Source: Terriglobia bacterium (GTDB taxonomy: Bacteria > Acidobacteriota > Terriglobia > Acidiferrales > UBA7541). From it: DNA of 64,000 nucleotides. Shown here piece after piece: positions 1 through 64,000 of the stretch. The position numbers and the translations under genes are program-made. The stretch spans positions 1,280,001 to 1,344,000 of the forward strand of contig OY968796.1 in the NCBI GenBank assembly GCA_963695545.1, given 5' to 3'. Each line of letters starts with the position of its first letter. Positions within the stretch are counted from its first letter, which is position 1. The notes under the pieces are model-generated. The model worked only from the letters and a program-made list of their open reading frames with translations, was not told the origin of the DNA and made no database searches.

Positions 1-566
1 TGGATCACCTCGATTTGCTGCCATCGGAGAAGAATCTGGTCGGGGCCGCGATTGAGCTCGTCTCGGCCGAATACAGAGAATTCCGCCTCAAGAACATTAC
101 GGATCCGCTGAAGGCCAGCTATGACTTCATTATTGTCGACTGCCCGCCGGCGCTCGACCTGCTGACATTGAACTGCCTCGTGGCCAGCGATTCGGTGCTG
201 GTGCCGATCCAGTGCGAATACTACGCGCTCGAGGGCGTTTCGGAACTCCTGGATTCTCTGATGCGCATTCGCAAGACGCTGAACCCGCAGCTCGCAATCG
301 AGGGGTTCTTGCCGACGATGTACGATGACCGCACGACGCTTTCGCGACAGGTCGCATCAGACCTGCGCAGCTTCTTCGGCACGCAGGTATTCGAGACCGT
401 AATTCCAAGGAACGTGCGCCTAGCCGAGGCACCCAGTCATGGCAAGCCAATCATCTTCTACGACATGAGTAGTAAGGGCGCTGAAGCATACATTCAACTC
501 GCCAAGGAGGTACTCGCAAATGCCCAGAAACGCCTTGGGCAAGGGGCTGGGAGCTCTCATTCGTGA
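1..566 (+). CDS. parA: ParA/Soj chromosome partitioning ATPase (5' truncated by window edge)
   Basis: DFIIVDCPP Walker B region, PIQCEYYALEG and IPRNVRLAEAPSHG motifs; overlaps parB. Confidence 0.95.
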   Translation, partial: DHLDLLPSEKNLVGAAIELVSAEYREFRLKNITDPLKASYDFIIVDCPPALDLLTLNCLVASDSVLVPIQCEYYALEGVSELLDSLMRIRKTLNPQLAIEGFLPTMYDDRTTLSRQVASDLRSFFGTQVFETVIPRNVRLAEAPSHGKPIIFYDMSSKGAEAYIQLAKEVLANAQKRLGQGAGSSHS

Positions 567-1428
567 GCCGGAGCCGGTAGGCGCGTCCGCCACACCCGCG
601 GCAGTGGCCGCGGCCGCAGCGGCGCCGGCGCTCGCGCCGGCTGGCCCGTCCGGCGCGCAGATGGTGGATATCGATCTGATCGAGCCGAGTCCGTATCAGC
701 CGCGCACGCGCTTCCGTGAGGAAGCACTGGAAGAGCTGGCTCGCTCGATCTCCACTAACGGAATCATTCAGCCGCTCGTGCTCCGCGCGATTGGCTCGCG
801 CTTTCAACTAATCGCCGGAGAGCGACGGTGGCGCGCAGCGCAGCGCGCCGGCCTGCGCCGAGTGCCGAGCATTTTGCGCGACGTGCCGGAAGAACTCGCG
901 CTCGAAATCACACTCGTCGAAAACATTCAGCGCGAAGACTTAAATCCGATCGAGCAGGCGCGGGCATTTGAGCGGCTAATGACGGAGTTTCACCTGACCC
1001 AGGAAGACGTGGCTGTGCGCACCGGCAAGGATCGGGCGACGGTCGCGAATTCCCTGCGCCTGCTGAAGCTTGAAAAGTCCGTTCTTGAAGCGATCGAGGA
1101 CGGCAAGATTTCTGCTGGCCACGGTCGCGCGCTGCTCGGCGTGGCAGATCCGAAGGTGCGCGCTGCTCTGGCGGCGCGAGCCTCGCGCGGCGGTCTGACT
1201 GTGCGCCAGATCGAGCGAATCGGCTCGCGGCGCGCTCGCAAAATCGAACGCACGGAGGAAGCTCCGGCCGCCGATCCGAACGTGCGAGCGGCCATCGAGG
1301 AATTGCAGCGCCATTTGGGCACTCGGGTCACACTACGGCCGCCCAGCAACAAGTTTCCAGGACAACTGCGGATCGAGTATTACGAAGACACGCAGCTCTC
1401 GGGAATTTATGAGAAGCTCATGAAATAA
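520..1428 (+). CDS. parB: ParB/Spo0J partition protein
   Basis: RNALGKGLGALI N-terminus, PYQPR, IAGERRWRA arginine patch, ENIQREDL. Confidence 0.96.
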   Translation: MPRNALGKGLGALIREPEPVGASATPAAVAAAAAAPALAPAGPSGAQMVDIDLIEPSPYQPRTRFREEALEELARSISTNGIIQPLVLRAIGSRFQLIAGERRWRAAQRAGLRRVPSILRDVPEELALEITLVENIQREDLNPIEQARAFERLMTEFHLTQEDVAVRTGKDRATVANSLRLLKLEKSVLEAIEDGKISAGHGRALLGVADPKVRAALAARASRGGLTVRQIERIGSRRARKIERTEEAPAADPNVRAAIEELQRHLGTRVTLRPPSNKFPGQLRIEYYEDTQLSGIYEKLMK

Positions 1429-1558
1429 CTATGGATGTAGTAGTTTAATCTTTGGCGCGGCCGCGCATCGCGCGTCTTGCCGACGGGCTGCGACGCGGTG
1501 CAAAATGGGACTCTTTGAACGGAGCAACGCGCTGAGCGCAATCTTGTCGAGGTGAATC

Positions 1559-1990
1559 GTGAGCTGGCCATTTTCTAAGCGAGACTCCGGCGAAGTGTCG
1601 GGCGATTGGACCGGCTTTCTCGACAAGGGCGTCCATCTCGAGGGCACGTTAGAACTGCCCGGAACATTTCGCCTCGACGCTTCCGTCAAGGGCAACATCC
1701 TCTCGAACCACAGCCTCATCCTAGGCGAAGGCGCGCGTGTGGAAGGCCAAATCGAAGGAAATCACATCGCGATTTCCGGCCATTTCGATGGCGTGATTTT
1801 CGCGAAGGGCCGAGTCGAGATTCTTGCCAAGGGCGTAGTCACCGGCGAAATTCACTCCCCGTGCCTCGTGATTGAGGCGGGCGGAATCTTTGACGGCAAA
1901 TGCCACATGCTGGCTGCGTCCGAGGCCGCGGGGCCGATCACCATTCCGATTCGATCCGTGCGCGGTCGCGGCACGGCGAAATCCTCTTAG
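1559..1990 (+). CDS. Bactofilin (polymer-forming cytoskeletal protein)
   Basis: Repeating V/I-x-G-x-I beta-helix pattern ending in LVIEAGGIFDGKCHM. Confidence 0.88.
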   Translation: MSWPFSKRDSGEVSGDWTGFLDKGVHLEGTLELPGTFRLDASVKGNILSNHSLILGEGARVEGQIEGNHIAISGHFDGVIFAKGRVEILAKGVVTGEIHSPCLVIEAGGIFDGKCHMLAASEAAGPITIPIRSVRGRGTAKSS

Positions 1991-2073
1991 ACCTTCATGT
2001 TTTGCAATCGTGACGCACGCCTGCGGTAGCCTCAGCATGTCTGCGCGCATCTAACATTTTTCAATCCCGCCTC

Positions 2074-3291
2074 ATGGACACAATCACACACGGAATCGTC
2101 GGAGCGCTGATCGGGAAAGCATTTTTCGCGGGGCGCGACGAACCAGCGGTGAACGGGCAGTCCGCGCGAAGCGATCGCGGGGCGCGCGTCGCTATCGTGG
2201 CGACCACGCTCGGCGCGATCTTTCCCGATATCGATACGTTCGCCGGCCCGCTCGCGCACAATCCTTTCGCGATCATGGAGTGGCACCGCAACATCACGCA
2301 TTCACTCGTGATGTTGCCGGTGTGGGCGATTTTGTTGGCGCTTCTGACGCGAATTCTCGTGCGCTGGCGAGATTGGGAATCGCCATCGTGGCCCCGCCTG
2401 TTCGTGATCTACGCGGTCGGACTTGCGAGCCACATTTTTCTCGATGTCATCACATCGTTCGGAACGATGGTTTGGAGTCCGGTGCGCTACACGCGCGTGG
2501 CGTGGGACTGGATGTTCATCCTGGATTTCACGCTGGTCGCGCTCGCGCTCGTGCCGCAACTCGTGGCTTGGTCCCTGCGGAGGCCCGCTCGTCAGAAGCT
2601 GCGCGCGGTCTGCATATGGATTGCGTGCACCGCCGCCGCGTTCGGAATTTACGCCCTGGCTTCAGCCGCCGGCTATCCTTTCGGTCGCTGGGTGGTGGGT
2701 CTGGCAAGCGGCCTCGTGGCGCTGGCGGTCGGCATGGCGGCGATTGAAGGCTGGGGATTTAGGGTGCGGCGCTCGACCTGGTGCCGCGTGGGAGTCCTGC
2801 TGGTTGCGGCATACATCGCGCTCGCGGGATTTGCACATCATGCGGCGCTTGCGCGCACCGAATCATTTGCGGAGGCGCGGCATCTGCGTGTCGAGAGTCT
2901 TGGCGCGCTGCCGTCGCCGCCTTCGGTCGCAACGTGGGAAGGTTTGGTGCGCACGCCCGATGGGGTATATCGCCTGCCGATGGATTTGCGCCACGCGGCG
3001 ACGCCGGCAGCAGTCTATTACGCGGACACAGCGAGCAGCCGAACGATCCGCGACGCGGACGACCTGCGCCCGGTGCAAGTCTACTTATGGTTTGCGCGAT
3101 TTCCGTGGTTCCGCTGGAGCGAGCACGATGGCCAGCGCGTGCTCGACATTTCCGATCTGCAATTTCTGCGCATCACCGAGGGTCCGGCGAATGCGACGAT
3201 CCGCCCGGGTGCCGCGAACTTCACAATGGAAGTGACCTTCGATCGATCGGGGCACGCGGTGTCTGCGGATTGGGCGCAGCCGGAAAAATGA
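2074..3291 (+). CDS. Membrane-bound metal-dependent hydrolase (YdjM/DUF457-like)
   Basis: MDTITH, PDID, HRNITHSL and SHIFLD motifs with TM segments. Confidence 0.85.
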   Translation: MDTITHGIVGALIGKAFFAGRDEPAVNGQSARSDRGARVAIVATTLGAIFPDIDTFAGPLAHNPFAIMEWHRNITHSLVMLPVWAILLALLTRILVRWRDWESPSWPRLFVIYAVGLASHIFLDVITSFGTMVWSPVRYTRVAWDWMFILDFTLVALALVPQLVAWSLRRPARQKLRAVCIWIACTAAAFGIYALASAAGYPFGRWVVGLASGLVALAVGMAAIEGWGFRVRRSTWCRVGVLLVAAYIALAGFAHHAALARTESFAEARHLRVESLGALPSPPSVATWEGLVRTPDGVYRLPMDLRHAATPAAVYYADTASSRTIRDADDLRPVQVYLWFARFPWFRWSEHDGQRVLDISDLQFLRITEGPANATIRPGAANFTMEVTFDRSGHAVSADWAQPEK

Positions 3292-3355
3292 CGCCGGCTG
3301 CATTTCTAAATTTTACGGGATTCGCGGCGCGCGCCGAACTTCGGTGTAGATACGT

Positions 3356-3904
3356 TCAGCGGGCCGCGGCCGGATAGACGACAACCTGGCGCTCTTCGCC
3401 GTCGCCTTCGCTCGCTGTGCGCACTCCGGCTTCCTCTTGCAGCGCCAAATGCACGATGCGGCGTTCGCGCGCGGACATCGGATTGAAGCGGAACGGCGCC
3501 TTGGTTTCGCGCACGCGTTCGGCGGCCACCTGCGCCGAAAGGCGCAGCTCCTCGATGCGCATGCCGCGATAGCCGCCCGAATCGAAGCGCACGCGGTCAA
3601 AAAGCTGGGGATCGAGGCGAATCCATCGCAATGCGATATATTCAAGCGACTTCAGCAACTCGGCATTGTGCTCGAGCAAAAGTTCCTGATCCGCGCCGCT
3701 GAAATCGACGCTCACTTCCGGGTGCTCGTAGCCCGGGGCGCTCGCGGCGTCAGGCTCCTGGCGAATTTTGTACGAGACATCGAGGCGCGCCTTGGGCAGC
3801 AATGCATCAAGACACCGAGCGAGAGCCGCCGAGACTTGCTCGCGATCAATGTGCCCTTCGCGGACCAGTGGCGAAGCGGCCGGTTGTGATTTTGGCTGGG
3901 GCAT
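3356..3904 (-). CDS. jag: Jag/EloR (KhpB)-like RNA-binding protein with R3H domain
   Basis: NPMSARERRIVHLAL and SEGDGEERQVVV R3H motifs; downstream of yidC. Confidence 0.85.
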   Translation of the reverse strand: MPQPKSQPAASPLVREGHIDREQVSAALARCLDALLPKARLDVSYKIRQEPDAASAPGYEHPEVSVDFSGADQELLLEHNAELLKSLEYIALRWIRLDPQLFDRVRFDSGGYRGMRIEELRLSAQVAAERVRETKAPFRFNPMSARERRIVHLALQEEAGVRTASEGDGEERQVVVYPAAAR

Positions 3905-3931
3905 CGGCGATCGAAGTTTCTTGAACGTTTC

Positions 3932-5680
3932 CTAGTTCTTCTTGGGGCCGCGTCCCCGTCCGGCTTTCGGGGGCGGCGGCATGGTGCGGTTCAAGTAATA
4001 CTGCTGCGCCATTCCCACAAGGTTGCTGGTCACAATATATAACGCGAGACCGCTCGGATAAAAAATAAAGAAGACCGCGAACATCACGGGCATCAACGCC
4101 ATCATGCGCTGCTGCGCCGGGTCCACCTGCGGCGTGGGCGTCATCTTCTGCATCAGGTACGCGGTGACGCCGTAGAGCGCCGGCAAAATGTAGTGCGGGT
4201 CGGGCGCGGAGAGGTCGTGCAGCAAATAAAAATGCCAAAGCATCCACGGGGCATGTCGCAAATCGATGGTGTACGCCAGCATGCGGTAGAACGCGAACCA
4301 GATGGGAAATTGAATCAGCATCGGCCAGCAGGAACCCAGCGGATTGATTCCCTCGCGTGAATACAGCGCCATCATTTCTTCGTTCATCTTCTGCTTGCGC
4401 GGATCGCGCATGCCGAACTTCTTGTATTTTTCCTGGATGGCTTTGATCTCAGGCGAAACGCGCTGCATTTTCTGCGCCGAGCGCATGCCCTTGGCCTTCA
4501 GCGGATACAGCAACATGTTGATGAAGATCGTGAGCACCACGATCGCCCAGCCCCAGTCCGGCACATAGTCGTGCACCCAGCGCAGCGCATAGAACAGCGG
4601 TTCGGAAAGAACCGTGAACCATCCAAAATTCAAGATGTCGTTGAGCGGCGGCCGAATGGCTTTGAGCGCGTCGAGACTCTTGGGACCTACGTAAATTCGC
4701 ACGGAGAGCGGACCGTTCCCGGTCGTACCCGCCGCCATTTCCGGGGTCAGTTGAGTTGTAACCTTGTCGCCATCCTGGATTTCCTGACTCGAGGCCCAAT
4801 CGGTCAGCGTCAGGTCCGGCGTGACAGCGCCCGCGGAGCTCTCCGGCGACAAGAACGCCGCGGCAAAATATTGGTCTTCGATGCCGGCGAACTCGAACGG
4901 GCCAGTCAATGTCGTGCGCACGGTAGGTTGTTTCGGCTGGCCCAAATTCTTCGCGGCGAGCGCCGTGAGCTTGGTGGCCTGGCTGTAGAAAACTTGCACG
5001 CCTTGCACACCGCGCCGATAGCCGTGCACGGTGGGGTCGCCGAAGCCGCCGCGCCAGGCGAGGCCGGCAGGCAGCGGCTGTCCATCCTTGCGCACGGTGA
5101 CGTCGGCCTCGACGATGTAATCGTTGCCGAATTTCAGATGCTTGGTCACTTCGAGATGGCCGTCGCTCCACACCATCTCAAGTTCGGCCGGCGCCTCGAT
5201 CACGCCGGGAGCTGCGGCGCCGGCAACATTGATTTCGTAAAATCCGGAATTGGCCGCGGCTTCGAGTTGCGGATCGCTCAACGCGACCGAGAATGGCCAC
5301 GCGTCTTCTTGCCGGGCGATATCGGTGTGAACCAAATCGAGGGGTTGCGGGGGTTGGGCGTCGTTGGTGTATTTGCGAAGTTGCCAGCTTCGAACCACCC
5401 CGCCGCGATTCCAAATCTCCACGCGATAGAGCGGGCTTTCGACGACCACGCTGTGTTCGCTCGCCGCGGCCCGCACCGCGACGACGGCGGGCGCCGCGTT
5501 GACCACCGGAGTATTGGATGTCTGCGTCTGCGGCGCGGCGGTTGTGGTCGCGCTCGCGGGCGCTTGCTGACCGGGCGGAGGCTGCGGTGGCGCTTTATAG
5601 AGATACGACGAGGCGAGAATGACGATCAGCGAAAGCGCTGCGGCCAGCACTACGCGAGTCTGGTCTGAGGTTTCCTTCAC
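3932..5680 (-). CDS. yidC: Membrane protein insertase YidC
   Basis: WGWAIVVLT, GINPLGSCWPMLIQFP and PSGLALY motifs; canonical gene order. Confidence 0.96.
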   Translation of the reverse strand: MKETSDQTRVVLAAALSLIVILASSYLYKAPPQPPPGQQAPASATTTAAPQTQTSNTPVVNAAPAVVAVRAAASEHSVVVESPLYRVEIWNRGGVVRSWQLRKYTNDAQPPQPLDLVHTDIARQEDAWPFSVALSDPQLEAAANSGFYEINVAGAAAPGVIEAPAELEMVWSDGHLEVTKHLKFGNDYIVEADVTVRKDGQPLPAGLAWRGGFGDPTVHGYRRGVQGVQVFYSQATKLTALAAKNLGQPKQPTVRTTLTGPFEFAGIEDQYFAAAFLSPESSAGAVTPDLTLTDWASSQEIQDGDKVTTQLTPEMAAGTTGNGPLSVRIYVGPKSLDALKAIRPPLNDILNFGWFTVLSEPLFYALRWVHDYVPDWGWAIVVLTIFINMLLYPLKAKGMRSAQKMQRVSPEIKAIQEKYKKFGMRDPRKQKMNEEMMALYSREGINPLGSCWPMLIQFPIWFAFYRMLAYTIDLRHAPWMLWHFYLLHDLSAPDPHYILPALYGVTAYLMQKMTPTPQVDPAQQRMMALMPVMFAVFFIFYPSGLALYIVTSNLVGMAQQYYLNRTMPPPPKAGRGRGPKKN

Positions 5681-5931
5681 GACCGCGCCCCACTCGCGCG
5701 CGAGACGCGATGCGATTCAGTTTCGTCCAGGCGCTCGGGAACGGGATCGAAGCCGCCGGGCCCAAATGGATGGCAGCGCCCGAGCCGGCGCAACGCCAGC
5801 CACGCGCCGCGGCGCGCTCCGTGCACGCGGATGGCTTCCGCGGCGTAGCGCGAACAAGTAGGATGAAATTTACAGGGCGAAACCATCAGCGGCGAGAGCA
5901 CGCCCTGATACGCGCCGATCACGCCCAGCAA
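5677..5931 (-). CDS. yidD: Membrane protein insertion efficiency factor YidD
   Basis: CKFHPTCSRYA and RCHPFGPGGFDPVP motifs; TTG start chosen because GGAAGG lies just upstream (start uncertain). Confidence 0.88.
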   Translation of the reverse strand: MLGVIGAYQGVLSPLMVSPCKFHPTCSRYAAEAIRVHGARRGAWLALRRLGRCHPFGPGGFDPVPERLDETESHRVSRASGARS

Positions 5932-5957
5932 AATTCGCGCCTTCCAATCCGGGCGAG

Positions 5958-6428
5958 CTAGTGCGGCGTCGCGCGGGGCCGCGCCGGCGGCGGATTCCGC
6001 AGCGGGCTCCGCAGCACGCCCTGCACCAGATTCCGCAACTCCGCTTCGAGCGGCGTGAACGGCGCTTCGGCCACCGAGCGTCGCGGATGAATCACGATGT
6101 CCCATCCCGTCGGATACTCCGATCGATTGCGCCGCAGAATTTCGCGAATGCGGCGCCGTATGCGGTTGCGTACCACCGCGCTCCCCAGCGCTTTTTTCAC
6201 GCTGATGCCGAAACGGCTGCGCGAGAGACTATTCGCGCGATAGAAAATTGCGAACTGCGGACTGGAACGCCTCTGGCCGCCGCGATACACGGCCTCAAAA
6301 TCCGAGCGGCGCAGCAGGCGCGCGTCCCGGGGAAAACCGAGTCCGCCGCCGGCCGAAGCGCCTTGCTCAGATGGGCGTAAGTTTATGGCGTCCCTTCTTG
6401 CGGCGCGCCGCCAGCACCTTGCGTCCAC
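5958..6428 (-). CDS. rnpA: Ribonuclease P protein component
   Basis: [25 protein letters not shown] (RNR motif); start uncertain, the only canonical start lies inside rpmH. Confidence 0.92.
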
Positions 6429-6507
6429 CGACCGTTTTCATGCGCGTACGAAATCCGTGCGTTTTGTGACGGCGGCGCACTTTGGGTTGAAAGGTGCGTT
6501 TCGGCAA
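6367..6507 (-). CDS. rpmH: 50S ribosomal protein L34 (not in ORF track)
   Basis: Manual translation from [57 protein letters not shown]-like sequence upstream. Confidence 0.95.
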
Positions 6508-6735
6508 GAAGGCCCCCTCGGTCCGCCTCGGCGGACCAAATCAAAACCATCAGTCTATGCGACCACGCTCGGGCGGTCAACTTAAGCGCCCGCGCGCAGC
6601 TCTTCTATTTAAGACGGATGGCCTTGTCGAATATTTCGATCAGCGAGGAATCGGGCCTCGCTCGGAGGCAGCCGGCGCGCGTCGCGGCAAGTTCCGGTAC
6701 CGCGACACCGAGCCGCTCGAACCGATCAATTGAAT

Positions 6736-7035
6736 CTAGTGCTGATTCTTGTCCGGATGACCATTCCCATGATCCGGCTGAGCATGGCGGTAGTTCCAAT
6801 ACGCCTTCTGATCGTCTGGTTTCAGTTTGTTGTATGGCACATACGCCCGATTGTTGGTAGAAAGCCAGCCGCGGTAATACACGTCTTCGCCGTTGTTCCA
6901 ATAATGATAGTCGCCGTAGTAGGGGTCGTAGACGCTGTAGCCCACGCGCGCGGCGCAGCCCGTGGTAGTCAAAACTGGAGCCGTGATCGTCGAGGCCAGA
7001 AAGATTAATCCGAGAATTCGTTTTGCACGGGTCAT
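6736..7035 (-). CDS. Hypothetical small lipoprotein
   Basis: GGAG SD, signal peptide ending TTGC, Tyr/Trp-rich mature part. Confidence 0.65.
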   Translation of the reverse strand: MTRAKRILGLIFLASTITAPVLTTTGCAARVGYSVYDPYYGDYHYWNNGEDVYYRGWLSTNNRAYVPYNKLKPDDQKAYWNYRHAQPDHGNGHPDKNQH

Positions 7036-7210
7036 GGCGAAACTCCTCCGTCAAAAAGTGTAGCCTCGCCGCTGGGTGCGGGCCTTAAGCGCATCCATAC
7101 CTGCAATTATGATGCGAAATTCGCGCCAATCGTTTCGATGCGGCTTTGCTGTCGATCACACCACGTTTCTGCGGTTCGGCGTCGGCCTGCTACAATAAAT
7201 TCCGACCAAA

Positions 7211-8560
7211 ATGTTCGACAACCTCACCGACAAGCTCCAGCGCGTCTTCAAGAATCTGCGCGGTCAAGGCAAGCTGAGCGAAGAGCACCTCGATCAAGCG
7301 CTCACCGGCATCCGCGAAGCGCTGCTCGAAGGCGACGTCAACGTCGGCGTGGCCGACGAACTCCTCGCGCACATCCGCGAAAAATCTCTCGGCGCGGAAG
7401 TGCTGCTGCAACTTTCGCCAGACCAGCACGTCATCAAAATCGTTCGCGACGAACTGCTCACCCTGCTCGGCAAGCACGCGAAGCCGCTCTTCGCCTCGCG
7501 CCCGCCGTCGGTGTGGATGATGGTCGGCCTGCAGGGCTCGGGCAAAACCACCACCACAGGAAAACTCGCCAAATGGCTGGCCGGGCACGGTCACCGTCCG
7601 ATGGTGGTTTCAACCGACGTGTATCGCCCCGCAGCGCGCGAGCAATTGGCGCAAGTGGCGAAAGCCGTTGGCGCGCCCATCTGGCCCGGCGCAGGAACCG
7701 ATAAGCCGCTCGAAATCGTGCGCGGCGCGATTCGCGAAGCGAAGTTGTCCGCGTCCGACGTGATCCTGATCGATACAGCCGGGCGATTGCACATCGACGA
7801 AGACCTGATGGTCGAGCTGAGCAATCTCAAACGCGAGCTGACCCCGTCGGAAATCCTTTTCGTCGCCGATGCCATGACCGGCCAGGACGCTGTGCGCTCC
7901 GCGGGAGAATTCCATCGCCGGCTTGGCCTCACGGGCGTGGTGCTCACGAAACTCGATGGCGATGCGCGCGGCGGTGCGGCGCTCTCGATCGGCAAGGTCA
8001 CGGGCGCGGCGGTGAAATTCGTAGGCACGGGCGAAAAATACGACGCGCTCGACGCGTTTTATCCCGACCGCATCGTTTCGCGCGTCCTGGGCATGGGCGA
8101 CGTGCTTTCACTGATCGAGCGCGTCGAGCACTCCGTCGACGAAAAGCAAGCCGCCGAAATGGAGCGCAAGCTCCGCCGCAGCGAATTCACGCTCGAAGAT
8201 TTCCGCGATCAATTGCGCCAGGTTCGCAAGATGGGACCGCTCGAACAAGTGCTCGGAATGCTGCCCAAAGTCGGCCCTCTCGCAAATCTTCCGAAAGACA
8301 CGCAGATCGACGAATCGCGCTTGAAGCGCGTCGAGGCCGTCATCAATTCGATGACGGCGTCCGAACGCGCCGATCACGCCCTGCTCGACGGCAAGCGCCG
8401 CAAACGCATCGCGCGCGGCAGCGGCACCAGCGTGCAGGAAGTCAATCAGGTCGTGAAGCAATATCTGCAGATGCGGCAGATGGTGAAGCAATACGGCGCG
8501 TTGGCCGCTAAAGGCCGCCTGCGCGGGATGAGCGGCGGCGGAGCGAAGCCCGGCGCTTAG
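7211..8560 (+). CDS. ffh: Signal recognition particle protein Ffh
   Basis: GLQGSGKTTT, DTAGRL and TKLDGDARGG motifs plus M domain; TGcTACAAT extended -10 at 7188-7196. Confidence 0.97.
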   Translation: MFDNLTDKLQRVFKNLRGQGKLSEEHLDQALTGIREALLEGDVNVGVADELLAHIREKSLGAEVLLQLSPDQHVIKIVRDELLTLLGKHAKPLFASRPPSVWMMVGLQGSGKTTTTGKLAKWLAGHGHRPMVVSTDVYRPAAREQLAQVAKAVGAPIWPGAGTDKPLEIVRGAIREAKLSASDVILIDTAGRLHIDEDLMVELSNLKRELTPSEILFVADAMTGQDAVRSAGEFHRRLGLTGVVLTKLDGDARGGAALSIGKVTGAAVKFVGTGEKYDALDAFYPDRIVSRVLGMGDVLSLIERVEHSVDEKQAAEMERKLRRSEFTLEDFRDQLRQVRKMGPLEQVLGMLPKVGPLANLPKDTQIDESRLKRVEAVINSMTASERADHALLDGKRRKRIARGSGTSVQEVNQVVKQYLQMRQMVKQYGALAAKGRLRGMSGGGAKPGA

Positions 8561-8709
8561 CTCCGCGTCAAATCGTTGTGCAGTCTCTGCGAACGGAAAT
8601 ACGCGGCAGTTGCCGCCGCGCGCGAGCGAACCCCTAAGAGCGCGCGGCGCATCCAATCCGCGTTGCGCGACATCCAGTTTTTGACCGCCATTTTTCGGAG
8701 AGACGCTGC

Positions 8710-9294
8710 ATGAAGAGATGTCTCGCTGCGCTCGGCTTGATAGCTACGCTGGCATCGCCATCGATGGCCGCCACATCCCAATGGAACATCGATCCGGCGC
8801 ATTCGAGCGCGCAATTCTCCGTAACCCACCTCGGAATTTCAGACGTTACGGGAAATTTTACAATCGTCAGCGGCTCTGCGACGATCGATGATGACGATCT
8901 CTCGAAGTCCAGCGTCACCGCCGCGATCGACGTGAGCTCCATCGACACCGGCATCTCGATGCGCGATAACGACCTGAAGGGCGCGAATTTCTTCAATGTC
9001 GCTGCCTACCCGACCATGACCTTCCAATCCACGAAGATTTGGAAGACCGGCGACGGCACTGCGAAGATGACTGGCAATCTGACCCTGCACGGGGTCACCA
9101 AAGAAGTGACTTTCGACGTGCGGGGCCCCACGCCCGTGACCAACCAAGTTGGGCAACGCCTCAGTGCGGGAGCGATGGCCACGATCAGTCGCAAGGATTT
9201 CGGCATGAACTCTAACTCAACGGCAATCGGAGACGCAGTCGCCATCACACTCGACGTCGAATTGGTGAAGGCCGGCGCCACGCCCGGCCATTGA
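8710..9294 (+). CDS. YceI family periplasmic polyisoprenoid-binding protein
   Basis: Signal peptide, WNIDPAHS, RDNDLK and GNLTLHGVTKEV motifs. Confidence 0.92.
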   Translation: MKRCLAALGLIATLASPSMAATSQWNIDPAHSSAQFSVTHLGISDVTGNFTIVSGSATIDDDDLSKSSVTAAIDVSSIDTGISMRDNDLKGANFFNVAAYPTMTFQSTKIWKTGDGTAKMTGNLTLHGVTKEVTFDVRGPTPVTNQVGQRLSAGAMATISRKDFGMNSNSTAIGDAVAITLDVELVKAGATPGH

Positions 9295-9407
9295 TTAGGG
9301 CAGAATCCCGAATCGGATGGCGGAAGCGTGCATCGACACGCCTCCGGATAGCGCTTCGGGAAACGCGCAATTTACGCTATACTTACAGGGTTTCGGAGGA
9401 ACATCGC

Positions 9408-9647
9408 GTGCTGGCTATACGTCTGGCAAGAATCGGAAAGACCAAGAAGCCGTTTTATCGCGTTGTGGTGATCGACAAGCGGCGGCCGCGCAACGGCCGT
9501 TTTGTCGAGATCGTGGGCACCTACGATCCGCTGAAGAATCCCGCGGAGATCAAACTCGAAGTCGAGCGCATCCAGTACTGGATGGGCCTTGGCGCCCAGC
9601 CGAGCCACACCGTGCGCAGCTTCTTGCACAACCAAAAGATCGCCTGA
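9408..9647 (+). CDS. rpsP: 30S ribosomal protein S16
   Basis: GTG start after GGAGG; IRLARIG..KKPFYRVVV and GTYDP motifs. Confidence 0.96.
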   Translation: MLAIRLARIGKTKKPFYRVVVIDKRRPRNGRFVEIVGTYDPLKNPAEIKLEVERIQYWMGLGAQPSHTVRSFLHNQKIA

Positions 9648-9748
9648 AGCGTCCAACTGGCAATTGAGCAATTCGAGCTCGTCCCGCAAGCTGCGGGACT
9701 TCTGCGCGCGATATCTCCTGCTGATACCGCCACGCGAGGGAGGCCCAG

Positions 9749-9979
9749 GTGAAAGATCTCGTTGAGGCGATTGCGAAGGCTCTCGTGGATCATCCCGATC
9801 AAGTGCAAGTGCGAGCGGTTGAAGGCGAACAGGTGACCGTCCTCGAGCTGCGCGTCGATCCGACCGATCTCGGCAAAGTGATCGGCCGCCAAGGCCGCAC
9901 GGCCAAATCCATCCGCACGATTCTGGGCGCCGCCGGCATGAAAATCCGCAAGCGGCTGACGCTCGAAATCCTCGAGTAG
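9749..9979 (+). CDS. khpA: KH-domain RNA-binding protein KhpA (YlqC)
   Basis: [18 protein letters not shown] motif; lies between rpsP and rimM. Confidence 0.92.
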
Positions 9980-10521
9980 TGGCTGCCGAATCATTCGAGG
10001 GCGTGACTCTCGCGCGCATCGTGCGTCCGCACGGGCTTCGCGGCGAAGTTGCCGCCGAAATCTTGACTGATTTTCCCGAGCGCCTGCCCGATCTCAAGCG
10101 CGTGTGGCTCGCTGACGGGCGGACCGCGCCACGGCCTGTCGCCTCGCTTTCCTGCCGCCTGCACAACGGCCAGGCAATTTTTCTTCTCGAAGGCTCCCAT
10201 TCGATGGACGACGCCGAGCACCTGCGCGGCCTGGAAATTCAGGTGCCGCTGGCCGAGCGCGTGACGTTGGGCGCGGGCCAATATTTCGTTACCGACTTGA
10301 TCGGTTGCGACGTGATTGAAGCCGGCGCCGCCGCGCCGCTCGGCCGCGTGCGCGATGTCGAGCAGTCGGGCGCGCGATCATCCGGCACGCCGTTGCTAGC
10401 CGTCGAAACCGCTGCGGGCGAGTTGCTGATCCCATTCGCCGCGGTCTTTTGCACCGAGATTGATCTCGCCGCGCGCCGCATCGTAGTCTCGCTCCCCGAA
10501 GGTCTCCGCGAGTCGCAATAA
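9979..10521 (+). CDS. rimM: 16S rRNA processing protein RimM
   Basis: PHGLRGEV, DLIGCDV and LLIPF motifs; operon context. Confidence 0.93.
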   Translation: MAAESFEGVTLARIVRPHGLRGEVAAEILTDFPERLPDLKRVWLADGRTAPRPVASLSCRLHNGQAIFLLEGSHSMDDAEHLRGLEIQVPLAERVTLGAGQYFVTDLIGCDVIEAGAAAPLGRVRDVEQSGARSSGTPLLAVETAAGELLIPFAAVFCTEIDLAARRIVVSLPEGLRESQ

Positions 10522-10563
10522 ATCGCCGCGTTGATGTTCGCGCTTCCGATTGCGTTACACTGA

Positions 10564-11415
10564 TTGCCCGTGCGATTCGATATCATCACGATTTTCCCGG
10601 AATTTTTCCGCGGACCGCTCGATTACGGCATCGTGCGCCGCGCGCGCGAGGCCGGCCTCGCGGATATTTCCGTGCACGACCTGCGCGCATTCACCCACGA
10701 TCGCCACAACACCGTGGACGATCGGCCGTTTGGCGGCGGCGAAGGAATGGTGCTAAAGCCCGAGCCGATTTTTGAAGCCGTGGAATCGCTCGCGCCGAAT
10801 GCTTCCGAGCCGGATGAATTGCGGCGAAAAGGCGACGTGATCGTGTTGCTCTCCGCTTCGGGGCGAATGTTTCGTCAAGAAATGGCGCGTAGTTGGTCGC
10901 GCGCCCGCCGCCTCGTGTTAATTTGCGGCCGCTACGAAGGCGTGGATGAGCGCGTGGCCGATCATCTCGCCACCGATGAAATTTCGATCGGCGATTTCGT
11001 GCTCTCCGGCGGAGAATTGGCCGCTGCGCTCGTGCTCGACGCCGTCACGCGACTTCTGCCCGGCGCGCTCGGCAACGAAGCCTCCGCAATTCACGAATCG
11101 TTCAGCGAGCCTGATTCCGTCGCGGGCTCGCATGGCCTCGAGTCGGCTGTCGGCGCGCTCCGCGATGTGCCCGCGTCAGCGCCCCGGCCAAACGCGTCCG
11201 GCTTCCTCGATTGCCCGCACTACACGCGCCCTCCCGAATTTCGCGGCTGGAACGTGCCCGACGTGCTCGTCGGCGGAAACCACGAAGAAATCCGCGCGTG
11301 GCGACGCAAAATGGCGCTCCGCAAAACGCTGCGAAATCGCCCCGATTTGTTGGCCGGCGCCGCGCTCAACGCCGAAGACCGCCGCCTACTGCAGGAATTG
11401 CGCTCCGAGAGCTAA
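10564..11415 (+). CDS. trmD: tRNA (guanine37-N1)-methyltransferase
   Basis: [32 protein letters not shown] and PHYTRP motifs. Confidence 0.97.
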
Positions 11416-11449
11416 CGCCGCGACGCGCGCCGCGCGCGTTCTTTAGGAG

Positions 11450-11505
11450 GTGGGAGCTTTAGTTCCCACGTATCCGACCGCGTGGAAAAGGGGCTTTAGC
11501 GCCCG
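11450..11505. repeat. REP-like palindrome pair with CTTTAG loops
   Basis: gtgggagc-ttta-gttcccac (11450-11469) and ggggctttagcgcccg (11490-11505), between convergent genes. Confidence 0.5.
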
Positions 11506-11515
11506 AAACAAGTTG

Positions 11516-12490
11516 TTAGTGTTGCGCCGCGGGGAGCGCGGCCGTGGCGTCGTGCGCGAGTTTCGCTACGCGCGCAGCGCACGCCGCATCTGAGGGCGGG
11601 ACTTGCCTCGCCGCGCGATAATAATCGGCGGCGGATTCGTTGTGGCCGAGTTCGCTTTCGAGATTTCCCATCAGCAAAGCGAATGTTGGATTCGTCGGAT
11701 ATTCCTTCACCAGCGGCGTCAGCACGTCCAAAGCCTGCGCGTAATCGAAATCGTAAGTGCGCAAGTTTTTGGCCAGATAAAATCGCGCCTCGACTCCCGT
11801 CAGCGGCCCGTCGTTCATCGCGATCTTCAATTGGCGGATGCCTTCCTGCTTGTCTCCTCCCGGAATCCCCATGAAAAATCGCAGCACGCGTGCCATGGCC
11901 GAAAGCGTGTCCACGTAATAGTTGTAAAGGCCCAGGCCGGTGTAGGCGTCCGTCATTTGAGGATCTAGCGCGATGCAGCGCAACAGATGTTGTCTCGCCG
12001 CGATTCCCGCGCGCGCCGTGCCGCTGCGATCGTCGCGCAGCCCGAGCAGCCGCGCCCGAAGCAGATATCCCGTCCCGGCGTAGAGTTCCATTTCCGCGGT
12101 GTCGTGCTGCGCGATCGAGGCCTCGGCAAGATTGATGGCCTTCGTCGACAACGCGAGATACGGATCATCGTCGGAAATCCTGGGACGGCGCCACGCGTCG
12201 ATGAATCCCCATTTGATTTCGCAGGATTGGCAGTAGATTTCCCACCAGCGCGCGTCGGCCTCAAGCAGATATGGCAATGGGTCGTTCGGCTCCTGCTGTT
12301 CGAGGCGCGAAAAAAGCGCCCGCGCCGCGTCGCTTTGCCCGCTGTAAAGTAATTTCAATCCGTCAGTCGCTTCCGGCGGCAAATTCAAGGGTGCCGCGCG
12401 CGTCTGCGGCGCAATGCCGAGCGTCAAAGCCAAGCACGCCGCAAGACACATCAAATACGTGCGCAAGCGCTTGCCTCGAAGCAGGCCCAT
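11516..12490 (-). CDS. Secreted TPR-repeat protein
   Basis: C-terminal part of the 698-aa ORF; signal peptide (CLAACLALTLGIAPQTRA) and TPR-like helices (DAYTGLGLYNYY); start uncertain. Confidence 0.75.
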   Translation of the reverse strand: MGLLRGKRLRTYLMCLAACLALTLGIAPQTRAAPLNLPPEATDGLKLLYSGQSDAARALFSRLEQQEPNDPLPYLLEADARWWEIYCQSCEIKWGFIDAWRRPRISDDDPYLALSTKAINLAEASIAQHDTAEMELYAGTGYLLRARLLGLRDDRSGTARAGIAARQHLLRCIALDPQMTDAYTGLGLYNYYVDTLSAMARVLRFFMGIPGGDKQEGIRQLKIAMNDGPLTGVEARFYLAKNLRTYDFDYAQALDVLTPLVKEYPTNPTFALLMGNLESELGHNESAADYYRAARQVPPSDAACAARVAKLAHDATAALPAAQH

Positions 12491-12601
12491 TAGACGCGCA
12501 TCCTCGAACACAACGAAGACAACGCACACGATTGTAAACCGCTCGCCCGCCGCCGCGCGAATCGCTGGTCTTATTGCGCCGCGCAAGCCATCTGCTATGC
12601 T

Positions 12602-13987
12602 TTGAAACGTTTTTCCGCCGCCGTGAACACTCCCGCCAAAACCGGATCGCTCGTGCGTGGCCTCGGACTGAAAGAAGCCGTCGCGCTCAACATGATCGAT
12701 ATGGTGGGCATCGGTCCCTTCATCGTTACTCCGCTTGTGGCGCAGGCCATGGGCGGTCCGCAATGTTTGCTCGCTTGGGTTGTCGGCGCGGCCATGGCGC
12801 TTCTCGATGGTTTCGTTCCCGCCGAATTGGGCGCCGCGATGCCGGAAGCTGGCGGCACGTATGTTTTTCTGCGCGAAGCGTATGGCCCCGGCCGCTGGGG
12901 CCGTTTGATGTCGTTTCTGTTTATCTGGCAGACGGTGATTCAAGCGCCGCTGGTGCTGGCTTCGGGCGCCATCGGATTCTCGCAGTATTTCACGTATCTC
13001 GTGCCGCTCGGTCGCTACGGTCAGAAGGCCGTGTCCGCCGGAATTGTGGCGCTGCTGGTTGTCTTGCTCTATCGCCGCATCACGTCCATTGGGCGGATAT
13101 CGCTGTTTCTGTGCGCGGGCGCGGTGGGCACTTTGATCTGGCTCATCTGGGGCGGCGCCACGCATTTTCACGCGCACCTCGCGTTCACCTATCCGCCCGG
13201 CGCTTGGAATCTGAATGTGGTGTTCTTCGCCGGACTCGGCGCGGCCACGGTCAACACCGTGTACAGCTATTTGGGCTACTACAATATTTGCCAAATCGGC
13301 GGAGAGATCCGAGATCCCCAGCGCAACATTCCGCGCGGAATTTTCATTTCCATCGTGGGCATCACCGTCCTGTACCTCGCGATGCAAACCGCGATTTTCG
13401 GCGTGCTTCCGTGGCGCGAAGTCGCGAACTCGCACTTCATCGTGAGTACCTTTATCGAGCGCCTCTACGGTTCGCGCGCGGCGCAAGTGGCGACCGTGCT
13501 GATTCTTTGGACCGCGTTTTCGTCGCTGTTTTCCGGCCTGTTGAGCTATTCGCGCGTTCCCTACGCCGCCGCGCTCGACGGCAATTTCCTCCCGATCTTC
13601 GCGCGCCTGCATCCCAAGAAAAAATTCCCATACGTTTCGTTGCTATTTCTCGGAGGCGTGTCGCTGATTTTCAGCGTTTTGTTTCGCCTTTCCGATGTGA
13701 TCAAGGCCATCCTCGCCATGCGCTTGCTCGTGCAGTTCATCGGACAAGCCGTCGGCTTAATGCGATTGCATCGCCGCTGGCCGGCCGCGCGATTTCCGTT
13801 CAAAATGTGGCTCTACCCGGTTCCCGCCGTGGCCGCGGTCATCGGCTGGGCGGCCTTATTTTTGGCCACAGGCAAAATTTTCGTCGTGGGAGGCCTCGCG
13901 ATGATCGCGCTTGGCGTGCTGATTTATTTGGCGCGCGCTCGCTGGCAACACGAATGGCCGTTCCGTCAGAGTATCGCCTCGCCCTGA
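12602..13987 (+). CDS. APC family amino acid permease
   Basis: MVGIGPF, AELGAAMPEAGGTYVFLREAYG and GGEIRDPQRNIPR motifs; many TM segments. Confidence 0.92.
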   Translation: MKRFSAAVNTPAKTGSLVRGLGLKEAVALNMIDMVGIGPFIVTPLVAQAMGGPQCLLAWVVGAAMALLDGFVPAELGAAMPEAGGTYVFLREAYGPGRWGRLMSFLFIWQTVIQAPLVLASGAIGFSQYFTYLVPLGRYGQKAVSAGIVALLVVLLYRRITSIGRISLFLCAGAVGTLIWLIWGGATHFHAHLAFTYPPGAWNLNVVFFAGLGAATVNTVYSYLGYYNICQIGGEIRDPQRNIPRGIFISIVGITVLYLAMQTAIFGVLPWREVANSHFIVSTFIERLYGSRAAQVATVLILWTAFSSLFSGLLSYSRVPYAAALDGNFLPIFARLHPKKKFPYVSLLFLGGVSLIFSVLFRLSDVIKAILAMRLLVQFIGQAVGLMRLHRRWPAARFPFKMWLYPVPAVAAVIGWAALFLATGKIFVVGGLAMIALGVLIYLARARWQHEWPFRQSIASP

Positions 13988-13995
13988 TCGCGCCC

Positions 13996-14691
13996 ATGTC
14001 CTCTGATCTCGATCCCGCGTTCGTGCGCATCCCCGAAGGCTGGTTCCAAATGGGCTGCGCCGAAGGCCGCGACGACGAAAAACCCGTGCATCGCATTTGG
14101 GTGGATGCGTTCGAGTTCGCCACGACACAAGTGACGCGCGCCGAATACGCCCGTTTCCTCGCTGCGACGGGCCATCCCGCCACGCGCGATTGGGACGATC
14201 CCAACTTCAGCGATCCGCAACAGCCTGTGGTTTCGCCGTCGTGGTTTGACGCCGAAGCCTATTGCCGTTGGCTCAGCCACGAGACCGGCCACAACTATCG
14301 TTTGCCCACCGAAGCCGAATGGGAGCGCGCGGCGCGCGGCGGCGCCGAAGGCAAACTCTATACGTGGGGCGACGCGCCGCCGGAATCTCAGACCGACTAC
14401 GCCGCGCGCTGGAAGAATGGCCCTGAGCGCGTTGCGCAGTACGCGCCAAACGCCTTCGGCCTTTATGACATCGGCGACAACGTGCACGAATGGTGCGCGG
14501 ATTGGTACGACGCCGCGTACTACACCCATTCGACGGAGCGCAATCCGCAAGGCCCGTCCGGCGGGACGCGTCGCGCGTCACGCGGCGGCTCCTGGCGCCA
14601 CCAGATCAAAATTTCGCGCGTGGCCGCGCGCTCGAGCATCCCTCCCGAATTTGAATACGCCGATTACGGCTTCCGCATCGCGCGTTCTTGA
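13996..14691 (+). CDS. FGE-sulfatase (SUMF1/EgtB-like) domain protein
   Basis: FQMG, RLPTEAEWERAARGG, NAFGLYD, RGGSW and GFRIA motifs. Confidence 0.9.
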   Translation: MSSDLDPAFVRIPEGWFQMGCAEGRDDEKPVHRIWVDAFEFATTQVTRAEYARFLAATGHPATRDWDDPNFSDPQQPVVSPSWFDAEAYCRWLSHETGHNYRLPTEAEWERAARGGAEGKLYTWGDAPPESQTDYAARWKNGPERVAQYAPNAFGLYDIGDNVHEWCADWYDAAYYTHSTERNPQGPSGGTRRASRGGSWRHQIKISRVAARSSIPPEFEYADYGFRIARS

Positions 14692-14832
14692 AACCGCGCG
14701 GTGTGTAAGCGGGGTGCAAGATGATGATCGGTTGCCCTTTGGTCACGCAGCATTGCTCCGCGCGGCGCGCCCCTCGATATCGGTGCTATCTTCACTCTGC
14801 GGAGTTTCGCGGAACCACATCGGGGGAAACAC

Positions 14833-15423
14833 ATGAAGGGATTTTGGAACATCGTATTTTTGCTGCCGCTCGCCATCGCGCTGGGCGTTCTGCCAGCGGC
14901 GGCGCAGAAGCAAAAGAAACAGAAATCTACTCCGACCGATACCACCGCCCCCGCGCCGGCTCCTCTGCCCGACGACAAGCGAATCGACGAAGACATTTCC
15001 GAGATGCTCGGCTACTGGCAGCTCGGCATGGTCGATCAGATGCAAAAATATTATTCGCCCGATGTGATCGTGGTCAGTGGAGCGTTTGAGCCGCCGGTTT
15101 CTGGATGGACGGCCTACGTCACCGCGTACCAGGCGATGCGCGCGCGAATCCAAGGCGGTCAGCTCGATCGCACCAACACGTTCATCAAGGTCCAAGGAGC
15201 GAGCGCCTGGGCCACTTATCAGTGGGAATATTTCGCCACCATCGACGGGAACCAGGACGACATTCGCGGACACACCACGCTGGTCTTTGAAAAACAGGGT
15301 GACGATTGGCTGATCGCGCTCGACCACACTTCGGTCGTTTCAAACACTCCGCAGAAGCCGCCCAGCCAGGTCGCCGCGCCCGCCCCGCCGCCAACCGCGA
15401 ATCCCGCGCCCGGTCCGCAATAG
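14833..15423 (+). CDS. Secreted NTF2/SnoaL-like (DUF4440-like) protein
   Basis: Signal peptide; TLVFEKQGDDWLIALDHTS C-terminal NTF2-like motif. Confidence 0.75.
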   Translation: MKGFWNIVFLLPLAIALGVLPAAAQKQKKQKSTPTDTTAPAPAPLPDDKRIDEDISEMLGYWQLGMVDQMQKYYSPDVIVVSGAFEPPVSGWTAYVTAYQAMRARIQGGQLDRTNTFIKVQGASAWATYQWEYFATIDGNQDDIRGHTTLVFEKQGDDWLIALDHTSVVSNTPQKPPSQVAAPAPPPTANPAPGPQ

Positions 15424-15457
15424 CTCTCCGCGCCAGAAGGCGCAGCGAACCGCCGCC

Positions 15458-15742
15458 CTAGAAGCTCTTAAATCCCTGATAGAGCCACAGGCCCAGGCTT
15501 GCAAGAAACAGCACGCCTGAGAGCACAGCAAGCGTAACGATAGGCGCCCTGGTCTTCGCAATCTTCTGGAACATCACTTGCTGATCTGCCGCGACGTGCT
15601 CTTCGCCCGGTGCCAGAAAGAGCTGGTCGTCTTCCCTCACGGAAAGGCCCCAGCGGTAAAGAGAGAGGACCAACAGCGCCGCGGTTACCACACCCCAAGC
15701 CACAAACAAGCAGAACAACGGGGTCCATTGCACATTGTCCAT
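15458..15742 (-). CDS. Hypothetical two-TM membrane protein
   Basis: GGAGG SD; two hydrophobic helices flanking EDDQLFL. Confidence 0.65.
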   Translation of the reverse strand: MDNVQWTPLFCLFVAWGVVTAALLVLSLYRWGLSVREDDQLFLAPGEEHVAADQQVMFQKIAKTRAPIVTLAVLSGVLFLASLGLWLYQGFKSF

Positions 15743-15943
15743 GGTTTCCTCCCGGCAGATCGGGCGCTTGTTCAAAGCGCCGGGGGTGGGGACGCAGCGC
15801 CGCTCTGCCTTAGTTTCTAACTATGCGCGGAGTATACACCCGGAGGGCGCGAGTAATGACGCGGAGATAATCCTGGCGCTCCAAGGGCAGCCGCGGCTCC
15901 TATCAGCCAGAAAGCAGGCCCTTTGCCGGGTTCGGCGGCAACG

Positions 15944-16762
15944 CTAACGGTTGCGTCTCCGGGCCACCGATTGCATAAGGGCGCGATTCAACCACGGCAG
16001 AAACCTTTCCATGGCCACAAATATCTTGCCGTGCAAAGTGATGATGCGCTCCCGCTTGCCTCGCGCCACGGCGCTCAGAATCTGGCGCGCCGCACGCGGA
16101 GTGCTCATCTGAAGCCAAGCCGGTACATTACTCTTCGCCTCGGGATGAAACTTTCCGTATTTATCGACGCGCTGGATATCGCTCACGACGAAACCCGGGC
16201 TGATCAGTGTGACCTTCACTCCGAGAGGCCGCAGCTCCGGAGTGATGGCGTTGGCGAGCGAGCGAAGCGCAAATTTGCTCATGGAGTATGGCGAGCCGTT
16301 CGGAGTCGAGAACCAGCCGGCCACGCTCGAGATGATCACCAGGTTTCCCTTGGCCTTTTCGATTTCCGGCCGTGCCGCATAGATCGTGCGCAGCACGCCG
16401 AAGACATTGGTTTCAAATTGCCGCCGGTAATCCTCGATCGAAAGGCTTTTGAGCGCGCCCACCACGCCAAAGCCCGCATTGGCGATCGCAACGTCCAGCC
16501 GTCCCCATTTGCCGACCGTGGCCTCAACGGCTCGCTCGAGGTCGCCGTCGCGCGCCACGTCGCACTCGACCGCGAGCGTATCGGAAGTTCCTAGCGCCGC
16601 GATTCTTTGCGCAAGTTTTTCCAGGCGATCCTTCCGCCGCGCGGCCAGCGTGATCTTCGCGCCCGCTTGCGCCAACTGCCACGCCAACTCTTCCCCAATG
16701 CCGGAAGAGGCGCCCGTGATCAGCGCGACTTTGTCTCGAAAATAGGAGCGCGTATTGCTCAT
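15944..16762 (-). CDS. Short-chain dehydrogenase/reductase
   Basis: TGASSGIG, ANAG and YSMSK catalytic motifs. Confidence 0.93.
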   Translation of the reverse strand: MSNTRSYFRDKVALITGASSGIGEELAWQLAQAGAKITLAARRKDRLEKLAQRIAALGTSDTLAVECDVARDGDLERAVEATVGKWGRLDVAIANAGFGVVGALKSLSIEDYRRQFETNVFGVLRTIYAARPEIEKAKGNLVIISSVAGWFSTPNGSPYSMSKFALRSLANAITPELRPLGVKVTLISPGFVVSDIQRVDKYGKFHPEAKSNVPAWLQMSTPRAARQILSAVARGKRERIITLHGKIFVAMERFLPWLNRALMQSVARRRNR

Positions 16763-16826
16763 GCCGATATCTTACGGCAACCGCCTGCGTGGAGCGCCCT
16801 GCCTTGCAGGTCTTCCCGCCGCTGCG

Positions 16827-16855
16827 TTGACAAGCGCGCGGGGCGTGGGCAGAAT
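16827..16855 (+). promoter_or_regulatory. Sigma70-type promoter of tRNA-Leu
   Basis: TTGACA-17nt-CAGAAT. Confidence 0.6.
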
Positions 16856-16883
16856 GAACTTGCTTCGCTTTGCCGCGCATTGT

Positions 16884-16970
16884 GCCCAAGTGGCGGAACT
16901 GGCAGACGCACTAGATTCAGGTTCTAGCGTTCGCAAGGACGTGGGGGTTCGAATCCCTCCTTGGGCACCA
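16884..16970 (+). tRNA. tRNA-Leu(CAG)
   Basis: Cloverleaf with anticodon arm ctaga-ttCAGgt-tctag, long variable arm, GTTCGAAT T-loop and encoded CCA. Confidence 0.96.
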
Positions 16971-17123
16971 CTTTCCGGCGATATTTTTCCGCATTCTGCG
17001 CCAAAACATGAAAGCCGCCGCGTGCAGTGAGGCGCCGCGTCCTGGCGCGCCCCGGCACAGCGCGGCGCACAGCATGATAAGATGAGCGGCGATGCTCGAT
17101 AAATTTAGCGTCGGAAAAATTTG

Positions 17124-18014
17124 ATGTCCGATAAATTCACCGTCGGCCTTGTGCAGATGCGTTCGGGGCCGGACGCGGAAGAAAATCTGGCGCGCGCGGT
17201 CGCGAAAATTCGCGAGGCGGCGTCGCGCGGCGCGCAGATCGTGTGTCTGCCGGAACTGTTTCGTTCGCCGTATTTCTGCCGCGAGGAAAACGCCGACCTC
17301 TTTGCGCTGGCCGAATCGATTCCGGGCCCGACCACCGAGCGGCTTGCTGCGGTGGCGCGCGAGCGAAACGTCGTGCTGGTCGTTTCGGTTTTCGAGCGGC
17401 GCGGCGCGGGCGTCTATCACAATTCCGCCGCGATCATCGATGCCGACGGCACGCTCGTGGGCCGCTACCGCAAGATGCACATTCCGGAAGATCCGCTCTA
17501 TTTCGAGAAATTTTATTTCACCCCGGGCGATTTGGGATTTCCGAGTTTTCCGACGCGCTACGGCCGCGTCGGCGTGCAGATTTGCTGGGACCAGTGGTAT
17601 CCCGAGGGCGCGCGGTTGATGAGTTTGTCGGGCGCGCAAATTCTTTTTTATCCCACGAGCATTGGCTGGCACCCGTCGGAAAAAGCCGAGTTCGGCGCGG
17701 CGCAACTCGATGCCTGGCGCACCATTCAGCGCGCGCACGCGATTGCCAACGGCGTGTACGTCGCGGTGGTGAATCGCGTGGGATTCGAGGGGCCGCCCGA
17801 GGCGGGCTTGGAATTTTGGGGCCACTCGTTTGTGGTCGATCCGTTTGGGCAAGTTCTGGCCGAGGCGCCGGCGGACGACGAAGCGATCCTCGTGGTGGAG
17901 TGCGATCCCGCGAAGAGCGAAGAAACGCGGCGCAATTGGCCGTTTTTCCGCGACCGGCGGATTGACGCGTATCAGCCGATCCTGGAACGCTGGCTCGGCG
18001 AGAGTTTGCCGTAG
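17124..18014 (+). CDS. aguB: N-carbamoylputrescine amidase (carbon-nitrogen hydrolase)
   Basis: LPELF, YRKMHIP and ICWDQWYPE (E-K-C triad); adjacent to agmatine deiminase. Confidence 0.88.
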   Translation: MSDKFTVGLVQMRSGPDAEENLARAVAKIREAASRGAQIVCLPELFRSPYFCREENADLFALAESIPGPTTERLAAVARERNVVLVVSVFERRGAGVYHNSAAIIDADGTLVGRYRKMHIPEDPLYFEKFYFTPGDLGFPSFPTRYGRVGVQICWDQWYPEGARLMSLSGAQILFYPTSIGWHPSEKAEFGAAQLDAWRTIQRAHAIANGVYVAVVNRVGFEGPPEAGLEFWGHSFVVDPFGQVLAEAPADDEAILVVECDPAKSEETRRNWPFFRDRRIDAYQPILERWLGESLP

Positions 18015-18080
18015 TGCGACCGCGCGGCCGCGGGCCTGGCCCGCTCCTGAATTGCCAACCTTTCGACTCGCCGTGACCCA

Positions 18081-19187
18081 ATGACGCCTTCCAAAACTCC
18101 ACGCGCAACGCCACATTCTCTGGGTTATCGCATGCCCGCCGAATGGGAGCCGCACGAAGCCACGTGGCTCGGTTGGCCGCACGAGCGGACGGATTGGCCT
18201 GGCAAATTCGCGCCGATTCCGTGGGTGTACGCGGAAATCGTGCGGCACCTGGCGCGCGTGGAGCGCGTGCGCATTCTGGTGGAAGGAAAAGAGGCGGAGA
18301 TTGCGGCGCGGCGCGTGCTTGTGAAATCGGGCGCCGATCTCGCGGCCGTGGAATTTTCGAGCGTGCCCACGAATCGCGGCTGGACGCGCGATTCCGGGCC
18401 GATATTCGTGAAGAACGACGCCGGCGAAATCGCGATCACGCATTGGAAATTCAATGCGTGGGCCAAGTATGACGATTTTCAGAAGGACGCCGCAGTTGTG
18501 ACGCGATTGAACCGGCGCCTCGACTTGCCGCTGTGGCAGCCGGAGGCGGTGTGGGCGCCGGATGCGAAACCGCGGCGCGTGGTGCTTGAAGGCGGCAGCA
18601 TCGAAGTGAATGGGCGCGGAACGCTGCTGACGACCGAAGAGTGTTTGCTGAGTCCGGTGCAGGCGCGCAATCCGGGGATGGCGCGCGAGGAAATCGAAAG
18701 CGTGCTGCGCGATTTTCTCGGCGCGACGCACGTGCTGTGGCTGCGCAATGGAATCGCGGGCGACGACACGCACGGCCACGTGGACGACCTCGCGCGCTTT
18801 GTTGATGCGTCGACCGTGGTCACGGTGGTCGAGCGCGATCCCACCGAAGCGAATTACGCGTCGCTGCAGGAAAATCTCGCGTTGCTCAAAGCCATGAAAG
18901 ACGAATCGGGGCGCGCGCTGCGCATCGAGACGCTGCCTATGCCGGAAGCGGTATTTTTTGCCGGGCAACGCTTGCCCGCGAGCTACGCGAATTTTTATAT
19001 CGCGAATCGCGTGGTGCTGGTCCCTACGTTCAGCGACGCGAATGATCGCGTGGCTTTGGCCACGCTGGCCTCGCTTTTCCCCGATCGCGAGATTATCGGC
19101 ATTCCGTGCCGCGATCTTGTTCTGGGCCTCGGCACCATTCATTGCATGACGCAGCAGCAGCCCGCCGCCGGTTCTGGCGCGATCTAA
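18081..19187 (+). CDS. aguA: Agmatine deiminase
   Basis: MPAEWEPH, WTRDSGP, LEGGSI, DDTHGHVD and GTIHCMTQQ motifs. Confidence 0.93.
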   Translation: MTPSKTPRATPHSLGYRMPAEWEPHEATWLGWPHERTDWPGKFAPIPWVYAEIVRHLARVERVRILVEGKEAEIAARRVLVKSGADLAAVEFSSVPTNRGWTRDSGPIFVKNDAGEIAITHWKFNAWAKYDDFQKDAAVVTRLNRRLDLPLWQPEAVWAPDAKPRRVVLEGGSIEVNGRGTLLTTEECLLSPVQARNPGMAREEIESVLRDFLGATHVLWLRNGIAGDDTHGHVDDLARFVDASTVVTVVERDPTEANYASLQENLALLKAMKDESGRALRIETLPMPEAVFFAGQRLPASYANFYIANRVVLVPTFSDANDRVALATLASLFPDREIIGIPCRDLVLGLGTIHCMTQQQPAAGSGAI

Positions 19188-19232
19188 GCCCCGAAAAGTC
19201 CCGGCCCCCTATACACCCCCGGTATGTTTTGC

Positions 19233-19360
19233 GTAAGTATTGCAAACAAAGGGGATGCAGGAAAAGAGTGCGGATGAGTGTGAAAACAAAGGGATGTAAT
19301 GTGTTTTGTTTTGAATGAGTTGCGCACTCTTTTGCAAGAGATTGAAAACAAAGGGGCTGC
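19233..19360. repeat. AT-rich array of AAACAAAG(GG)-core repeats forming a long imperfect palindrome
   Basis: Three direct copies and one inverted copy; 11-bp inverted repeat at 19262-19272/19323-19333. Confidence 0.7.
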
Positions 19361-19467
19361 AGAGCGGGTTGGATGCAGATGAGCGCAGGGATTGGCGAGG
19401 ATGGTTACGCGCGACGGTACGTGGACGCGAGGAGGGAGGGGCGTTTCGAGGAGTTGTTGCGTCTTCA

Positions 19468-19532
19468 TACCACCTTATAGCATAAGAGTCAATACGGGTC
19501 AAGAGTATTGTATGAGTATAGTATTCGAATAG
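19468..19532 (-). promoter_or_regulatory. Promoter cassette copy A: TATTCGAATA palindrome, sigma70 promoter and leaderless ATG
   Basis: TTGACC (19502-19497)-17nt-TATAAG (19479-19474) with TG extension; ATG 5 nt downstream. Confidence 0.6.
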
Positions 19533-19575
19533 AATTCGCAGGGTGGTCGTTTGAGCCGTTCGAAAAGACTGTGTC

Positions 19576-19722
19576 GCCCCTACGGGGCTGGTTATGGAAT
19601 GAGCCGCGATTTTGGCTCGAGCGGATGCGTGTTAGGTCGGCGCTGCAGATTGAAGCGGATGCGTTGGGGCCGGCGGCGTTTCCGGCGCAAAGGCAAGATG
19701 GAGGCCTAAAGGCCTCCGCTAC
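19576..19722. repeat. GTAG-type REP-like palindromes
   Basis: Minus strand reads GTAGCGGAGGCCTTTAGGCCTCC (19700-19722); gcccc-tac-ggggc at 19576-19588. Confidence 0.55.
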
Positions 19723-19809
19723 ACTAAGCCAGGCGATGCGCGACCGGAGCTAGCTGGACAAGAGGCTGGTGGAGCTGACGCGGAAAAACCCAAGAAGGAG
19801 AAAGGAAAA

Positions 19810-19840
19810 AGGCGGCCCCGGGGTCGAGCCGCCTCTTCTT
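19810..19840. terminator. Bidirectional intrinsic terminator-like hairpin
   Basis: aggcggc/gccgcct stem with an A-run on the left and a T-rich run on the right. Confidence 0.5.
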
Positions 19841-20044
19841 TGTGTTCGCGTTGGAACACGTCCCAGCCCTTCGGAGTGGGTTGGGAGTCGGTGTGTGACC
19901 TGACTGGTCAAACCCGGCTCCTGGAAAAAAGTTGCGGGGTATGGACCCCGGGGCGTTTCGCCGGGTTCGACGATAATCGCGACGCTGGCTTGTGGCTGCC
20001 AGATTGGGCCTCAATGATAGAATTCGCGTCACGAGGATCAATCG

Positions 20045-20635
20045 ATGGACGGCTTCCTGAATTTAGAACTGCGGCACACGGGAGAAATTCTGCGAATGCG
20101 GCGAGAGCGTGACGCCGATGGGCAAACAGTTTTGATCATGGACGGCTCGTTGCCGCCAGGAACGAGCGGTCCGCCGGCTCACGTGCATTTCCATCAAAGT
20201 GAGGAAGGCACGGTGAAAGCGGGATCGCTTGGAGCCCGACTGGGAAAAGAGACGATTCGTGTGCCAGCCGGAGGATCCGCGGTGTTTCCGGCGGGGATCG
20301 TTCACGCTTGGTGGAACGCGGGGGACGATGTGCTGGAGTTGAGCGGACGGGCAGTTCCGGCGGATGATTTGGATCGGTACCTACAAGCGGTGTTCGCGGT
20401 TCTCAACGCCAGCCCGACCGGTAGGCCGTCAATCTTCTACATCGCGCACGTGGCCGGGCGGCATCGGCACACGCAGTCGATTGCTTCGCCGCCACGAGCT
20501 ATTCAGCGGATCATTTTTCCTCTGATTCTGTTCGTCGGCCGTGTTCTGGGCAAATACCGCGGAGACGACTGGCCCGGTTCGCCGACGTCGTGCACAGGCG
20601 CGCCGGAACCGGAAGAGGACGCGGTGCGCGTTTGA
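20045..20635 (+). CDS. Cupin domain protein
   Basis: GPPAHVHFHQSEE and FPAGIVHAWWN cupin motifs. Confidence 0.85.
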   Translation: MDGFLNLELRHTGEILRMRRERDADGQTVLIMDGSLPPGTSGPPAHVHFHQSEEGTVKAGSLGARLGKETIRVPAGGSAVFPAGIVHAWWNAGDDVLELSGRAVPADDLDRYLQAVFAVLNASPTGRPSIFYIAHVAGRHRHTQSIASPPRAIQRIIFPLILFVGRVLGKYRGDDWPGSPTSCTGAPEPEEDAVRV

Positions 20636-20788
20636 GAGAGCGCTGCCACTCGGTAGGGGTGACGCGCGAGATAGCGCGGTGACGATTGCGGCCGGATGAC
20701 GAAGCATTTTGCTTTTCTGAAGTGACCAAACCACCTGTGGTGTCGAGAACCGCGTGATGGTCGAAAACCACGTAGAATGAATGGACCT

Positions 20789-23332
20789 ATGGCAGATGCT
20801 CCGGCAGTGAACGATCAGCAGGTTTTGGCTTTTATGGCTACGGCGCATAAGGCGCTGAGCTTGCGCGAGATCGCCGCGGCGATGGGAATTCGCCACGCGG
20901 GGCGGCGAGCATTGGGGAAGATTATTCCGCGGCTTGCGCGGCGCGGCGAACTCGTGGAGATCCGCAACGGGCGGTACAAGCTGGCGGACGAGCACGGATC
21001 GAAGCAAGACAAGAAAGATAAATCAGACGGACACGATCGAGCGCAGCGCGGCGCGCCGTCTGGTCAAACTTCAGCCGCACGAAAAACTCCTAACCAATCG
21101 ATGCGCTCCGCGCAGTCCGGCGAAGCAGTGCGTCCCGCGCAGGGCGGGCAGTCCGGTCACGTCAATCTCTCCAATGTCATCGAGGGGCGGCTTGTGGCGC
21201 ACCGCGATGGATATGGATTCGTGGTTCCATCAAAACCCGTGCCGGGGATGGAAGGCGACCTATTTATCGGCGCGGGACGGATGGGGGATGCGATGCACGG
21301 CGATCGCGTGCTGGCGCGCATCGATCGCGGGCGAAATCGGGCGGGCGGCGCGCGGCAGGAAGGCTCGATTGTGCGCGTGGTGGATCGCGCGCACGCGACG
21401 ATCGTGGGAATTTTCCGCTACGGCGCGAGCGGAAACAGCGTCGCGCCATACGAATCGCGATTGCAGCAGGAGATTGTGATTCCGCCGGGTGCGGAACTGA
21501 CGGCGGATTTGCGCGCGAAACTTGGGCCGCAGCCGCCGCGGCGCGGCGTGCGCTTGCCGGAACTCGACGGCGCGGTGGTGAACGTGGAGCTGACGCGATT
21601 TCCGCAAGGCGGCGTGGCGGCCGCGGGCCGCGTGATTGAAATTCTGGGGCGGCCGGGCGAAATGGGCGTCGATACCGAGATCATGATTCGGAAGCATCAC
21701 CTGCCGCACCAATTTCCTGAAGAAGTTCTGGAGGAAGCGCGCGCGGTAGCGCAACCGGTGGGAGAAGCGGAGCGCGCGGGGCGCGAAGATTTCCGCGAGT
21801 TGCCGATCGTGACGATCGACGGCGAGACGGCGCGGGATTTCGACGACGCCGTGTACGTGCGGCCGCTCGAGAACGGGCGTTGGGAATTGCAGGTGCACAT
21901 CGCCGACGTGGCGCACTACGTGCGGCGCGATTCGCTGCTGGATGCGGAGGCGCGGCTGCGCGGAACTTCGGTGTATTTTCCGGATCGCGCTGTGCCCATG
22001 CTGCCTGAGGATTTGTCGAACAATATTTGCTCGCTGCGCCCGCACGAAGAACGCCTGGTGATGAGCGTGGTGATGGAAATCGGCGCGCAAGGTGAGATTT
22101 TTTCGACGCGCATCGCGCCGGGACTGATTCGCTCGGCCGATCGCATGACGTATACGCTGGTGCACGCGGTGCTTGAGGGCGATCCGGACGCGTCGGAGCG
22201 TTATGCGCACATGAAGCTGCATTTCCAGCACATGCGCGACCTGGCGATGATTCTGAACGCGCGGCGCGTGCGCATGGGCTCGATCGATTTCGATTTGCCC
22301 GAGGCGGTGATCGAATTCAACGACGCGGGGCAAATGATCGGCATCGCGCGCAGCGAGCGCAACATCGCGCATCGCATTATTGAGGAGTTCATGTTGGCGG
22401 CCAATCAAGCCGTGGCGCGCTACCTCGATAAATTGGGCGTGGGGTCGCTGCATCGCGTGCACGAAAAGCCCGATCCGAAACGCGTGCTCGAATTCGAGGA
22501 GTTGGCCCACGCGTTCGGCTATTCGCTGGGCGTCGAAGGGCTGACGGAAAAGCAAATTACGGTGCGGCATGGCGCCGCGCCCGCGCATCGCGGCGAGCGC
22601 GGCAAGCGGCGGCATGGCCGGGACGGCGGCGGCCGGGAAAAGCCGATGACGGTGACGCTGCCCAGCTCGCAGGACATCGACATTCGGCCGCAGCATTACC
22701 AGTTGCTGACGGCGCGCATCGCGGGCAAGCCCGAGGAGCGCATCCTTTCTTACTTGATGCTGCGCTCGCTGAAGCAAGCGCGCTATTCGCCGGATTCGCT
22801 GGGGCACTTCGCGCTGGCGTTCGATCAGTACACGCATTTCACTTCGCCGATACGCCGCTATCCGGATTTGATCGTGCATCGCATTTTGAAGTGGGCGCTG
22901 CGGCAGGGAGCCACTGGCGCGCGCGCGGTGGGCGGGCCGTATTCGCCGGGCGAACTCGATGCGATCGCGAGGGAAACTTCCGAGCTCGAACGGCGCGCCG
23001 AAGCCGCTGAGCGCGAGCTGAAGAGTTGGAAGACGGCGCAATTCATGGAGCAGCATCTGGGCGAAGAGTTCGACGCGTTGATCGTTTCCGTGCAGAAGTT
23101 CGGATTCTTCGTGGAGCTGGTCGAGATGTTCGTCGAAGGTTTGGTGCCCATAAATCGCCTGGAAGCGACGACGGGCGAGCGTTGTCTTTATCGCGAATCC
23201 GATCGCACGATCACCTGCGGGCGGCCCGGCGGGCGGCGCACGCGCGTGTGGCGGTTGGGGGATCGCATTCGCGTGCGCGCGGAGCGTATCGATCCGCTTT
23301 CGCGGCGCGTGGAATTTTCGCAGATCGACTGA
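20789..23332 (+). CDS. rnr: Ribonuclease R
   Basis: HRDGYGFV cold-shock domain, TIDGETARDFDDAV, HFTSPIRRYPDLIVHR, C-terminal S1 domain. Confidence 0.95.
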   Translation: MADAPAVNDQQVLAFMATAHKALSLREIAAAMGIRHAGRRALGKIIPRLARRGELVEIRNGRYKLADEHGSKQDKKDKSDGHDRAQRGAPSGQTSAARKTPNQSMRSAQSGEAVRPAQGGQSGHVNLSNVIEGRLVAHRDGYGFVVPSKPVPGMEGDLFIGAGRMGDAMHGDRVLARIDRGRNRAGGARQEGSIVRVVDRAHATIVGIFRYGASGNSVAPYESRLQQEIVIPPGAELTADLRAKLGPQPPRRGVRLPELDGAVVNVELTRFPQGGVAAAGRVIEILGRPGEMGVDTEIMIRKHHLPHQFPEEVLEEARAVAQPVGEAERAGREDFRELPIVTIDGETARDFDDAVYVRPLENGRWELQVHIADVAHYVRRDSLLDAEARLRGTSVYFPDRAVPMLPEDLSNNICSLRPHEERLVMSVVMEIGAQGEIFSTRIAPGLIRSADRMTYTLVHAVLEGDPDASERYAHMKLHFQHMRDLAMILNARRVRMGSIDFDLPEAVIEFNDAGQMIGIARSERNIAHRIIEEFMLAANQAVARYLDKLGVGSLHRVHEKPDPKRVLEFEELAHAFGYSLGVEGLTEKQITVRHGAAPAHRGERGKRRHGRDGGGREKPMTVTLPSSQDIDIRPQHYQLLTARIAGKPEERILSYLMLRSLKQARYSPDSLGHFALAFDQYTHFTSPIRRYPDLIVHRILKWALRQGATGARAVGGPYSPGELDAIARETSELERRAEAAERELKSWKTAQFMEQHLGEEFDALIVSVQKFGFFVELVEMFVEGLVPINRLEATTGERCLYRESDRTITCGRPGGRRTRVWRLGDRIRVRAERIDPLSRRVEFSQID

Positions 23333-23356
23333 GGCAGAAAAACTCGAGGAGACGCC

Positions 23357-23713
23357 ATGGCCAGCAAGTGTCCGCATTGCATGTCGAAAGTTCCGATGGG
23401 CCTCGTCTTGTCGCATTCCTACGGAATGGAATGTCCGCATTGCCACACGCGTCTTGAGGTCTCGGACGGCGGGCGGTACGTGGCGGCGTTTGCGGGATTG
23501 GCGGCGGCCACGGTGGTGTATCGCTTTGCGCGGATTTCGACGGGACTGCTGGGGTGGGCGCTGGCGATTGTGTACGCGATCATCGCGTTCGGCGTGATCT
23601 CGCCGCTGGTGCTGATGCGGGTGGCGGATTTGCAGACGGCGCAGCCGGAGCCGGAACCAACCGGCCACGGCGGGGCGGCGCCGGCGGCTAGCCATGGCTC
23701 GGGGCACCATTAA
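23357..23713 (+). CDS. Hypothetical zinc-ribbon membrane protein (CPHC-x17-CPHC plus 2 TM)
   Basis: GAGGAG SD; two CxxC motifs followed by two hydrophobic helices. Confidence 0.7.
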   Translation: MASKCPHCMSKVPMGLVLSHSYGMECPHCHTRLEVSDGGRYVAAFAGLAAATVVYRFARISTGLLGWALAIVYAIIAFGVISPLVLMRVADLQTAQPEPEPTGHGGAAPAASHGSGHH

Positions 23714-23883
23714 TTTTCGTGAGCGAGGCGCGCGGCTCATCTGGAAATTTCATGCGCTCGGGCGTTAGCGGAATGGAGCGCGCAAGCGTCTGAATAAGCG
23801 CAGCTTAGTACCGAAGGACCAGTGAGGCGACCTGGCCCTATCGTACTATTGAGCCGTTCCAAATCGCGGCTCACACTGCTGGC

Positions 23884-24198
23884 ATGGCGCAATATGGCAA
23901 ATTGCTCGGCCAGCGTGTGGAGGTCGAGTATAGGGCCGGCGACGTGCTGCTGGCGGCCACGGGCAAGCTGGCGGCTGATTCGGGGAAGTCCATTTTTCTG
24001 GAAGACTGCTCGGAACTAAAGGGGCAGGTTAAAACGTATCGCTGGGAAATTCCCTATCCTTGCATACTGTCGGTGGATCGCTCGTTTGCGCCCGAGCCTG
24101 TGAAGGCAATGGAGCATTCAGCCGCGCCGGACGACGCGGAGTCCGAGCAGGCCAATTCCCGCGCGGCAGTTCTGAAGCGCAGTCCGCAACAAATCTAA
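23884..24198 (+). CDS. Hypothetical protein, possible Sm/LSm-like fold
   Basis: ORF with globular beta-rich N-terminal part; see finding. Confidence 0.6.
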   Translation: MAQYGKLLGQRVEVEYRAGDVLLAATGKLAADSGKSIFLEDCSELKGQVKTYRWEIPYPCILSVDRSFAPEPVKAMEHSAAPDDAESEQANSRAAVLKRSPQQI

Positions 24199-24309
24199 AT
24201 CCTCGCGTAAGTCCTCCAACGCCGCAGATTGCTGCGGGATTCCAATTGTCGTCGTGTTCCGGCCGAGGCTCGGCTAAAATCGGACGCTGCCGTTTGCGAG
24301 GAGCGATCC

Positions 24310-25179
24310 GTGAAACCAACTGTGGGATTTATCGGCTTGGGACTGATGGGGCGCCCGATGGCGCTGAATCTTTTGAAGGCGGGGTATGCGCTGACGGTGT
24401 GGAATCGCACGCGCGCGCGGGCCGAGGACGTGGTGGCGGCGGGAGCGACGCTGGCCGCGACGCCACGCGAAACCGCTGCGGGCGCGGACGTGCTGTTCAT
24501 GATCGTGAGCGATCCGCCGGCGGTGGAAGCGGTGCTGTGGGGCGCGGACGGGGCGCTGGCGGGATTGCGCAAAGGAAGCGTGCTGGTGGATTCGAGCACA
24601 GTCTCGCCGGATCTCGCACGGCGGAGCGCGGCGGCCTGCGCCGAGCGTGGCGTGGAGTATCTGGATGCGCCGGTGACGGGCGGAACGTGGGGCGCGGAAA
24701 AAGGCGAGTTGGTGTTCATGGTGGGCGGCGCTGCGGCGACGCTCGCGCGCGTGGAGCCGTTGCTCGGAGCGATGGGCAAGAAATGGTTTCTGTTGGGGCC
24801 GAATGGCGCGGGGCAAACGATCAAGCTGGCGATGAATCTGATATTGGCGCTGGAAGTGGAGGCGCTGGCGGAGGCGCTGGCGATCGTGAAGGCCGCGGGC
24901 CTTCCGGGCGAGCGGCTGGTGGAAGTGATGCAATCGAGCATGGGGCGCGCACCGGTGCTCGACGTGAAGGCGCCGGTGATGTTGTCGGGCGATTACAAGG
25001 CTAGTTTTCCGCTGCGGCTGATGTACAAGGACGTCGCGCTGGCGATGGATCTTGCGGGCGAACTTAAGATTACACTGCCGGCCGGAGCCGCGGCGCGCGA
25101 CACTTACGGCGCGGTGCGGCGGACGTCGAGTGACGATCCGGACTACGCGGCGGTTGCGCGGTTCTGGGCGAAGCGCTGA
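24310..25179 (+). CDS. Beta-hydroxyacid dehydrogenase (3-hydroxyisobutyrate / tartronate semialdehyde reductase family)
   Basis: GFIGLGLMG, WNRT, LDAPVTGG and KLAMN motifs; GAGGAG SD before GTG. Confidence 0.92.
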   Translation: MKPTVGFIGLGLMGRPMALNLLKAGYALTVWNRTRARAEDVVAAGATLAATPRETAAGADVLFMIVSDPPAVEAVLWGADGALAGLRKGSVLVDSSTVSPDLARRSAAACAERGVEYLDAPVTGGTWGAEKGELVFMVGGAAATLARVEPLLGAMGKKWFLLGPNGAGQTIKLAMNLILALEVEALAEALAIVKAAGLPGERLVEVMQSSMGRAPVLDVKAPVMLSGDYKASFPLRLMYKDVALAMDLAGELKITLPAGAAARDTYGAVRRTSSDDPDYAAVARFWAKR

Positions 25180-25313
25180 GCGGGCCGCGGCGGCGTTCCA
25201 CTGCGGCACGCTGGTTGTTTTCCACGCGCGCGCGCGGTTGCCGACCGAGCGCGGGAATGGAATAATGCATCATCCGCGAACGGAATCCGCGCACACGCAG
25301 GGAGGACCCCGGA

Positions 25314-25604
25314 ATGGAAGCGAAGAAACTCAGCGAAAAAGGATTGGCCACGGCGCTTAAGGGATTGGCAGGTTGGACGATTGTCGACGGCACACTGCGC
25401 CGCGCATTTGAGTTTAAGGATTTTTCGGAGGCATTCGGATTCATGACGCGGGTTGCGATGGCTGCGGAATCCATGAATCATCATCCGGATTGGTCGAACT
25501 CCTGGAACCGCGTGAAGATTGAACTGGTGACCCACAGCGCCGGCGGCATCACGCCGAACGACATCGATCTGGCGCACCAAATCAATAAAATTTCCGGCTT
25601 CTGA
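25314..25604 (+). CDS. phhB: Pterin-4-alpha-carbinolamine dehydratase
   Basis: AESMNHHPDW and THSAGGIT motifs. Confidence 0.92.
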   Translation: MEAKKLSEKGLATALKGLAGWTIVDGTLRRAFEFKDFSEAFGFMTRVAMAAESMNHHPDWSNSWNRVKIELVTHSAGGITPNDIDLAHQINKISGF

Positions 25605-26800
25605 TGCCCGTACAAATCGTCAAGCGCCGCTCGCGCGGCTTTATTTGCGTGAACGCTCACCCGGAAGGGTGCCGGCGCAACGTGGAGCGATGGGCGGAGG
25701 CGGTGCGCGAGCGCACGAAACCCGCGGCGCGTCCGCCGCGGAACGTGTTGGTGATCGGGGCGTCGACCGGGTACGGATTGGCGTCGCGCATCGTGGCGGC
25801 GTTCGGCTACGAAGCGAGAACGCTCGGCGTGTTTTTCGAGCGCGCACCCGAAGGCGATAAGACCGGAACGGCGGGACATTACAACACTGTGGCGTTCCAC
25901 GCGCTCGCCGGGGCCGCGAATATTTTCGCCGCGAGCCTGAATGGCGACGCCTTTGGCGTGGAAGCGAAGCGCGCGGCGGCGGAGATCGTGCGCAAGCAGA
26001 TGGAGCCGCTTGATCTGGTGATTTACAGCCTGGCTTCGCCGAAGCGCACCAATCCGGATACGGGCGTGACGCATTCGTCGGCGCTCAAGCCGACCGGGCT
26101 GCCGTTCACGAATAAAACCGTCGAGCTCGATTCAGAAAAAGTCACGCCGGTGACGCTGGCTCCCGCAAGCGACGCGGAAATCGCAGACACCATCGCCGTG
26201 ATGGGCGGGGACGATTGGCGGCGCTGGATCGAGATGCTGCTCGAAGAAAAATTGCTGGCCGACGGCGCGAGGACGATCGCCTATTCGTACATCGGGCCGG
26301 AATTGACCTGGCCGATTTATCGCGACGGCACCATCGGCCTGGCAAAGAAAGATTTGGAAAACACCGCGCACTCGCTGGACGCGCTGCTGCGCGCGCGGTG
26401 CGGCGGGCAAGCGCAAATTTCGGTGAACAAGGCTGTCGTCACGCAGGCATCGGCGGCGATTCCCGTCGTGCCGCTGTATCTCAGCTTGTTGCCGCCGGCG
26501 CTCGCGCGTCGCGATTCGGAGGAAGGGCCGCTTGAGCAGATGGAGCGGCTGTTCGCCAACTTCATCGCCACCGACACGCCCGCGCCGCTCGATGCGGCGG
26601 GGCGAATTCGATTGGACGATCGCGAGCTGCGGCCCGAGGTGCAGGCGGAAATTATGTCGCTGTGGCCGCAGATCACCACGGAAAATCTCCGCGCGCTCAC
26701 GGATTTCGCGGGCTTTCAGCGCGAGTTTCGGCGCCTGTTTGGCTTTGAAGTCGAAGGCGTGGATTACGACGAGCCGGTTGAAACCGATCTTAGTTGGTAA
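25604..26800 (+). CDS. fabV: Enoyl-ACP reductase FabV / trans-2-enoyl-CoA reductase
   Basis: RGFICVNAHPEGC, GASTGYGLASRI and YRDGTIGLAK motifs. Confidence 0.93.
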   Translation: MPVQIVKRRSRGFICVNAHPEGCRRNVERWAEAVRERTKPAARPPRNVLVIGASTGYGLASRIVAAFGYEARTLGVFFERAPEGDKTGTAGHYNTVAFHALAGAANIFAASLNGDAFGVEAKRAAAEIVRKQMEPLDLVIYSLASPKRTNPDTGVTHSSALKPTGLPFTNKTVELDSEKVTPVTLAPASDAEIADTIAVMGGDDWRRWIEMLLEEKLLADGARTIAYSYIGPELTWPIYRDGTIGLAKKDLENTAHSLDALLRARCGGQAQISVNKAVVTQASAAIPVVPLYLSLLPPALARRDSEEGPLEQMERLFANFIATDTPAPLDAAGRIRLDDRELRPEVQAEIMSLWPQITTENLRALTDFAGFQREFRRLFGFEVEGVDYDEPVETDLSW

Positions 26801-26891
26801 GGCGCGCTTGAGGTCTCCGCGCGGCGCGCTTCCCTTGTAGCGTTTCATCACTCCTTTCATCTAATTGATAGGCGTAGATTTAGCGGCGCTT

Positions 26892-26918
26892 GAAATATTC
26901 GGGCCGCTCATTCGTCTA
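26892..26918 (+). promoter_or_regulatory. Candidate ECF autoregulatory promoter
   Basis: GAAAT-16nt-CGTCTA, ending 9 nt upstream of the sigma factor ATG. Confidence 0.45.
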
Positions 26919-26927
26919 CAGAGGCAT

Positions 26928-27515
26928 ATGGAGCAGGCAGCACTGAGCGTGGCGTTGACCGCCGAACAAGATCAGCGGATCACCGAGACGGTCGAGCGCG
27001 AACGGGCGCGGCTGCGCAATTTCATTCGCAGGCGCGTGGCCGACGCCGCTGACGCCGACGACATTCTGCAGGAGGTCTTCTACGAACTGGTGGAGGCCTA
27101 CCGGTTGATGCAGCCGCTCGAGCAAGTGAGTGCGTGGCTGTTTCGCGTGGCGCGGAATCGGATTACGGATTTGTTCCGGAAGAAAAAACCTGTGGCGTTT
27201 GCGAGCGATCCGGTCGCATTCGCCGAGGATGGCGAACCGTTTTCGTTCGAGGATCTGCTGCCATCGCCGGACGCCGGACCGGAAGCAGTCTACGCGCGGA
27301 ACGTGCTGCTCGAAGAATTCGAGGCCGCCGTGGATGAATTGCCGCCAGAGCAGCGCGAAGTGTTCATCGCGCACGAAGTCGAAGGGCGCAGCTTCAAAGA
27401 GCTTGCGGCCGAAACCGGCTTGAGCGTGAACACGCTGCATTTGAGGAAACATTACGCGGTGCTGCAACTGCGCGAGCGACTGCAGGCTGTTTACGACGAG
27501 TTCATGAAAGCTTGA
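26928..27515 (+). CDS. ECF sigma-70 family RNA polymerase sigma factor
   Basis: DADDILQEVF, WLFRVARNRITD, LPPEQREVF and region 4 HTH. Confidence 0.93.
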   Translation: MEQAALSVALTAEQDQRITETVERERARLRNFIRRRVADAADADDILQEVFYELVEAYRLMQPLEQVSAWLFRVARNRITDLFRKKKPVAFASDPVAFAEDGEPFSFEDLLPSPDAGPEAVYARNVLLEEFEAAVDELPPEQREVFIAHEVEGRSFKELAAETGLSVNTLHLRKHYAVLQLRERLQAVYDEFMKA

Positions 27516-27525
27516 GGAGGAAAAA

Positions 27526-27870
27526 ATGAGAGGCCGATGGATTTTGAGAGGATTGAAAATCGTAGCGATCGTGGTGGTGGTCGGAACCGTGCTCAGCTAT
27601 GTGACCATGCGCCTGTGGAACTGGCTGACACCGGCGCTGTTTGGCTGGCACTTGATTACGTTCTGGCAAGCGTTGGGCGTGCTGATCTTGAGCAAGATTC
27701 TGTTCGGCGGACTCCGCGGCCGGCCGGGCTCGCGCTGGCGGCGCCGCATGGCCGAGCGCTGGGAACAGATGACTCCCGAGGAGCGCGAGAAGTTCCGCCA
27801 AGGGATGCGCGGGCGCTGCGGCCCGTTTGGATCTGCGACGCCCGCGGCAGAGTCCGCGCCGAAGGTCTGA
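27526..27870 (+). CDS. Small membrane protein coupled to the ECF sigma factor
   Basis: GAGGAGG SD; LWNWLTPALFG..ITFWQALG..LSKILFGG segment and MTPEEREKF tail. Confidence 0.8.
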   Translation: MRGRWILRGLKIVAIVVVVGTVLSYVTMRLWNWLTPALFGWHLITFWQALGVLILSKILFGGLRGRPGSRWRRRMAERWEQMTPEEREKFRQGMRGRCGPFGSATPAAESAPKV

Positions 27871-27893
27871 ATCGAATTAACGAGGCAACGAAC

Positions 27894-27924
27894 ACGCCTA
27901 TCGGCCGTTAGGGCCGATAGGCGT
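27894..27924. terminator. 13-bp perfect hairpin between convergent genes
   Basis: acgcctatcggcc-gttag-ggccgataggcgt. Confidence 0.7.
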
Positions 27925-27940
27925 CCCGCAAATGGCGGTG

Positions 27941-29344
27941 TCAGCTTCTCAAGTTGGTCGCAGGATCTCGGCCGAGCCGCGTGCCGCGCCAGTAGAGGTA
28001 CGCGCCGACGGCATTCGTGGCGCAGATCGACGCGATCACTTTGATCGCGAAGAGCGCGCGGCTGGCTACATCACCGACAGGCACAATATTAAAAATCAAC
28101 GAGATCAAAGCGACCGCGAAACCAGAGAGCGCCCCGAGCCGGACGCCCTGGCCTGGGTGCCAACCGCGCGATCGAAAACCGAATAGGACCACGCCGAACA
28201 GCAGCAGATACGTGATGCAAAGCGATCCAACATCCACGGACGCGCCGACCTGAACAGCCTCCTGATTTCCCGCGCCGAGCAAACTGAGTAGTCCCAGAAA
28301 CATCAGGGTGATGGTCACCGCGCCGATCGCGCGCGATGGCGTGCGAAATTTCGGATGCAGCGTGCTCCACCAGCGCGGCAAGAGGCCGTCCCATCCGGCA
28401 ACCATGGGCAAGCGCGCAACCATTCCGACACAGATGACCATACTGGCCAGAAAGGAAATGTCGAAAGCGCCGGCCACGAGCACGGTGAGCGCTCTGCCGA
28501 ATCCGGTGACGCCGAAGCCGGCCTGCATCACCTGGGGCAGAGCGGCGGACACGTCTACTTTGGCGGGAGCGATATAGGACAAGACGGCGCTGGTTCCCAG
28601 AATGTACATCAAGGCGATCAACGGTGCGGCGATGAGCACGGAACGCGCGACGTCGTTTTCGGGCTTGCGGCATTCTTCGGAGAAAACCGCGGAGCTGTCG
28701 AAGCCAGAGAGCGCTCCGACGGCCATTTTGGCGAAGACGGCGAGCGTGAGGACGGAGAAGGCCGGCCAAGCTATGGAAAAAGAACTGCGCGCGGAGGGCG
28801 CCGCTGTGGCCCACGCCTTTATCAAGACACAGAGCAACGCCAGGAACGTCGCGAACGTCAGGAGCGCTCCGGCATTGCTCCACCATTTGGCGAGGCGCAA
28901 TCCGCGCACATTAAAAACGTAGGCGATCACACAAGCGATGGCGGTTAAGGTCAGCGCGAACAGCGTGCTGGTCAACATCCAAGAATCGTTCGGTCCAGCC
29001 GCGTAGAAGAAGCCGTTTGCGAGGAACGAACCGATGGTCGCAAAAGCAGCAATCACGTAAATCGTGAGATTCCAGGCGGCCATGTATCCCGCAAACGGCG
29101 AGAGTCCTTCCTTGATCCACTGATATGCGCCGCCTTCGACGGGCATGGCGCGGCTCAACTTCATCACGATGGCCGCGAGCGGCAAATAGAACAGAAAAAT
29201 TGCGAGCAGCCACAGCGCAATTTCGGACGAACCTTGCTTCGCGGCAAATCCAGCCCAACCGAGCCAGACGATCAGGGCAACCTGCATCGGGACGAGATCG
29301 CGCAGCCGCAGTTCGCGTCTCAGGCCGTGATTTGTGGTTTCCAT
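27941..29344 (-). CDS. APC family amino acid permease (GadC-like)
   Basis: LRRELRLRDLV, PVEGGAYQW and LHPKFRTP motifs; many TM segments. Confidence 0.88.
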   Translation of the reverse strand: METTNHGLRRELRLRDLVPMQVALIVWLGWAGFAAKQGSSEIALWLLAIFLFYLPLAAIVMKLSRAMPVEGGAYQWIKEGLSPFAGYMAAWNLTIYVIAAFATIGSFLANGFFYAAGPNDSWMLTSTLFALTLTAIACVIAYVFNVRGLRLAKWWSNAGALLTFATFLALLCVLIKAWATAAPSARSSFSIAWPAFSVLTLAVFAKMAVGALSGFDSSAVFSEECRKPENDVARSVLIAAPLIALMYILGTSAVLSYIAPAKVDVSAALPQVMQAGFGVTGFGRALTVLVAGAFDISFLASMVICVGMVARLPMVAGWDGLLPRWWSTLHPKFRTPSRAIGAVTITLMFLGLLSLLGAGNQEAVQVGASVDVGSLCITYLLLFGVVLFGFRSRGWHPGQGVRLGALSGFAVALISLIFNIVPVGDVASRALFAIKVIASICATNAVGAYLYWRGTRLGRDPATNLRS

Positions 29345-29438
29345 AATGAGCGCGCGAATCATGCGCAATGACTTCGAGCGCTTGATTTCAGATCCGCGGG
29401 GACGAACGAGGGCACAAGGGCTGTGCCAAGATCAAAAG

Positions 29439-29837
29439 CTACGCGAGTTCTTCCAAGGTGAACCGGTTATATTTTTCCGCGAACTTTAAACCTACAGGCT
29501 TTACGATAGCGATGGCGCGTGCGGCGTCTTCATCCTTCGGGGCATGGAGAACAAGAAATCCGCAGCCTTGTCTCGCAAGCACGAAATATTCATCGACCTT
29601 GGCGGCTTCCTGACCGATCTGCATAGGGCTCGCGGAATGCTCCTCGCTTTTAACCAGCTCCGCCATCACATCAGCGTTCTTGTAATGCGTAACGTCGTCC
29701 GCGGCGAATCCTCCGGCGATCAGCAATTGCCGCGCCCGCTCGGCGTCGGCATCGTTTGCGAAAGCCATCACCACGTGTCCGGTCGGGCTAAATACTCCAA
29801 ACGACTCTGGGAATCGCACCTTCGAGCCTTTTGTCAT
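29439..29837 (-). CDS. Hypothetical protein
   Basis: GGAG SD; 132-aa ORF with normal globular composition. Confidence 0.7.
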   Translation of the reverse strand: MTKGSKVRFPESFGVFSPTGHVVMAFANDADAERARQLLIAGGFAADDVTHYKNADVMAELVKSEEHSASPMQIGQEAAKVDEYFVLARQGCGFLVLHAPKDEDAARAIAIVKPVGLKFAEKYNRFTLEELA

Positions 29838-30092
29838 TAATGACTCCAGTCGGAATTAAAATTGTCGCTCGCTTCACGTGGTACAAAAAAGATCCCGGTC
29901 AAGTTAATCGCTTGGGCCGAGAAACGCTCCTTCTCATAGGAAGGGGCGCGGCCATTTTGGCTCACTCCTCGGAAGCTCGCACGTTATTTTTTTGTGGCCG
30001 GCAGCATGCGCTCGGCGTGCCTTCGACTTCACGCTCGAACCCACGGCGCTAGAGTTCAGTGAACCTGGCGAATACAAGTCAGCCGGATTGAA

Positions 30093-30137
30093 TGGTAGGC
30101 CCGTGGGGACTCGAACCCCAGACCTCTACCGTGTCAA
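30093..30137 (-). repeat. att site: 45-bp duplication of the tRNA-Val 3' part
   Basis: Identical to 34240-34284 (tggtaggcccgtggggactcgaaccccagacctctaccgtgtcaa). Confidence 0.95.
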
Positions 30138-30501
30138 AGGCCAACTAACCAATACTCTAAACAACTTACGCAACGACCGAGGCCGCCTAAATACCTGGAA
30201 ATACGCCTAAGACGAGGTTTCAACGGTACGGGGAGCGGTACGAGATTCTGACGCTCTGTTCTTGACGGAATCTGCATCATTATTTCCCACGTCCTCAGGA
30301 GGAACGCTTATCGAATTGGCGAATCACCGTCGCTATGTCTATAAAAGGATCTAGCGAGTTGGCATGCCTCTCAGTCCAGTCAACAACGCCGCCCATCGGA
30401 CTCACGCCGACACTGTTAACGGAACCTGTTTGCCATGCAAAGATCTTGCGGTTTTCACTATGGCGAATGTCGCGCGCTGAATCACCCGTAGCTTCTTTTG
30501 G

Positions 30502-30745
30502 TCATTTTTCAACTATCTCGATCGTGTTAGGCATCACTCCGGGGTCAATTCGAATCGCGATGATTCGCGACGACGAGATGACATACATGATCCAGTTCGA
30601 TGAACCGCCACCCACAGGAGTAACCACCATCGTCGTCCGGCCGTTTGAAGCCACAGCATAGGCCCCACTGAATTGCGCGCCGAAAACGATGCCATTATCT
30701 TCCTGTCCTTCCAAGCTGCCGGCGCCATTTGCCGCCCATACTTCT
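30502..30745 (-). pseudogene. Probable C-terminal fragment of a secreted beta-rich repeat protein
   Basis: GAYAVASNGRTT...YVISSSRI resembles the tail of large surface proteins; no signal peptide, and the ORF N-terminus looks unrelated. Confidence 0.4.
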
Positions 30746-30824
30746 GGACATTCTGGGGAATCGTGATTCGGCGCGGCGTGGAGGGAGACGGAGGCGCGGG
30801 GCGAGATGCGTTGTTCGCAGCTCA

Positions 30825-30891
30825 TGTTTTAGTATAGCATTGCGCTTACCAGACTGTTAATACGTAAGCGTATTTGCTGTATTCGAATACA
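30825..30891 (-). promoter_or_regulatory. Promoter cassette copy B: TGTATTCGAATACA palindrome, extended -10 and leaderless ATG
   Basis: 14-bp perfect palindrome at 30878-30891; TTAACA-18nt-TATACT with TG extension; ATG 5 nt downstream. Confidence 0.6.
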
Positions 30892-31121
30892 TTGTGATGT
30901 AGGATTCGACGGTGCGGGGATTTGCGATGTCTTGCGCGATCGCACGCGAGGGAGAAGGGGCAGGAAACAGGGAACCACCCTTCTTCGCAAAAGATGGGCC
31001 ACCCCGGACTGCACGGGGCCCGGCCCGAGAGACGCGGTTCGTCACGTCGCTGTGAATTTCAGAAGTGTTTTCGGCGCCGGCGGAAATCAAAAGCGTCTCA
31101 ATGGGTGACCTATCCGCCTTT

Positions 31122-32870
31122 TCATGTGCCTACTGTTGCGATAAGCGCCAAGGCACCGGTGGCAGTATCAATACCGTAAATCGAGATGTCGTTCGAGACG
31201 GAATTTGTTACATAGGCGAACTTTCCGGATGGATGGACGGTTATCGAGCTAGGATTCTGCCCGGCGGCTATCGTTCCTTTGAGGGTCAGGGCCCCGGTGG
31301 TAACGTTGATGGCGTACATCGAGACGTCGCTCGATTTGAAATTCGTCACATAAGCGAACTTGCCCGTAGGATCCACAACGACCGCGTTAGGGCCTGATCC
31401 TGCAGGAACTGTTCCTATGGACGTTAAGGCCCCAGTCGCGGCGTTGATCGTGTACATCGAGACGTCGTTTGAGCTGGAATTCGCCACGTAGGCGAACTTG
31501 CCCGTAGGATCCACAACCACCGAGTTAGGGTCTGTTCCTGCCAGAACTGTTCCTATGGACGTTAGGGCCCCAGTATTGGCTTCGATCGTATACGCAGATA
31601 CATTCCCAACCGATCCGGGCGGATCGCTTTTGCTCGCCACATAAGCAAACCCACCCTTAGGATCCACGGTCACTGAAATGGCGCGGCCTCCTGCGGCGAT
31701 CGACCCAATGATGTCAAGGCCCCCGGTCGTGGAGTTGATGATGTACATCGAGATGCTGGTCGGAGCGAAACCGCCTTCATTCGCCACATAAGCAAACTTG
31801 CCCGATGGATCCACGGCTATGGAGAGAGGAGCTAATAATCCTGCACCTCCTGTGAATCCTATCGACGTCGATCCTGTGGACGTTAAGGCCCCAGTCGCGG
31901 CGTTGATCGTGTACATCGAGACGTCGCCACCAATTTCAAACAGCGCGGTATCCGCCACGTAGGCGAACTTGCCAAGAGGATCTACGGCCACGGAGCTGGC
32001 ACCTTCATATAAAGAGGGCACCGGTGGCCCGATGGACACCAGGGCCCCGGTGGCAGCGTCGATCGTGTACACGGACACGTAGCCAGCAGCACCGCCATCG
32101 CAGCCTGAATTCGCCACATAGGCGAATTTTCCGGCGGGGTCCACAGCGATTGACTGCGGATCAACAGCTTCTGGCATTGTGTTGAAGGTCAGTGAGTTCG
32201 AGCTACCGCCGCCGGGTGCCGGATTGAGGACAGTGACTGCGGCTGTCCCGGCTGCGGCGATATCACTCGCCGAAATCTGAGCAGTGAGGGCTGTACCATC
32301 AACAAATGTCGTCGGCCGGTCGGCACCGTTCCAGCGCACGACTGAATTCGTCTCAAAATTTAGGCCACCCACCTCCATCTGATTGTCTGCTGAATCAACG
32401 AGCTGTTCTCCTGCGGGAGCGCAGCTCGGATAGAGAAGATTGACCGTGGGTATGGGGCTCGTGCTGGTGATGGAGAAGCTCATACCAACCGAGGTGCCGC
32501 CGCCGGGCGAGGGGTTGGTCACTGTCACGGCCGGCGTGCCGACTGAGGCGACGCTGGCGGCAGGGATGGTCGCAGTCAACAGCGCGGAGTCGCCGAACGT
32601 AGTGGCGATCGCCGATCCGCCGAAGTTGACTATCGAACCTGCTACGAAATCAGTCCCATTGATCGTAAGAGTGAACGCCCCTCCACCGACGACGGTGGTG
32701 TTCGGCGAGATTGTGGTGATCGTTGGAGTCGGATTAAGGGCCTGAGGGGCGGGATTAGCGAACTGATTGTTCACTGACTGGGACGAGCCGCCCCCACATC
32801 CTGCGAGGAACACGAGACTCGCAATTCCAGAGATCACAAGTCCTGTTTTTGCCAAAAATCCGCACATCAT
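31122..32870 (-). CDS. Lipoprotein with two IPT/TIG-like domains and a lactonase-family beta-propeller
   Basis: Lipobox FLAGC; two VTV(T/L)NP(S/A)PGGG Ig-like units; seven (A/V/T)V(D/H)P(x)G(K/G)FAYV blade repeats. Confidence 0.88.
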   Translation of the reverse strand: MMCGFLAKTGLVISGIASLVFLAGCGGGSSQSVNNQFANPAPQALNPTPTITTISPNTTVVGGGAFTLTINGTDFVAGSIVNFGGSAIATTFGDSALLTATIPAASVASVGTPAVTVTNPSPGGGTSVGMSFSITSTSPIPTVNLLYPSCAPAGEQLVDSADNQMEVGGLNFETNSVVRWNGADRPTTFVDGTALTAQISASDIAAAGTAAVTVLNPAPGGGSSNSLTFNTMPEAVDPQSIAVDPAGKFAYVANSGCDGGAAGYVSVYTIDAATGALVSIGPPVPSLYEGASSVAVDPLGKFAYVADTALFEIGGDVSMYTINAATGALTSTGSTSIGFTGGAGLLAPLSIAVDPSGKFAYVANEGGFAPTSISMYIINSTTGGLDIIGSIAAGGRAISVTVDPKGGFAYVASKSDPPGSVGNVSAYTIEANTGALTSIGTVLAGTDPNSVVVDPTGKFAYVANSSSNDVSMYTINAATGALTSIGTVPAGSGPNAVVVDPTGKFAYVTNFKSSDVSMYAINVTTGALTLKGTIAAGQNPSSITVHPSGKFAYVTNSVSNDISIYGIDTATGALALIATVGT

Positions 32871-32945
32871 CACACCCCCGCGTTTCTGAGTGTCTATGCT
32901 GATCATTACTCCGTAGCACTCTTTCATTCCTAACAACATGCCGGT

Positions 32946-33071
32946 TTATCCCGGCGCAACAATGTTGGGCAGTGGGGTAATGGTTCCATTGCTCCCGCAC
33001 CCCGAAAGCTGAAAAAGGCTCGCGATTGCCAAAATCAGCGTCCCAAACGTGGAACCCGTCCTGCGGCACAT
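32946..33071 (-). CDS. 41-aa small lipoprotein (not in ORF track)
   Basis: AGGAGG SD; MCRRTGSTFGTLILAIASLFQLSG/CGSNGTITPLPNIVAPG with lipobox LSGC. Confidence 0.6.
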   Translation of the reverse strand: MCRRTGSTFGTLILAIASLFQLSGCGSNGTITPLPNIVAPG

Positions 33072-33181
33072 AAACCCTCCTATTTTCATTCCTTCATCGC
33101 GCGCGACGACCGCCCATCGGCAGTTGTAGACGGCAAGTCCCTTGCCAGCAATAACCTTTTAGGATATTTTCGGGGCAATAT

Positions 33182-34147
33182 ATGGAAGCGTCCTTTTCCT
33201 GGCGAAAGACTCGACCTAACGACCTCCCGGAATGCCTGAAGTTGCATCCCGCCAAGAACGGCGCCGAGATCGTCGGACACACCCGCGCTCTCAAGGCATG
33301 GCTGCAAATCCTGCAAATGGCCCACGCGACGAGGACCGCCGTTGCCGAAATGCACGCCAACGGCCGCACCGAGATCGTAGGCTTCGGGTTCGGGTCGTTT
33401 GTTAAAAAGAGCTTTGCCGAGGCAGAAATCCACAATCCACGCCCCGGTTTAAATGCCAGGATCGTCGAAAGCGTTGCAACCGGCAATTCCGTGATTGCAA
33501 CGCACACCGAGGTTCGCGATGCGAACACACGGGGCGACCTGCAGCACGCGGTGATGCAAAACAGTTGGAAGGCGTCTCTCATACCATCCCAGGTGGCTGA
33601 GGTGATTGCTCTCTTGGGCGCTGCCTTCGCGGATCTCGTCGCAGGCTACCGCTTTTCGAGGATCTTTATGGAGTTCGTGGATGAAATTGACGCATCACTG
33701 CGCGAGCGCGTCCTCGACGAATTTCGCGTGGTGGATCGATTCGAAGATTTTCGACGTCAAAACCCGAAGACCAAGTGGAACTCCGGGCGAATGCTCCTCG
33801 AAGTAACCCAGGAGAGTATTCACGCCTACCCTACCTCAATCGGGGCCATGCTCTTCATGCATCGCACTCCGCAATTTGGCTTCACGCAGGGAGAACAAGA
33901 ACTGCTGGAGCTGGCCTTGGAAGGTGCGGATGATACGGCGATGGCCAAGTCTCTATTTGTGGGCGTACCGGCGATCAAGCGCCGCTGGGCGACGATTTTT
34001 GAGCGCGTTGGCAGAATCCGGCCGGATCTTTGCCCTTTGGACGCAGAAGGCACAAGGGGAGTACAAAAACGCCAGCGTGTACTTACGTACGTCCGGAGCC
34101 ATCCCGAGGAGCTTCGGCCATTCGATGCTAAACAACTTAAAGTATAG
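33182..34147 (+). CDS. Uncharacterised regulator with C-terminal LuxR-like HTH
   Basis: FTQGEQELLELALEGADDTAMAKSLFVGVPAIKRRWATIFER fits the LuxR HTH pattern; divergent from the lipoprotein genes. Confidence 0.7.
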   Translation: MEASFSWRKTRPNDLPECLKLHPAKNGAEIVGHTRALKAWLQILQMAHATRTAVAEMHANGRTEIVGFGFGSFVKKSFAEAEIHNPRPGLNARIVESVATGNSVIATHTEVRDANTRGDLQHAVMQNSWKASLIPSQVAEVIALLGAAFADLVAGYRFSRIFMEFVDEIDASLRERVLDEFRVVDRFEDFRRQNPKTKWNSGRMLLEVTQESIHAYPTSIGAMLFMHRTPQFGFTQGEQELLELALEGADDTAMAKSLFVGVPAIKRRWATIFERVGRIRPDLCPLDAEGTRGVQKRQRVLTYVRSHPEELRPFDAKQLKV

Positions 34148-34239
34148 AAATCGGGCAGCCTTGACGAGATATGTTCCAAACCGGGGAACCGGGGACAGAC
34201 CGGACGTTTTCTGATCTTGCACGCCGAGTCTCACAAGTG

Positions 34240-34316
34240 TGGTAGGCCCGTGGGGACTCGAACCCCAGACCTCTACCGTGTCAAGGTAGCGCTCTAACCA
34301 ACTGAGCTACGGGCCT
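34240..34316 (-). tRNA. tRNA-Val(GAC)
   Basis: Minus strand: aggcccgtagctcagttggttagagcg-ctacc-ttGACac-ggtag-...ggttcgagtccc...cctacca. Confidence 0.97.
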
Positions 34317-34485
34317 AGCGTTGCAGAATAAATTCGTTCGTACGCTTCGATAGTATAGCAGCCCTGGGTCGGCGCACAATTTGGCGCGCAGCGTGTAGAA
34401 ACCTGAAGTCGTAATGGCCACGATGCTTGGCACCGCACTTCCGCGCGGATAATCATGGTTTACAGGGGAAACACCGAAACCTTCG

Positions 34486-36237
34486 CTAGCGAACGTAGGC
34501 TTTTATCGTGGCGCATTCGGTGCCCTGCGCCTCGCCGTGCGGACGAATTGTGAAATGGCCGACGGCGGCGGGAACGATCATTGTTTCGGCATAATGAAGT
34601 ATGAAGGGTTCGAACGCTGCGCCAGGGCTTTCAACGATCACTTCCTCGCCCTGCACCAGATTGAGGACGTTAACGCCGCCGGCTGTGTCGTGGGGCACTT
34701 TTTCGCGGAACCAGTGGCGACGGGTTTCGATGAATTCCAATTCATGCAAGCCGGTGCGTTCTTCGCGCCAGCCGGGGCCGCTGGCGAGAGGCTCGACGCG
34801 ATGAATCAGATTCTCGCGGACCCAGTCAGTTGTTCGGCTCCAATCGATGTTCGCGATTCCGTGATCCAGATGAATCGGCCGTGGCTTGCCATCGAGCCCC
34901 GGGCGGCCCCAGTCCCACAGCTTAAATGTGAAAATGTAGGGAGTGGCGCTGATCTCCAGCACCATGCTATTTCGACCGGAGCAGTGAATCGTTCCGGCGG
35001 GAATCAAGAAGTGATCGTGCTTCTTGGCGGGCCAACGGTTGACATATTTGTCCGCCGGGAAAGCAAAGTCGCCGGCTTGGGCGGAACGAAGATCGTGCAC
35101 CATTTCGTAGCGCGAGATCCCCTGTTTTAATCCAAGGAAGACCGCTCCGTCATCTGCAGCGTCAAGGAGGTAATAGCTTTCATCCTGGGTGTAGGAAATA
35201 CCGAAGTGTTCCCTAATGTATCGCGTCGTGGGATGCACCTGAAGGGAAAGATTTCCGCCACCCATGGTGTCAAGGAAATCGAAGCGTATGGGAAATTCGG
35301 CGCCGAAGCGAGCGTAGACGGAGTCGCCTAGAAGTTCGCGCGGATGCCGGAACACCAGATCGATCGCAGGAATCGCGACGCGGTGGGAACCGAAACCAAG
35401 CAGCAGACTATTTTCTTCCGGGACGCAATCGAAACACCAGGCGTAGTTGGGCACGTTGCGGGGCAAATCGCAAACCTCTTCCATCCAGTGGCCACCCCAA
35501 GGACCGGGGTCGAAATAGGGCACGACTCGAAAGGGGCGTCGGGCCGCGAGCGCGAGAGCCGAACGAAACGCCTCGCCGGAAATCATCCGGGGCGTTTGGC
35601 GTTCACTCGTGTCCAACAGGAAATCGAGCTTGTCGAGCAATCCTTTTTTCCAGCGATCCGCGACACGCCAATCGACGAAGAATCCTCTTTTGTATTTCGC
35701 GGCCGGGGATTCGGAGATGTTCGCGACGCCCCAATTCCCGATTTCGCCGCGACGCTGCCGAAGCTCGATCTCCCAGCGACCTAAGTCCGCATAAATCAGC
35801 AGATCGTGCTGTGGCGCGACGAATGCAGCTCCTGTGCCAAGAATAAGTACCGTGCCGGGCGCGTGTTCGATGGCGGTCCGGGCGCTCGAAAGTTTGGAGG
35901 CATCGAAGAAATCAGGAAGATTGAGAGAGGTCAAGCGCCCAAAGACGGGATCGTCGTGGTCTAGAAATGGCTGGGTCAAGCGCTCGATTTCAGAAGATGC
36001 CTTGAGTGAGTTTTCAGCGCGAATAATAATCGCCGGACGGAGAGCCGCCTTGAGCGCGCACTCGATGTCCTCTAGAAAAACTCCTGGATAACACTCGACG
36101 CAAACCACGCGACGCGACGCGCCAATGACCGCTTGCAAACGCGCGGCGATCTCGGTCCATCCGGCCGCGCATTCCCGTTCATCCGCCGATGCCTGCACGA
36201 ACGGACGCTTATCGTAATTTGACCGGCGCGACGTCAA
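34486..36237 (-). CDS. Class I mannose-6-phosphate isomerase-like protein, long form
   Basis: PGPWGG, NLSLQVHP, QDESYY and IPAGTIH cupin motifs; TTG start overlaps the ROK stop. Confidence 0.85.
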   Translation of the reverse strand: MTSRRSNYDKRPFVQASADERECAAGWTEIAARLQAVIGASRRVVCVECYPGVFLEDIECALKAALRPAIIIRAENSLKASSEIERLTQPFLDHDDPVFGRLTSLNLPDFFDASKLSSARTAIEHAPGTVLILGTGAAFVAPQHDLLIYADLGRWEIELRQRRGEIGNWGVANISESPAAKYKRGFFVDWRVADRWKKGLLDKLDFLLDTSERQTPRMISGEAFRSALALAARRPFRVVPYFDPGPWGGHWMEEVCDLPRNVPNYAWCFDCVPEENSLLLGFGSHRVAIPAIDLVFRHPRELLGDSVYARFGAEFPIRFDFLDTMGGGNLSLQVHPTTRYIREHFGISYTQDESYYLLDAADDGAVFLGLKQGISRYEMVHDLRSAQAGDFAFPADKYVNRWPAKKHDHFLIPAGTIHCSGRNSMVLEISATPYIFTFKLWDWGRPGLDGKPRPIHLDHGIANIDWSRTTDWVRENLIHRVEPLASGPGWREERTGLHELEFIETRRHWFREKVPHDTAGGVNVLNLVQGEEVIVESPGAAFEPFILHYAETMIVPAAVGHFTIRPHGEAQGTECATIKAYVR

Positions 36238-37187
36238 CGCGGTTCCGACAGCAGAGGTATCGCTCCGAGAAGTCCCGCGCTTGTTCCGAGCTTCGCCGGC
36301 CGGACCTCCACTTTGCCCCAAGGCGTCCATGCGTGGCGCGAGACGTGCTGCTGCACGAAGGGCACGACAATCTCGGCGCTATTCATGACCCCGCCGCCGA
36401 TGATCAGTATTTCGGGGTCGAACGAATGAATCAAGCCGACGGCGTCAGCCGCCCAAACCTGAAGACACCGTGTTTGCACTTCCTGGGCAACGCGGTCGCC
36501 CGCGGCTGCTGCGCTGAAAAGCACTTCGAAATCCATATGTCCGTTCTTGGAGAGCGCACTCTGATTGAATCCGGGCCATTCTCTAATAATTTCAGGGAGC
36601 GACCAGCCGGCCGCTTCGGCTTCAGCGCAACCGAGATTTCCGCAGGTGCAGGGCCGGCCCTGAATCTGCACGGGAATGTGTCCGCCCAAACAGCCGGCCT
36701 GCGAATGCTTGCCGCGCAGCAAGCGTCCAGAGATCATGGCGGCGCCGCCAATGCCGGTTCCTAACGTCATTGTTACGATGTCGGAGAATCCTTGGGCAGC
36801 GCCAGCATACCACTCGCCAAGCAGCGCCATTCGAGCGTCGTTCTCGATGCGAAGCGGCAAACCGAAAGCTTGATCGCTCCAGGCTAAAATGTCGATCGAG
36901 GGCGCGTCGTCGTACTTCAGATTCGTCGAAAGCAACCGGCCGGACCTGAAGTCCACCAAACCGCAAAACCCGAAAGCGAGTCCAACGCAATCGCGCGTGG
37001 AAATCCCCGTAGTCCGCAGCAGAGTTTTCAACGTGCTCTCCAGGCGGGGAAGAAGTATGCGGAGGCCCTGTTCTGGGTCAGCGTGCAGAGTTTCTTGTGC
37101 GATGATCGTCTTGTCTTCCACGATCGCGCAGTTCGCGTGCGTTCCTCCCAGATCGATTGCCAGCGCCCTTTTTTCGGAGAAGATCAT
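36234..37187 (-). CDS. ROK family sugar kinase
   Basis: IDLGGT, ENDAR, TLGTGIGG and CTCGNLGCAE motifs; no HTH. Confidence 0.9.
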   Translation of the reverse strand: MIFSEKRALAIDLGGTHANCAIVEDKTIIAQETLHADPEQGLRILLPRLESTLKTLLRTTGISTRDCVGLAFGFCGLVDFRSGRLLSTNLKYDDAPSIDILAWSDQAFGLPLRIENDARMALLGEWYAGAAQGFSDIVTMTLGTGIGGAAMISGRLLRGKHSQAGCLGGHIPVQIQGRPCTCGNLGCAEAEAAGWSLPEIIREWPGFNQSALSKNGHMDFEVLFSAAAAGDRVAQEVQTRCLQVWAADAVGLIHSFDPEILIIGGGVMNSAEIVVPFVQQHVSRHAWTPWGKVEVRPAKLGTSAGLLGAIPLLSEPR

Positions 37188-38947
37188 GGCCGGGCCGACT
37201 TTCGAGCCGAACCGCTTCTCCGGCCACAATCGAGGCCGATACACTTTGCGGCATGCGGCAGCGCTTCCGAGGTCACAGGAGCCTCGGTCGAATTCACGTC
37301 CTGCCCGGTGTGACTGCGCCAGCCGCCGAGACTGCGGTCCGCCAGCCCCGGCACGTTGAAGAGCGCAGAATTGTTCGGGGCGTACCAATCGTTGTGGTTG
37401 GAGAGCAGCGTAGTTGTGAACGGGCTAATCGTACTCAAGGAGGTCCCAATCAGACTCGAGCCGGAGGCAGTGTCAGGTCCCGCGGCAATATTGACGCCAT
37501 CGAGCACCCAGTTTTGGGTCACAAGATGGTACTCAAGGCCCGGCGTCTGCCAGTTGGAAGTTTCGCGGGCGGTCGGGCTGCCACCGACGAAGAGCGCGTC
37601 GCCGCCGTTGTCAAAGACGGTGCTTTGACGAACCGTGATGCCGGTGGAATTGGCGGCTTGCAACCCGTGGCCCATATTCTTGTAGAAGACGCTCCGATAA
37701 ACAAACGCGGGGCCCTGGGTGGCCTCGAAAAATAGTCCATTCGTCGCGTTTTCGTTGAATGAGTCGCCGGTCATGCAGAGCTTTGCATTGTCGGTGTCAA
37801 ACCAAAGACCACCGGCAAGGTTGTGGCCGAAAGAAGAGTTGTCCACTTCCATCAAATGCGCCTTGACGACTTTCATCCCGTCGGCATCCCAGCCTTCGAG
37901 GCCGCCCTGAGCGCCTCTCCAGTTGTTGTAGGTCACAGCGTTGCCGGTGAAAAGTAAATTCAGCGGGCGATAAATCTCTACGCCGTTTTCACCGTTCCAA
38001 CTGAACGTAGAGTTCCGAACTGTGGCGTTGAAATTCGCGGAGAGATCAAGTCCCTGCCAGTTGTTAAAACGAGCCGTCACAGCATCCAGCAGGATGTTGG
38101 CGCCCCGACTGTTCGCGTCGTCGCCGGAAATGTGGATCGCGGCGAAGCCGGAAATGTTGGCGCCGTTGTTGTCATGCTGAAAAACCAGACCCTTTAACTC
38201 CAGGTTTTGCGCGCCAGCCGGAGAGGTCGTAAACAGGTTGCTGCGCACTGCGATTTCCACGTCGGCAGCGGACATGTCGGTGCCGGGAGGCGGGAAGACC
38301 GAAATCACGCGAGATTTCCCGGTGAGTGTTGGGCAAAGGTCTCCGGGATTTGGATCGCTCTGCGCGTCAACAACAAAGAAAGTTCCAGCCTGTGTCAGCG
38401 GGCCTTGCAGAACCTGCACGAGTTGGATGCCATTTATGAACACCATCTCGCGGCGCAGCCCCAGACATTTCAGCGCAGGCCCGCCCGCGGGCGTAAACGG
38501 CTGCGCCGCGTATCCCCAGGAGTATGGCCACGGCAGGGAATATGTGCGGTCGCCGTTGGGCACCCAGCCCGACCACTGATCCGCGCCATCGACGATCGCG
38601 GTTCCGGTTTGGGCGGCTTCAATCACAATCGTGCTCGAGCTGCCCTCCCCAAATTGGCTGGGCAAGGAAAGCGCCTCGCGATATGTGCCCGGGTTCACAA
38701 TAATCTCGACGACGTCGTGGCCGATAGCTTGGCTAAGTGCTTGCGTGATGGTCATGCACGGACGCGCGCGATCGCCACAACGGATCGAATCCGAGCCATT
38801 GGCTCGATCCGCGTAAATTGCCGTCGCCCCGGCATGGTTGATCCTGGCTCCCGTTGAAGGGGTGGCGCACTGCTGTCCGAAAATCCCACCTTGCATTAGA
38901 ACACCGCCCACCAGGACACGAACTGCAACCCAGATACATCGTCGCAT
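37184..38947 (-). CDS. Secreted right-handed parallel beta-helix protein (pectin-lyase-like fold)
   Basis: Signal peptide; NPGTYRE, repeated N-x-x-x-G parallel beta-helix turns, GLWFD. Confidence 0.8.
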   Translation of the reverse strand: MRRCIWVAVRVLVGGVLMQGGIFGQQCATPSTGARINHAGATAIYADRANGSDSIRCGDRARPCMTITQALSQAIGHDVVEIIVNPGTYREALSLPSQFGEGSSSTIVIEAAQTGTAIVDGADQWSGWVPNGDRTYSLPWPYSWGYAAQPFTPAGGPALKCLGLRREMVFINGIQLVQVLQGPLTQAGTFFVVDAQSDPNPGDLCPTLTGKSRVISVFPPPGTDMSAADVEIAVRSNLFTTSPAGAQNLELKGLVFQHDNNGANISGFAAIHISGDDANSRGANILLDAVTARFNNWQGLDLSANFNATVRNSTFSWNGENGVEIYRPLNLLFTGNAVTYNNWRGAQGGLEGWDADGMKVVKAHLMEVDNSSFGHNLAGGLWFDTDNAKLCMTGDSFNENATNGLFFEATQGPAFVYRSVFYKNMGHGLQAANSTGITVRQSTVFDNGGDALFVGGSPTARETSNWQTPGLEYHLVTQNWVLDGVNIAAGPDTASGSSLIGTSLSTISPFTTTLLSNHNDWYAPNNSALFNVPGLADRSLGGWRSHTGQDVNSTEAPVTSEALPHAAKCIGLDCGRRSGSARKSARP

Positions 38948-39089
38948 GCCAGCTCTTTCCTCGTTTCGCTGCTCGATCGACTTGAGAGCGCCGGAGTCCG
39001 GCGATCGCCATTCGGGGGGCAGATCGCCGGCTCCGGCCCGGGCGCGCTCTGTCGCGCCGCGTCCGGATGGCTCCGTTCGGCCGTCGGAC

Positions 39090-42000
39090 TCAAAAACTCA
39101 GGACCAGTCCGAACTGGACTTGCCGAGCGGGATTGTTGTTGGGGTTGGAATAAGCCAAGGCCGTGATGGTACCCGTGGCTGCCGAGCCAAACGTGGCGTT
39201 GGGCTGCGCAAAATTCGGGTGGTTGAAAATATTGAAGAAATCCGCGCGAAACTGCAAATGCGTGCGGTCGCCGGAACCGATTGGAATGTGAAATTGTTTG
39301 GCCACCGAGAAATCCAAATCCCAAAATCCCGGTCCCCGGACCATATCTTTGCTCGAATCACCAAACACGGGCGTGGTCGTCGACGACGGCGTATACGGAT
39401 TCGAAAATGCGCCCACATTGAACCATTCGGCGATCGTCGGATTCGCCAGGGTTGGATTGCCGGAGACGTTCGCAAACTCACTGCCAGTGAGCGCCGGATT
39501 CACAGCGGTGCCGCCTGCGAGAACCGTGAATGGAAATCCGGTATTGGCCGAAAACGCTTCGGACATCGTCCACCCGCCCAAGAACCCGTCAGCGACGCCA
39601 CCCTGAGTCATGTGAGCGCGGCCCACGCCAAAGGGAAGATCGTAAACGCCCGAGATGACCACGCGATGCGTCTGATCGAACTGCGAAGGCGAGTAGGTTG
39701 CTCTCGGGGTATCCGCATCTTGGTATTCGCACCCGCTTGTCGTGGTCAGATCCAATGAGCAATTGTCCATCGACTTCGAGTAGGTGTAGTTCGCGAGCAC
39801 GGTAAGACCTGAGGAGAATCGGCGCGTCAGAGACAACTGAAGCGCGTTGTAGTTTGAAAACGCGTCGTTGAAGTACGTGGTGATCGTCTGGTATTGCGGA
39901 AACGGACGGAACGATTGTAGTGCGCCGGGAGCGAAATCGGCCTCCGGTACCTGGTTGGAATCTCGCGGATCCAATAGATGGGTCCCCTTGCTTCCGACGT
40001 ACGCGACTTCTGCTACCCACGCCGTGCCGAACTGTTTCTGGATTCCGAGCTGCCATTCCTGCATGTACGGTTGGTGCGCGGTCGGCGGAAAGTAGCTGAT
40101 GGATTGTCCGTTCGAGATCGCCGGGGTGCGATTCGCCGCGGTTGGAGTGGTGTATGCCGGCGCTCCCGTATCAAGCTCCATGAATGGCATTGGGTTCGAT
40201 GGATTCGCCACGACCTGCGAGTACGAGATTGCGTATCCGGGAGGCGTGGAACTGAAATTCTGCTGCGCGCTGATCGGCACGTAGTAGATGCCATAGGCCG
40301 CCCGCGCGACCCAGGACGGTTTCGGGTTCCACGCGATGCCGATGCGCGGCGCGAAAAGTCCGAAATGATTGTTCTGAAGGAGATTGTCGCTCGGCGTGGC
40401 ATACAGGATCGCGCCGGGAGTGTTGGTCACAGGATTGGCGAGCGTCGGATCAAAGTTGGAAAGGCGGTTGAATGGTTCGCTGAAGCCACCTTCACCTTGA
40501 TAACGCAGACCGACGTTCACAGTAACGGTACGCGAGATGTGATAGTCATCTTGGCCGAAAAACGCGAACGCGGTGCGACGCGCGCCGATCGTGTTTGGCT
40601 GCGCGCTAAGAGAGTAGGCGGATGGCAACCCCAACTCGAAGTCGGCAAGTCCAAGGCCGGTGAAGTCGCCGTTGAAGGTAAACGTGCCGGAGCTCAACGA
40701 CGCCAGCACGTCATAATCGTACTTGTCCAATTCTCCCCCGAATTTCAGTGTGTGTTTTCCGCGCACCCACGTGACCGAATCTCCGGCCGTATAGACGTTT
40801 TGAGCTCCCCCGGAATGTTGGCCCGGACCGATCGAGGTTGGAACTGCCCCGGTAATGCTGAACAGCGGAAAGAAATTCTCCGGAACTCCTGTGAGCCCCA
40901 ACGTCGACGGGAAGTTCATATTCTCATTGGGAGTGAGCTGATAGAAATATTGGCGCGTGAAATTAAAGCGAGCCTCATTGATTGTCGTTGGGTTGAGCGT
41001 CCAATGGTCGGTGAGAGTCCATTGCTGACTGTGAGACGTCTGGATACCGCAGCGCTCCGTGCCGTTGTAGCAGGCAGGCGGCGGGATCGCACCGGTGTGG
41101 TCGTTCGTAAGCAGGTAGACGTGGCCGGCGCCGGTAAGCACGTTGTTGGTCGTGAAGTGATAATCCACGCGGCCGTCATAGATTGGAGTTTTGAGATCCT
41201 GGCGGCCATTGTTGATGTAATTGTTCGTGTTACCCGTCCCGGGCAACGGCAACGGCCAGTAAGTGAGGACGGCTGCGGCTACCTTGTCGATCGTGGGTAT
41301 CGTGTCGTTTGCGTACGGCAAGCCGGTCGATGGATTCTTGATCGTCGCAACACCCGTAAAATTTCCGTCTCGCTCGGCCATTGTTGGCACCGTGTCGATC
41401 GACGTGGTGGTGGAAGGGTTTATCGTGTCTTGAAAACTGAAGAAGAAGAAAAGCTTGTTCTTCAGGATCGGTCCGCCGATCGTGCCTCCCGGTTGGTTGT
41501 AAAGCAGCGGCGTCCGGCTCTTGGAAAAGAAATTTCGAGCGTTCAGCACGGTGTTTTGAAAATATTCAAAGAGCGAACCGTGGAAGTCGTTCCCACCGCC
41601 CTTCGTAATAATATTCAAGACCGAGGTTCCGGTTCCGTATTCCGCGTCGAAGTTGTCTTCGAGCACATTGAATTCGCTGACAGCGCTTAAGGCCGGAACT
41701 AATGTCACGAAATTGTCGCTGTCCGGGAGGACGCCCGAGCCCCCATTGACGCTCGCAACCATGCCGAAGGATCGACTGCCGTTGACGCTGCGGCGGCCCG
41801 GGTCAACGCCTTGCACGTTGCTCTGCGCCGTTGACGTTCCCGGTGCCAGGAGCGCAAAGTAAGAGGGATCGCGGCCGACCGTGGGCAGCGCTCCAATCAT
41901 CTCGGTGTTGAAATTCGTTCCTCTTTGTGAATCCTCTGTGTTCAGCAGCGGCGCGTTGGCCGTAACCGTCACAGTCTGCGTCGAGGCTCCGATCTTCAAT

Positions 42001-42344
42001 TGGCCGTCGACGCGCGCGGTCTGGTCTAGCTGAATATCTATGCCCTGCCGCAAGAGCGTCTCAAATCCCGACGCTTGAAACTGGACGGAATACGGGCCTG
42101 GGTCGAGATAGGGCGCGTCGAAATCGCCGTCCCGATTGGATTTCACATCGACGCTCGCGCCGGTCTTGGTGTTTGTAATCGTCACGGTCGCGTTGGGCAC
42201 GGTGGCTCCCGCCGGATCCGTCACAGTGCCGACGATCTCCGCCGTGCTTCGATTCTGCGCTCTGGCAATGCCCAACGGCATAATCAGGCCAACCAAGAAC
42301 AGGCCTCCGATCCATGTGGACCAGTGCTTCGCTGTCGCTTTCAT
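39090..42344 (-). CDS. TonB-dependent receptor with N-terminal carboxypeptidase-regulatory-like domain
   Basis: GTVTDPAGA, FHGSLFEY, LNARNFF and C-terminal RQVQFGLVLSF; AAGGAGG SD. Confidence 0.93.
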   Translation of the reverse strand: MKATAKHWSTWIGGLFLVGLIMPLGIARAQNRSTAEIVGTVTDPAGATVPNATVTITNTKTGASVDVKSNRDGDFDAPYLDPGPYSVQFQASGFETLLRQGIDIQLDQTARVDGQLKIGASTQTVTVTANAPLLNTEDSQRGTNFNTEMIGALPTVGRDPSYFALLAPGTSTAQSNVQGVDPGRRSVNGSRSFGMVASVNGGSGVLPDSDNFVTLVPALSAVSEFNVLEDNFDAEYGTGTSVLNIITKGGGNDFHGSLFEYFQNTVLNARNFFSKSRTPLLYNQPGGTIGGPILKNKLFFFFSFQDTINPSTTTSIDTVPTMAERDGNFTGVATIKNPSTGLPYANDTIPTIDKVAAAVLTYWPLPLPGTGNTNNYINNGRQDLKTPIYDGRVDYHFTTNNVLTGAGHVYLLTNDHTGAIPPPACYNGTERCGIQTSHSQQWTLTDHWTLNPTTINEARFNFTRQYFYQLTPNENMNFPSTLGLTGVPENFFPLFSITGAVPTSIGPGQHSGGAQNVYTAGDSVTWVRGKHTLKFGGELDKYDYDVLASLSSGTFTFNGDFTGLGLADFELGLPSAYSLSAQPNTIGARRTAFAFFGQDDYHISRTVTVNVGLRYQGEGGFSEPFNRLSNFDPTLANPVTNTPGAILYATPSDNLLQNNHFGLFAPRIGIAWNPKPSWVARAAYGIYYVPISAQQNFSSTPPGYAISYSQVVANPSNPMPFMELDTGAPAYTTPTAANRTPAISNGQSISYFPPTAHQPYMQEWQLGIQKQFGTAWVAEVAYVGSKGTHLLDPRDSNQVPEADFAPGALQSFRPFPQYQTITTYFNDAFSNYNALQLSLTRRFSSGLTVLANYTYSKSMDNCSLDLTTTSGCEYQDADTPRATYSPSQFDQTHRVVISGVYDLPFGVGRAHMTQGGVADGFLGGWTMSEAFSANTGFPFTVLAGGTAVNPALTGSEFANVSGNPTLANPTIAEWFNVGAFSNPYTPSSTTTPVFGDSSKDMVRGPGFWDLDFSVAKQFHIPIGSGDRTHLQFRADFFNIFNHPNFAQPNATFGSAATGTITALAYSNPNNNPARQVQFGLVLSF

Positions 42345-42408
42345 TTGTTGCCTCCTTATGGAGTTCTTCGAATTTCCGCCGACACACCCCGGGTGTGCCG
42401 ACTTCGGG

Positions 42409-43599
42409 CTACTTCTCGCGTTCAGGAGCAAATGCCGGAAGAGCCGGAGTTGCGCTGATCAATGCCGCCGTATCCGGGCTGTATCGATAATCTTCTGGGG
42501 GATTGGAATTGACCCAGACCTGCAATTCACCAAGTTCGGTGTTGTCCAGAGCACGAACGTGGGCGTCGGCGGCGCCGTCGCAATGAACGGTCACACCCGC
42601 GGCGAATCCGATTCTTGAAGCGCTCTCTGCCGGGCTCAACCGGCATGCCGCTGGCTTCGTTCCCGGCCGCTCGATCAGCAACGTGCCGTCGTGTTCGACG
42701 GTTGTCCGGTAAACTTCTTGTCCCAGGTAATCCATCGCCGGAAACGGAGTCCCGTCCGGCACCGTCGTTTTGCCGATGTCTGGAAGGCCATCTACGGTAA
42801 CAACGGTGCCGCGCAGCAATCCGGCGCTTGTCAGATAGAGGTGAGGCGCTTGAGAGCCCGCAAAATGCGGCCAGCGAAGAATAATATGAATATGCGGGGG
42901 AGAATCCTCGTGCCCCAGGGGATAATTCGTATCAAACCCCATCAGGTGAATTGTTCCAAGTCCCTGGGAATAAACTTCCTGGTCGAGTCCCAGAAAACGG
43001 ATCGCTTCCCGCAGGCCGAACTCGAGATTCAGGGCCGCTTGGCGTTCCGTGCCAGGCCAAGGACCCTTCGCATACGGGCCGGCTCTGCGATCTTTATAGG
43101 CGTGCTCGATTCTCACCGTGAGGCCGGGCCATTCGAGCATCGTTTGGAGTTCGAGAGTCGATGATCGCTCGCGCGGATTGACCGGCAATTCAAAATCTAT
43201 GAAATTGCCGTGCTGCGAAAACGGAATTGAATCCTTTTCGACGATCACGGCGCGAACGGCAACGCCGCCGGGGTCCACTCGTATGCCCGAAATCGATTTT
43301 TCGGATGTGGGGACGCGTAGATAAAAGAACACCTCCCACGCGTTCTGACCCTCATAGAAAGGTCCGTGCAGCACACTGCATTGCGGACAATCCGCCGGCA
43401 CGTCAATCGTCGCGTGGGTTGCGGGCGCGCCGCGCTGGGACTTCATGAGCTTTATGCCGACGATGGTTGTATCGGGGTTCGCGTTCTGCGCGAAAAGCTC
43501 CTGAGAACAACACATCGAGCAAGTCGCAACGGACAGACAAACCCACAATCCGATGGAGATGACAAACCTTCGCTGATTTTCTTTCGGCATCAGACTCAT
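42409..43599 (-). CDS. Hypothetical secreted protein with His-rich motif
   Basis: Signal peptide; GFDTNYPLGHEDSPPHIH segment; first gene of the leftward operon. Confidence 0.75.
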   Translation of the reverse strand: MSLMPKENQRRFVISIGLWVCLSVATCSMCCSQELFAQNANPDTTIVGIKLMKSQRGAPATHATIDVPADCPQCSVLHGPFYEGQNAWEVFFYLRVPTSEKSISGIRVDPGGVAVRAVIVEKDSIPFSQHGNFIDFELPVNPRERSSTLELQTMLEWPGLTVRIEHAYKDRRAGPYAKGPWPGTERQAALNLEFGLREAIRFLGLDQEVYSQGLGTIHLMGFDTNYPLGHEDSPPHIHIILRWPHFAGSQAPHLYLTSAGLLRGTVVTVDGLPDIGKTTVPDGTPFPAMDYLGQEVYRTTVEHDGTLLIERPGTKPAACRLSPAESASRIGFAAGVTVHCDGAADAHVRALDNTELGELQVWVNSNPPEDYRYSPDTAALISATPALPAFAPEREK

Positions 43600-43663
43600 A
43601 TGCGTGGATTCCTCGCGCCAGCGCGGAAGTCAATGTCGCAGTCATTTGGCAGCGTCGGCGGGC

Positions 43664-43718
43664 ACAATAGGACCGATCCTGGAGGTTGTCAAGACTTATT
43701 TAACGCCGTTATAGAAGT
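43664..43718 (-). promoter_or_regulatory. Sigma70 promoter plus 25-bp ROK-type operator 1
   Basis: TTGACA (43692-43687)-17nt-TATTGT; operator acttatttaacgccgttatagaagt at 43694-43718. Confidence 0.65.
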
Positions 43719-43944
43719 TTCACTGGAATGTAACATGTGGGCAATGTGCGGGTGGAACGATGAAGCGTGTGGCTCAATTATTAGTTTGCCGCGGGTCTGA
43801 GAGGGGCTCGCAGAAGGGCGAATCCGCTGCGTACGGATAACTCCGCTCGCGTCACGGCCAAACCGCGGCGGAAACGGAACTTCATCAATGGCGTGAGATT
43901 ATCGCCACAAAGCGATCCAATTTAGCGGACCACGGGTCGCGGCT

Positions 43945-45141
43945 CTAAGTGTGTCTTGTACCGCGCAGAACGTTCAGCAAGGCCAGCGGGATGGCGCCGA
44001 AAAGCGTAGGTCGTTCCACGCTCGCGGGACGCATGACGGGAATCGATACGCCGGGAATAAAATAGCGGCTGTGCATAGCCGCCTTCAGGAGCGGCTCGAT
44101 GAGCGGCCACGCCGCGGTGATTTCTCCCCCGATGACGATAGCTTCCGGCGCAAGCCCCTGCGCGAGTCCTCGGATGCCTTTGCCGAGCATCTCGGCCGTG
44201 TAGAGCAGTTCGCGTCGGGCGTCCGGATCACCAACCTGCGCGAGCCCCACCAGGTCTTGCATGGATCGGACTTCATGGCTGCGCGCGGGCTTGGCTTTTC
44301 GGAATCGGGCGAGCGTGGCTTCGTCGGAAGCAATGGCCTCCCAACAGCCCACATTGCCACAGGAGCAGCGCGGTCCACGGGGGTCCATGTGCATGTGACC
44401 GAATCCACCGATCCCGAAGCGCGTGCCGAGATACAACTCGTCGCCAAGCACCAGGCCAGTACCGATGCCCTCGACGACCAGCACGAACAAAATGCTTTGG
44501 TTCCCCGAAGCTGGAAGCGGGCCGTACCAGAGCTCCGCAAGCGCCGCCGCATTCGCGTCGTTTTCGACGTAGACCGGCAAATGTAGCTTCTTTTCTAGGA
44601 TTTGCCGGATAGGTACGTCTTCCCAACCCAGTTTCGGAGACAGTATTAGGCGCCCCTCCGGATGGTTTATCAATCCGGGGATCGCGACTCCAATGGCGGC
44701 GAACCTTGCATGTGGATATACCGTCTCGAGATGAGCGTGAATTTCTTTTGCGAGATCCTGGAGAAATGTTGTCGCGTTCTTTTCCGTAGGTTTCACGCGC
44801 TGACTGAGCACTCGACCGTTAAAGTCACTGATTGCGTAGGCCGTCTGCCGGACGCCGATGCTTAACGCGACGGCGTAAGCTTTCTCCGCATTCATCTGAA
44901 TGTATTTTGCGCGCCGGCCGCCGCTGGATGGCGCCGCTTCGCCTTCGGAAAGAAAGCCGGCGGCGAGAAGGCGATTGACGACGATCGAGACGGTGCCCGG
45001 CCCCAATCCTGTCGCGCGAGCCAGTTCGATTCGGGAAATGGGCTGGCGATTGCGAATCAAATGCAACATGCGGCCTTCGTTCGTATTGCGAAGGTCTTCG
45101 ACGCCCAGCATTTTTAGTTTGTTGGAAAAGGCGGCTCTCAT
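43945..45141 (-). CDS. ROK family transcriptional repressor
   Basis: N-terminal HTH (ISRIELARATGL), SSGGRR, ENDANAAALAE and CSCGNVGCWE motifs; start uncertain (45141 or 45111). Confidence 0.92.
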   Translation of the reverse strand: MRAAFSNKLKMLGVEDLRNTNEGRMLHLIRNRQPISRIELARATGLGPGTVSIVVNRLLAAGFLSEGEAAPSSGGRRAKYIQMNAEKAYAVALSIGVRQTAYAISDFNGRVLSQRVKPTEKNATTFLQDLAKEIHAHLETVYPHARFAAIGVAIPGLINHPEGRLILSPKLGWEDVPIRQILEKKLHLPVYVENDANAAALAELWYGPLPASGNQSILFVLVVEGIGTGLVLGDELYLGTRFGIGGFGHMHMDPRGPRCSCGNVGCWEAIASDEATLARFRKAKPARSHEVRSMQDLVGLAQVGDPDARRELLYTAEMLGKGIRGLAQGLAPEAIVIGGEITAAWPLIEPLLKAAMHSRYFIPGVSIPVMRPASVERPTLFGAIPLALLNVLRGTRHT

Positions 45142-45233
45142 CAGAATGGCACACAGTATAGCTCCGAAGAAGCGTCGGGTTCGCATAATTCCAAATCTTG
45201 CCACGGAGTGTTCGGCAAAACGACGGCGACGGT

Positions 45234-45297
45234 ACTTCTGCAACGCCTCGAAGTAAGTTAATAAAACATTGACACGGATCGAAGAGGTTCCTATGAT
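45234..45297 (+). promoter_or_regulatory. 25-bp ROK-type operator 2 plus sigma70 promoter
   Basis: acttctgcaacgcctcgaagtaagt at 45234-45258; TTGACA (45269)-17nt-TATGAT. Confidence 0.65.
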
Positions 45298-45364
45298 CCG
45301 CTCGATTAGCGATCTCTTGACCCTTCCATGCCGATCGCCGCATTGACGGTGCAAGGACGACTGC

Positions 45365-47932
45365 ATGCCTTCTGACAAACACGCGTGTCTGCGTCGCGCC
45401 TCCAGCAGATGTCATTCCCGATGGCTCACCAAGCTCGCCGTTCTGGCGGGATTTGCGGCGATGACCTCTCCGATGGGATTCGCGCAAGATCCATCGCCGA
45501 TCAAGGAAATCTTGCTCGTACACTTCGCTCACACGGATTTTGGATACACCGATCAGCCCGAAGTCGTGCGCGAATTGCATCGCCACTACGTCGACATCGC
45601 CTTAGATGCGGCGTGGGCGACACGGCAAAGACCCGAGGGGGAGCGCTTCTGCTGGACAATTGAATCCCAATACACCTTTGCAGATTGGTGGAAAACGGCC
45701 ACGCCCAGCCGTCGCGCCGAATTCGTCGCAATGTTTCGCGCCGGACAACTCGACGTTTCAGCGCTGGCCGTTGACGCCACGCCGTATATGGATAGCCAGG
45801 AATGGCGGTTAATGACTCACTGGGTTCCGGACGATATCTGGAATCGGCTGGGCATCGAATCCGGCATGCAGGACGACGTAAACGGCCTGCCTCGCGCTGG
45901 CGCGATTTCGCTGCTCAACCACGGTATCGTGCGCTTATGGACCGGCATAAACGTTGATCTCGGTGGCGCCCCTCAAAAAACTCCATCCGCTTTCTGGTGG
46001 AAAATGCCGGATCAGCGGCGCCTATTCGTTTGGCTGGGTGTCCCGTACTCCGAGGGCTATCACTTCTTCGCGCCTCACAATTGGCGGCACGGCCCGCTAC
46101 CCGCAGCTGCCGATCCGCTTTACCGGCCGCCCGCGCCGGAAGAAATCTTCAAGACCGATGCGCCTTCTCTGCAAGCCGAACATGAGCGCTTGATGCAGCA
46201 GCTTCAGCCGTACGTGGCGGGCGGCTACCGCTATCCGGTTTTCGTGCTGCCGTTCACGAATCAATGGCGTATCGACAACGATCCGCCGTATCCCTCGATT
46301 GTCGATTTCGTCGCGGCGTGGAATCGTGCTGGGCTGAGTCCGCGGATTCGTCTTGTCACGGTTACGACAGCGTTGCAGCAAATGGAAAAGATCGCGGGGT
46401 CGGATAGTCCGGAATTCACGGGCGAGTTTCCAGATTGGTGGGCCAACGGCACGATGTCGGCGCCGCAAGCTGTTTCCGCCTCGCGATTGGCCAAGAACTA
46501 CCTTGCTGAAGCCGCCTCCCCGGTGTTCGGTCCTTCGAGCGCTTCGTTTCTCGGCGAAGTGGACGGCGTGAATCGAGACCTGGTGCTTTTCGACGAGCAC
46601 ACATTCGGTTCGGGATCAAGCGTGGCTTTTCCTTATGCCCTGGCGACGCTGGGACAATTCGCGGAAAAAAGCCTGCTTGCTTATGCGCCGATGGCTCAAG
46701 CGCAGTGGCTGCTGGGGAAACGAGCGCGCACTGCATTTGACGAAAAAGGCGAGGGATTCTTCGAGATCAACGCGACTCCGGCGCCGTGGTCGGGTTGGGC
46801 GAAATTCAACGTGTCCGCTTTGCGGGAAAATGATCTCGCGGCGGTGGACCCGGAGACCGGTTCCTGTTCTCCCCTCGAATTCACAAACGGCCTCAAGAGT
46901 TTCACGGCGCCTCTCAATGCCAGCGAGATTACACCCCAGAATTCCTCGATGGTGTTCGCCGACAATCTGCCTGGGCAAGCAGTCGCGGTTTGGGTGGATT
47001 CGCTTCCCGCGAATTCAACTAGACATCTTCTGCTCTCACCGAAGCCGTGTACTGCCACAACTGCCGCAGCCAGCGAAAATCCCAAAATTGAAGTGAATGA
47101 TCAAGGCTGGCCGGTTGCAATAACTTGGCCTGGGATGCCGGCCTCTCTGATCGCTTCCGGATTCGGCGATCTCGTTGCCGTCACGGTCGCGGGCTTCGCG
47201 CCCCGGGCGAAAATTCATGAAATCTCCGATATGACGGATCCCGCAGAGCGACAGACTGCTCGCGCGAAATTCCTGACCGAAACCGCAGCGTCGGAATCCG
47301 GCGCGGCGGTTCGCACTGAAAATCCCCACACGGTGGTGTACACGCAGTCGCTTTCCGAGCCGTCGCTGGGCTGGGTCACGCGTCGTCTGGAGATCTGGCG
47401 CGATGAACCCCGCGTGCGGGTTGAGCTTAAGCTCTTCCGCCTGTCTTCGGATCTTCCGGAGGCGATCTTCGCGTCGTTTCCGCTTCCGGTCGCAGACGCT
47501 GCTCCGAAGACGAGCAACGCCGGAATGCCCTTTTTCCCCTACACCGATCAGATTCCGGGCAGTTGTCGCGACTACTTCGCGATCGACGGCTGGGTACACT
47601 ACGCCAGCCCCGAAGGACATTGGGTGTGGGTAAGCCGCGACGCGCCTTTGATCACATTTGGCGAGACGAACGTACTGGCAAGACGAACTGACGCGCCCAG
47701 CCACACGAATCGAATTCTCGCGATGTTGTTCAATAATTTTTGGTACACGAACTTTGTGGCGGACAGCATGGGGGAAATGGACTATCAGTTCGACCTCGTT
47801 TGGAGAAAGGATTTTCCCTCGACGTTCACCGAAGGAAATCTTGCGGCCACCTTGTCGAGCGATCCGGTTCTACTCATCAATCCCAAAGGGCGGACGGACA
47901 AACTTTACCTTAAGTGGCTTTTTCAGCCTTGA
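45365..47932 (+). CDS. Secreted glycoside hydrolase, GH38 (alpha-mannosidase)-like N-terminal domain
   Basis: HFAHTDFGYTD metal-binding motif, QDDVNG and FWWKMPD; signal peptide. Confidence 0.75.
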   Translation: MPSDKHACLRRASSRCHSRWLTKLAVLAGFAAMTSPMGFAQDPSPIKEILLVHFAHTDFGYTDQPEVVRELHRHYVDIALDAAWATRQRPEGERFCWTIESQYTFADWWKTATPSRRAEFVAMFRAGQLDVSALAVDATPYMDSQEWRLMTHWVPDDIWNRLGIESGMQDDVNGLPRAGAISLLNHGIVRLWTGINVDLGGAPQKTPSAFWWKMPDQRRLFVWLGVPYSEGYHFFAPHNWRHGPLPAAADPLYRPPAPEEIFKTDAPSLQAEHERLMQQLQPYVAGGYRYPVFVLPFTNQWRIDNDPPYPSIVDFVAAWNRAGLSPRIRLVTVTTALQQMEKIAGSDSPEFTGEFPDWWANGTMSAPQAVSASRLAKNYLAEAASPVFGPSSASFLGEVDGVNRDLVLFDEHTFGSGSSVAFPYALATLGQFAEKSLLAYAPMAQAQWLLGKRARTAFDEKGEGFFEINATPAPWSGWAKFNVSALRENDLAAVDPETGSCSPLEFTNGLKSFTAPLNASEITPQNSSMVFADNLPGQAVAVWVDSLPANSTRHLLLSPKPCTATTAAASENPKIEVNDQGWPVAITWPGMPASLIASGFGDLVAVTVAGFAPRAKIHEISDMTDPAERQTARAKFLTETAASESGAAVRTENPHTVVYTQSLSEPSLGWVTRRLEIWRDEPRVRVELKLFRLSSDLPEAIFASFPLPVADAAPKTSNAGMPFFPYTDQIPGSCRDYFAIDGWVHYASPEGHWVWVSRDAPLITFGETNVLARRTDAPSHTNRILAMLFNNFWYTNFVADSMGEMDYQFDLVWRKDFPSTFTEGNLAATLSSDPVLLINPKGRTDKLYLKWLFQP

Positions 47933-48009
47933 GCACTCGCAGGTCATGGATTTAAAAGTGTGCGCGTCGCCGAATCCTCAATTTCAGAGCTTCTAATGGA
48001 CATACTTCG

Positions 48010-49353
48010 GTGGTGCTGAACCGGTACGTTCTCAGGAGCACGCTCGTCGGAGCGCTCGGCGGCCTGCTTTTCGGTTTCGACACCGCGGTGATTTCCGGGA
48101 CGACCTCTGCGCTTGCTCACGCGTATCACCTCACACCCGCGCAATTGGGATTTACCGTTTCCATCGCTCTTTGGGGGACCGTGATTGGCTCGATTGGCGC
48201 TGGCTCGTTCGGGCAACGACACGGCTCGCGCGAAATGCTTCGATGGATGGCCATCTTTTATCTCGTTTCGTCTTTGGGGTGCGCGTTTGCGTGGAGTTGG
48301 CATGCGTTTCTAGCTGCGCGATTTCTCGGCGGCCTGGGCATTGGCGGCTCCTCGGTCTTGGGCCCCGTGTATATCGCGGAGCTCGCGCCCGCACACTTGC
48401 GCGGACGGCTCGTCGGCACCTTTCAGATCAACATCGTGGTTGGAATACTGCTGGCCTATTTTTCCAACTACTTGATCAGTCTCGCGCATCTCGGGAGTGT
48501 CGAGTGGCGATGGCAATTGGGCGTGGCGGCATTACCTTCCCTGCTGTTTTTTCTTCTATTGTTCAGCATCCCGCGTAGCTCGCGATGGCTCGCTACCCAG
48601 GGCCGCGTGGCGGAAGCGCTCGCCGTGCTTGAACTCATGGGCTCGCCCGACGCTGGCGAGGAGCTGGCACAAATTCGCGAATCGATCGAGATGGAACGCG
48701 CGAGCCGAAGCGAGCCTCTTTTCCGCCGTGTTGCCGGAAGATTGAAGTACGGCACGCCGATCTTCCTGGCCATCGCCATCGGCGTCCTCAATCAATTGAG
48801 CGGGATCAACGCGATCCTGTATTACCTGAACGACATTTTTGCGGCCGCCGGTTTCAGCCGCGTCTCCAGCAGCTTGCAGGCGGTGGCCGTGGGCGCGATG
48901 AATTTATTCGCCACGCTTTTTGCCATGACACTGATTGATCGCGTCGGCCGCAAGCGCCTTCTGCTCGTCGGGTCAGTCGGCACGGCCGCATGCCTCGGCG
49001 GGGTCTCGGCTGTATTCTTCACGCACCGCCACGCGCAATTCTTGGTGTGGCTGCTGGTGACTTACATCGCTTTTTTCGCCGTATCGCAAGGCGCCGTGAT
49101 CTGGGTTTACATCAGCGAGATTTTCCCGACACGCGTGCGCGGAAAAGGGCAAAGCCTTGGCTGCAGCACGCTTTGGGTAATGAATGCGCTTCTTGCGCTG
49201 GGATTCCCCGTTGTTGCCCAGCGCTCCGGCGCATACCCATTTGTGTTTTTTGCCGCGATGATGGTGGTGCAATTCTTCGTGGTGCTGTTCTTGTTCCCCG
49301 AGACCAAGCAAGCTTCGCTCGAACAGTTGCAGGAGCGCATGGGGATTGCGTGA
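48010..49353 (+). CDS. Sugar porter family MFS transporter
   Basis: GGLLFGFDTAVISG, PVYIAELAP..RG, QLSGINAILYY and PETK motifs. Confidence 0.95.
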   Translation: MVLNRYVLRSTLVGALGGLLFGFDTAVISGTTSALAHAYHLTPAQLGFTVSIALWGTVIGSIGAGSFGQRHGSREMLRWMAIFYLVSSLGCAFAWSWHAFLAARFLGGLGIGGSSVLGPVYIAELAPAHLRGRLVGTFQINIVVGILLAYFSNYLISLAHLGSVEWRWQLGVAALPSLLFFLLLFSIPRSSRWLATQGRVAEALAVLELMGSPDAGEELAQIRESIEMERASRSEPLFRRVAGRLKYGTPIFLAIAIGVLNQLSGINAILYYLNDIFAAAGFSRVSSSLQAVAVGAMNLFATLFAMTLIDRVGRKRLLLVGSVGTAACLGGVSAVFFTHRHAQFLVWLLVTYIAFFAVSQGAVIWVYISEIFPTRVRGKGQSLGCSTLWVMNALLALGFPVVAQRSGAYPFVFFAAMMVVQFFVVLFLFPETKQASLEQLQERMGIA

Positions 49354-49362
49354 AAACGTGAC

Positions 49363-50913
49363 CTACTGATTGGCGGGAGCCGCCGGGGTGGCGGCAGGCG
49401 CGGCAGCCTGCGAGGCAGAGCGTCCGGCGCGCACATCTTGTTCAGTCGGCAATTGCGAGGCGTCCCATCCGCCGCCGAGCGCTTCGATCAGCTGAACGCT
49501 GTCGGTCATTTGCTCCATGCGAAGATCGAGCGCCGTGCGTTCGTTACCGAGCAGCGTGGTCTGCGCGGTGATTACGTTGAGATAGGGATCGACGCCGACT
49601 TTGTAGCGGTCCGTCGCCAGCGCCAGATTCGCGCGCGCTGAATCGACCGCGGCGTCTTCCTTCTGCAATTCGCCGACGAGAATGCGCAGCGCGGCGAGAT
49701 TGTCTTCGACCTGCACGAAACCCGAGAGCACCGTCTGCCGATAGACCGCGATCGTCTGGTCGTAGGAAGCCTGCGCCTGTTGCAGGGCTCCTCTTCGGGC
49801 CCCGGCGTCGAACAGAGTTTCGGCGAGCCCGGGACCGATCGACCAGAAGCGGCTGGGCCATGTGAACCAAGTCGCGGCAGACACGCTTTCAAATCCGCCG
49901 GCCGCGCTGAGCGTCACCGTTGGGTAATACGCGGCCTTGGCCACGCCGATTTCGGCGTTGGCTTGGGCCATGCTGCGCTCGGCCGCGGCGACGTCCGGAC
50001 GGCGCTCGAGAAGTTCCGACGGCATTGCGGCGGGAATTGCCGGCGGACTTGCCTCAAGCACTTGCGCCGGCAATGAAAATTCGGCGGGCGGCTTGCCCAC
50101 CAGCAGCGCGATGGCGTGTTCGTACTGAGCGCGCAGAATACCGATGTCCGCGGCTTGCGCTTGCACGGTCTCCAGTTGCGTTTCGGCTTGCTTCACGTCC
50201 TCGTTCGAGCTGAGGCCGGCGTCGAAACGTTCCTTCTCAATGTCGTACGAATCCTGGTAGGCCTTCACGGTATCGTTAAGAAGCGCCTGCTGCGCGTCTT
50301 GCGTGCGGATCGAGAAGTAATCCACGGCGACTTCCGCTTGCGCCGTCAGGCGGACACTTTCCAGGTCAGCAGCGGAGGCTTGAAAGGCAAACACGCTGGC
50401 CTTCACGCCGTTCCGGATGCGCCCCCATAGATCCAAAGTCCACGAGGCATCGAACGGCAACTCATATTCGGCGAATGTACCGCTCTCGAAAAGATTGCTG
50501 GAGCTGCTGGTTCCCCCGCTACCGGAACTGCTTGGCGCGCCAACCACGAAGGGTTGGTGCGTGTAGGTGATCGAAGGTTGCGTGGCCGCGCTCGGAAATA
50601 ATTGCGCTCGCGCCTGCTTCACCAGGGCGCGCGCGGAAAGAAAATTCGCGGCGGCCGCGGCGATGTTCTGGTTCGAGACGTTCACCTGCTCCTCGAGCGC
50701 GTTCAATTGCGGATCGCCGAAAGTTTCCCACCATTTGCCGCGCGCCGCCGCGTCCTGCGGCTGCGCAACTTTCCAGTCTCCCGCTTCCTTGTAAGCCGGC
50801 GGAGTTTCGACCGGCGCTTTCTGATATTTCGGGCCGACGTTGCAGCCGCTCAGGCAGACAAACGCGCAAGCGATGGAAATAGCGCGCGCGGATGATCGCC
50901 GAGTTGAATTCAT
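49363..50913 (-). CDS. RND efflux outer-membrane factor lipoprotein (NodT family)
   Basis: Lipobox LSGC, PSELLERRPDV and EALGGGW motifs. Confidence 0.93.
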   Translation of the reverse strand: MNSTRRSSARAISIACAFVCLSGCNVGPKYQKAPVETPPAYKEAGDWKVAQPQDAAARGKWWETFGDPQLNALEEQVNVSNQNIAAAAANFLSARALVKQARAQLFPSAATQPSITYTHQPFVVGAPSSSGSGGTSSSSNLFESGTFAEYELPFDASWTLDLWGRIRNGVKASVFAFQASAADLESVRLTAQAEVAVDYFSIRTQDAQQALLNDTVKAYQDSYDIEKERFDAGLSSNEDVKQAETQLETVQAQAADIGILRAQYEHAIALLVGKPPAEFSLPAQVLEASPPAIPAAMPSELLERRPDVAAAERSMAQANAEIGVAKAAYYPTVTLSAAGGFESVSAATWFTWPSRFWSIGPGLAETLFDAGARRGALQQAQASYDQTIAVYRQTVLSGFVQVEDNLAALRILVGELQKEDAAVDSARANLALATDRYKVGVDPYLNVITAQTTLLGNERTALDLRMEQMTDSVQLIEALGGGWDASQLPTEQDVRAGRSASQAAAPAATPAAPANQ

Positions 50914-50917
50914 GGCC

Positions 50918-53900
50918 CTAATCATTGGAGCCGTGCCCACCGGCAAGGCCAGGCTCTTGCGCGGGTTGCGAAGCACGAACGCGGGTCGAGCGGAAGAAAT
51001 TCGTGCGGTCCAGCACCTTCTCTTGAAATTCTTCGAGGTACAGATAAATGGCCGGCGTCACGTAGAGCGTGATGAACTGGGAAACGATCAATCCCCCGGC
51101 GACCACAAGGCCGAGCGGGCGGCGCGAAGCGCCGTCGGCGCCGAAGCCCGCCGCGATCGGAGCTACGCCCATGAGCGCCGCGAGCGTGGTCATCATGATG
51201 GGCCGGAATCGTTCCATGCTGGCTTCGTGAATCGCCTGATCGTCGGCGATGCCCTGCGCCACGCGCTGCTGCGCGAAGTCCACGATCAGGATTCCGTTTT
51301 TCTTCACGATGCCCATGAGCATGAACATGCCGATGAAGGCGTAGAGCGACGCTTCGGCGTTGAAAATCCACAGCGTCAGTAAGCCGCCGACCAGCGCCAC
51401 CGGCAGCGACGACAGCACCGTGATCGGATGCAAGTAATTCTCATAGAGAATCGCCAGAATTACGTACATCACGAACACGGCCAGGAACATCAGGATCGTC
51501 AGGTCGCGCACGGTATTCTGAAACGTCAGCGCCTCGCCTTGCAGCGAGCCGCGCACGCCTGGGGGCAAGGTCTGCTTGGCGGTATCCTCGACGTACTGCG
51601 TGGCTTGGCCGATGGTGTATCCGGGCTTCAAATTGAAAAATAGAGTTACCGCCGGAAACTGATCGATGTGATTTACGGCTTGCGGGCCCAGCGAAGTGTG
51701 CCAGGAGGTCACGGCGCTCAGCGGAATCAAGCGCTGCCCGTCGTCGCTTTTGATGTAGAGCAGTTGCAGATTCTGCGGGTCGGAGCGGCCGTTGTCCTCG
51801 ACTTCCACGATCACCTGATATTGGTTGGTGGGCTTCTTGATCAGGTAAACGTAGTTTTGCGAGTAGGCCTCGTGGATCAGGTTGAGGATTCGCGTCTCGG
51901 AAACACCATACTCTTTAGCCTGCTCGCGCAGCACATCCACCTGCAAATTTGGCGTATGGTCGAACAGATCGGAATTGACGAATAGAAATCCCGGGTACTG
52001 CATCATCTTTTGCTCGAATTGGCCGGCCACAGCGTACAACTGGTCCTGATCGAATCCCGAAAGTGCGTAGGCGAATTGCCCCTGCGTGTTGGCGGTTGCG
52101 CCGGTGGAGATTTCAAGCACTGGGTTCGGCTGGAGGAAGGTGATCACGCCGGGCACGCTCATTGCCACCTGCCCCATGAGCTGCCCAGCCACCACGTCGA
52201 TCGGCGGACGCTGGCCCGGGGGTTTTAGCAGGGCAAAAACGAAGCCTTGGTTCGACGCGAGAAATCCGGTGGCGCCGCTTACCGAGACGCTCATCTGCAC
52301 GGCGGGATTCGACTCCAGCGCGTGGTCCACTTGTGCCTGATAGGCGTGCATTTGGTCGGGCGAGGAACCTTCCTGCGCGATCATCACGCCGCGGACAAAC
52401 GAGCTGTCTCCGACCGGAAGAAACGATTTGGGGACGACGTCGAACAGATACACGGTGCCGGCCAGGCAGATCACCCAGATCAGCGCGGATATCCAGCGAT
52501 TGCGAAGGAAAAACCACAGCGTACGCCCGTAGAAATCGAGCACGCGGTGTTCGATGCGTCCGCTGGTGCGCTCCATCCAGGTTTTCTTGGCTCCCTCGCC
52601 GCGCGCCGCCAGCAGGCGCGAGCACATCAGCGGCGTGAGCGTCAGCGACACCAGGCCGCTGGCGAAGATCGAAACGATGATGGTGATGGAGAACTCGCGA
52701 AAGATGCGGCCCACCAGGCCCGACATGAACGCCAGCGGAAGGAACACAGCGGCGAGCGAAATGGTCATGGCCACGATCGTGAAGCTGATTTCCTTGGCGG
52801 ATGCGATCGTAGCGTCGAGCGCGCTCAGGCCGGTCTCCATCAGCCGCACGGTGTTCTCCAAAAACACGATGGCGTCGTCCACCAGAAATCCGATCGCCAG
52901 CGTCAGCGCCATCAACGAAAGATTGTCGAGGCTGTAGCCCAGAATCTCCATGACCACGAACGTCAGCAAAATCGAGAGCGGGAGCGCGACCGCCGGAATC
53001 AGCGTGTCCCGAACGCGGCCCAAGAACGCGAAAATCACCAGCACGACCAGAACGAATGCCAGGGCCAGCGTGTTCTCGACGTCCTGAACGCTGTGGACGA
53101 TGGTCAGCGAGCGATCGTAGATGGGCACGATTTCGACCGAGCTCGGCAGTTGCGCCTGAACTCCGGGCAGGAGCGCGCGTACAGCCTTGGAGACTTCCAC
53201 CGCGTTCGAGCCTGCCCGGCGATACACGGCGACGACCACGGTCGCGGAAGGCACGCGCAGGCCGCGCGCCCAAAAATGCAAGTTGATGCGCTCGTCCACC
53301 ACGCTTTCCTGCGCCGACGCCACGTCCTTCAGATAAATCGGCGCGCCATTGACTTGGCCGACGATCAGCTGGTTGTACTGGCTCGCTTCGGTCAGCTGGC
53401 CCTGCGTCTCGAGCAAAAACGTCTGGTGCGCGCCGTCGAATTGCCCGGCTCCGGTGTAGCTTGTGCCGCCGCGCACGGCGCCGACCAAATCGTCCAGCGT
53501 GAGATTGCGCGCCGCCATGGCCGAAGGATCGGCCTTGATGCGTATGGCGGATTGCGCGCCGTAGACGGCGATCTGGCTCACGCCGGGCAAAATGCTGATG
53601 CGTTCGCCGACTTGCGTGCTGGCGTAATCCCACAGTTGCCCTTCGGTCACGCTGTCGCTGCCGAGTCCGATATAAATCAGCGGCTGGTCGTTGGGATTCG
53701 TCTTCGTAAACGTCGGGGGCGCTGGCAGGTCCACGGGCAATTCCGATTCCGCCCGCGAGATCGCGGCCTGCACGTCCGTCGCGGCTGCGTCCACGTTCTT
53801 TGAAAGCGCGAATTGCAGGACGAAACTGGTGAAGCCCTGGCCACTGCTCGAAGTAACCAGTTCAAGGCCGGGAATCTGCATGAACTGCCGCTCGAGCGGT

Positions 53901-54094
53901 GTAGCCACGTTGTTGGCCATGGTTTCCGGCGTAGCGCCCGGATAGCCCACGCTGACTTGAATGACGGGATAGTCCACGGCAGGGAGGTCGTTCACCGGCA
54001 GGCCTAAATACGCCAGCACGCCAAACAGAATGATCGATGCGGTCAGAACGACCGTCATCACCGGGCGGCGAATAAATGGTTCGGAGAAATTCAA
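50918..54094 (-). CDS. RND efflux permease (MdtB/MdtC-like)
   Basis: FIRRPV, GFLVDDAIV, GIVKKNGI and RFRPIMMTT motifs. Confidence 0.95.
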   Translation of the reverse strand: MNFSEPFIRRPVMTVVLTASIILFGVLAYLGLPVNDLPAVDYPVIQVSVGYPGATPETMANNVATPLERQFMQIPGLELVTSSSGQGFTSFVLQFALSKNVDAAATDVQAAISRAESELPVDLPAPPTFTKTNPNDQPLIYIGLGSDSVTEGQLWDYASTQVGERISILPGVSQIAVYGAQSAIRIKADPSAMAARNLTLDDLVGAVRGGTSYTGAGQFDGAHQTFLLETQGQLTEASQYNQLIVGQVNGAPIYLKDVASAQESVVDERINLHFWARGLRVPSATVVVAVYRRAGSNAVEVSKAVRALLPGVQAQLPSSVEIVPIYDRSLTIVHSVQDVENTLALAFVLVVLVIFAFLGRVRDTLIPAVALPLSILLTFVVMEILGYSLDNLSLMALTLAIGFLVDDAIVFLENTVRLMETGLSALDATIASAKEISFTIVAMTISLAAVFLPLAFMSGLVGRIFREFSITIIVSIFASGLVSLTLTPLMCSRLLAARGEGAKKTWMERTSGRIEHRVLDFYGRTLWFFLRNRWISALIWVICLAGTVYLFDVVPKSFLPVGDSSFVRGVMIAQEGSSPDQMHAYQAQVDHALESNPAVQMSVSVSGATGFLASNQGFVFALLKPPGQRPPIDVVAGQLMGQVAMSVPGVITFLQPNPVLEISTGATANTQGQFAYALSGFDQDQLYAVAGQFEQKMMQYPGFLFVNSDLFDHTPNLQVDVLREQAKEYGVSETRILNLIHEAYSQNYVYLIKKPTNQYQVIVEVEDNGRSDPQNLQLLYIKSDDGQRLIPLSAVTSWHTSLGPQAVNHIDQFPAVTLFFNLKPGYTIGQATQYVEDTAKQTLPPGVRGSLQGEALTFQNTVRDLTILMFLAVFVMYVILAILYENYLHPITVLSSLPVALVGGLLTLWIFNAEASLYAFIGMFMLMGIVKKNGILIVDFAQQRVAQGIADDQAIHEASMERFRPIMMTTLAALMGVAPIAAGFGADGASRRPLGLVVAGGLIVSQFITLYVTPAIYLYLEEFQEKVLDRTNFFRSTRVRASQPAQEPGLAGGHGSND

Positions 54095-54111
54095 GGCTAG
54101 TGGCCTTCCAC

Positions 54112-55254
54112 CTATCCGCCGCCCGCGGCTGCTGATGTTGGGGCTGCGCCAGGCGGCGCGACGATCACTTTGCCGCCGGGGACTATTGTCAATTGCCCGG
54201 TGAGCACGACGCGCTCACCGGCCGCAACGCCGCTGGATACCACAACGTCATCGCCCTGCCGCTGGCCGAGCGTGACCGGCCGCAATTCAGCGGTGTTGTC
54301 GTCGTGAACCACGTAGACGAACGGCCCCTTCTGACTGATCTGCGTGGCCTCATTCGGAATCAGCACGGCATTCGCTTCGGTCGCCAGAACCAGCCTGACG
54401 TTCACAAACTCGCCGGGCCAAAAATGATGATCCGCATTCGCAATGGTGGCGCGCAGGTTGATCGTGCCCGTCGCGTTTTGCACTGCGTTATCGAGAAAAG
54501 TGAGCGCACCCGCGCGCGCGGTTTCTATGCTGTCCGACGGCAGCCGGACGAGCGTCTTGAGCGCACCGCGGGACATCTGCTGGCTCACGCCGGGCAAATC
54601 CTGTTCGGCGATCGTGAAATCGGCGTAGATCGGGTCGAGCCGCTGGATGGAGAGCAGCGCGGTCGTGTTGGCTTGCACGATGTTGCCCGCGTCCACCAGG
54701 CGCGCCCCGGCGCGGCCATCGATCGGCGAGCGGATCGTGCAGTAATCGAGGCTGAGCTTGGCGTTCTCCACGGCGGCCTCGGCCGCCTGCACCTGCGCCT
54801 GGCCCACTTCGACGGCGTTCTTTCTCGTCACGTAGTCCATTTGCGAAACGGCGCGGGGATCGGTCAGCGATTGGTACATTTTGAATTGCGAATCGGCCAG
54901 GTCGAGCGCGGCTTTGCTCTGCGCCAGTTGCGCGACCGCGGCATCCAGTTGCGCCTGGAAAGGCCGTGGATCGATCACGAATAGTATCTGGCCTTTTTTC
55001 AGATCGGCGCCGTCCGCAAAATCGCGCTCGGTGATCTTTCCGGCCACTTGCGGCATCAGAGTGACGGTTTCAAACGCTCCGGTTCTGCCGATTTCGTCCA
55101 GATACAGTGGCACGGTTGCCGCTTTTGCCGTGACCACCGTGACCAGCGTCGGCGGTAATTGCAGCCCGCCGCCCGCGCCCTGCTGCTTGCTGCAGCCTGC
55201 CCCGGCGAAAAGCGCGGCGGCGAATAAAATTCCAATCGAGACTCGGCTATTCAT
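54112..55254 (-). CDS. RND periplasmic adaptor subunit (MdtA-like)
   Basis: Lipobox AGC, IDPRPFQA and IRSPIDGR motifs. Confidence 0.93.
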   Translation of the reverse strand: MNSRVSIGILFAAALFAGAGCSKQQGAGGGLQLPPTLVTVVTAKAATVPLYLDEIGRTGAFETVTLMPQVAGKITERDFADGADLKKGQILFVIDPRPFQAQLDAAVAQLAQSKAALDLADSQFKMYQSLTDPRAVSQMDYVTRKNAVEVGQAQVQAAEAAVENAKLSLDYCTIRSPIDGRAGARLVDAGNIVQANTTALLSIQRLDPIYADFTIAEQDLPGVSQQMSRGALKTLVRLPSDSIETARAGALTFLDNAVQNATGTINLRATIANADHHFWPGEFVNVRLVLATEANAVLIPNEATQISQKGPFVYVVHDDNTAELRPVTLGQRQGDDVVVSSGVAAGERVVLTGQLTIVPGGKVIVAPPGAAPTSAAAGGG

Positions 55255-55412
55255 TCTCACGATTTCTCCGGTGCCACGGATCCGCTGCCCTCGTAAGACC
55301 TTTTGGATGATTCGATCGCGCGACTTGATTCAGCCATTAGCCCTGGACTTCCTGAACTGCACGGACCGCGCTGCGTGGATGGTCGATTGACGGTCTCCGA
55401 CGCGGCGCCGCT

Positions 55413-57470
55413 CTACCAGATGCGACAACGTTCCGTTTCGGGGCGCGCCATTACGTCGCCCGCTTGGCATCCATAGGCAGATGCGAATTCCGAAAGGTTC
55501 GACATCGGTCCGTTGACGCGGAAACGCGCCAACGGATGTGGATCGGTGTTGGTCTGAAGTCGCTCGACTTCCGGCCGATCATTCTCCGCCCAGATGCGCG
55601 CCCATGCCAGATAGAATCGCTGGTCGGGCGTCAGGCCGTCAATCGGAACCGTGGGCTTTCCAGCTTCGGCGGTCTCGAAGGCCATATGAGAAATCGTCAG
55701 GCCTCCCAAGTCGGCGATGCTTTCTCCTTCGACCAGCTTGCCGTTTTCGTGCAGGTCGCCTTGTACAACGTAGGCGTCAAATTGCTTGGCGATGCAATCG
55801 GCGCGCGCCTCGAAGCTCTTGTGATCTTCCGGCGTCCACCAGTCACGTAGGTTTCCCTGCGCGTCGAATTGGCTGCCTTCGTCGTCGAAACCATGGGTCA
55901 TTTCGTGCCCAATAACGGCGCCCATGCCACCGTAATTGAGCGCGTCGTCCGCTTTGGGATCGAAGAACGGAGGCTGCAATATGCCCGCGGGAAAAACGAT
56001 CTCGTTCATCGTCGGATTGTAATAGGCGTCGACGGCCGGCGGCGTCATGCCCCATTCGGTCCGATCAACAGGCTTGCCGATCTGCGCCATCTCTCGCCGG
56101 AACTCGAACGTCTCGCCGCGAAACGCGTTTTCGGCGTAGGAACCGCGCGTGACTTCGTAGGTCGAATAGTCGCGCCATTTGTCGGGATAGCCGATCTTCA
56201 GCGCCATCGCGTCGAGTTTCGCTTCGGCCTGTTTGCGCGTCTCCGGCCCCATCCACGCGAGAGTCTCCATGTCCGCGCGCAGCGCGGCCATCAGGTTGTG
56301 CACCATTTGTAGCGCCGCAACTTTGGCCTGCGGCGGAAACGCCTTTTCGACGTATTTCTGGCCCAGCGCCTCGCCCAAATCGTGATCGGTTGCGGTGACG
56401 CATCGTTTCCAACGCGGCTGAATCTCGGTGGTGCCTTCGAGCGTCCGGTCGTAAAAATCGAAATTCTCTTTCACGAATTTTGAAGATAACAAAGAAGCGG
56501 CGCCGCGAACCAGCTGCCAGCGCAAGTACGTCTTCCAGTCGGCGAGCGGCACCGATTGGAACATCTGGTCGAGCCGCTGGAAGAACTTCGGTTGTTCGAG
56601 ATTGATGGCCGCGATATTGGGGAAGCCAACTTCGCGAAAATAGTCTGCCCAAACGAAATGTGCGGTCAGAGCCTGCAGTTCCGCCGGCGTCATGCGATGG
56701 TAGTTCGCCGCGGGATCGCGCAACTCGACGGAGGTCGAGGAAGCCTCCGCCAGCTGAGTTTCGATGGTCATCACGGTCTTGGCTTCGGCCGCCGCCGCAT
56801 CCGGGGCGTCGCCGAGCAAAACAAACATGCGCGCAACGTGCGCGACGTATTGGTCGCGCAATTTCTTGGACGCATCATCCGGCCGAAAGTAATAATCGCG
56901 ATCGGGCATCCCCAGACCGCCTTGCTCGGCATCGCCGATCATCCGCGTGCTGTCTTTAAAATCCGGCTCGGATCCAAACCCGAACATCGCGTCCACGCCG
57001 ATGGTTTGCAACCGCGTCGCCTCGGCTTCCAGGTCCTGCTCGCTTGCGATCCTGGAGATGCGGTCCAGCTCAGGCTGAAGCGGCGTGGCTCCGGCGGCCT
57101 CGATGCGCGCTTGGTCCATGCAGCTTCCGTAGAAATCGCCGATTTTCTGTTCGATTGAACCGGGCGCGGCGTGCCGGTCTTGGGCGGCGTGCTCAAGGAT
57201 CTGGCGCAGAACTTGCTGGTTCCTGTCGCCCAGCAGGTTGAACTGCCCCCAAGACGAATAGGCAGGCGGAATGGGATTGTGCGCACGCCAGCCGCCGGTC
57301 GCGTACTGATAGAAGTCGGCGCAAGGCTTGCAGGTCGTGTCCAGATCAGACATGTCGAATCCACGGCTCATCGTGCCGCTCGAGCGGACCGCTAGTCCCG
57401 CCACAGCGCTGCCCAAGAAGACCCACGCGACTGCATAGAATGCGACGGCCAGAGGCCGCTGGGAACGCAT
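55413..57470 (-). CDS. M13 family metallopeptidase (neprilysin/ECE-like)
   Basis: PCADFYQYA, DAYYNP, GHEMTHGFD and GESIADLGG motifs. Confidence 0.95.
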   Translation of the reverse strand: MRSQRPLAVAFYAVAWVFLGSAVAGLAVRSSGTMSRGFDMSDLDTTCKPCADFYQYATGGWRAHNPIPPAYSSWGQFNLLGDRNQQVLRQILEHAAQDRHAAPGSIEQKIGDFYGSCMDQARIEAAGATPLQPELDRISRIASEQDLEAEATRLQTIGVDAMFGFGSEPDFKDSTRMIGDAEQGGLGMPDRDYYFRPDDASKKLRDQYVAHVARMFVLLGDAPDAAAAEAKTVMTIETQLAEASSTSVELRDPAANYHRMTPAELQALTAHFVWADYFREVGFPNIAAINLEQPKFFQRLDQMFQSVPLADWKTYLRWQLVRGAASLLSSKFVKENFDFYDRTLEGTTEIQPRWKRCVTATDHDLGEALGQKYVEKAFPPQAKVAALQMVHNLMAALRADMETLAWMGPETRKQAEAKLDAMALKIGYPDKWRDYSTYEVTRGSYAENAFRGETFEFRREMAQIGKPVDRTEWGMTPPAVDAYYNPTMNEIVFPAGILQPPFFDPKADDALNYGGMGAVIGHEMTHGFDDEGSQFDAQGNLRDWWTPEDHKSFEARADCIAKQFDAYVVQGDLHENGKLVEGESIADLGGLTISHMAFETAEAGKPTVPIDGLTPDQRFYLAWARIWAENDRPEVERLQTNTDPHPLARFRVNGPMSNLSEFASAYGCQAGDVMARPETERCRIW

Positions 57471-57582
57471 GTGCAAGGGCTCCTGTGGAGTGAGGAATTT
57501 ACCCGGACCGCCCAGCATACCGGCGCGCTTCGCCGCCTGTCAAACAACGCCGGAAACGGGTAGTGGGCTGTTTTGAATCGAT

Positions 57583-57786
57583 TCACTTGAGGGTCGTACA
57601 ATTCGGAAAATCACCCAAAGGTTCTGATTTTGGGAGAAGTGCGCAAATTTGCCCTGTTTTAGTATCCAGCGCCGTGAGGTTTGCCGCATTGTAAATCACA
57701 AATCGCTGTGCTCCTGACGTTCGTAATGACAGCCAAAGAGCTATGCAGGCGATTGTCAAAGCCACCCAAGATACAATTCTTTGCAT
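57583..57786 (-). CDS. Small hypothetical membrane-anchored protein (IS cargo)
   Basis: GGGGG SD-like sequence, N-terminal TM, LDTKTGQIC segment. Confidence 0.55.
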   Translation of the reverse strand: MQRIVSWVALTIACIALWLSLRTSGAQRFVIYNAANLTALDTKTGQICALLPKSEPLGDFPNCTTLK

Positions 57787-57830
57787 TGTTTCCCCCTGCG
57801 GATGATCGTCGTTTGTGGCATAATCCTATC

Positions 57831-58094
57831 ATGCATGGCCGTTCAAGCAAGAGAGATACAGCGCAAAACGCGCTCCGAATTGTTGAGGAAGCCACTGGCG
57901 GTCCCCTGAAAGAGGAACGAAAGCCGATACTGTTTCCAGTGAAGCCAAAAAAGAAAAATCCTGCCGCTGTCGCACTGGGTAAACTTGGCGGGATAAAAGG
58001 CGGGAAAGCACGGGCCGCTAAACTGTCTCCTGAGCGAAGAAAAGCAATAGCCCAACGTGCCGCGCAAGCACGCTGGGCTAAAGGTGAGAGTTAA
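57831..58094 (+). CDS. Small basic protein (KNPAAVALGKLGG..GGKARA type), putative IS regulator
   Basis: Highly basic C-terminal helices; leaderless ATG 6 nt after TGgCATAAT. Confidence 0.75.
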   Translation: MHGRSSKRDTAQNALRIVEEATGGPLKEERKPILFPVKPKKKNPAAVALGKLGGIKGGKARAAKLSPERRKAIAQRAAQARWAKGES

Positions 58095-58274
58095 TCGGTA
58101 AATCGGTGTTGTTGTTCCACCACGCCCCAAGTCATTTCGTCCGGCCAAAGGCTAGATGACTTGGGGCTTCGTGTTTTCGCTCCTCGGCACGGTGGGTGCG
58201 TGGCCGTGAGCTATCGGTATTATTTTTCGCATCTTTGACCTCGCGTTCGAACGCCCGTTCTGCCAGCGAGCGTT

Positions 58275-59096
58275 TTACTTAGCAGAATTTTTCTCAACGA
58301 CAACCTTAAGCGATCCTCGGCTGTCGTCGGAATCTTTGTAAATCACATTGAAGATCGTAGACGCCATTTCCAGCCACTTCTTGCGATCTTCGGTTGTCCA
58401 TTCCGCTTGTGGTTCGGGTAGCTCCTTGAGTAGTCCCTCGATCAAAGGATGCCGTTTTGTCTCCGGCTGTTCGTGCTTTCGTTTTGGCTCTTTTGGCTCC
58501 TCTTCCTCCTCGTCCCGTTCCTCCAAAACCTCTGTCCTGCTGCTGGCCTTGATACTCGGAGCCACAAGGCGAGAATTGCCAAACTCAAAGAACCCGGCTT
58601 GTTTTGCGGACCTCTGAAATACTTGACGTGCTTTTTCTTTTACCTTTGGACCAACTCCCAAAGTGACCATTGCGCCCACTAGTCCAGAAGTCGGTGGCAG
58701 GGTTGCGCCCTTGAATTGCTCATAGAGCGCCTTGTAAAGCGGAACGGTTAGGAATGAATCGACTCGGGCAGCTTTTTCTTGGTCTGGATCACAAATGCGC
58801 GTACCTAGTTGTGTGAGGGTGACGGTTCCGCGATCATAGGTTAGCAATCCGTACATTTTTGCTGTCAGAGCGCGAAGCCTAAATCCACCGCCGTTCGCCG
58901 CTTGCTGGAAATGTCCAGCCAGTTGATCCCATTGGCACGATGAACCGCCGACAGTGTGTACGCCCTTGGCGAACGTCACTGCATCGTCAAGGTCAAGATA
59001 TGGAAAGCCGATTGTGGATCGTTCTCGACTCCCCTCGCTCTCTTGGGCTTCAGCAACCACTTGTGGTTCTTCTTTCAGCGCTTCCTTTGGTGACAT
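58275..59096 (-). CDS. Hypothetical protein with winged-helix-like N-terminus (IS cargo)
   Basis: AAGGAGG SD; FPYLDL...YGLL...VTLTQLG wHTH-like pattern, acidic linker, small C-terminal helical domain. Confidence 0.75.
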   Translation of the reverse strand: MSPKEALKEEPQVVAEAQESEGSRERSTIGFPYLDLDDAVTFAKGVHTVGGSSCQWDQLAGHFQQAANGGGFRLRALTAKMYGLLTYDRGTVTLTQLGTRICDPDQEKAARVDSFLTVPLYKALYEQFKGATLPPTSGLVGAMVTLGVGPKVKEKARQVFQRSAKQAGFFEFGNSRLVAPSIKASSRTEVLEERDEEEEEPKEPKRKHEQPETKRHPLIEGLLKELPEPQAEWTTEDRKKWLEMASTIFNVIYKDSDDSRGSLKVVVEKNSAK

Positions 59097-59233
59097 ATCA
59101 GAGCCTCCTTTCGGGCTAGTGACACTCTAATGCCTCCATCGGGATAAAGTCAATGCTTGTTTTCCTATTTAGGAAAGTAAAATACCAAGTTTTCCACAGC
59201 CTGTATAATAAAGGATGGATCAGCACTATTTAC

Positions 59234-59262
59234 TTGACAGCTTGCGCGCTCAAGGATACAAT
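59234..59262 (+). promoter_or_regulatory. Transposase promoter with palindromic operator in the spacer
   Basis: TTGACA-17nt-TACAAT; cttgcgcgctcaag in the spacer. Confidence 0.7.
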
Positions 59263-59271
59263 GTGCGCATT

Positions 59272-60120
59272 ATGAATCGCTTAACATTAAACAAAAGAGC
59301 GCAAGTGGTGAATGCCTTGGTTGAAGGAAACAGCATCCGGGCAACGGTAAGGCTAACCGGAGTCTGTAAGGATGCCGTTATCAAGCTGATTCGTGACTTC
59401 GGCAAGACCTGTGCGGACCACCACAATCGTGCCGTTCGTAACGTACATTCGCGCCGCGTGCAGTGCGATGAGGCATGGTCGTTCTGCTACGCGAAGGCTA
59501 AGAACGTTCCAGAAGAAAAGCTAGGAACGGGAGCCGGGGACGTGTGGACGTGGACCGCGATTGATGCCGATTCGAAATTGGTCCTGTCATACCTGTGCGG
59601 CGGACGGAGTGCGGAATGGGGTTATAAGTTCATGGAGGATTTAGCATCGCGAGTGTCCAGTCGCATCCAAATCACGACTGACGGTCATCGTGTCTACGCG
59701 GAGGCCGTCGAAGGTGCTTTTGGAATGGACGTGGACTACGCGATGCTCATAAAAGTCTACGGGAACGATGCTGCGCCAGATACGCGCTACAGCCCAGCCG
59801 AGTGTATTGGCATTCGCACCGCTGTCCTTGCGGGACGCCCGGACCCACGGCATATTTCTACGAGCTACGCGGAGAGGTTGAATCTCAATCTGAGAATGGG
59901 TATGCGAAGATTCACGCGCTTGACGAATGCCTTCTCCAAGAAATTCGAGAATCACTGTCACATGGTCGCAATCTATTTCGCGTACTACAATTTCTGCCGC
60001 ATCCACCAGACACTCAGGGTTACGCCAGCGATGGAGGCCGGATTAGCAGACCACGTTTGGAGTCTTGAAGAGTTGGTTGGTCTGTTGGAGGCCGAAGAGA
60101 AGATAGAAAGGGCGGCATGA
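59272..60120 (+). CDS. IS1-family DDE transposase (single ORF)
   Basis: N-terminal HTH (GNSIRATVRLTGV); QCDEAWSF, TTDGH and ERLN catalytic motifs; RLTNAFSKK and TPAMEAG. Confidence 0.9.
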   Translation: MNRLTLNKRAQVVNALVEGNSIRATVRLTGVCKDAVIKLIRDFGKTCADHHNRAVRNVHSRRVQCDEAWSFCYAKAKNVPEEKLGTGAGDVWTWTAIDADSKLVLSYLCGGRSAEWGYKFMEDLASRVSSRIQITTDGHRVYAEAVEGAFGMDVDYAMLIKVYGNDAAPDTRYSPAECIGIRTAVLAGRPDPRHISTSYAERLNLNLRMGMRRFTRLTNAFSKKFENHCHMVAIYFAYYNFCRIHQTLRVTPAMEAGLADHVWSLEELVGLLEAEEKIERAA

Positions 60121-60121
60121 A

Positions 60122-60367
60122 ATGAAAAACACGGTCGAAGTTGGAATGCTCATACTTGCGGTGATCGGCGCAGTTGGTGGAATATGGAATCGACTAAAGC
60201 TGAACAAAGGGATCGGCATTCGGTTTATTCAGTATCTAGGACTTACAGTGCTTGTCCCGCTTGTTGTGCTTTTGTCGCTAGAGGACAGAATCAGCCAGGA
60301 GATGACTGGAGCCATTGTTGCAACAGCCGTGGGGGCTGTCTTGGCCGGAATCGGAAAAGAAGAATGA
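60122..60367 (+). CDS. Small three-TM membrane protein (IS cargo)
   Basis: Three hydrophobic helices; starts directly after the transposase stop; its own stop overlaps the right TIR. Confidence 0.65.
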   Translation: MKNTVEVGMLILAVIGAVGGIWNRLKLNKGIGIRFIQYLGLTVLVPLVVLLSLEDRISQEMTGAIVATAVGAVLAGIGKEE

Positions 60368-60392
60368 AAACAGCCCACTACCCGGAAACGGT

Positions 60393-63023
60393 TCAGCCGC
60401 CCATTGCGTCGCTCTTCTGGTCGGAGGGTGTGCTGACAGGCGGACCGCCCCTGTTGTCACGCGGCCCGAGCGCGGCCACGGCGTCTTCGATTTTCTTCGC
60501 AATCTCGTGCGGCTCGCCTGGTTCCGGGAAATAGATGGGCTTGCCGACGTAAACCTGCACGCGGCCCGGCCGGTTCCATCGCGTGCCGGCCAGGCGAATC
60601 GCATAAAGCCCTTCGACGCGCATCGGCAGCACCGGCAAACGCAGATCATTCACGAGTAAACCGATGCCGGGACGAAATGTCTTCATCGTGCCATCCGGCG
60701 TTTCATCGCCTTCCGGAAAAATCAGGATACTGTAGCCCCGCTCAGCCAGGCTGGCCGCAAATCGAAAGCTATCGCGAAACAGCGCCGATTTCGGCAGCGG
60801 AAAAACGTTGAAGAGCGCGTACATCAGGTAGTACCCGATCTGCCAGAGCCAGCGCCTGAAGAAAAACCACTCCTTCGGCGGATGCCGCTGCTTCACCAGC
60901 CGCTCGCCCCACATCGCGGTGGCCATGCGGTAGCGCAGCCGCGGCGTCAGCGCCGCGAGCACGAAGCCCACGTCGTAGTCCATCTGGTGATTCGCGACGA
61001 TCAGCAGCGGCCCGCGCACGCCGCGCAGATTTTCCCGGCCGTAGACGCGCGGGTGCGCCATCAAGTGCGTGGCGGGCCAGGTCAGCATGCAATAAATCGC
61101 GGCGCGTATCCAGGTGATCGGCCAGCGCTGCGGCCAGCGTGAATAAACGAATTGGGGTTTCTCTCCCGCCGGCTTTGCTTCGCCGATTAATTTCTGTAAG
61201 TCCCCAACCGTGCGCGCTTCGGCAAATTTCGTTTGGTCCAGCTCCACCTGGTAGCGATCTTCGAGCGCGCCGAGTAATTCCACGCGGCCCAGCGAATCAA
61301 GGCCGAGAGCTTTCGCATCCGTGCCGTCAGGTCTCGCGGGTTCTGGCGCCGGAGCCGCGGTCGCGGTGCGCGCCCGGCCGACGATCTCACTCAAAATCGC
61401 TTCGGTCGCCTGACCGCTCACCCGTTGCTGCTTGCCGCTGATCGCGGCTTCGGCGGCACGGCGAATGGTGGCCGCCTGCGGCTTGCCAGTTCCGGTGCGC
61501 GGGAAATCGTTGTCGGGCCAAACCCACCATCGGCGGATGTGCTGAAATTCCGCGAGAGTCGCGTTGGCGCGTTCGACGACGGCCGCGGCATCCGCGGAAG
61601 AAGCACGCAGCAAGAGCACGGCAAACGGTTCGGCGTTTCCGCCATCTTCGAGGCCGAAGACCAGGCAATCCACCACTTCCGGCTGATGGCGCAGCGCGGC
61701 CTCCAGATCTGCGGGATAAACGTTCATTCCCGCCGGCGTAACGATCACGTCCTTGCTTCGCCCGCGAAAATACAGGCTGCCCTCGGCGTCCATCGAACCC
61801 AAATCCCCGGTGTGGTACCAACCCTCGTCGCCATCTGCCAGTGGATGCAGACCGGTCGCGTCCCAATATCCGGCAGCCACACTTTTCCCACGCACCAAAA
61901 TCTCGCCCTTCTCGTCCAATTTCACTTCGCGCCCATCCAAGATTTTCCCGATCGAGCCGCGCCCGATCTTGAACGGATGATTCACGCTCACAAGCGAAGT
62001 GGTCTCCGTCAATCCGTAGCCTTGAATCACGGCAAAGCCCAGGCGGTTCCAGAACTCCTCGGTTTCGGCGGGCAGCGCGGCTCCGCCCGAAAGAAACGCC
62101 CAGAATTTCCAGCCGAATCGCCGGTGAATTTTTCGGAATCGCCACATGTGCCAGATGAAGCGCTCCTTCGCTGCTTCGGCGTATTCGTGGCGGAATTTTT
62201 CGATCTGGCCGCCGGCCTCGATGTCGCGCTCGATCTTCGTCGCCAGACTTTCGATCACCCGCGGCACGGCGATCAGCAGGCTCACGCGCTCGTCATGGAT
62301 CGTGCGCAGGATTTCGGCCGGATTCAGCGAATCTCCGAAAACCACCGTGGCGCTGATCGACGAAGGAACGAACACGCCCATGAACTGGCCGAACACATGA
62401 CTCAGGGGCACGACGTTGAGGAATCGCAGCGGGTGGAAATAGCGCTCGTACTTCTTGTATTTCAGGATTTGGATTTCCAGCGGTTCGAGGTTCGCCAGAA
62501 TATTGCCGTGAGAGATCGCCACGCCCTTCGGCTCCGACGTCGTGCCGGAGGTAAACAAGATCTCCGCGATGGCCTCGCGATTGAGAGGCGGCGCGGGATA
62601 CGCCTGGCCCGAATGCCGCGCGAGGAGCGTCGTTAGATTTTCAAGCTCCAGGACATGCATCGCCGCGCTCGGCGGCAGAGACCGCTCATTCGAGATCACC
62701 GCAAGTCGCGCCTGCACCTGGCTTGCGACACGCGCGGCGAAATCCGGCGCGGCTGAAAAATCCATCGGCACCGCGACGGCGCCGCGCAGCAGGCATCCGG
62801 TGAACGCCGCCACCCATTCCGCCGAGTTCGGGCCCCAGAGGAAAACTCGGTCGCCCGCGCCGATGCCGCGCTCTTCGAGCTCCCGCGCAAATCGCGCCGC
62901 AGTCTCCCCAAGCTGCGCGTAGGTCCACCGGACGCGCCGGTATCCCTGTCGCTGGACGTATGCGATTTCGTTGCCGCGAGCGGCAAAACCGCCCACAAAT
63001 TCCGCAAGTGATTGGCGAGTCAT
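60393..63023 (-). CDS. Long-chain acyl-CoA synthetase - ACP - PlsC acyltransferase fusion
   Basis: FTSGTTSEPKG, QGYGLTE and YHTGDLG; LGLDSL phosphopantetheine site; NHQMDYD (HX4D) and IFPEG. Confidence 0.9.
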   Translation of the reverse strand: MTRQSLAEFVGGFAARGNEIAYVQRQGYRRVRWTYAQLGETAARFARELEERGIGAGDRVFLWGPNSAEWVAAFTGCLLRGAVAVPMDFSAAPDFAARVASQVQARLAVISNERSLPPSAAMHVLELENLTTLLARHSGQAYPAPPLNREAIAEILFTSGTTSEPKGVAISHGNILANLEPLEIQILKYKKYERYFHPLRFLNVVPLSHVFGQFMGVFVPSSISATVVFGDSLNPAEILRTIHDERVSLLIAVPRVIESLATKIERDIEAGGQIEKFRHEYAEAAKERFIWHMWRFRKIHRRFGWKFWAFLSGGAALPAETEEFWNRLGFAVIQGYGLTETTSLVSVNHPFKIGRGSIGKILDGREVKLDEKGEILVRGKSVAAGYWDATGLHPLADGDEGWYHTGDLGSMDAEGSLYFRGRSKDVIVTPAGMNVYPADLEAALRHQPEVVDCLVFGLEDGGNAEPFAVLLLRASSADAAAVVERANATLAEFQHIRRWWVWPDNDFPRTGTGKPQAATIRRAAEAAISGKQQRVSGQATEAILSEIVGRARTATAAPAPEPARPDGTDAKALGLDSLGRVELLGALEDRYQVELDQTKFAEARTVGDLQKLIGEAKPAGEKPQFVYSRWPQRWPITWIRAAIYCMLTWPATHLMAHPRVYGRENLRGVRGPLLIVANHQMDYDVGFVLAALTPRLRYRMATAMWGERLVKQRHPPKEWFFFRRWLWQIGYYLMYALFNVFPLPKSALFRDSFRFAASLAERGYSILIFPEGDETPDGTMKTFRPGIGLLVNDLRLPVLPMRVEGLYAIRLAGTRWNRPGRVQVYVGKPIYFPEPGEPHEIAKKIEDAVAALGPRDNRGGPPVSTPSDQKSDAMGG

Positions 63024-63487
63024 CTTCTTCCCGGCGTGTTCGGTGCCTACGTTTACACAGATGTAGCGCAGAAAACAAATCTTCTGCCCGTCTCAATCCG
63101 GATAACGCATGGCAAAATCGCACGCGCTCGTGGGTGGCCGCGACGGAATGCCTGTATCATGTTTATTATCAGCCGATTACGGCGTGGCCATAGTTTCGCG
63201 CGCGACCAACAAACCGGTATTCACGGCGTAGACTTCAGCACCCAATCGTGCTACAATTACTCGTCGTTTATTTCTCTTGTGTATATTTTACCCGTTCACC
63301 GCGTTGCACGCCCAAAGGGTAGTGCTCGATATCAGCAAGTACCCTAAGGGCTTACAGACCGGGAACGCTGCGAGCCTCTAGTTGAATGGAAGCGATTCCG
63401 GCGGACAGCCGGGCGCGCTTCTCCCAAGATAAGCCTTGCCGCTCTTTCGGTGCCATCCAGGCAGGCGCCGCCACCAAGGAGGTAGTT

Positions 63488-63715
63488 GTGCAGGTTCTAA
63501 TTACAGGACAGTGCATCAAGCACGAAATCTACGGCCTCGGCGTCATTACTGACTCCGATTCCGAACGCACCACCATCGACTTCGACGCGCACGGCACCAA
63601 GAAGTTCGTCACCACGCTGATGACCGCTGAGCTGGTCGGCGATGCGCCCACCAAGCCCGTGCGGCCCAAGCGCCGCTCTCGCCGCGCAGTTGCCGCGGTC
63701 GCCGCGAAAAGCTAA
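63488..63715 (+). CDS. Small protein resembling the PcrA/UvrD C-terminal Tudor-like domain
   Basis: AAGGAGG SD before GTG; GQCIKHEIYGLGVI...IDFDAHGTKKF pattern; basic tail. Confidence 0.65.
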   Translation: MQVLITGQCIKHEIYGLGVITDSDSERTTIDFDAHGTKKFVTTLMTAELVGDAPTKPVRPKRRSRRAVAAVAAKS

Positions 63716-63797
63716 CACCGCTCGCCCCTGTGATTTTTCTCGACGCCGTCTTCACGGGGGACGGGTGTGTTTAGATTCTGCGGCCCGCCTCCAGACC

Positions 63798-64000
63798 TCA
63801 TTTCGCGGGCGCTCCAGCGCTCTTCGCGGGAGTTGGCGGCGTGGCGGGGGGAGCGGCGGACTTCGCAGGCGCTGCTGCGGCTTTCTGCATCTGTTCGAGC
63901 GTCTGCGCGACGCTGTCCATTCCCGGCGCCACCATGTTCATTGAGCGGAATTGTTTGAAATCGCCTAGCGCGGTTTGAGCGAGCGTCTCGCCGGTGTCGC
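63798..64000 (-). CDS. 3' end of a hypothetical protein (truncated by window edge)
   Basis: Open frame DTGETLAQTALGDFKQFRSM...PAKSAGAPAK* with a Pro/Ala-rich tail. Confidence 0.55.
   Translation of the reverse strand, partial: DTGETLAQTALGDFKQFRSMNMVAPGMDSVAQTLEQMQKAAAAPAKSAAPPATPPTPAKSAGAPAK

Follow-up and report, generated by a model that had tools for sequence, protein, structure and literature searches.

An IS1-family cargo lineage inserted 15 bp upstream of predicted sigma70 -35 boxes, with a transposase-RNA polymerase tether as the likely cause

The element and its genes

The window analysed here, a stretch of 64,000 nucleotides from a Terriglobia bacterium, contains an element of 2824 bp (57559-60382) with a GC content of 51%, against 60.6% for the genome. 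It is bounded by perfect 16-bp terminal inverted repeats (57559..57574, plus strand; 60367..60382, minus strand), which are identical over the first 16 of 16 bases, GGTAGTGGGCTGTTTT, a sequence with a single occurrence on each strand of the 4.16-Mb genome. Comparison of the flanks at lengths of 4-15 revealed a direct repeat only at length 8, CGGAAACG, whose copies lie at 57551..57558 (+) on the left and 60383..60390 (+) on the right. The rebuilt empty site reads CCG-GAAA-CGG, so that the repeats, the duplication and the quasi-palindromic empty site are all as the original prediction had described them. The empty allele itself was found in contigs from two of the four runs of one soil study, which join 57549 to 60382 and skip 2832 bases, that is, the element plus one duplication, the short side of the join being only 20 letters. 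The insertion site is also empty in one genome of the same genus, where a relative lacking the element had been suggested as a check. The intact ends, the 8-bp duplication and the empty allele indicate that the element, correctly taken for an IS1-family insertion sequence of the transporter type, was recently inserted and is still polymorphic in its population.

The transposase (59272..60120, plus strand) is an IS1-family DDE enzyme of 282 residues with a helix-turn-helix (HTH) and the catalytic residues D66/D137/E201. As had been noted, it is encoded in one open reading frame, with neither the InsA zinc finger nor a frameshift: it contains no CxxC pair, and PF03811 had no match anywhere in the genome. 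Its start is likely ATG 59272 rather than 59215, the methionine encoded there being nearly invariant among 62 homologues. The protein aligns with InsB of E. coli and with the HTH end of InsA, of which only the HTH aligns (hhalign, 94% to InsB and 80% to InsA). PF03400 and NF033558 were matched by 62/62 members, and the query itself scored 29.6 with the Pfam model, above the cut-off of 24.1, and 58 with the NCBIfam model, below the cut-off of 100. An InsAB'-homologous DDE enzyme, short repeats starting GG(T) and an 8-bp duplication place the element in the IS1 family; the N-terminal zinc finger and the insA/insB frameshift of the classical IS1 subgroup are absent. As in a transporter IS, its passengers are enclosed by a single pair of IS ends flanked by a single duplication. 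In the interval from the second Asp to the Glu, a stretch of about 40 codons (59725..59856, plus strand) has no counterpart in classical IS1 and encodes a predicted beta-hairpin with invariant K161, Y163, G164, Y173 and S174, a candidate for the targeting part of the enzyme. In front of the gene lies a predicted promoter, TTGACA-17-TACAAT (59234..59262, plus strand), with a CTTG-N6-CAAG palindrome in its spacer as an operator candidate; the promoter pattern occurs in 56/64 elements and the AAGC half-site in 54/64. The palindrome is clear before the transposase and was not seen before the basic gene described below in this element and its close clade; in a few distant members it is visible before both. 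Homologous transposases form at least 8000 clusters. Sequence searches found no solved relative of the transposase, the basic protein or the 273-residue protein, and in fold searches ISCth4, a structure of the IS256 family, tied at the top with retroviral integrases, which fits a shared DDE core.

Four other open reading frames are present, at 57583-57786 (-), 57831-58094 (+), 58275-59096 (-) and 60122-60367 (+), all of which had been counted as passengers. The second of them encodes a basic protein of 87 residues and belongs to the core of the lineage and not to its cargo, since it is found in about 95% of complete elements (61/64, 35/38 and 39/41 in three sets). The protein, with invariant D9, A14, R81 and W82, is probably a regulator rather than a targeting factor; an extended -10-like site, TGGCATAAT (57816..57824, plus strand), 6 bp before the gene is predicted to be a leaderless promoter. 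The first, encoding 67 residues with a hydrophobic N-terminus, is only plausible as a passenger, because no homologue was found in about 240 loci searched and it is absent from the protein collection (best Atlas score 0.90, hypothetical). The other two stay passengers. The 273-residue product of 58275..59096 has a predicted winged-helix-like N-terminal domain (an Mrr-N/DUF5343-like lead) and belongs to the commonest cargo family, present in 41/141 elements; it had no Pfam or PADLOC match, and its model gave weak Foldseek rows of winged-helix type, none at E 0.001. The hydrophobic 81-residue product of 60122..60367, encoded directly behind the transposase, has homologues in two related genomes (72% and 67%), one of them behind a related transposase. 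Between the convergent genes an 18-bp inverted repeat (58118..58173) may act as a terminator, and a search for structured RNA in the element gave a single Rfam hit, attributable to chance (E 0.83). The suggestion that the cargo is defensive held in part for the relatives, where 18 of 77 cargo representatives matched PADLOC. For this element no defence annotation was obtained: none of the four non-transposase frames matched PADLOC at E 0.1, nor did they match any Pfam, NCBIfam or PHROG family except for a short basic-motif match to phrog_2384.

Target sites of the lineage

In total, 143 complete elements were delimited, of 1.3-5.4 kb, with duplications of 8 bp in 141 and of 7 bp in two. Their cargo lies on either side of the transposase, in agreement with the variable cargo slots that had been proposed. 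The proposed target rule did not survive this comparison: CCG-N4-CGG was found at 0/59 and then at 0/134 sites of relatives, and palindromic targets showed no excess over flanking DNA (p = 0.18-0.28). Queries from distant long-insert IS1 groups (Sphingomonas, Acaryochloris) found no loci.

A different regularity is present at the host side of the junction. A predicted -35 box, TTGACA (57538..57543, minus strand), starts 15 bp from the left junction, and a predicted -10 box, TATGCT (57514..57519, minus strand), lies 18 bp downstream of it and upstream of an M13 peptidase gene. Both boxes are kept in G003 and G004, two genomes of the same genus without the element. Relative to the host promoter, the target duplication would span about -50 to -43. 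Target sites were analysed in three separately fetched sets (136 sites and 264 flanks when pooled), the first serving for discovery and the other two being tested at fixed offsets with the flanks not oriented. In this element and throughout the three sets, a sigma70-type -35 box stands 15 bp downstream of one of the junctions, with a -10 box 17-18 bp beyond it. Exact TTGAC at that position was found in 32/264 flanks against 23/18,744 at other positions (pooled, p = 8e-46), and the -10 box in 59/528 against 126/18,480 (p = 3e-46). The second set had TTGAC in 8/66 flanks at offset 7 and in no more than one at any other offset, with 9 and 8 cases of TAnnnT at offsets 30 and 31 and three or fewer elsewhere; in the third, TTGAC occurred in 8/78 flanks at offset 7 and in two or fewer at other offsets, with 7 and 3 cases of TAnnnT at 30 and 31. 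The peak is one base wide, with 62 flanks at 15 bp and 3-4 at 14 and 16 bp. A box stands in register at 90/136 sites, compared with about 5% (at most 9%) in shifted registers. Where both boxes are present, the -35 box stays at offset 7 both in the 17 cases with the -10 box at 30 and in the 8 with it at 31, and the -10 peak is kept at the 42 sites with at least three mismatches to TTGAC on both sides (16/168, p = 3e-13). The signal is one-sided, appearing on both sides at only 7/136 sites; the element has its left end next to the promoter in 51 cases and its right end in 37. At five sites the end of an older element borders the duplication away from the promoter, and at none does one border it on the promoter side. 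These results show that the targets are non-random and lie in a fixed register upstream of predicted sigma70-type promoters; judged from their sequence, the motifs are presumably working promoters.

The habit is not universal. Neither box is in register at 46/136 sites, and the set from viral contigs had a lower share in register (18/39). Among 10 complete elements of a sister clade, all without the basic gene, three show both a -10 box and a -35-like box in register and 7 lack the exact register; the basic protein could act there in trans. Downstream genes gave no information on promoter direction: a gene lay with its start within 350 bp about equally often on the promoter side (45/69) and on the far side (43/69). 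A stop-free frame of at least 200 codons covers 39/105 sites against 81% of random positions. Classical E. coli IS1 showed no peak, with 2/126 junctions in register against 62/264 in this lineage (p = 1e-9), in a control unmatched for host and context because its copies came from prophage contigs of enterobacteria and the duplication was kept in only 28 of 68 complete copies.

How the register may be set

We consider that this cargo lineage inserts 15 bp upstream of predicted sigma70 -35 boxes most likely through a tether between transposase and RNA polymerase (probability about 0.7). That insertion is targeted at promoters is very probable; that the targeting involves a protein contact with the holoenzyme is a reading towards which we lean less firmly. 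On this reading, the transposase would bind sigma region 4 of RNA polymerase seated at a promoter; the element would enter either way round, and the spacing of 15 bp from one junction to the -35 box downstream of it would be fixed at the moment of insertion. The ruler would be the contact between sigma and the -35 box, because the -35 offset is constant while the -10 box shifts with the 17- or 18-bp spacer. The adaptor would be the transposase itself, with the hairpin between the second Asp and the Glu as the best candidate part, although we doubt that this hairpin in particular makes the contact. The link between hairpin and targeting comes solely from the absence of the hairpin in one non-targeting relative, classical IS1.

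The same observations can be read in other ways. If the transposase itself read promoter DNA (TTGAC, a bend or an opening) and made no contact with RNA polymerase, TTGAC would be sharply fixed at one offset, as it is; moreover, the ends of the element and the transposase promoter contain related GTCA/TTGAC words, and the duplicated bases show a mild composition bias. Direct reading is nevertheless improbable, given that enrichment of the -10 box, at 38-39 bp from the junction, extends to sites whose -35 box has at least three mismatches, and that the element has symmetric ends but the motif on one side only. Still less probable is that insertion is loosely intergenic and that selection keeps only the copies sparing promoters and genes. 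Long open frames are indeed depleted at the sites, the signal is missing at a third of them, and all sites are natural survivors with no fresh insertions among them. Selection would, however, yield a broad range of safe distances instead of a one-base peak, no peak exists among the survivors of classical IS1, and the copy described here is already in register while still polymorphic in its population.

RNA polymerase could also be the target with the basic protein as the adaptor, bridging the transposase and sigma or the alpha-CTD. The near-constant presence of its gene and its four invariant residues would suit this role, and to our knowledge the protein has no InsA counterpart in classical IS1, which is itself not promoter-targeting. 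Elements without the gene are nonetheless in register, both in the sister clade (L397, L399 and L415) and in the main sets (L024 and L160), and the palindrome conserved across the transposase promoter is compatible with the protein being a repressor. We therefore hold a bridging role for the basic protein to be about as improbable as direct reading of DNA, and retain the transposase as the likely tether.

A duplication in the region from about -50 to -43 would spare the gene as well as the two promoter boxes, which would offer a safe harbour to passengers that are often of defence type. A wider scenario, in which a very large IS1 lineage independently evolved RNA-polymerase-guided insertion by adding a 40-residue hairpin that docks on sigma region 4 and used housekeeping promoters as reusable landing pads on which defence cassettes accumulate across several phyla, is offered tentatively. 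If the proposed tether is true, it would account for the spread of defence-type genes by a common cargo carrier that leaves host genes unbroken, and it points to a tool for promoter-proximal insertion into safe harbours. Promoter finding should be testable by simple deletions and swaps, because the enzyme has only 282 residues, its clusters number in the thousands, and classical IS1 lacks both the habit and the 40-residue insert.

Comparison with known elements

With classical IS1 (E. coli IS1A, InsA/InsB) the element shares GGT ends, an 8-bp duplication and a homologous HTH and catalytic core. It differs in having no zinc finger and no frameshift, in its 40-residue D-E insert, longer C-terminus and cargo, and in the promoter-register insertion, which was not seen at IS1A junctions. 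The ISMhu11 group of IS1, treated with the 'transporter IS' by Siguier et al. in 2009, is said to lack the zinc finger, to keep the HTH and to have a longer D-to-E spacing, a C-terminal extension and passengers; all of these are found here, the comparison being one of feature lists only. That group is not known to target promoters. In the article collection searched, IS1-family elements, the ISMhu11 group included, were nowhere described as inserting in register with promoters. Transporter IS (tIS) in general are IS derivatives carrying passenger genes (PMC9330008).

The habit was found described only for an unrelated family, that of the Mutator-like transposases. According to Guerillot et al. 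(2014, PMC3942029), TnGBS and ISLre2 (p-MULT 3) and the ISKra4 group (p-MULT 4) insert 15-17 bp upstream of sigmaA -35 boxes, and do so in both orientations when their two ends are near-identical. Another feature of p-MULT 3/4 is an Asp-bearing signature between domains N1 and N2. In that paper a contact with the RNA polymerase initiation complex was proposed, not demonstrated, for Mutator-like enzymes only, by analogy with yeast Ty3, which is targeted by TFIIIB. Ty3 (PDB 7q5b) was among the fold-search rows of our transposase; it is a eukaryotic retrotransposon whose integrase acts at Pol III genes, unlike the bacterial IS1-family element described here. Membership of p-MULT was rejected: ISLre2 and ISKra4 profiles matched none of the 62 transposase members, other Mutator-like profiles gave weak matches (the IS256 model 5/62, PF00872 1/62), and, in place of the feature that the Discussion of PMC3942029 treats as defining p-MULT 3/4, the enzyme has D137-G-H and an insert of two predicted beta strands. 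Thus, unlike p-MULT 3/4, this lineage combines a 282-residue IS1-type enzyme with a core basic gene and variable cargo; its 15-bp distance from the -35 box falls within their range. Because an unrelated enzyme shares this distance, the analogy suggests that it may be set by the geometry of promoter-bound RNA polymerase.

The element, its site and its transposase

The element occupies positions 57559-60382 (2824 bp), with a GC content of 51% versus 60.6% for the genome, and is a real cargo IS1 of ordinary class. Its 16 terminal bases are identical at both ends and occur genome-wide once per strand, and an 8-bp target duplication, CGGAAACG, flanks it between host genes for an M13 peptidase and an acyl-CoA ligase/acyltransferase. 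These analyses bore out the original observation of an intact element with perfect 16-bp repeats and an 8-bp duplication, and the empty site sought in relatives was found in one same-genus genome. In contigs of a soil study, two of the four sequencing runs jump precisely over the element and one duplication (the short side has 20 letters only), and the insertion is therefore probably still polymorphic in its population. A 62-base deletion spanning the transposase catalytic Glu codon (59856-59917) was seen in contigs of runs X2 and X4 of that study, which means that the copy is inactivated in part of the population. In one same-genus genome, the same two host genes enclose about 3 kb of other DNA (L172, G004:C28 3736-6799), where no transposase of the element's family was found. 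The window's own genome holds a second lineage member (L001, G000:C1 about 2004500-2006900; 2408 bp; duplication GGATTTTT), whose transposase is 57% identical and whose flanks show no clear promoter box in register (for a −35, a start 15 bp from the junction).

The IS1 models of Pfam and NCBIfam were matched by 62/62 aligned transposase members, the window transposase scoring under the NCBIfam IS1 cut-off. Its alignable counterparts in E. coli IS1 are InsB and the HTH end of InsA. CxxC is absent from it, and the alignment places about 40 additional residues between its second Asp and Glu compared with the E. coli IS1 transposase. D66, D137 and E201 are invariant among the aligned members. AlphaFold modelling (pLDDT 88) gives the protein an RNase H-type DDE core and folds the insert into a two-stranded hairpin. 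The transposase is IS1-type, yet not classical IS1; we take its features to fit the ISMhu11 group of IS1, some of whose members carry passengers. The closest relatives come from Acidobacteriota, to which the host probably belongs as well, and the lineage is very large, with at least 8000 homologues (8000 of 8000 scored candidates).

Core gene and variable cargo

Exact duplications delimited 143 complete elements of 1257 to 5363 bp. Set 1, made up of the window, the paralogue and 80 genome loci, yielded 64 from its 82 loci; set 2 (80 metagenome loci) yielded 38 and set 3 (80 viral-contig loci) 41. The duplication measured 8 bp in 141 and 7 bp in 2. The small basic gene (start 57831, 87 aa) had been counted among the passengers, but nearly all complete elements carry it (61/64, a count that rests on clustering and in a few cases on the N-terminus of a longer protein, 35/38 and 39/41) and it is therefore core in all three sets. 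At E 0.001, 15,626 representatives fall into its family. The protein is a putative repressor, a role that the palindrome in the transposase promoter spacer fits; this sigma70-type promoter is conserved in 56 of 64 elements. Lineage-wide, the predicted −10 lies only 6-9 bases before the start of both core genes (57816-57833 and 59257-59274), suggesting that their transcripts may be leaderless.

Apart from this core gene, slot contents differ among complete elements, as the proposal of variable cargo slots had anticipated. The 273-aa passenger, with a predicted winged-helix-like domain, belongs to the commonest cargo family (41/141 elements), the 81-aa passenger has homologues in two related genomes, and the 67-aa ORF is a probable, unconfirmed passenger. 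The suggested defence cargo finds partial support among the relatives. From their 353 ORFs 105 cargo representatives were chosen, and PADLOC matched 18 of the 77 scanned, with RmrTA, SoFic, methyltransferase, PD-Lambda-2, HEC and PDC models included, but not for the window element's own passengers, none of which had a PADLOC match. Four elements (L005, L011, L018, L023) share a downstream-slot pair, a protein of about 90 aa followed by an aspartyl-protease-like protein. A cargo protein of 350-390 aa (L052, L055, L057, L059, L072, L078) opens with the basic motif of the core small protein, which also matches the start of phrog_2384. Short derivatives of 1.25-1.4 kb (L048, L160, L272, L275) retain intact ends and duplications, and two of them, L160 and L272, keep the promoter register. 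Locus L389 (G159:C2, 909-8566) is a tandem of three identical 2547-bp relatives with one shared 8-bp duplication between copies, which could stem from serial insertion, from amplification or from faulty assembly.

Insertion in register with predicted promoters

The proposed CCG-N4-CGG target preference failed among relatives (0/59 and 0/134), and a palindromic target was rejected, no excess of palindromy being found at their sites. In set 1, bases 8-10 beyond the duplication read CAA in one flank and TTG in the opposite flank. Reading outward, TTGAC begins 7 bases past the duplication, 15 from the junction, in 17 of 128 flanks, versus 0-1 of 128 at any other offset, and a TAnnnT box lies 17-18 bases beyond it. 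Because the offset had been picked from set 1 itself, sets 2 and 3 were tested at this preset offset with unoriented flanks, after removal of 4 and 2 duplicate sites. TTGAC was present in 8/66 and 8/78 flanks, with −10 counts of 9 + 8 and 7 + 3, respectively. Over 136 distinct sites, pooled without the window site, TTGAC was in register in 32/264 cases versus 23/18,744 elsewhere, and the −10 in 59/528 versus 126/18,480. Both boxes occurred at 26 sites, the −35 only at 34, the −10 only at 30 and neither at 46; the box-in-register rate expected from shifted registers is 5%. Insertion in promoter register is thus statistically very strong for the lineage, and boxes in register also occur at sites in Alpha-, Beta- and Deltaproteobacteria, Desulfarculales and Binataceae. 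The window site reads TTGACA-18-TATGCT, directed toward the M13 peptidase gene, with both boxes conserved in two relatives lacking the element. A minor peak of TTGAC-like words lies closer to the junction by one helical turn, at 5 bp from the element end (17/264 pooled flanks), and is perhaps due to base bias of the duplication.

The −10 peak persists at 42 sites with at least three mismatches at the −35 on both sides (16/168, p 3e-13), so what is chosen seems to be the whole promoter rather than a TTGAC word. With spacers of 17 (17 cases) or 18 (8 cases) the −35 offset is constant, which makes the −35 the starting point of the ruler. The signal usually lies on one side of the element, only 7 sites having it on both, and it faces the left element end in 51 cases and the right in 37. 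An older element end adjoins the duplication on the far side at five sites and on the promoter side at none, as expected from repeated hits on one promoter at the same base; alternatively, the pattern may reflect insertion beside existing ends, which is known for other IS. A sister clade (42-47% identity) without the basic gene has both boxes in register in 3 of 10 complete elements, one with two mismatches in its −35, a weak hint that the transposase is the adaptor. These observations suggest that the transposase would be tethered, close to sigma region 4, to RNA polymerase bound at the promoter, the duplication falling at about −50 to −43 and the hairpin insert being the best, putative, candidate for the contact. 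The genome encodes two RpoD-like primary sigma factors (L184, L185), 86% identical in region 4.

Weighing against tethering, about a third of sites (46/136) have no box in register, and the downstream-gene test did not discriminate the promoter side (45 vs 43 of 69). Also, 39 of 105 sites lie inside long stop-free frames, versus 81% of random positions. The targeted promoters are predicted from motifs and their activity is putative; the relatives sampled comprise the main lineage and the sister clade.

Comparison with known systems

Promoter-register insertion is apparently unreported so far in this IS1 lineage: the literature searched, with ISfinder and the main IS reviews outside its scope, contained no report of it in the IS1 family, nor did passages of 10.1101/2025.07.22.666184, PMC9330008 and PMC9208149. 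Classical IS1 has no register peak, with 2/126 junctions versus 62/264 in the element's lineage; this control comprises unique junctions from 80 viral-contig loci in enterobacterial prophage contexts, with the duplication kept in only 28/68 complete copies. According to PMC3942029 (Guerillot et al., 2014), TnGBS, ISLre2 and the ISKra4 group insert 15-17 bp upstream of sigmaA promoters, in both orientations when their ends are near-identical, and contact with the initiation complex was proposed. Compared with that description, the element has neither the C/DxxH motif nor the helical insert nor profile matches, and membership in these groups was rejected; its insertion habit, however, works like theirs.
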